In this document: piece after piece, positions 1 to 26,435 of the stretch
How positions within the stretch are numbered: position 1 is the stretch's first letter
Layout: every line of letters starts with the position of its first letter
Virus record (IMG/VR): IMGVR_UViG_3300012167_000093
Location: 1 to 26,435 of that record
Direction: 5' to 3' (one strand)
Length of the DNA stretch: 26,435 nt
DNA from: a virus
Lineage: Duplodnaviria > Caudoviricetes
Notes under the pieces: model-generated
The model's database searches: none
What the model saw: the letters and a program-made list of their open reading frames with translations, nothing else
Told to the model about the DNA's origin: nothing
Translations under genes and position numbers: made by a program

Positions 1-1629
1 CAAGTCTTGATAGAGAATCTCTTGCACGTCCTTGTGATGCGCGAAGATGCAGATTTTACGGTCTGTATCCTCAATGAATTCGCTCACGTATTCCATCGTT
101 GCCGGAATCTTGGCCAACGCTACAATCCGCCGCATCTTTGCCATAGCAGCGATGATTGCCATGCCGCCTAATTCCTCGGTCTGCTGTTCGTACCACTTGA
201 CGAACTCATCTACTGCCGCATCGTAATTCTGCTCCTCCTGCTCCGTCATTACAACATTCAGTTTCGTCCTGTTGACGAGCGGTAGTTCAGGCAATACTTC
301 GGTCCGCTCGCGACGAATACACAAGTCTTTCGTGTATTCCTTGAATGCTGGAATGTTACGAATTCCCGCTTCCTTCTCATACGCGCCAACGTAATACGTG
401 TCAACCCAACGTCGGCGGAAACCTTCTGCAGAATTGAATTTAACAGGGTCCATCATGTTGAACACGGGGAACAGTTCTGAACCTCTGTTGTTCCAAGGTG
501 TGCCAGAGAGAGGGATTACTTTCCTGTCGCGAACTACGCGCCGCACCATCTGAGTGCGCGAGCTGTCAACATTCTTAATCTGCTGACATTCGTCCAACAC
601 AACACACTTAATGCCAACACGGTCGAACTGCGAGATATCGAATCCGCTGTTGACTTTTGTGCCGTTCTTCAGAGTGCGCGACTTCGGCACCAGCATGTCG
701 TAGCCGATGATGTAGTGCTTCAGACCAGGAATGAGCCAATCCTTCGACGTGTTCACTACCTGAGGCACGTGCTCGTCACCCATCCAGTAGAGAATGAATG
801 ATGAAGTCTGATACTTGAGCGCGCTCTTGACAACCCACAATGTTGGGCTAAGTGTCAGCTGATTGAAGTAGATTACTCCTCCCGCTTGGATTGTTTTTCC
901 GAGGCCCATCTCATCGAAACACGCCGCACCCTTGTTTACAGACAATCCCGCTTCGAGGAACTTCATGCCCTCGATTTGAAAGTCGTATGGACGATAGCGA
1001 TTGCAAAGGATACAGTGGTTTTTATCCCATGTGTGCTGACATGTAGGGTCACCACCCATCTGGAACGTGTGGAACGGGGTTCCTTTGGGGATATACTTGA
1101 CCATCATGTGGCCACATTCCAACGTGATAAACTTCATATCAGGTTGGTCGTCACCCGGCATCGTCATAGTGCTTTCGGATGCCATTTTGGCGACTTTGCC
1201 ACATACGTTACACTTATCCTGAAGCCGTGTAACGGTGTATCGAGGTGTGCGGATTACCTGTGTGTCGAAGGTCACCTCCACATCCGCGCCACTACGTATC
1301 GCGTCAATGATGTGTGGGTCGAGTGACAGGTTAGAGCATGGGAGAGTGTTGTCGCATCCTACTTCACGCGCCTTCGTAGCCCATGTCTCATTGTGTGCAT
1401 GGCCCGGCCCAACGAGTGCGTGTGCAATCTCGTGTAGGATTGTATTCTTTACATCCTCAGTCGGATGTATGTCGATGTGGTGGGCGGACAATATGATACA
1501 CTTGTCCTTATAGGAGCACAAGCCGAGGAATTTACTGTCGGGATTTTGATTCAGGCGCACGGACCAGTCTGTAAGTCCATGCTCATTCATCTTGTCCCGC
1601 AGATATTGTGACGCTTCTTGCCGTGTCAT
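1..1629 (-). CDS. SprT-like Zn metalloprotease + Cys/His clusters + SNF2-family helicase fusion (truncated at window start; not in ORF track)
   Basis: Manual translation from ATG at 1629 (SD AAAGGA upstream) is open to base 1. MTRQEASQYLRDKMNEHGLTDW...FLGLCSY...NTILHEIAHALVGPGHAHNETW is a SprT-type HExxH..H motif. It is followed by CNVC..CGH and CQH..HCILC, then SNF2 motifs FDEMGLGKTIQA (Walker A), VVLDECQQIKN (Walker B), LSGTPWNN (motif III) and KICIFAHH (motif IV). Confidence 0.92.
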   Translation of the reverse strand, partial: MTRQEASQYLRDKMNEHGLTDWSVRLNQNPDSKFLGLCSYKDKCIILSAHHIDIHPTEDVKNTILHEIAHALVGPGHAHNETWATKAREVGCDNTLPCSNLSLDPHIIDAIRSGADVEVTFDTQVIRTPRYTVTRLQDKCNVCGKVAKMASESTMTMPGDDQPDMKFITLECGHMMVKYIPKGTPFHTFQMGGDPTCQHTWDKNHCILCNRYRPYDFQIEGMKFLEAGLSVNKGAACFDEMGLGKTIQAGGVIYFNQLTLSPTLWVVKSALKYQTSSFILYWMGDEHVPQVVNTSKDWLIPGLKHYIIGYDMLVPKSRTLKNGTKVNSGFDISQFDRVGIKCVVLDECQQIKNVDSSRTQMVRRVVRDRKVIPLSGTPWNNRGSELFPVFNMMDPVKFNSAEGFRRRWVDTYYVGAYEKEAGIRNIPAFKEYTKDLCIRRERTEVLPELPLVNRTKLNVVMTEQEEQNYDAAVDEFVKWYEQQTEELGGMAIIAAMAKMRRIVALAKIPATMEYVSEFIEDTDRKICIFAHHKDVQEILYQDL

Positions 1630-1659
1630 AGTATGTCGTCCTTTCGGATTCGACTGTTG

Positions 1660-2325
1660 TTAGATGAGGCCCATCAACTCCGCGAAATGCTTTGCCGCGC
1701 CTTCCGCCGAAAGACCTTTCGACACAATGATGGACTGGACCTGCGCGGCAGGAACCCCATACTTTTTCGCCGCAGCATACACCGCAGCTTTGTCGAATGT
1801 GACCTTACGTGATGGTCCGGCAGGTGTAACCGTCTTAACTTTCTTCGATGGCGCGTCAGGCTTGTAATTGATGTTGTGCAGCTTGAATTTCGCTTGCTGG
1901 TCTACACGCAGCTTCGCGACGGTTTTCTGCGTGTTTTCGAGCCACATGTATCGCTCGTTTTTCAGCTTGATTACCGCTTGCTCCGCCTCGAAGATTACAG
2001 GATTCAATTTCTCGATGCGCTCCGCAGCCAATTCCGCGACCTTGTAATTCTTCTGGTCCGCTGGAATTGAATCGTCATTCATTACAGCCGCTTCCAATTC
2101 GACGAATGATACTGTCGCCGCATTGAAGATGTCTGCTTTCAGTTCGATTGACGCATCGATTTTGCGCGCTACATCGATTGTCTGTTGTGCCGTGATAGTG
2201 CGCGCTTCCTTTGCTGCGCATTCCGCGCATTGCATCATGCCCGCATCAAACTTGGACTGTGTGAGCATTACATCCGTGGTGGGACAGCAATCGCAGTCGC
2301 CTTTACGTGTAGTATGGTTCAACAT
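1660..2325 (-). CDS. hypothetical protein, N-terminal Zn-ribbon (CDCC...CAEC), helical middle, basic C-terminus
   Basis: 221-aa ORF abutting the upstream gene's stop (TAA-ATG), co-directional with its neighbours. Confidence 0.8.
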   Translation of the reverse strand: MLNHTTRKGDCDCCPTTDVMLTQSKFDAGMMQCAECAAKEARTITAQQTIDVARKIDASIELKADIFNAATVSFVELEAAVMNDDSIPADQKNYKVAELAAERIEKLNPVIFEAEQAVIKLKNERYMWLENTQKTVAKLRVDQQAKFKLHNINYKPDAPSKKVKTVTPAGPSRKVTFDKAAVYAAAKKYGVPAAQVQSIIVSKGLSAEGAAKHFAELMGLI

Positions 2326-2523
2326 TTATACGCCTACTTTCCGGTTGATGACCGTTTCACCGAATGAGTGCGCGCTAATGAATCTCTCACGCGCCGTCAG
2401 ATGATGATACGTGCATGAGCCTACACGATTCGTGACCGTCTCGGCATTAGGCGTGACTACGTTAGCAGGATACTTCCGAACCCGCTTGATGCGCTTACAG
2501 ACTGTGCAGTAGAACCTTTTCAT
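2326..2523 (-). CDS. small basic Zn-finger-like protein (CTVC...CTYH)
   Basis: 65-aa ORF with CCGAAAGGAC SD upstream. Confidence 0.75.
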   Translation of the reverse strand: MKRFYCTVCKRIKRVRKYPANVVTPNAETVTNRVGSCTYHHLTARERFISAHSFGETVINRKVGV

Positions 2524-2541
2524 GATGCTGTCCTTTCGGAA

Positions 2542-2784
2542 TCAGAATTCGTAGGTGTCTGTGATGCCAACTAGTAGCGTCGGCCATCCCAGGATACGTG
2601 CAGCGAATACAATCTCATCGCCCCACGCATCACGGTCGAATACGAGGAATTTATCCTCGTGTGGATGAACCTGCAACGGCTCAATCTGGCCCTGCTTTTC
2701 CAACACGCGGACCATCTTGCGAACCATAGCTGGTTTCGCATCATGTAGGGGAATTACTTGGTCGATTGGAACCACGCGAATCAT
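2542..2784 (-). CDS. small ParB/Srx N-terminal-like domain protein (degenerate)
   Basis: VPIDQVIP...LEKQGQIEPLQV...AARILGW follows the ParB_N pattern, but the GxxR motif is not retained; CCGAAAGGAC SD upstream. Confidence 0.6.
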   Translation of the reverse strand: MIRVVPIDQVIPLHDAKPAMVRKMVRVLEKQGQIEPLQVHPHEDKFLVFDRDAWGDEIVFAARILGWPTLLVGITDTYEF

Positions 2785-2867
2785 GTAGTCCGTCCTTTCG
2801 GTATCGGTTAGTGCCGCTACATGTAAGGGATTACATGTAACCCGGTCAGGGCTTGCGCCGGACCTCG

Positions 2868-2896
2868 ATTTTATCAGGTGGCCGGGAGGATGTCAA
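2868..2896 (-). promoter_or_regulatory. sigma70-type promoter, leftward
   Basis: Minus strand reads TTGACA (2896-2891), 17-bp spacer, TAAAAT (2873-2868), with an extended -10 TG. Confidence 0.8.
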
Positions 2897-2932
2897 GGGG
2901 TCGTAAGTCGTTGACTGGTAAGGGGTTACGGG

Positions 2933-2974
2933 TGGACCCCTAGGCGACCTATGCCTAGGCAACCTAGGGGTCCA
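2933..2974. terminator. inverted-repeat hairpin after the 2991..3242 gene (possible terminator or processing site)
   Basis: TGGACCCCTAGG (2933-2944) / CCTAGGGGTCCA (2963-2974), perfect 12-bp arms; no clear U-tract on the minus strand. Confidence 0.5.
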
Positions 2975-2990
2975 ATTTACATGTAATTTC

Positions 2991-3242
2991 CTACTTCATT
3001 TGTGGCTTCATGTTGGTGTATAGCCGTGTAAGTTCGTCAACCTGTTTCTGTGGCATGATGTAGACTATTTCCTTATCAATCATGCCAGCCGCGCAGAACT
3101 GTGACATTACATCATCTAACTGATTTCCGCTTTCACAATGCATCCACATTTTCCTCAATAACATGGACCTACTGATTCTGTGTGTTTCCCTGTTTAAGAA
3201 TTCTTCAAGTATTGCCTTTTTCAGTTCTCTGTCCATAATCAT
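2991..3242 (-). CDS. hypothetical protein, possible winged-helix
   Basis: 83-aa ORF with ATGA overlap with the upstream gene; ISRSMLLRK...LDDVMSQFCAAGMIDKE suggests a wHTH. Confidence 0.65.
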   Translation of the reverse strand: MIMDRELKKAILEEFLNRETHRISRSMLLRKMWMHCESGNQLDDVMSQFCAAGMIDKEIVYIMPQKQVDELTRLYTNMKPQMK

Positions 3243-3592
3243 TCTCCCATGATGCGGCGATACTGTTCAATCTGCGCCATTGTCACACTGAATGCGTCCA
3301 CTCTATCTCGTGCCGCGATTTTCAAACGAATATCCAATTCGTCATCAACCTCTTTCTTCTCATCCGGTGTTCTACAGTCGATACACATGGGCAACTCATC
3401 CTGAATTGCGCGTGCGTCCAACTTAAAGTCCTCACTACATCCCCAACACACCGACATCCTCCCCTCGATTGTATCCTCCACATTACGTGGAAGGAAGTGT
3501 TCACAATAGTCGAGCGCGCACCTCCAACCTACGTTGAATTTGCTTAATCGTTGATATCTGTATTTGTGCGTGTGCTTTGTACGTTTGCCCAT
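3239..3592 (-). CDS. Cys/His-rich Zn-finger protein
   Basis: HTHKY...CALDYCEH...CWGC...CIDC; ATG at 3592 preferred over TTG at 3610, start uncertain. Confidence 0.7.
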   Translation of the reverse strand: MGKRTKHTHKYRYQRLSKFNVGWRCALDYCEHFLPRNVEDTIEGRMSVCWGCSEDFKLDARAIQDELPMCIDCRTPDEKKEVDDELDIRLKIAARDRVDAFSVTMAQIEQYRRIMGE

Positions 3593-3635
3593 TACATGTA
3601 ATGTACCCAAAATCGGGCACCCCTCCCTCCCCCTC

Positions 3636-3665
3636 AGTGTACCATATCGGAGCGTTAGGTGTCAA
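3636..3665 (-). promoter_or_regulatory. sigma70-type promoter, leftward
   Basis: Minus strand reads TTGACA (3665-3660), 18-bp spacer, TACACT (3641-3636), with an extended -10 TG. Confidence 0.65.
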
Positions 3666-3689
3666 GGGGATGTCCTCGGGATGCTACAT

Positions 3690-4030
3690 GATGGATTACA
3701 TTTAATTATTACATGTAAAAAAAAAAAAATAAAAAGAAGAAGAAGAAAGAACCTTCAAATCCTTGACCGTCAAGAAACCGTCATGTAGCGCCCCATATAC
3801 CTGTAGGGAGAGGGAGAGGGGTGTCATCACTATGGGACATTACATGTAAGAATCGCGCACATAAATTACATGATGCTCTTTCTTACGCTGGATGATACAA
3901 TAGGTCACTTGACCTAAATGTATTTGAGCATGTGGAAATTACGCACATAAATTACATGTGGGTTGTTTTTTATATGTTGGATTGTGATGTAGTGCGCACA
4001 CATTTGCGCACATTATGCGCACATTATGGA
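3690..4030. repeat. AT-rich non-coding repeat tract (possible origin or genome-end region)
   Basis: Poly-A/purine run 3717-3750; CGCACATAAATTACATG twice (3856-3872, 3942-3958); TGCGCACATTA tandem (4005-4026); palindromes CTTGAC-c-GTCAAG and TAGGTCA-ct-TGACCTA (3901-3916). Confidence 0.7.
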
Positions 4031-4140
4031 CCCCAGGCTCATGGGGCGGCAGGGTGCCGAGCCGAGCGCGGGTCCAGGTCGAGGGGCGAGATGCAAGGCC
4101 CATGCCGTAGTGACATGGCGCGGACCTTGCATGTAGGGGA

Positions 4141-4323
4141 TTAGCTGGCGCGGCGTTCGATACGCTGCCTGTCGCGGTTCGAGCGGACATACTCGATACG
4201 CTCGATAATGAGTCTTACCGCTTCGTCATACGTGACACCGTATGATGTCAGAACGCGAACGCCTTTCCTTAGGCGTTTGAATTCTGAAACGCTCAGATTC
4301 AGAATGTTATACGTCCAATTCAT
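4141..4323 (-). CDS. hypothetical protein
   Basis: 60-aa ORF with GAGGT SD, followed by hairpin 4091-4132. Confidence 0.65.
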   Translation of the reverse strand: MNWTYNILNLSVSEFKRLRKGVRVLTSYGVTYDEAVRLIIERIEYVRSNRDRQRIERRAS

Positions 4324-4380
4324 TTGGCTACCTCAGTTTGGGGAAGTGGGCCAGTCTGTGGAAGCACTGGCCCATGCGGA

Positions 4381-4614
4381 CTAGTTCACGGTGTGCGGCA
4401 GGTTGTAAAGCCTGTCGAGTTCGTCGAGTTTCGCGGACTCGATAAGGGCATACACCGAGACCATTGCCTGCCGCGCGGTCAGCCCCTCGACCTGCAAGCG
4501 GTCGACCGCCAACATGATACCAGCGCGGAGCGATTCCGACTGCTCCTGATACCATGCGGCCCATGTTGCGGGTGTGAGCGCGATAAGTTCTTCGTGCGGT
4601 ATGCGGTTCTTCAT
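4381..4614 (-). CDS. hypothetical protein
   Basis: 77-aa ORF with GAGGTAGGA SD, followed by hairpin 4347-4374. Confidence 0.7.
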   Translation of the reverse strand: MKNRIPHEELIALTPATWAAWYQEQSESLRAGIMLAVDRLQVEGLTARQAMVSVYALIESAKLDELDRLYNLPHTVN

Positions 4615-4686
4615 GTTCCTACCTCGTAGTTGGCTTACTGTTAGTCCCTACCCCATCGTATGGACTGGGGTAGGGTGTCGGTCTTA

Positions 4687-5052
4687 CTAGTCGGCCCAAA
4701 CAAGGCCCAGTGTCTTTGCAGCAATCTCCCGCGCTTCCGCGTGAGTGTATTTCTTGCTGGTCATCAACACCTTGTGCATGTCCTTCAAGCGGACCTGCTC
4801 ATTGTTCTCTGCTGTTGGCCGCACGTAACCCGCTTCCTTGAGAGCGAGTGCCAATGCCTGTTGCCGAGCATTGTTCTTGGCCTCGTTGTCGCGGACTGCG
4901 CGTTGTTCCTCTGTGGTCAACGCTGCGTTCGGCGTTGCGAGAAACTCCGCGTCATTCTCGTATGTCTTCCACGAGAATTCATACGTGATGGGCTCAGGAA
5001 GTGCAACCGTCCACGCGGTCTTGGCTTCCGCTACATCCTTTTGGTCAATCAT
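4687..5052 (-). CDS. hypothetical protein (first gene of the leftward arm)
   Basis: 121-aa ORF with strong GGAGGT SD, followed by hairpin 4646-4675. Confidence 0.8.
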   Translation of the reverse strand: MIDQKDVAEAKTAWTVALPEPITYEFSWKTYENDAEFLATPNAALTTEEQRAVRDNEAKNNARQQALALALKEAGYVRPTAENNEQVRLKDMHKVLMTSKKYTHAEAREIAAKTLGLVWAD

Positions 5053-5069
5053 GTTCTCACCTCCCTCCC

Positions 5070-5240
5070 GTGACCTGTAGTCGCGTTAATCTCGTTTGGG
5101 GTGTCGCGTCACCGCGCCGACCCTCGATATTTGCCCTTCGGGCTGTCAACTTGCGACTCCGTGGCGGGCAAGGAGAGAATACCACAGCCACGGTAGAAAG
5201 GGGAACAATCTCATAACTAGATTGTTGCCTTGTGACCTGC
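5070..5240 (-). ncRNA. candidate structured 5' leader or ncRNA
   Basis: Stems: 5079-5084/5153-5158 enclosing CGCG-GTGA-CGCG (GNRA loop on minus strand) and GCCC-GAA-GGGC; 5159-5165/5187-5193; 5204-5211/5219-5226. Confidence 0.4.
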
Positions 5241-5338
5241 CAAAAGTAGTCCAGGCTACATGTAGGCCGCCGGCTCCTACCATGCCAGCCGCCCCCGTGT
5301 CAAGCGTTATCTTTGTCCGACTCATGGGCACCAGTCCA

Positions 5339-5367
5339 AGTATGACAGGTCGCGGCCTCGAAGTCAA
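5339..5367 (-). promoter_or_regulatory. putative sigma70-type promoter, leftward
   Basis: Minus strand reads TTGACT (5367-5362), 17-bp spacer, CATACT (5344-5339), with an extended -10 TG. Confidence 0.5.
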
Positions 5368-5408
5368 GAGAAAAAAAAATGTTCTTTATTTTTTTTTTCT
5401 CTTGACTT
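5361..5408. repeat. perfect 19-bp inverted repeat with A/T tracts
   Basis: AAGTCAAGAGAAAAAAAAA (5361-5379), 10-nt loop, TTTTTTTTTCTCTTGACTT (5390-5408). Confidence 0.9.
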
Positions 5409-5626
5409 TTCGGCACACGTGTGGTAGGCCGGTATACCCATGATATTCGACGCTTGACAAACTTGCTCAAGTCGGATTGTAGCAATCGCATGTGTCAGGG
5501 TAATTACATGTAATTGAGCCTCCTGATAAATGGGTCCCATATAAAGAGTCTCATACATGTAATGAACCGGAATACATGGTCCCATCCAGTGACCCGATCT
5601 GATTGAAAACAAAGGAGATAGACCAC

Positions 5627-5655
5627 TTGACGGGAGGATCGATCCGTGCTAGAAT
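5627..5655 (+). promoter_or_regulatory. sigma70-type promoter of the rightward operon
   Basis: TTGACG (5627-5632), 17-bp spacer, TAGAAT (5650-5655), with an extended -10 TG, 24 nt before the ATG at 5680. Confidence 0.8.
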
Positions 5656-5679
5656 TCCTACCGACCCCGGAGTACAGTT

Positions 5680-6258
5680 ATGCCGATAGGACTAGTAGAC
5701 GATGATGCTTTTCTTAAAGAGTTGGACAATACAACTGACAGAAAAGAGTCTCATCAGAAAGAGTCTCATGCTGTCATTGTAGAGAAACCAACACGTGGGA
5801 GAAGTGATGGCGACGTAAATGTACCCGATAGTCTGCGCGCACTCATAGGTGAGGAGAGTGTAATCAACGGCAGACAATCGGCATTAGAATTCGCAGCAGA
5901 GTTTGGAATCAGCGCGTCTAGTGTGTCGGCATACGCTAAGGGCGCAACATCCACCACATCATACGACTCTCCTTCCAAATCCATCATAGGCCACATCAAC
6001 AAGTCACGGCAACGAGCGATTAAACGTGCCGGCAGGACATTGAACGGCGCGTTGGAAGCAATCACTCAGGAAAAGCTGGACTACGCAGATGCTAAGGACT
6101 TGGCAGTAATTGCTAAGAATATGTCAGGCATCATCAAGGATCTTGAGCCTCCTCAGGTTCAGTCAGAATCTTCTGATAGTAAAACTCCCCAGTTCGTAAT
6201 CTTCGCACCCACATTCCGTTCGGAATCCTCATTTGAAGTAATCGACGTAAAGGAGTAG
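5680..6258 (+). CDS. putative terminase small subunit (HTH protein)
   Basis: First gene of the packaging operon; HTH-like ALEFAAEFGISASSVSAYAKG, two long helices and a C-terminal beta-strand (PQFVIFAP), a typical TerS layout. Confidence 0.55.
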   Translation: MPIGLVDDDAFLKELDNTTDRKESHQKESHAVIVEKPTRGRSDGDVNVPDSLRALIGEESVINGRQSALEFAAEFGISASSVSAYAKGATSTTSYDSPSKSIIGHINKSRQRAIKRAGRTLNGALEAITQEKLDYADAKDLAVIAKNMSGIIKDLEPPQVQSESSDSKTPQFVIFAPTFRSESSFEVIDVKE

Positions 6259-6264
6259 GACAAA

Positions 6265-6486
6265 GTGCCTATCGATAAACCCTACGCATATCACAAGCCA
6301 AGCGCGCATGGATTAGAGGCAATCACTAGATTGAGAGAAGTGTTCAGTCAGGTGGAACAAGTAATCAAGGAAGTATGCCCACCATCACGTCACACATCTC
6401 TCGCTGTGACAAACAATGAACAGACTGCGATGTGGGCAATTAAAGCAGTAGTGTTCAATGACCCAGAGTCAGAAGTGGAGACATAA
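6265..6486 (+). CDS. Acb2/Tad1 hairpin-domain-like protein (candidate nucleotide-signal sponge)
   Basis: YAYHKP...EVCPPSRHTSLAVTNNEQTAMWAIKAV resembles the Tad1 hairpin (SRENACALTHVEEALMW) and related YH.P...CP.SRE.SLA.T.LE...MWA proteins; GTG start with AGGA SD. Confidence 0.7.
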   Translation: MPIDKPYAYHKPSAHGLEAITRLREVFSQVEQVIKEVCPPSRHTSLAVTNNEQTAMWAIKAVVFNDPESEVET

Positions 6487-6824
6487 TGGCAGTATCCAAG
6501 TTAGCACTAATCACCTTCATGGAAGGTGGAGAACCAGTAGATCCATCATACGGTGTGCCGGGTTATGGTGGCGGTCGCCCAGACAACAGTCTACCGGGAT
6601 ATGGTAGACCAGACAACTCACTACCAGGTGGTGGACATGCAATCACACTACCAGTGTATCCATTCGATCCTACACTAGGTCCAGACAATAGTCTGCCTAC
6701 ACCTCCCGTTACAACGTGGCCTCCACGTCCGGGTGGTAAGTTTGTCGTCAAGTGGCTCGCGTGTTCAGGTCTGATCCTTGTGCCTGACAATGAATTGCCT
6801 GATTCAGGCGCGCAACCCAAGTAG
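6486..6824 (+). CDS. Pro/Gly-rich protein with PDNSLP repeats
   Basis: TAATG coupling; PDNSLP three times plus PDNELP. Confidence 0.8.
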   Translation: MAVSKLALITFMEGGEPVDPSYGVPGYGGGRPDNSLPGYGRPDNSLPGGGHAITLPVYPFDPTLGPDNSLPTPPVTTWPPRPGGKFVVKWLACSGLILVPDNELPDSGAQPK

Positions 6825-6842
6825 TTGAAAGGGAGATGAGAG

Positions 6843-7367
6843 ATGCCTGTATTAGTGAAAGCTCTATACCAAGATCCATTCAGTCCAGTACTTTTCTCAT
6901 CTCCTGCTCTACCTGTAACAGATGAGCAAAAGACTTACGTGAAGAAAGTACTGGACAGAGCATGTTCAGACTCGCGCTTCTCAGATAAAGCGTATGTCGC
7001 TATCACCGCAATCCTCACTGGTGGTAGTGTGAAGGTACAGGCTGTAACTAGTCTGACACCATCAAGTGCGGAGATTGGCGACCCATCATTCACCATTCAC
7101 GTACATGGTACCAACTTTACATCTGGTTCCATCATCGTGTTCAATGGATATGAGGAGCCGACCACATTCGTCTCTGCAACAGAACTGACTACAGGCGTGA
7201 ACATGAGTGTGTGGGCTGCACCTGCTGTACTACCTGTTGGCGTATTGAGTGAGCAGGGTGTACTGTCTAACACCATGAACTTCACCTTCACTGATGGTAC
7301 TCCCGCAGTACTGAGTGCGCAGAAGTCTACTGAACAGAAAGTATTCACACCCCCGACGAAGAAGTAA
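6843..7367 (+). CDS. IPT/TIG (Ig-like) domain protein
   Basis: VTSLTPSSAEIGDPSFTIHVHGTNFTSGSIIVFNG...TTFVSATELT...SNTMNFT; GGGAG SD. Confidence 0.8.
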   Translation: MPVLVKALYQDPFSPVLFSSPALPVTDEQKTYVKKVLDRACSDSRFSDKAYVAITAILTGGSVKVQAVTSLTPSSAEIGDPSFTIHVHGTNFTSGSIIVFNGYEEPTTFVSATELTTGVNMSVWAAPAVLPVGVLSEQGVLSNTMNFTFTDGTPAVLSAQKSTEQKVFTPPTKK

Positions 7368-7395
7368 ATCAGATTCAGTGCGAGCGTAGCGAGCA

Positions 7396-8997
7396 ATGCC
7401 TGTCACTGCAATTAGTCCGGGTCCAGTTACTCCCATCTCTCAGAGTGTAATCTACGCTCTACCTGGATCTCCGTGTATCATCACTACTGGCGTAGCATGT
7501 GAGCGCGCGTCAGTCTATGCAGGTCCATTCACTAGTTGGGCCGGCTCGACTAGTGGTGCGTACAATCATGTAGGTGGATTCGTTCGGTGTCAATCAGGTA
7601 ATACAACCATCCAAGCATTGAAAGTAAAGATGGATGGTTCAGTCTACATGCCGGGTTCTAGTACGCCAGTACGAGATGATGACGCAGCGTATAGTGCGCG
7701 TATAATGAAGGACAGACCATCATACTATTGGAGTCTGAATGATGAGTCTGGACTAGTAGCTGTAGAGAGTGTGAGTGGAGCGAACGGCACGATCTCTGGT
7801 GGAGTGACACTGAATCAGACTGGTGCAGTTGGGAAGTCGATGTTGTTCAACGGTACTACAGGTAAAGTAATCACTACTCCTGTTACGATTACTCCTACAA
7901 CATCGTTTGAATGGTGGTTCAAGACTACAAATGGTGCAGATATTACTTTTTGGGGTATTCCATTAGCAGCTTCTAATGACCGTATTCTAGTGAATACAAA
8001 TACTGCAACACAGATTACTCTTCAAATCTATCATGCGAGTATTGCACAAGTCTCTACTCCAACGACTCAGAACATACCGGGTAGTTTAAGAGACGGAAAC
8101 TGGCATCATCTCGTGTTAGTATTTCCTGGCAATAAAACGATGCAACTGTTTTTAGATGGAGTGTCAAGAACTGTAGACAATCTTCCACTTCAACAAGCAC
8201 TGGTCAATCAAATCACTGAATTTCAAATCGGCCACCATAGCAATTTCGTAACGTGGTGGAATGGTAACATGGACGAAGTAGCCATCTACAATCGAGCATT
8301 ATCAGCCAATGAAATCCAATCTCACTATCTCGCCAAGTTCGGAATCACTGATCCATCCTCCTATGCTGCGAAAGTAATATTGAGTGGGGCGAGTAATTAT
8401 TGGCCGCTGAATGATTCTAGTGGTACAACAGCAGTAGATGTAATTGGTAATGCTGCTGGAACTATTAGCGGCGGCGTCACGCTCAATCAGCCGGGGGTGA
8501 CCGCCGACAGTAAATCGATGACGTTTGACGGGGCGACGGGGAAGATCGTTACGGCGGCAAATGTGCCCTTGCCCTCAGTGTGTACGGTCGAAGGATGGAT
8601 CAAAGCCACGTACAACGCTACACCCCGGCCAGTTTTTACGCTCGGATCGGCACAGGCGCCAGCGTTTGCGATTGCTTCGTCCCGATTGAATGTCTACGAC
8701 AGCGCGAACGCTATCGGCGTGTCCAGTCTCGCGACATTAGCGAATGGGCTCTGGTACCACGCGGTCTGGGTCTTTGATGGCGCGTTAGTACTGTTTTACA
8801 TCAATGGGGTGTTCGATCGGTCGTCGGCGGCGGTTCGTGCCGTGGCGGCGCCTGCGCTCGTGGGGGTGGGGCACGATCCGGCGTTCGGCCCTGATCCACG
8901 CGGCTTCTGGATCGGCTCGTTGCAGGACGTGGCGATCTACCCGCGGGCCTTGAGTGCTACAGAGATTGCACAACATTATTCAGCGAGATTAGCATAA
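7396..8997 (+). CDS. double LamG/concanavalin A-like domain protein (probable virion surface or adhesion protein)
   Basis: Two repeats of YW.LN..SG...GTISGGVTLNQ...EWWFK/EGWIK...WHHLV/WYHAV...DEVAIYNRALSANEI/DVAIYPRALSATEI. Confidence 0.88.
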   Translation: MPVTAISPGPVTPISQSVIYALPGSPCIITTGVACERASVYAGPFTSWAGSTSGAYNHVGGFVRCQSGNTTIQALKVKMDGSVYMPGSSTPVRDDDAAYSARIMKDRPSYYWSLNDESGLVAVESVSGANGTISGGVTLNQTGAVGKSMLFNGTTGKVITTPVTITPTTSFEWWFKTTNGADITFWGIPLAASNDRILVNTNTATQITLQIYHASIAQVSTPTTQNIPGSLRDGNWHHLVLVFPGNKTMQLFLDGVSRTVDNLPLQQALVNQITEFQIGHHSNFVTWWNGNMDEVAIYNRALSANEIQSHYLAKFGITDPSSYAAKVILSGASNYWPLNDSSGTTAVDVIGNAAGTISGGVTLNQPGVTADSKSMTFDGATGKIVTAANVPLPSVCTVEGWIKATYNATPRPVFTLGSAQAPAFAIASSRLNVYDSANAIGVSSLATLANGLWYHAVWVFDGALVLFYINGVFDRSSAAVRAVAAPALVGVGHDPAFGPDPRGFWIGSLQDVAIYPRALSATEIAQHYSARLA

Positions 8998-9545
8998 TGA
9001 GAAAATACGCGCTCATCATTTCAATCATCCTGATTACAGGATGCGACTACAATTTCATCGGGCCGACGATCAACAATAATAATTCAAACTCAAACACTAA
9101 CACCATTGATATTCATGACATCGTAAATTTCGCACCAGTCCCTAATCCTACTACTCCTGTTCCTACAGCTCCGGGTACTCCGGGGCCACCGACTGAGGTT
9201 CCTGTACCAATTCCAGTTACATCGCAGGCATTAGCACAGAAGGTAGCTACAGATAATCCATTCCTTTTGTCTCATTCATGTCCTGAAACATATGGTGAGT
9301 CCGGTTGGGCATTTCTAGACCTCGTAGTGAAGACGCTGCAAGTAAGTGATTCACGCTGGGGATACTTTGTTAAACCAGATGGCACTATAAGTAAAGATGT
9401 AATCGCCTATAGAGCGACATCAGATAATGTGGGCGCGTGGGGAGTTGACATAATCCTCGATAGATGTGGTCAATCGAAGTTTAGTTGGCAGGTCTTAGGA
9501 TTTGATCCTGCTACTTCTTGGTCATTGATTAGGAATGGTAGCTAG
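8997..9545 (+). CDS. lipoprotein
   Basis: MRKYALIISIILITGC has a basic n-region, hydrophobic h-region and lipobox Cys; followed by an Asn run, a Pro/Thr linker and a globular domain (SRWGY...DVIAY...VDII..CG..SWQ). Confidence 0.8.
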   Translation: MRKYALIISIILITGCDYNFIGPTINNNNSNSNTNTIDIHDIVNFAPVPNPTTPVPTAPGTPGPPTEVPVPIPVTSQALAQKVATDNPFLLSHSCPETYGESGWAFLDLVVKTLQVSDSRWGYFVKPDGTISKDVIAYRATSDNVGAWGVDIILDRCGQSKFSWQVLGFDPATSWSLIRNGS

Positions 9546-9553
9546 GAGAAGTT

Positions 9554-10204
9554 ATGGCATTTGGATTGGGCGCATTAGGTGGAGTAGGTAAGGCGATGAT
9601 GAATGCGCCGGGTATGGGCGCAATCAGGAAACCACTCGCGGCAGGAATGCAGAAAACACCGGGATTGAAAGGTGTAGGTAATAAAATTGGATTAGGCCCA
9701 TCCAAACCTCAGCAACAGGGTGGTGGAATACAGCCAGGTATGCAGAATTGGGGCGCACCATCAGGTCCGATGCCACAACGAATGCAGCCGGGTATGCAGA
9801 ATGCTGTACAGAATGCTGGTAATGCAATTGGTCAGGCATTCGGTAGGCCACAACCAATGCAGATGCAGGCACCACCAATGATGGCACCTGAACAGCAGAT
9901 GCAGGAACCTGATCCACAAGCTATTCAAGCAATGCAAAACATGAAGATGCAACAGATGGGTCAGGGAATTGGTAGTGGAATGGGTCAGATGTTTGGTAGG
10001 ATGGGTGGTGGACAAGGAATGATGCGTCCTCAGCCGTATCAGCGTGATATGGGACAGCAGATGAATCAGTTGGCATCACCTGATGAATCATTCGATGAGC
10101 AGCGTAAAAACAAGTTTCAGCAGATGCGCGCTGGTGGAATTGGACCACGATTCGGTATGAGACAGCCACAGATTCAACCTGAACCGGAGCCGCAGCAGTA
10201 CTAA
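9554..10204 (+). CDS. Gln/Met/Gly/Pro-rich low-complexity protein
   Basis: 216-aa ORF with AGGAG SD, fits the operon; composition dominated by Q, M, G and P. Confidence 0.8.
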   Translation: MAFGLGALGGVGKAMMNAPGMGAIRKPLAAGMQKTPGLKGVGNKIGLGPSKPQQQGGGIQPGMQNWGAPSGPMPQRMQPGMQNAVQNAGNAIGQAFGRPQPMQMQAPPMMAPEQQMQEPDPQAIQAMQNMKMQQMGQGIGSGMGQMFGRMGGGQGMMRPQPYQRDMGQQMNQLASPDESFDEQRKNKFQQMRAGGIGPRFGMRQPQIQPEPEPQQY

Positions 10205-10205
10205 C

Positions 10206-11210
10206 ATGGCATTCTTCAGTGCGCTCGGCAACTTTCTGAAACGACCTGAAGAAGATTATGGGGTGTATCAGCCTGTCGAGCAGAGTAGGTCAGGTGGTAT
10301 TGGACCGATGCAGATGCCACAAGTATCACCACCAATACCGAGTGAACCTGTTCCATCTCATGCTGTGACACCACCATCAGGACCAATGGGACCGACTAAG
10401 ATTGGTCCTGAGCCTGGGTTTTTTGGTAATCTGGAACGTCAATATGCTAAAGGAGATATAGAGAATCTAGTTAAATCGACTCAGCGTGTGGTCGATACTA
10501 CGAATATCGGAGCGTCATTGGATGATGTGGCGGCGCGTATGGGCAAACCTGCTGGATCATTCAGTACAGAACTAAAGAGAATATATGATCAGTGGGGCGG
10601 ACATTATAATCTTTCACTTAAGGATAAATCTCGTTACAGTAGTCCTGATGATTCAATAGGATATATTGAAATGGGAGCACGACCTATCGAGGGTCATTTA
10701 CCAATCAGTATGACTTACTTAGGTGATTCATATCATGGCACGGGATTAGGCGGAGAAATGTATCGGGAAGCTATTGAAAAGGTTAAGGAAAAAGGATTCA
10801 GAGGATTGGCGTCTGATCCTGATATGCGAAATGATTTTTCCAATCAAATATGGGATCGTCCTGGTATAACTAGTATCGATCGACCGGGGGGTTATAAGTA
10901 TGAACTAATGTCGGAATACATTCCACGTGGTAAGGATTGGGTATCAACTCCTTTCAAGGGTTTGTTCAAACAGGATATGGCAGAACAGCCCATGTTGCCG
11001 GGAGTAAAGGAATTTCTACTCGACCAAATGAGGAATAAATCCTTCCAATCAGCAGGTGTGCGCCCCAATCCATTACAGAGTATAGTTACACAACAGAATC
11101 AACCCACACCAGATTATAATGCATTCGTTGATCGGCTTATACGTGAAGTAAATTCGAATAAGTCACAGCGTTCACTATTTCCATTCTTTGATTTTCCTGC
11201 TGGTAGATAA
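10206..11210 (+). CDS. protein with a central GNAT acetyltransferase-like domain
   Basis: YLGDSYHGTGLGGEMYREAIEKVKEKGFRGLASD...SNQIWDR matches GNAT motif A and the following helix-strand; Pro-rich N-terminus. Confidence 0.65.
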   Translation: MAFFSALGNFLKRPEEDYGVYQPVEQSRSGGIGPMQMPQVSPPIPSEPVPSHAVTPPSGPMGPTKIGPEPGFFGNLERQYAKGDIENLVKSTQRVVDTTNIGASLDDVAARMGKPAGSFSTELKRIYDQWGGHYNLSLKDKSRYSSPDDSIGYIEMGARPIEGHLPISMTYLGDSYHGTGLGGEMYREAIEKVKEKGFRGLASDPDMRNDFSNQIWDRPGITSIDRPGGYKYELMSEYIPRGKDWVSTPFKGLFKQDMAEQPMLPGVKEFLLDQMRNKSFQSAGVRPNPLQSIVTQQNQPTPDYNAFVDRLIREVNSNKSQRSLFPFFDFPAGR

Positions 11211-12859
11211 TGGATACTGAACAGAAGAAACCAGTATTCTCCTCCAACGAGTGGAGGCCTGAGCCTAAACAGGAACTATTTCTATCAATCCCCACAACTA
11301 TTAAGGAGGCATTTTATGGCGGAGGAGCAGGATCAGGTAAGTCAGATGTACTACTTCTCTACGGAATTGTCCATAGATGGCACGAACACCCGAAGTTCAA
11401 GCAAGTCTTCATGCGGCGTACCTATCCAGAACTTCGAAATGAAATTATACCCAGAAGTAGGGAACTGTATAGAAAGTTTGGAGCAACTCTCAATAAAACT
11501 GAAATGTGCTGGACATTCCCTCGTGAAGATCAATATGGCTCTACAGGTAGAGTTAACGAAGGAGCAATGATCTTTTTAGGTCATTGTGAGAATGAGGATG
11601 ACGTACACCAATATGACACGATGCAAATCTGCCTCTACACGCCGGACGAACTCACGTCAATCACTGAGTGGATCTACACCTATATTACTTTCCAACGAAA
11701 TCGCGCACCCAAAGATTCAGGATTACCGTCCATCACACGCGCAGCTGGAATGCCGGGCGGTATTGGACACACATGGACTTATAAAAGATTTATCAAACCT
11801 TACCCAAAAGGTGGAAAGATTATTGTCGGACGAGGTGGAAATAAGAGAATCTACATACATTCTACTCTTGAAGATAACAAACACATTGACCCAACATATA
11901 AGCAGTCATTACAAGGCATCACAATTGAAGCTGAGCGTAAAGCGAAGCTACTAGGCGATTGGGATGCGTATCAAGGACAAGTTTTCGATGAGTTTAGAGA
12001 CAGGAAGTTTGAGGATGAACCATCGAATGCTATTCATGTGATTGAACCATTTGAGATTCCTCAATGGTGGCCGCGCATGGTAATTGGTGACTGGGGCTTT
12101 GCTGCTATGACTTGGATTGGCTATGCTGCAATCAGTCCTAACAAGAGAGTCTACATTTACCGCGAACAGTATTGGGTTAAGACGAAGATTGCTGAGTGGG
12201 CACCACATGTCAAACTATATATTGACAAGGAATCTCCCCGTCTCATCAGATTCTGTAAGTCCGCAGGTCAGGATCGCGGTCAGGAGCATACAATACAGCA
12301 ACAGATTGAGGATGAACTGGGTCAATCCGTGGAACTCTCCAATAATACTCCCGGTTCGCGCATTGCTGGAAAACTACTCATACACGAATACTTACGGTGG
12401 CAGCCAAAACTGATAAATCAGCAGGAAACACCTGAATACAGCGAAGACTATGCGATGTGGATTATGCGGAATCGAGGAATGGTGGAATACAAGTCATACT
12501 TGAAGTCATTTGAACCACAGGAACCTGAAACGAACATTCCAAAGCTTCAAATCTTCAAGGGATGTGAGATTTTAGTAGAGGCCATTAAGGCGTGTTCATA
12601 TGACAAACCAAAAGGGAATAAACCTGCGGAAGACATCGCGGAATTTGAAGGTGACGACCCAATCGACGGACTCAGATATCTTGTGGATGCAGCTGAGGGC
12701 TTCTTTGATGAATCAAATCAAGAATTTAAGAAGATTCAGGCGCAAGAAGCTCTCGTCAATAAACTGAGTGCGAGTCAGGACTGGACAGGGTTCTACCGTA
12801 ACATGCGTAAGGTAGAGGAAGATGATACAATCAAACCAGTCAGTAGGTACAGACATTGA
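11210..12859 (+). CDS. terL: terminase large subunit
   Basis: PKQELF...FYGGGAGSGKS (Walker A), MRRTYPEL, YTPDELT (Walker B), PGGIGHTW, nuclease acidic motifs VIGDWG and DDPIDGLRY. Confidence 0.95.
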   Translation: MDTEQKKPVFSSNEWRPEPKQELFLSIPTTIKEAFYGGGAGSGKSDVLLLYGIVHRWHEHPKFKQVFMRRTYPELRNEIIPRSRELYRKFGATLNKTEMCWTFPREDQYGSTGRVNEGAMIFLGHCENEDDVHQYDTMQICLYTPDELTSITEWIYTYITFQRNRAPKDSGLPSITRAAGMPGGIGHTWTYKRFIKPYPKGGKIIVGRGGNKRIYIHSTLEDNKHIDPTYKQSLQGITIEAERKAKLLGDWDAYQGQVFDEFRDRKFEDEPSNAIHVIEPFEIPQWWPRMVIGDWGFAAMTWIGYAAISPNKRVYIYREQYWVKTKIAEWAPHVKLYIDKESPRLIRFCKSAGQDRGQEHTIQQQIEDELGQSVELSNNTPGSRIAGKLLIHEYLRWQPKLINQQETPEYSEDYAMWIMRNRGMVEYKSYLKSFEPQEPETNIPKLQIFKGCEILVEAIKACSYDKPKGNKPAEDIAEFEGDDPIDGLRYLVDAAEGFFDESNQEFKKIQAQEALVNKLSASQDWTGFYRNMRKVEEDDTIKPVSRYRH

Positions 12860-13173
12860 TTAAGGAACTGTTCAGAAAGTGGTTCGGGCTTCCTGATCCT
12901 ACCTGCGCAACTTGTGAGGTTCTGCGCGAACAGCTCACGATGAGTGAGCGAGAACGCCGCGAACTGTTAGGCAAGTTGTTGGAAAAGGATAAGCCCGAGC
13001 CTCTTCTTTCTTCATCTAATGCTGAGGATTTACGTCCATTCACTCCACAATTTGTGCCGTGGAGAGTTAAGCAGCAGATGTTGGAAGCAGAGGATCGTAA
13101 GCGCGCAGAATTGATGCGTGGTAAAGCGAAAGAAATCGAGGAGTTGGAACAGGAGTTGGGAGTCAGCAAATGA
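12856..13173 (+). CDS. hypothetical protein (CxxC + coiled coil)
   Basis: TTG start overlapping the terL stop (TTGA); 105 aa. Confidence 0.75.
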   Translation: MIKELFRKWFGLPDPTCATCEVLREQLTMSERERRELLGKLLEKDKPEPLLSSSNAEDLRPFTPQFVPWRVKQQMLEAEDRKRAELMRGKAKEIEELEQELGVSK

Positions 13174-13349
13174 TTTACACGATTCTCGTCCTCGTAATCC
13201 TCGGATTGTGTCTCTATCTAATCGAGACATATATTCCGATGAGTCCCCCGATTAAGTTGGTGATTCGCATCGTCGTGGTGATTTTCTGCGTGCTGTGGAT
13301 ATTGAAAGTATTCGGTATCGCTGATGTTCCTATGCCGAGAGCTAGGTGA
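13170..13349 (+). CDS. 59-aa two-TM membrane protein (Thivi_2564-like; possible holin); not in ORF track
   Basis: Manual translation MIYTILVLVILGLCLYLIETYIPMSPPIKLVIRIVVVIFCVLWILKVFGIADVPMPRAR; ATGA overlap with the upstream gene and fills the gap exactly. Confidence 0.85.
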   Translation: MIYTILVLVILGLCLYLIETYIPMSPPIKLVIRIVVVIFCVLWILKVFGIADVPMPRAR

Positions 13350-13352
13350 ATC

Positions 13353-14081
13353 ATGGGATTCATAAGTAAACTGGCACTAGGAGGCGGCAAAATCGGTAAA
13401 GTTGGCGGTAAGAATCTCCTTAAGTATGGAACAGCATTTATACCGGGCGTAGGTCCACTCGTATCGATGGGTATTAATGCAGCTACTAGTGCTGCTGATG
13501 CGAAGATGGAGGGTGGTAGTTGGGGTGATGCTGTTAAAGCAGGTGCAATCGGCGGCGCTACAGGATACATGGGTGCAGGTGGATTTGGTAAATTAGGAAA
13601 ACTTGGTAAAACCTTAGCTGTTGCAAATACAGTCGCTCCATTAGTAGGAGAAGCCGTGGCATCTCGTAATTCTGGTTCAAATTCGCGCACTTCAGGTATC
13701 GGTCCTTCCACTAATCCGTCCGCTGTGTCGAGAACTGGACAAGCGATGCCTAAAGGTGGATTCAGATACAGCGAGAATCCATTAAATCAGTATGATCAGT
13801 CTAGTCCTAATCTGTCGATGGCACTACATCAAGGGCGACAGGAAGCGATTAGGAATCAGCCATTCCGTAAAGGGTATGACATCAAGACTCTGACGGGATA
13901 CGAGAATGATGACACAACTAAGCCGACATATGCGTATTCGAGTATGCCGCGCATTCAGTCAGATCGACCTGACAAAAAGAAACGAAGAAATTTGGATAAT
14001 TCTGAGGTGACTCCTACTCCAGAAACCGCGAAGAAACGTGGAGGTTTGGCAGGTATTAGAGATAGGGTGCAAGCATACTAA
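13353..14081 (+). CDS. Gly/Ala-rich putative internal virion/ejection protein
   Basis: AFIPGVGPLVSMGINAATSAA...AGAIGGATGYMGAGG Gly-zipper-like N-half, polar and basic C-half; AGGTGA SD. Confidence 0.6.
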   Translation: MGFISKLALGGGKIGKVGGKNLLKYGTAFIPGVGPLVSMGINAATSAADAKMEGGSWGDAVKAGAIGGATGYMGAGGFGKLGKLGKTLAVANTVAPLVGEAVASRNSGSNSRTSGIGPSTNPSAVSRTGQAMPKGGFRYSENPLNQYDQSSPNLSMALHQGRQEAIRNQPFRKGYDIKTLTGYENDDTTKPTYAYSSMPRIQSDRPDKKKRRNLDNSEVTPTPETAKKRGGLAGIRDRVQAY

Positions 14082-14515
14082 TGGTTGCTAACTATAAAAA
14101 GGCTTTTGCGCTCGGCGATCGCTGTAGAACTTGTAATGATATTGTTACAAGTGAAAACTGTGTATGGAGTGGTAATAATCTTAGAGTAGATTGTCGTAAA
14201 TGTTGGACAATCAGAGCAAAGGAATATAATGCTAAAAGAGATATGAAACATCATAATATGAAACATCGATATGGAATGGTTCCAGAAGAATATAACAAGA
14301 AACTGGAATTACAATTGGGTGGCTGTGCAATTTGTAAACAACCTTGTAAAACTGGAAGAAATCTTGCCATAGATCATAGTCATAAAACTAATATACTCCG
14401 AGATTTATTGTGTCAGCGATGCAACGTAGTACTTGGACTTGTGAATGATGATGAGTTGTTATTGTTCGATATGATGGATTATCTCAAACGGCACGAGACG
14501 GAGGTGGCATCATGA
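14081..14515 (+). CDS. endonuclease VII-family (HNH-type) nuclease, probably a free-standing homing endonuclease
   Basis: YGMVPEEY...QLGGCAICK...LAIDHSHKT...RDLLCQRCNVVLG; N-terminal CxxC..CxxC; AT-rich (17/60 GC at 14221-14280). Confidence 0.9.
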   Translation: MVANYKKAFALGDRCRTCNDIVTSENCVWSGNNLRVDCRKCWTIRAKEYNAKRDMKHHNMKHRYGMVPEEYNKKLELQLGGCAICKQPCKTGRNLAIDHSHKTNILRDLLCQRCNVVLGLVNDDELLLFDMMDYLKRHETEVAS

Positions 14516-16860
14516 AGGAAATAGATGATGCAACTAAGTCTTTATTAAAGCAAATTGTGGACCACTTTGACGACGAAGACCGCGGGGTAAGAGACCGTCA
14601 AATCAGGACGTGGCGCCGAATGAAGCTGATGTGGGAGAATATTCAGCATGCCTACTACAGTGAGGTGGCACATGACTGGCGTATTCCGGACAGTGATAGG
14701 AATGATGAGTCGGATCAAGGATTCTACGACAAACCAGTCAACATCTATCGTGCTTACCTTGAGTCAATTATTGCTGCTCTGTCTGTTACTGTTCCTCCTA
14801 TTACTTGTTATCCCGACGATGCGGATAATCCTCTAGATATCACGACAGCTAAGGCAGGGGATAAGATTGCAGAACTCGTCTTTAAGCACAACAATGCGCC
14901 CCTGTTGTGGCTCCACGCATTATTTGTGTACTGCACAGAAGGAATGATTGCGTGTTACAGTTATCCGCACGAGGATGAGAAGTACGGCACGTATCAGACG
15001 AAGAAGTACGAGGAAGTGCCGGAAAATCATGAGTTGAGTATCTGTCCAATCTGTCAGCATGAGTTGGCAGACAAGACAATCACGGCAGTTCAGGAAGATA
15101 AGTTCGCACCGACTGATGAAGATGCACCGATTGACGCGGCGATAGATGAGGGTGCAGAAATGTGCCCGAATTGTGCGGGTCAAATCGTTCCAGATAAGGT
15201 ACAGCAGACAGTTACTGTGACTCGTCTAGTAGGTGTGACGAATCATCCGAAGTCGCGTATATGCATGGAAGTATTCGGCGGATTGTTCGTCAAAGTTCCG
15301 GTGTGGGCGCGCTCGCAAAAAGAATGCAATTACCTGATTTACAGTTATGAAACGCATTTCGCCAACGTCCTTGAGCAGTATCCAGATCTACGAGATAAAA
15401 TCGTCAAACAAGGATCATCGAACTACGACTTGTATGAACAGTGGGGACGAACGTCGCCTCAGTATCACGGTGAGCACCCAATAAACAACGTCACCGTAAG
15501 GAATTGTTGGCTTCGTCCTGCTGCTTATAACGTGCTAAATGCTGATGAAATGGAGGATCTGCGTAAGCAGTTTCCTGACGGTTGTAAAGTGGTGGTGGTC
15601 AATGATCAAGTTGCACATGCTTGTAACGAGAATCTTGATGACTTTTGGACTATTACTCATAATCCCCTCTCAGATTATCTTCACTTCGATCCGATTGGTT
15701 TACTTCTCACTTCGGTACAGGATATCACTAACGATCTCATTTCGCTCGTTTTACAGACAGTGGAGCATGGAATTCCGCAGACGTTTGCAGATCCAAAGGT
15801 ATTAAACTTCAATGCATACCGTAATTCGGAAGTTATCCCCGGTGGAATATATCCTGCTACTCCCAAGTCGGGCAAGCCGTTATCAGAAGGGTTCTATGAA
15901 GTTAAGACGGCAACTCTTTCACAAGAAGTTTTACCATTTGCCCAGAAGATTCAGGAAATCGGTCAAATGGTATCAGGAGCTTTACCGTCTCTTTTTGGTG
16001 GCCAGATGAGTGGTTCGCGTACCGCCTCAGAATACAGTATGAGTCGGTCGCAGGCATTACAGAGACTACAAACCACATGGAAAATGTTGACGATGTGGTG
16101 GAAAGATGTGTTCGGTAAGGTCATTCCGATGTATATTTCGGAAGTGAAGGATGATGAGAAGCAGGTAAAGAAGGACGAATTCGGCAACTTCGTTAATGTG
16201 TTTATTCGGCGCGCAGAATTGGAAGGTAAGATTGGAAACATTGAATTGGAAGCGAATGAAAACCTTCCAATCACTTGGAATCAGCAGAAGGATGCTATCA
16301 TGGAGTTGTTCCAGCTGAATAACGACATGGTTATGCAGACGTTGGGTTCACCTGAGAATCTGCCGTATCTCAAGCGCGCAATTGGACTGACGGACTATGT
16401 AATTCCAGGTGAAGATGATAGGCAGAAACAATACGAGGAAATTCAACTGCTAGTGAATAGTGAGCCGATTATGATGCCGCCTGATCCCATGATGGTTGAG
16501 CAGGCGATGATGATGGGTCAAGATCCATCCATGATTCCTCCGATTGAATTGCCAAGTATTCATGCAGATATGGATGTGGATAATCACATACTTGAAGCCG
16601 ATATTTGTCGTCGTTGGCTCGTAAGTGATGCAGGTAGATTGGCGAAACTAGAGAATCCAGCGGGATATAAGAATGTGTTGCTGCATATGAAGATGCATAA
16701 AGACATGGATATGCAAATGCAGATGATGATGCAACAACAGATGGCCCCTCCACCGCCGGCCGGAAAAGAAAAAGAGGGAACGGCCCAACAACCAACAGAA
16801 GGTCCGCCACCACAGAGTAGCGGAGGAGTAAATCCAAATGCACAGCCCACTATTCAATAG
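14512..16860 (+). CDS. portal protein (large, podovirus/P22-like)
   Basis: 782 aa lying between terL and scaffold/MCP; PVNIYRAYLESIIAAL, VQDITNDLISL and GSRTASEY motifs are typical of these portals; GGAGGT SD. Confidence 0.85.
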   Translation: MKEIDDATKSLLKQIVDHFDDEDRGVRDRQIRTWRRMKLMWENIQHAYYSEVAHDWRIPDSDRNDESDQGFYDKPVNIYRAYLESIIAALSVTVPPITCYPDDADNPLDITTAKAGDKIAELVFKHNNAPLLWLHALFVYCTEGMIACYSYPHEDEKYGTYQTKKYEEVPENHELSICPICQHELADKTITAVQEDKFAPTDEDAPIDAAIDEGAEMCPNCAGQIVPDKVQQTVTVTRLVGVTNHPKSRICMEVFGGLFVKVPVWARSQKECNYLIYSYETHFANVLEQYPDLRDKIVKQGSSNYDLYEQWGRTSPQYHGEHPINNVTVRNCWLRPAAYNVLNADEMEDLRKQFPDGCKVVVVNDQVAHACNENLDDFWTITHNPLSDYLHFDPIGLLLTSVQDITNDLISLVLQTVEHGIPQTFADPKVLNFNAYRNSEVIPGGIYPATPKSGKPLSEGFYEVKTATLSQEVLPFAQKIQEIGQMVSGALPSLFGGQMSGSRTASEYSMSRSQALQRLQTTWKMLTMWWKDVFGKVIPMYISEVKDDEKQVKKDEFGNFVNVFIRRAELEGKIGNIELEANENLPITWNQQKDAIMELFQLNNDMVMQTLGSPENLPYLKRAIGLTDYVIPGEDDRQKQYEEIQLLVNSEPIMMPPDPMMVEQAMMMGQDPSMIPPIELPSIHADMDVDNHILEADICRRWLVSDAGRLAKLENPAGYKNVLLHMKMHKDMDMQMQMMMQQQMAPPPPAGKEKEGTAQQPTEGPPPQSSGGVNPNAQPTIQ

Positions 16861-18118
16861 ATTCTATGCACCTCCTGATACGGGTGGGGGCGATGAAAAA
16901 GAATCGGATACTTTCGAGCTGCTAAATGTCGAAGATGAGCCTGAAGTACTTGATATTGGCGGAGAAAAGAAATCAGATGAAGATCAGCCTGCGGAAACTG
17001 AGGAGGAAGATAAAGAACCAGAAGATGGGAAAGAGGAAGAAATAGATGAACTGAAGGAAATTGAAGAAGAACTAGAGGGACCGAAAGAAGAAGATTTAGA
17101 ATTGATGACGCCGGTAAGACGGCGTGAGATTCTATCGAAGTATCCTAAACTGTTCAAAGATTTCCCCTACTTAGAGAAAGCATACTACAGGGAACAACAG
17201 TTCACGGAAGTATTTCCAACTATTCAGGATGCGCGCACGTCGGCAGAGAAGGCGCGTATTCTGGACAATTTAGACCAGCAGGTAATGAATGGAAATATTT
17301 CGTCGGTACTACAGGCTGCGAAAACTGAGAATCAAGAAGCATTTCTGAAGATTGCAGACAATTATTTGCCTGCACTTAGGCAGGTAGACCAGCAGGCGTA
17401 TTATCACGTATTAGGCAACGTCATAAAAGATACCATCGTAACGATGGTTCGTGAGGGGCGCGCATTAGGAGATCAGGGCGCACCATTACAGGCAGCGGCG
17501 AACATTCTGAATCAGTTCGTATTTGGTTCACAGAATTTTAGTCCGCCGACTACATTATCGCGGCAGACAGATCCGAGAGAGCAGAGCAGGGAACAGCAGT
17601 ATCAGCAGCAGGAACAGCAGCGAGCTTATCAGGCATTTGAATCAGTAAGAGAGGAATTACAGACGAAGGCTGATAATGTGTTGACTGCTACGATTGACGG
17701 TAACATTGATCCGCGTGGTTCCATGACTGACTATGTGAAGCAACATGCAGTCAAGGAAGCACACGAAAAGTTAGAAGATCTGTTATCGAAGGACAAACAG
17801 TTCCGCGGCTTGTTGGATAGGCTGTGGGAACGTGCGCACGAGAGAGGTTACGATAAAGACTCTCAAGATAAGATTAAGAGCGCGTATCTAAGCAAAGCGA
17901 AGACACTGTTGCCTACAGTGATAAAAAAGGCCAGAAATGACGCTTTGAAAGGCTTAGGTAGGCGCGTAGATTCGGATGATGTGAACGAAGAAGAAAGATC
18001 GGTTCGCAAGAACCCAATTACACCCGGCAGATCCACAGCCCCCTCTAGTGGAAAATATCGTAAGGCATCAGATATCCCGCGCGGGATGAGTACATTAGAT
18101 GTCCTCATGAAGGACTAA
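16838..18118 (+). CDS. capsid scaffolding protein
   Basis: Highly acidic N-terminus, helical Q/E-rich body, basic C-terminal tail; sits between portal and MCP. Confidence 0.75.
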   Translation: MHSPLFNRFYAPPDTGGGDEKESDTFELLNVEDEPEVLDIGGEKKSDEDQPAETEEEDKEPEDGKEEEIDELKEIEEELEGPKEEDLELMTPVRRREILSKYPKLFKDFPYLEKAYYREQQFTEVFPTIQDARTSAEKARILDNLDQQVMNGNISSVLQAAKTENQEAFLKIADNYLPALRQVDQQAYYHVLGNVIKDTIVTMVREGRALGDQGAPLQAAANILNQFVFGSQNFSPPTTLSRQTDPREQSREQQYQQQEQQRAYQAFESVREELQTKADNVLTATIDGNIDPRGSMTDYVKQHAVKEAHEKLEDLLSKDKQFRGLLDRLWERAHERGYDKDSQDKIKSAYLSKAKTLLPTVIKKARNDALKGLGRRVDSDDVNEEERSVRKNPITPGRSTAPSSGKYRKASDIPRGMSTLDVLMKD

Positions 18119-18128
18119 GAGGGGTAAC

Positions 18129-19379
18129 ATGGCTGTTGTAGAATCTCAAGTCGCGGCACTTGAGTTGGAGAAAGTAATTCCAAAAGTCCGCGTACTGTTT
18201 GAGCGTGATGACAAGTTCTACGCGAACATCAAGAAGCGGGATGTGGAGAAAATCTCACACCGCCAAATGCGTGTTCCGTTGGAACTGAGGCCAGGTGGTT
18301 CATTCCAGTATTTCAACCCTGATGGTGGAGATCTGGGACGTGGTGGTGGGCCTACGTTCGACAAGGCTGTACTCAATTGTGTCTTTTTGTCAGAGAACAT
18401 TGAATACACCAAGTTGACACAGTGGGCAACTGATGATGCGCGCAAAGCCATCGTCAACTCGGTGCGTAGACTGACGGCAACTGCACTCGACGAAATGAGA
18501 CGGCAGCTGGACAGTCAGATGATGCAGACGGGTGATGGTGTGGTTGGTGTAGTCACTACTGATACGCCGGCTGGTGGGTCGAACGTAATCACTCTGACCA
18601 CGGATGGTTTTGGTGCGCGTTTGGTCCGCTATGGGCAGACGGTTCAGGTGTGGGATGCTGCGTTGGCTATCAAACGTGGTGAAGGTGTCATCACGTTGTG
18701 GGATGTTGAGAACAAAGTCATCAATATCACTCCACAGATTGCTGCTGTGGCACCGACTGACAAGTTGGTGACTGCTGGCTTGTCTGCTCCTGCATCTCTA
18801 CCGGCTCTTTTTGGAGTTCCATACCATCATTCCAACGCAAGTGCTGGAACATGGCTCGGATTCTCACGTAGTACTACACCTGAGATCCGCGCTAACCGTG
18901 TGAATGCGGGTAATGCTGCATTGACGCTTCCTTTGCCACGTCTTGCGGTGAACAAGATTGGCAACAGGGTGGGAATTGACAACAATTTCAATCCTGTGGC
19001 GTGGTTGCATCCGTGTCAGATGCAGGCATACGAGGAAATCGGTCAGTTGGTTTCCATCATTCAGAAAACAGCCAAGGAAGAAGGGCTGAATATGTATTTT
19101 GGGAACAACATGCAGCTGGCTGGTGCGGGAGTCAAACCCTCATTCAACTGGGATAAGACGCGCATCGACTTCGTTGTCGATGAAGTGTGGGGCCGTGGTG
19201 AAATTCTTCCCATTGGCTTCTATACAACTGATGGCCGTAAGATCTTCGAGATCCGCGGAGCATCAGGTGGCGTAGCTGCCGCGGAAATCTTCTACATGGT
19301 GGTTGGAATGCAGACTTTTGTATCCAATCCCGCAGCGTGCAGCTACATTGATGCGTTGGCCGTTCCGGTTGGATACTAG
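18129..19379 (+). CDS. major capsid protein
   Basis: 416 aa after the scaffold; GAGGGG SD; HK97-like layout (backbone helix AIVNSVRRLTATALDEMRRQLDSQMMQTGDG, terminal VSNPAACSYI). Confidence 0.88.
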   Translation: MAVVESQVAALELEKVIPKVRVLFERDDKFYANIKKRDVEKISHRQMRVPLELRPGGSFQYFNPDGGDLGRGGGPTFDKAVLNCVFLSENIEYTKLTQWATDDARKAIVNSVRRLTATALDEMRRQLDSQMMQTGDGVVGVVTTDTPAGGSNVITLTTDGFGARLVRYGQTVQVWDAALAIKRGEGVITLWDVENKVINITPQIAAVAPTDKLVTAGLSAPASLPALFGVPYHHSNASAGTWLGFSRSTTPEIRANRVNAGNAALTLPLPRLAVNKIGNRVGIDNNFNPVAWLHPCQMQAYEEIGQLVSIIQKTAKEEGLNMYFGNNMQLAGAGVKPSFNWDKTRIDFVVDEVWGRGEILPIGFYTTDGRKIFEIRGASGGVAAAEIFYMVVGMQTFVSNPAACSYIDALAVPVGY

Positions 19380-19387
19380 GAGGAACT

Positions 19388-19681
19388 GTGGCACCTGAAT
19401 CTGATTGGGGACGGTATTTGCCGTGGGGTGGTCCTACGTCAACTGTAGCATCTGCTGCTACTGTTGCACCCGGACCTGGTTTGACAGTACTCACAGGTAA
19501 CGTGGCAATTGCTACGATTACGCCGCCTGTGCCGGGTCCACATTGTATTGGACTCGTGTTTGCTGGAACTGCTGGTGTGTTGGCAACTGGTAACATCGGT
19601 GCAGCCAAAGCATCAGTAGTCGGTGAATGCATGTTGTTGGTGTTCAACACAATCACCAACAAGTACGTTGCGGTTGGTTAG
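19388..19681 (+). CDS. small beta-rich virion protein (decoration/cement-like), paralog A
   Basis: GTG start with GGAGG SD; STVASAA...LTG..AI.TI.P...TGNI...LLVF...KY. Confidence 0.75.
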   Translation: MAPESDWGRYLPWGGPTSTVASAATVAPGPGLTVLTGNVAIATITPPVPGPHCIGLVFAGTAGVLATGNIGAAKASVVGECMLLVFNTITNKYVAVG

Positions 19682-19688
19682 TTCTACG

Positions 19689-19743
19689 GTGGATGCTAGT
19701 AGCCGGGAAACATGTCGCCCCGACATGGGGTACTAGCATCCAC
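19689..19743 (+). other. intergenic stem-loop with internal loop
   Basis: GTGGATGCTAGTA (19689-19701) / TACTAGCATCCAC (19731-19743) enclosing CATGTCG-ccc-CGACATG (19711-19727). Confidence 0.8.
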
Positions 19744-19773
19744 TTCGCGTCATCTCATGGTGGAGGAGGAGAG

Positions 19774-20070
19774 ATGATTCCAGGTTTAACGTCGAAGATG
19801 TCGGAAAGTACTGTAGCATCAGCAGCACAGATTGATGCGAAAACTGACATTGTGTTGGTTACTGGTACTACCGCAGTCAATACCATCAGACCTTACTTCG
19901 GTGGTGGTCAGTTCAGCGGTTTACTTGTGCTCATTCCAACCAATGCTGCTGGTGTAACACTTGGCACATCTGGTAATATTCTGGTCGGTGTAGCAGCTGC
20001 TCAGAATCGTGCTGTGTTTCTTGTGTACGTGAAGTCACTCGCTAAGTGGGTGATCAACTCCGGAGTGTAA
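19774..20070 (+). CDS. small beta-rich virion protein (decoration/cement-like), paralog B
   Basis: Start moved to ATG 19774 (GGAGGAGG SD); STVASAA...VTG..AV.TI.P...SGNI...FLVY...KW. Confidence 0.8.
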   Translation: MIPGLTSKMSESTVASAAQIDAKTDIVLVTGTTAVNTIRPYFGGGQFSGLLVLIPTNAAGVTLGTSGNILVGVAAAQNRAVFLVYVKSLAKWVINSGV

Positions 20071-20071
20071 T

Positions 20072-20614
20072 GTGGAATCAATTGAGACTCTGAATCAGCG
20101 GCTCATAGATGAATTTGGTATTGACTCTACTTCGGGTCAACCCATGTTTAGAATATCGTGGGCCAATGATGAGACAGAGATGAGATTGATGGATCGGACG
20201 GACAATGGGGTAGATTTACTCTATCCTGTTGTCCGTGAAGTTAAGAAATATCCATATTTGAAGGATTTGTATGTGCTTGAACGGTTAGTGGCGATTCCTG
20301 AGGTAAATTTGAAGGAATTACCGGCAAGTAAGTTGAGTTATGAGCCGATTTGGGCGTATCGTGATGGTGACAATAATCCACTACCTCCAATTTGGCCTGC
20401 GACGAAGTTCATTGTAGACACATTACTCGCAGCACTTGGAAAAAAGAGTCTGCGAAAGTACATAGACTCAGAGAAAAACACTACACCTGAGGGACGAGAT
20501 CAGCGAATTAGTGAACTACAAGAGGAATTATTTGGCGACGAAACTGAAACAGGGGATGCGATGAGATATGGCGAAGCAATTGTCGTCCCGCAGTCTTACA
20601 AAAAGGAAAATTAG
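20072..20614 (+). CDS. hypothetical protein
   Basis: 180-aa ORF, GTG start with GGAG SD, tightly packed in the operon. Confidence 0.8.
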   Translation: MESIETLNQRLIDEFGIDSTSGQPMFRISWANDETEMRLMDRTDNGVDLLYPVVREVKKYPYLKDLYVLERLVAIPEVNLKELPASKLSYEPIWAYRDGDNNPLPPIWPATKFIVDTLLAALGKKSLRKYIDSEKNTTPEGRDQRISELQEELFGDETETGDAMRYGEAIVVPQSYKKEN

Positions 20615-20615
20615 T

Positions 20616-20828
20616 ATGCTTGTAGGAGACTTGACCACTTTCAAGAGCTACAGGAAGAAGAATAATCTGTTGGCGCGTCAAATTGAGGAGAAATTCATCG
20701 TCAAGAACGTAGCTCCGAAGAAAACTGTAGTAGGTGAAGCGGGGGATTACCTGTTTATTAATGATGAGGGTGATCCTGATGTGATGCCGAAAGAGGAATT
20801 TGAAGCTACATACGTAGAGGTGGAATAA
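20616..20828 (+). CDS. small PGDYG-like phage protein
   Basis: Start at ATG 20616 (AAGGA SD); YRKK...ARQ...GEAGDYL...G.....KEEFEATY. Confidence 0.7.
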   Translation: MLVGDLTTFKSYRKKNNLLARQIEEKFIVKNVAPKKTVVGEAGDYLFINDEGDPDVMPKEEFEATYVEVE

Positions 20829-21526
20829 TGTCAGTACAAGTAGGTGAATTTCCTGGATTCGCGCCCACTAATAGGCGTACTATACGCGCGCCCATCAATC
20901 CAATGGACAAGTCTACAGTAGCATCGATCCTACCGAAGCGGATTGTGGAGAGAAAAGCTACATGTCAGCCCGGAACATTTGAATTGAATCCTGGGACATT
21001 TGAAAATCCCAGTGTATTGGTGGTAGGACCGTCAAGTTGGTGGAGGGAAGTAGATGAAAATCAACCACTACTTGAAATACCAGTATCTTCGATACAGATT
21101 GCTGATTCAATTGTTCGTGACTATGCTAACGGGTTATTGGCATGTAACATGGCGGATCAAATGCCAGGATTATTTTACATTCCTGGTGAATTCACGGTTG
21201 AAAAACTTAAGAAAGAGCACACCGCACTCCTATTGAGCGCGCAGGCGAAGCAAAAGAAGTGGTTTCTTGAATTGGTGCGTATTGCAGACATTCTGTGGTC
21301 GCGGAGTAACGGAAATCCTTTAAGTATCTCAGATGATGCGCGCTTAGCTTGTCGAGAACTCAACATTACGAATAAACCGTGGTTGGGTGATGCTCAACAG
21401 GCTGAACTAGTGCGGTGTATTGCGTGTGGATCATTGAGAAACGCGCATTTCCCCATCTGTCAGACATGCAAGGCAATTGCGGACCCAGAACTAGCTAAGA
21501 AACTCGGATTGACATTCGCTACATAG
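20828..21526 (+). CDS. hypothetical protein with C-terminal Zn ribbon
   Basis: CIACG...CQTC; TAATG coupling. Confidence 0.8.
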   Translation: MSVQVGEFPGFAPTNRRTIRAPINPMDKSTVASILPKRIVERKATCQPGTFELNPGTFENPSVLVVGPSSWWREVDENQPLLEIPVSSIQIADSIVRDYANGLLACNMADQMPGLFYIPGEFTVEKLKKEHTALLLSAQAKQKKWFLELVRIADILWSRSNGNPLSISDDARLACRELNITNKPWLGDAQQAELVRCIACGSLRNAHFPICQTCKAIADPELAKKLGLTFAT

Positions 21527-21534
21527 GAGAGGTT

Positions 21535-21759
21535 ATGCCAAATCAAGTGACGGTGACAGCTAAGACGGGACCAGACAGAACGAATACGGCGCTAGTGGTA
21601 CCGCTAGTGTTGGGAGTAGACTTTCAGCTGGACAGCAAGAGGCTGTTCATTCAGACTGAAAATGCAGCCGGTGACAACATCAAGGAATACGATCTGACTG
21701 GTGTGACCACTGTGACCTGTACGATTACAACGGGTAATTGGGCATTTGTAATCTCGTAG
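21535..21759 (+). CDS. small beta-rich hypothetical protein
   Basis: 74 aa; GGAGAGG SD. Confidence 0.75.
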   Translation: MPNQVTVTAKTGPDRTNTALVVPLVLGVDFQLDSKRLFIQTENAAGDNIKEYDLTGVTTVTCTITTGNWAFVIS

Positions 21760-21768
21760 GAGTGAGCC

Positions 21769-22548
21769 ATGAGTACTTCAGCAGTATCGGCAGGTCAGAT
21801 AATGGATCGTGTAGCGAATCTACTAAACGATCCTAATAAAACTGATTATACTTATGCTGTGCAGCTGCCGTATCTCAATATGGCGATTGAACAGTTTTCT
21901 GACTTGATGGCAGAGGCTAATGCACCTCTCACTAATTTAGTTTCATTTCATTTTTCACTTTCACCTATTGTGATTAAAGCAGGACTTAACTACATTGTTA
22001 ATCCTGAATTTATAACTCCTCCAGGTGGTACTCCAGATGCAGATATTCCACGTTTACCACCTGAATTAATTGAAATTCAGGAAGTGATGGAGAGGCCATA
22101 CACTGGTTGGGTGGTTGATCCTACTAAATTGCAGGCTGAAAGTGCTGATTTAGGAACGTATCGCAGATTACCAAGGAAAGAATTCACAGAAGTACTTCCT
22201 AAAACTAATTCTCTCCAATATTGGGTGTGGGAAAATGGTACTATCAGAACTAATCCTGCAACTATTGATATGGAAGTAATAATCAAATATGTCTATCAAG
22301 GAGTTGCCTATGCGGCAGGTCCAGATACTTTAATTGTTATGGTTGGTGCTAGAACCTATCTTGCTTATAAAACGGCAGCATTGTGCGCGATGTTCATTGG
22401 TGAAAATGAAACTCGTGCGGCTGTATTAGAAGTTCAAGCGGAGAAAGCTGTGGATACGGCTATTGCAATTGGTAATAAGGGTCGTCAACAGATTGTAACC
22501 CGACATAGACCATTCCGTGCTGCATGGAAAATGCGGGGAGGTTTTTAA
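21769..22548 (+). CDS. head-to-tail adaptor protein
   Basis: AGQIMDRVANLLND...YLNMA N-terminal helices and YLAYKTAA C-terminal helices; precedes the nozzle gene. Confidence 0.7.
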   Translation: MSTSAVSAGQIMDRVANLLNDPNKTDYTYAVQLPYLNMAIEQFSDLMAEANAPLTNLVSFHFSLSPIVIKAGLNYIVNPEFITPPGGTPDADIPRLPPELIEIQEVMERPYTGWVVDPTKLQAESADLGTYRRLPRKEFTEVLPKTNSLQYWVWENGTIRTNPATIDMEVIIKYVYQGVAYAAGPDTLIVMVGARTYLAYKTAALCAMFIGENETRAAVLEVQAEKAVDTAIAIGNKGRQQIVTRHRPFRAAWKMRGGF

Positions 22549-22551
22549 GTC

Positions 22552-24165
22552 ATGTCGCCGACTACTAGGGATCACGAACCACTAGTAATTGAAGATTTTG
22601 ATGGGTGGTGGCAGAAGGGTGATCCTGAATCTGCACCGAGTAATCATTTCACTCAGGCTGATAACATTCAATACTTTCAGTCTGGATTTGAAACTCGGTA
22701 TGGAATAGTTCCTTATGTATCTCCACCTCCTGCACTGAAACCAAGGAGGATTTACAACTACACTACACAGCAGGGTGATACTCTCCTCGTATTACATGAG
22801 GGTGGTAAAATCTATCACGTTAAGGGGAATAAGACTGTAGTTGGTCCAATTCTCGATATTCCTGCGATGGAGGATTTCGGATTCGTCGCAATTAATGGGC
22901 GCGCATATATCACTCCATTCAAGACATACACTGATCAGGCTGGTGAGAAGTATCAACTAGGGATTCAGAACGAATATCTCTACGTGTACAAAGGTGATGG
23001 GACTCCTGCTAGGAAGGCTGCTGGTAGTCCTCCTACCGGCGGTCCCCTAGTCGCTGCATTAGGAGCAGCTACATCGGGGAATAAGACTGATGCCGGATTG
23101 CATGTAATTGGTGTGGTGTATGAGACTGATACAGGTTATTTCACAGCGATTGGACCACAAGTAAGGGCTGAATTAGTATTCACTGGTGCGCATGAAATCG
23201 TGGTGTCCAACATTCCAGTTTCGCCTAATGCATGGGTAAAGAAAAGACACCTAGTATCAACCAAGTGGATTCCAGAGTACAATGGCGACCAGAATGGCTA
23301 TCAATATTGGTTCATTCCCGGTGGTAACATTGATGACAATACGACTACGACGAAAACTATCACCTATTTTGATGCTGATTTGCTATCGGATGCATCGCAT
23401 TTGGCTGATAACTTTGCGGAAATTCCTTCAGGGGTATATCTGAACACGTATCACTCACGTCTAGTAATAGTCGGAGAATACGGTACAACAGAGACATTGA
23501 CGGGATTACCTGCTGGAGTGACTGATAACAGATCGATAGCAAGATTGTCAGTAGCAGGTGAACCAGAAGCAATAAATAAGGTAGATGGAATCATCGTGGT
23601 TCCACTAGATGGTCATCCACTTACGGCTGTCCAAGAGTTTAGAGATATCATGTACATCTTCAAGAAAACTAGGACATATGGCTACTCGGATAACTACGAT
23701 GAACCTGTAACGTGGCAGGAAGAAGTGTTAGACCAAGGTATCGGCTCACCTGTTCATGGAATTGCGACGGTGTTGGATACAGGTGGTGTGAATATCGATT
23801 TTCTAGTTATTGTGGATTGGTCAGGTCTGATGCTGTTCAATGGTGTATATGCACAACCTGAGATGTCGTGGAAGATTGAGGACTTTTGGAAAGGACTCGA
23901 CCGAAATGAATTCCATACAGTACAGATTGTCAATGATTCAATTAATAAGAGGATTTGGATCACATTACCATTTCCACATGTGAATAAGTTACTTTATGCT
24001 GACTATTCAGATGGAATGAATGCGAAGGATATTAAATGGGCTAGATGGATATATGATTGTATTGTATATACTGTTGCACTAATCGATACTGATAAATTGG
24101 TTCTAGGATCTGCTGGTCCTAAACCATCACTAGGAACACCGGCGGAGGTCTTAGATGTCACTTAG
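22552..24165 (+). CDS. tail nozzle (P22 gp10/T7 gp12-like beta-propeller), N-terminal main part
   Basis: IEDFDG...ADNI.Y...TRYG start, YHSRLVIVG, MYIFKKTRTY and IGSP..IA propeller-like segments; follows the adaptor. Confidence 0.7.
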   Translation: MSPTTRDHEPLVIEDFDGWWQKGDPESAPSNHFTQADNIQYFQSGFETRYGIVPYVSPPPALKPRRIYNYTTQQGDTLLVLHEGGKIYHVKGNKTVVGPILDIPAMEDFGFVAINGRAYITPFKTYTDQAGEKYQLGIQNEYLYVYKGDGTPARKAAGSPPTGGPLVAALGAATSGNKTDAGLHVIGVVYETDTGYFTAIGPQVRAELVFTGAHEIVVSNIPVSPNAWVKKRHLVSTKWIPEYNGDQNGYQYWFIPGGNIDDNTTTTKTITYFDADLLSDASHLADNFAEIPSGVYLNTYHSRLVIVGEYGTTETLTGLPAGVTDNRSIARLSVAGEPEAINKVDGIIVVPLDGHPLTAVQEFRDIMYIFKKTRTYGYSDNYDEPVTWQEEVLDQGIGSPVHGIATVLDTGGVNIDFLVIVDWSGLMLFNGVYAQPEMSWKIEDFWKGLDRNEFHTVQIVNDSINKRIWITLPFPHVNKLLYADYSDGMNAKDIKWARWIYDCIVYTVALIDTDKLVLGSAGPKPSLGTPAEVLDVT

Positions 24166-25507
24166 AGCCAGTGCTAATTATTCACTTCTGAGTATTTATA
24201 ATATTGGTAGAGAAGCTGCAATTCCGCCTATGGTGTTTCCAAATATTAGCACAGATCCAAGTCAGAATTTTAGTTTCTGTGTTTGGTTCAGAGCAAATTC
24301 TAAGATTCCGGCACCACTAGTTACGTACAATGGTGTAGCCGGATCATTTATGAGAATTAGTAGTGATGGATTCAAATGGAATATGGATGGGCGTCATGTA
24401 GCTGTTGGACTTCCTATTTTACCTCTTGATAATATTGTAATGGGTCGTTGGACTCTAGTTTGTGTTTCCAAAAATGGACCTACAATTACGATATATCTTG
24501 GAGTAGAAGATTCATTGGATTTGAATCCGTGGGAACGAGTAGTTACTATAGATCAGGTAGTACAAACTAATTATTTGATAAATGAAGTATTTAGTCAAAT
24601 AACAATTGTACTCTCTGATAGTGTTGATGTATGCAATTTCAAGTTTTGGAAAAGCGTACTTACTGAAGATCAACTTCAAACACAAGCAAATACATGGGTT
24701 CCAACTGGATCGCCGGCACCGATGTGGGTAAGTACACTTAGGACAGTAGGAGATATATCCAATATTGCTAATCCTTCATCTACAGTAAACTGGACTGCTG
24801 AACATGGATTTAGTGCTATTACTTCGCCCCAAAATATTAAGACCGGGGGATCCTTAGGAGCATGGAACGACCCCGCATATTTAGCATTCACTCAACCATG
24901 TCCAACTTGGGTGTATCCTTTTAATTTTCCGAATCCTAGCGGAATTGGAGATGTTTTCATTAATCCAGGTATGACTCCATCGGTTTCTGCTGTTGTTCAT
25001 AAGGCACCGCAATTCTTTCAATTTGTGGATAGTGGTACGATTCCATCTCAAGATAGTTCAATTCAGAGTATCGTACACTATGCAGCTCCTTTGCATGATT
25101 CTACTTTAGGGCCGATACCATCTGATAGTTATGCATTGTATAAGGATGAGAATGGGGTAGAAGTATCACCGAATCTAACTGATCCTACTCAACGATTTGA
25201 ACAGGATTCAGGAATTATAGTACCGAGTGCGATGACACGGACTAATATGTTCAAATGGCAATTTGGTGGTCAGTTTAGATGGCAACCTACTGGTGCTCCG
25301 GTTCCTTCTGGAACTGGAAGATTAGTTCATCAATTTCTCTATATTACTTTCATTGGATTTCCAACTGGTCTCCTTGTATTGTCCGAAGCAGATTTGAGTG
25401 GACTTTTTATATTGAGTACGAAGTTGCCTCGGGCTGACATATATCATGGAACAACGACTCTGAAAATTCCAGATCCTACAGTTCGTACAGCATTGATAGG
25501 TGAATAA
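24155..25507 (+). CDS. tail-associated protein with N-terminal LamG-like domain
   Basis: NFSFCVWFR...GRWTLVCVS...NFKFWKSVLTEDQL; own GGAGG SD; AT-rich (14/60 GC at 24541-24600). Confidence 0.7.
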   Translation: MSLRASANYSLLSIYNIGREAAIPPMVFPNISTDPSQNFSFCVWFRANSKIPAPLVTYNGVAGSFMRISSDGFKWNMDGRHVAVGLPILPLDNIVMGRWTLVCVSKNGPTITIYLGVEDSLDLNPWERVVTIDQVVQTNYLINEVFSQITIVLSDSVDVCNFKFWKSVLTEDQLQTQANTWVPTGSPAPMWVSTLRTVGDISNIANPSSTVNWTAEHGFSAITSPQNIKTGGSLGAWNDPAYLAFTQPCPTWVYPFNFPNPSGIGDVFINPGMTPSVSAVVHKAPQFFQFVDSGTIPSQDSSIQSIVHYAAPLHDSTLGPIPSDSYALYKDENGVEVSPNLTDPTQRFEQDSGIIVPSAMTRTNMFKWQFGGQFRWQPTGAPVPSGTGRLVHQFLYITFIGFPTGLLVLSEADLSGLFILSTKLPRADIYHGTTTLKIPDPTVRTALIGE

Positions 25508-25819
25508 ATGCCTGTTGGAGCCGCAATCAGTGAGCAGAGTTCAGGTGAAGCTACTACCCATTTTGGTTCCATTCGCATTAGGGTGAATGGATCTGGTAAA
25601 TTGAGAATGGCTGCATATTCACTCGATGATTTGAATTCTAAGACACTCGTTCCACTTGAAATGGAGTTGCGGAATCGGTATTCTCCGACTCGTCTGGTCA
25701 ATTTTTCGGAACAGAGAGCTACGTTTGAACTGAAAACTATAGATTATGGTGATTATTTTAGAGTCAATCGAATCGTGATCTTTACGAAGGAACTGTATAA
25801 GTCGTATCCTGGTTCTTAA
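25508..25819 (+). CDS. small beta-sandwich protein resembling a nozzle C-terminal domain
   Basis: HFGSIRIRVNGSG...RATFELKT...FRVNRIVIF; in frame with the upstream gene (TAA-ATG), AGGTGA SD. Confidence 0.6.
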   Translation: MPVGAAISEQSSGEATTHFGSIRIRVNGSGKLRMAAYSLDDLNSKTLVPLEMELRNRYSPTRLVNFSEQRATFELKTIDYGDYFRVNRIVIFTKELYKSYPGS

Positions 25820-25821
25820 AC

Positions 25822-26435
25822 ATGGCGTTCAGGAAATCTACAAAACCGCCACAGTTTGCGGACTTAAAGGGTACTCTAGCACAGTCTAGAGACGTAGATA
25901 ATTCCCTGTATCAAGTAGTTCAGGAGATTATTGAGCGACTCGCGGGTGCGCAGGCTGCTGTATCTACGACAACTATCATTGATGGTGGTGGACCAGGTGG
26001 TGGAGGAGGCGGTACTGATGCAGCTACATATCTCACAGCAGATAATGAGATCACCACATTACCAAATTCAAGGAAACTAGTTCATAGATTTGGATTAAAA
26101 AGTACAGATTCGACGGGAACTAGGACGGTAGATTTAGATTTAGAGTATTTAGGCAATTTTACACCGGGTCCGTTATACAGTGATGGAGACGTTGTAGTTG
26201 CTGCAGATAATATCGCTTATCTGTGTGTTAAGCCAACGAGTGATCCTCCTGTAACATGGCCCGGTGTTGGTATAGCTACTGTAGAAGGTCCACCCGGACC
26301 TCCCGGTCCACAAGGTATTCAGGGTCCAGTGGGACCAGTAGGACCAGCAGGTCCAACAGGAGCTACAGGACCAGCGGGACCATCAGGTGGATCAATTAAT
26401 GATGCTACGTATTGGACTGCATCTCCCCATGCAGA
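25822..26435 (+). CDS. collagen-repeat tail fibre protein (truncated at window end; not in ORF track)
   Basis: Manual translation MAFRKSTKPPQFADLKG...YLGNFTPGPLYSDGDVV...AYLC..., then 11 Gly-X-Y triplets (26287-26385); open to the window end. Confidence 0.85.
   Translation, partial: MAFRKSTKPPQFADLKGTLAQSRDVDNSLYQVVQEIIERLAGAQAAVSTTTIIDGGGPGGGGGGTDAATYLTADNEITTLPNSRKLVHRFGLKSTDSTGTRTVDLDLEYLGNFTPGPLYSDGDVVVAADNIAYLCVKPTSDPPVTWPGVGIATVEGPPGPPGPQGIQGPVGPVGPAGPTGATGPAGPSGGSINDATYWTASPHA

Follow-up and report, generated by a model that had tools for sequence, protein, structure and literature searches.

A SprT-like domain and an SNF2 ATPase share one reading frame

The window, which is the whole stretch of DNA that we analyzed (26,435 nucleotides), is a 26.4-kb fragment of a phage record. 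Its plus strand carries a terminase gene and weak matches to podovirus capsid and adaptor proteins, and its minus strand carries early genes. At one end of the minus strand lies the gene described here, a SprT-Zn-SNF2 fusion (positions 1..1629) that begins with an ATG at 1629 and reaches base 1 without a stop. It comprises 543 of about 695 codons, the 3′ end being lost at the contig end. A full-length relative of 695 amino acids (P0002) is 95% identical to the window protein across residues 1-210. The initial annotation had described one uninterrupted frame, and this was confirmed. A contig from a separate run, not flagged as a source of the record, covers positions 216-1783 with zero substitutions or gaps, which rules out an assembly artifact, and there is no stop or frameshift between the domains.

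Words of the window sequence, counted where at least half of those sampled were present, occurred in eight runs, all from freshwater sediment; four of the eight are possible source runs, and no RNA run was among those listed as containing window sequence. Genome scans for hosts returned scattered MAG contigs assigned to Nitrososphaerales, Ca. Sulfotelmatobacter, Pacearchaeota, Saccharibacteria and Kapaibacterium, which may be binned phage.

Upstream of the fusion is a 221-amino acid gene with no assigned function (1660..2325, minus strand), which gave no Pfam, PHROG or NCBIfam match and is present in 38 of 42 fused loci versus six of 55 unfused loci. Between the two genes, a hairpin with a GAAA loop lies over the ribosome-binding site (1635..1654, minus strand), and copies of its core precede two other early genes (2530-2539 and 2792-2801, minus strand). 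Across 105 related loci, the core (CC-GNRA-GG-AC) occurs 74 times on the coding strand versus four times on the opposite strand. Among 53 distinct copies, 28 can form a lower stem of at least three pairs with varying letters (mean 9.2 and maximum 18 in 2000 sets with shuffled partners), and in 46 the start codon follows 4-14 bases past the hairpin. An Rfam scan of the window, hairpin included, found no match; the element is possibly a translational operator.

Three other window genes, all on the plus strand, are recorded as side observations. Positions 6265-6486 encode an Acb2/Tad1 hairpin-domain protein (PF24729, E 3e-12), a likely immune-signal sponge with homologues at varying positions in 11 of the 105 related loci. 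A 334-amino acid gene upstream of the terminase (10206-11210) has a weak, below-cut-off match to GNAT acetyltransferases (E 0.002). An Endonuclease VII gene (14081-14515; PF02945, E 3e-17), likely a homing endonuclease, overlaps the start of a probable portal gene.

Protease, zinc-binding and motor motifs are intact

The SprT-like zincin domain comprises residues 1-98 (1336..1629). Its Pfam match (PF10263, residues 18-93, E 1.3e-9) scores 38.4 bits against a curated cut-off of 25.6. The HEIAH motif at residues 66-70 (1420..1434) supplies zinc ligands H66 and H70 and the catalytic E67; the third ligand is H79 (1393..1395), followed by W83. All five residues are invariant in 120 of 120 homologues, the best 120 of 532 clusters. 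When a profile of 17 SprT domains was compared to the PDB, human SPRTN (6mdx) came first, followed by projannalysin, MJ1213 and Wss1, although the match to SPRTN is weak (E 7e-4) and on par with matches to minimal archaeal zincins. The linker that follows (residues 99-138; 1216..1335) has the highest column conservation of the whole protein (0.88), and its pLDDT in the model is below 50. The fusion is under purifying selection: compared with the two closest relatives, dN/dS was 0-0.12 for the SprT domain and 0.08 for the SNF2 domain, with the other nine pairs near or at saturation.

Two Cys/His clusters, each invariant in the same best 120 homologues, separate the linker from the motor. Cluster 1 (CxxC...CxH; C140, C143, C172 and H174; 1108..1212) matched by regular expression in 187 of 192 family members that lack an N-terminal SprT, being either unfused or insert-type. 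Judged from this pattern, cluster 1 is the N-terminal ribbon of the SNF2 family and occurs whether or not a protein carries SprT. That it is instead the remnant of a SprT ribbon found no support, since HHalign to the ribbons of standalone SprT proteins aligned only the CxxC, at a probability of 27%. Cluster 2 (CxHxW...CxxC; C197, H199, C206 and C209; 1003..1041) belongs largely to the clade of N-terminal fusions, 51 of 64 of which have it; it occurs in 10 of 158 unfused and none of 34 insert-type members.

The SNF2 ATPase occupies residues 213-543 (1..993) and contains the Q motif and motifs I-IV. It matches phrog_62 (E 1e-57) and, over residues 217-500, PF00176 (E 1.5e-21). Walker A (GLGKT) lies at 892-906, motif II (DECQ) at 583-594 and motif III (SGT) at 499-507, and the Walker A lysine is invariant in 120 of the best 120 homologues. 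Motifs V and VI fall beyond the contig end; in 116 of 116 full-length homologues they are intact, including the motif VI arginine. Thus PF00176, PF00271 and motifs I-VI are all found, V and VI only through full-length relatives. The closest solved relative of the motor is SSO1653 (1z63), and whole-protein fold searches returned matches to the ATPase throughout. From family membership, the motor would be expected to have dsDNA-stimulated ATPase and translocation activity.

These results agree with the initial annotation as to the N-terminal SprT match, the intact HEIAH..H motif, the two Cys/His clusters and SNF2 motifs I-IV. Where it departs from them is motif II, which had been singled out for reading DECQ in place of DExH. 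The DECQ is kept in all 118 of the best 120 homologues that extend to motif II; across the family, position 4 is Q in 128 of 133 members, with the exact DECQ in 63 of 95 unfused proteins, and SSO1653 itself has DEAQ. DExQ is therefore the family norm, and we rejected the idea of a degenerate or special motif. Two other labels were considered for the motor. The SMARCAL1-like label came only from automatic source names, and no SMARCAL1 entry was among the listed PDB matches. Named defense SNF2 proteins (ZorD, DrmD, DpdE and BrxH) scored 22-26 bits on the window part against cut-offs of 500-1500, with the matches restricted to the ATPase region; the fusion protein is none of these.

The fusion belongs to an abundant family with several peptidase positions

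Using residues 1-210 of the window protein as the query, we obtained 727 candidates of 298-951 amino acids, and 532 clusters in this size range matched. The best 120 all contain PF10263; 116 are about 695 amino acids long and combine SprT with SNF2 and Helicase_C, and the other four are shorter. The fusion occurs in an uncultured phage family from sediment and soil. Among 50,697 isolated-phage records, none had a match over 80% of the fusion protein. Of the earlier caution that the fusion might already be common and characterized, the first half is correct; as to the second, searches of the open-access literature brought up no account of it. The SprT-SNF2 architecture is real, abundant and, as far as those searches reach, undescribed, and its parts are themselves known.

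We classed 133 proteins, made up of 128 near-complete sequences among 150 listed representatives (50% identity) and five from the N-terminal search. In 95, only the N-terminal zinc ribbon and the ATPase are present (unfused). SprT is N-terminal in 17, is inserted between motifs II and III in 15, and in one (P0215) lies between duplicated zinc ribbons. Three (P0178, P0206 and P0257) have at the N terminus a second type of zincin with HExxH..H, which has no Pfam SprT match and aligns to the insert at the motif only. The remaining two (P0154 and P0201) carry a possible cysteine-peptidase domain at the N terminus. What is new is thus that the same phage SNF2 family carries SprT in at least three positions, including one between motifs II and III.

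A papain/C39-like gene of about 205 amino acids, with candidate Cys and His residues, lies directly downstream of SNF2 at L058:11914-12543 and in 15 other unfused loci (16 of 67 unfused versus none of 50 fused loci, apparently one or two lineages). The Cys/His/Asp pattern of this gene family and of the P0154 and P0201 N termini is what we take to be papain-like motifs. C39 is hinted at by an Atlas cluster in which 11% of the proteins carry Peptidase_C39 and by a Pfam C39 match at E 0.06; HHalign of the two N termini to the neighboring gene family gave no alignment. The putative cysteine-peptidase label is a lead only.

The insert is about 130 amino acids long and occupies a single site, such that the spacing of motifs II and III is 161-175 residues versus 32-45 in 94 of the 95 unfused proteins. 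The remaining unfused protein (P0189) has in the same loop an insert of another kind, about 45 residues long, rich in Cys and His and unrelated to SprT. In a larger set, HExxH and the third His are intact in 37 of 37 inserts. Among 14 bearers the insert is 55% identical, versus 42% for their cores, and all 29 matches to the insert region among proteins of 353-1126 amino acids are SNF2 proteins. In separate observations on the same SNF2 family, P0123, P0233, P0238 and P0247 carry intein-like inserts that contain LAGLIDADG and are located at or close to Walker A; P0238 has such an insert together with the SprT insert.

Structure prediction, proposed as a check on the fusion, was run on full-length proteins of both types. 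In the insert-type model (mean pLDDT 80), both RecA lobes are folded and the zincin sits on two low-confidence linkers. In the window-type model (mean pLDDT 72.9, pTM 0.53), the linker is unresolved and there is no confident packing of protease against motor.

The SNF2 gene is constant and the protease variable in a recombination module

Since the window ends inside the gene, genomic context was taken from related genomes of 45-48 kb. In 105 loci, many of them cut at contig ends, the genes after SNF2 include those for a PD-(D/E)XK exonuclease (93 loci), a Sak4-like AAA protein (88), an SSB (73) and a UDG-PolA protein (64). The AAA protein matches AAA_24 and phrog_124. The SSB has a weak match to phrog_378 (E 0.004) and no match to any Pfam family or to DUF669. 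SNF2 is the constant and the protease the variable component of this exonuclease-Sak4-SSB-PolA recombination and replication module. Two other genes of these loci deserve mention. L003:17953-20487 encodes a DNA polymerase of family A whose N terminus is a uracil-DNA glycosylase domain; it is conserved throughout the phage family. A protein of about 400 amino acids, encoded at L028:6975-8285 and in 26 other loci, has a sequence that reads like a ParB-DNA methylase fusion (22 unfused loci versus only two fused).

Standalone SprT genes are uncommon. Among 25 unfused genomes that are near-complete, only two encode one that scores above the Pfam cut-off, in both cases 0.9-1.7 kb upstream of SNF2; five more have weak matches, two of which are zincins in the early region. 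Near the SNF2 gene, standalone zincins occur in five of 45 unfused versus none of 27 fused loci, numbers too few to establish complementarity. All 27 standalone SprT relatives have a C-terminal tail resembling a zinc ribbon, which the insert-type domains lack.

SprT domains have been lost repeatedly

We examined the history of the fusion on a tree of 265 rows, from which five contig-edge rows and near-duplicates had been dropped (159 unfused, 64 N-terminal, 36 insert and six other forms). The architectures require 34 changes on this tree, where the minimum is five. Unfused rows are nested in well-supported fused clades (L062 with L086, P0177, L098 with L189, and P0140), indicating that SprT losses are frequent; L062, which lacks the insert, is 83% identical to the insert-bearing P0274. 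As 159 of 265 members have no protease, we rejected an obligate partnership of SprT with this SNF2 protein. SprT is optional and, on the reading favored below, a host-dependent add-on outside the core function of the motor.

Insert bearers are scattered (13 changes for 15 rows versus a shuffled mean of 14.4), and their forming one clade was rejected (AU p 7e-5, with rows chosen together with their sisters). Insert and core identities are correlated when all bearers are included (Mantel r 0.28, p 0.0005, n = 36; with 14 rows, r 0.13, not significant), which fits largely vertical descent with losses. In a tree of the SprT domains themselves (93 columns), the inserts form one clade (support 100/100) and 13 of 15 N-terminal domains another (89/95); the other two N-terminal domains sit among standalone proteins. 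The SprT domain of P0256 groups with the window clade (99/90), and its motor is placed elsewhere. From these 93 columns, a single origin of all fused SprT domains was not rejected (AU p 0.33). The different positions of SprT in the motor require at least two joining events, and more than two are likely, if unproven.

A DNA-tethered protease is the favored interpretation

SNF2 motors move along dsDNA and push bound proteins. Translocation of SWI2/SNF2 ATPases on dsDNA occurs without unwinding, as outlined in Iyer 2017 (PMC5512222, in part). In the excerpted work on SPRTN, DNA binding through its ZBD is required and cleavage is directed at flexible regions (PMC9240642); cleavage of a crosslinked protein is enabled when the FANCJ helicase unfolds it (PMC10505908, in part). 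In phage phi47, a helicase purifies together with a Cas4 exonuclease, an SSB and Sak4, and it is also recovered with a CRISPR Csy complex (PMC13687109).

We give about an even chance to the reading, drawn from domain content and gene neighborhood, that the fusion protein is a DNA-tethered protease that would free phage DNA of proteins stuck to it while the DNA is being repaired and replicated by recombination-dependent routes. The motor would take over the role of the zinc-ribbon DNA-binding module of standalone SprT proteins, translocate until it meets a protein roadblock on phage DNA, loosen the roadblock and hand it to the tethered protease for cutting. That SprT occurs at several positions in the motor, one of them within the ATPase lobe, and that fused forms lack the standalone zinc ribbon lend indirect support to such a DNA-tracking protease; without that ribbon, DNA targeting probably comes from the motor.

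Nucleoid proteins, repressors, defense sensors and crosslinks are all candidate substrates. Proteins that stay tightly bound to phage DNA, those of host defense or others, head the list as tentative targets. Covalent crosslinks, such as abasic-site adducts, come next and are somewhat doubtful. The patchy presence of SprT suits host-dependent counter-defense slightly better than housekeeping crosslink repair. A broader proposal, which we put forward as speculative, is that these proteins are single-chain translocase-proteases, viral counterparts of FANCJ plus SPRTN that would clear bound or crosslinked proteins from DNA, assembled more than once within one phage family from different peptidases (N-terminal SprT, SprT in the ATPase lobe, the second zincin and the cysteine-peptidase-like domain) and stripping host immune complexes so that the Sak4 module could repair the DNA.

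The strongest competing explanation, though we consider it unlikely, is that SprT is a passenger: a common accessory protease of phages for which fusion to an essential gene brings strong early expression or a high local concentration. It would then cut soluble host proteins with no help from the motor, perhaps after releasing itself. The frequency with which SprT is gained and lost on the 265-row tree is compatible with this, as are the two genomes in which a standalone SprT lies so close upstream of SNF2 that a deletion could readily create a fusion. Autoproteolytic release has been proposed for the MPTase zincins of polyvalent proteins (Iyer 2017; PMC5512222, in part), and host targets have been suggested for phage SprT proteins (Iyer 2021; PMC7824862, in part). 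However, release of an internal SprT domain would split the ATPase lobe, so an insertion kept in 36 distinct sequences is ill-suited to it. The missing zinc ribbon in fused domains and a linker that is the most conserved segment of the protein also count against a passenger.

Improbable, in our judgment, is a role in self-regulation, in which the protease would cut its own motor or the phage SSB, Sak4 or exonuclease on DNA, switching the module off or timing the change from early to late phase. SPRTN cleaves itself in trans in a DNA-dependent manner (10.1101/2024.11.26.625192, in part), the proteins of the comparable phi47 module are found in a complex, and the SprT domain of the insert-type model is attached through flexible linkers. 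Yet in most of the family the module operates and no protease is detected, a poor fit to a core regulatory step.

Least probable of all is a selfish or non-proteolytic domain, either an insert that spreads like an intein by recombination, as the scatter of its bearers, slightly more similar flanks near the insert site among bearers and the conflicting placement of P0256 might suggest, or a zincin fold acting as a nucleotide or nucleic-acid hydrolase, as might weak matches to YgjP, a pyrophosphatase; but motifs for splicing or a homing nuclease were not seen in the insert alignment, the identities of insert and core are correlated, and the best structural relatives by sequence are peptidases.

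The fusion has wider implications. SprT-like proteins are widespread in bacteria and phages and are called DNA-protein-crosslink proteases only through their likeness to SPRTN; a strongly conserved natural fusion to a motor, including a form within the ATPase lobe, is genomic evidence that they act on DNA. In a single protein of about 75 kDa, the coupling of translocation to proteolysis is testable with two point mutants, and natural pairs with and without SprT (83% identical motors) ease comparison. If the targets are host defense proteins on DNA, the fusion would represent counter-defense by mechanical stripping and cutting.

Comparison with known systems

The fused domain belongs to the same Pfam family as standalone phage SprT-like proteins (PF10263; PHROGs 1006, 6445 and 3768) and is 32-34% identical to two standalone copies from related phages. 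The standalone proteins differ in being 120-210 amino acids long, with the C-terminal zinc ribbon and no motor, and actinophage SprT proteins are described as single genes in the parts of two reports that we cite (10.1101/2025.05.26.655371, PMC12363180). With SSO1653-type SNF2 proteins (1z63) and phrog_62 phage helicases, the fusion shares motifs I-VI, DExQ and two RecA lobes with a helical insert; the N-terminal zinc ribbon and the optional peptidase domain are extra.

The same kinds of neighboring genes make up the Healer module of Pseudomonas phage phi47, which consists of a helicase, a Cas4 exonuclease, a DUF669 SSB and a Sak4-like AAA protein. SprT and SNF2 are absent from the main text of the Healer paper (PMC13687109), and the SSB of the phage family described here gave no DUF669 match.

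Polyvalent proteins, such as the DarB-like methylase-SWI2/SNF2 proteins with an MPTase, likewise place a zincin and a SWI2/SNF2 domain in one phage polypeptide, and in the literature searched they were the only known case of this pairing. As described in portions of Iyer 2017 (PMC5512222), they are large, virion-injected and methylase-coupled; their MPTase has a Glu third ligand on a C-terminal helix, and its clades are unrelated to defined zincin families. The fusion is not a polyvalent protein of this kind: it is an early replication-module protein of about 695 amino acids, has no methylase and uses His79 as the third ligand, and 116 of the 120 best matches contain three Pfam domains and no others.

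Human SPRTN (6mdx, 6mdw) and yeast Wss1 (5xbn) have the same zincin core, including HExxH and a His as third ligand. The fusion is not of the SPRTN type, as it lacks the DNA-binding zinc subdomain that SPRTN has after the protease core, cluster 1 belonging to the SNF2 family. SPRTN, in the layout given in an excerpt of PMC9240642, has a ZBD, basic region, PIP, UBZ and SHP and no motor; of this layout the phage fusion retains the protease subdomain only, joined to an SNF2 ATPase. Whereas SPRTN works with FANCJ as a separate helicase (PMC10505908, in part), the phage protein carries its motor in cis.
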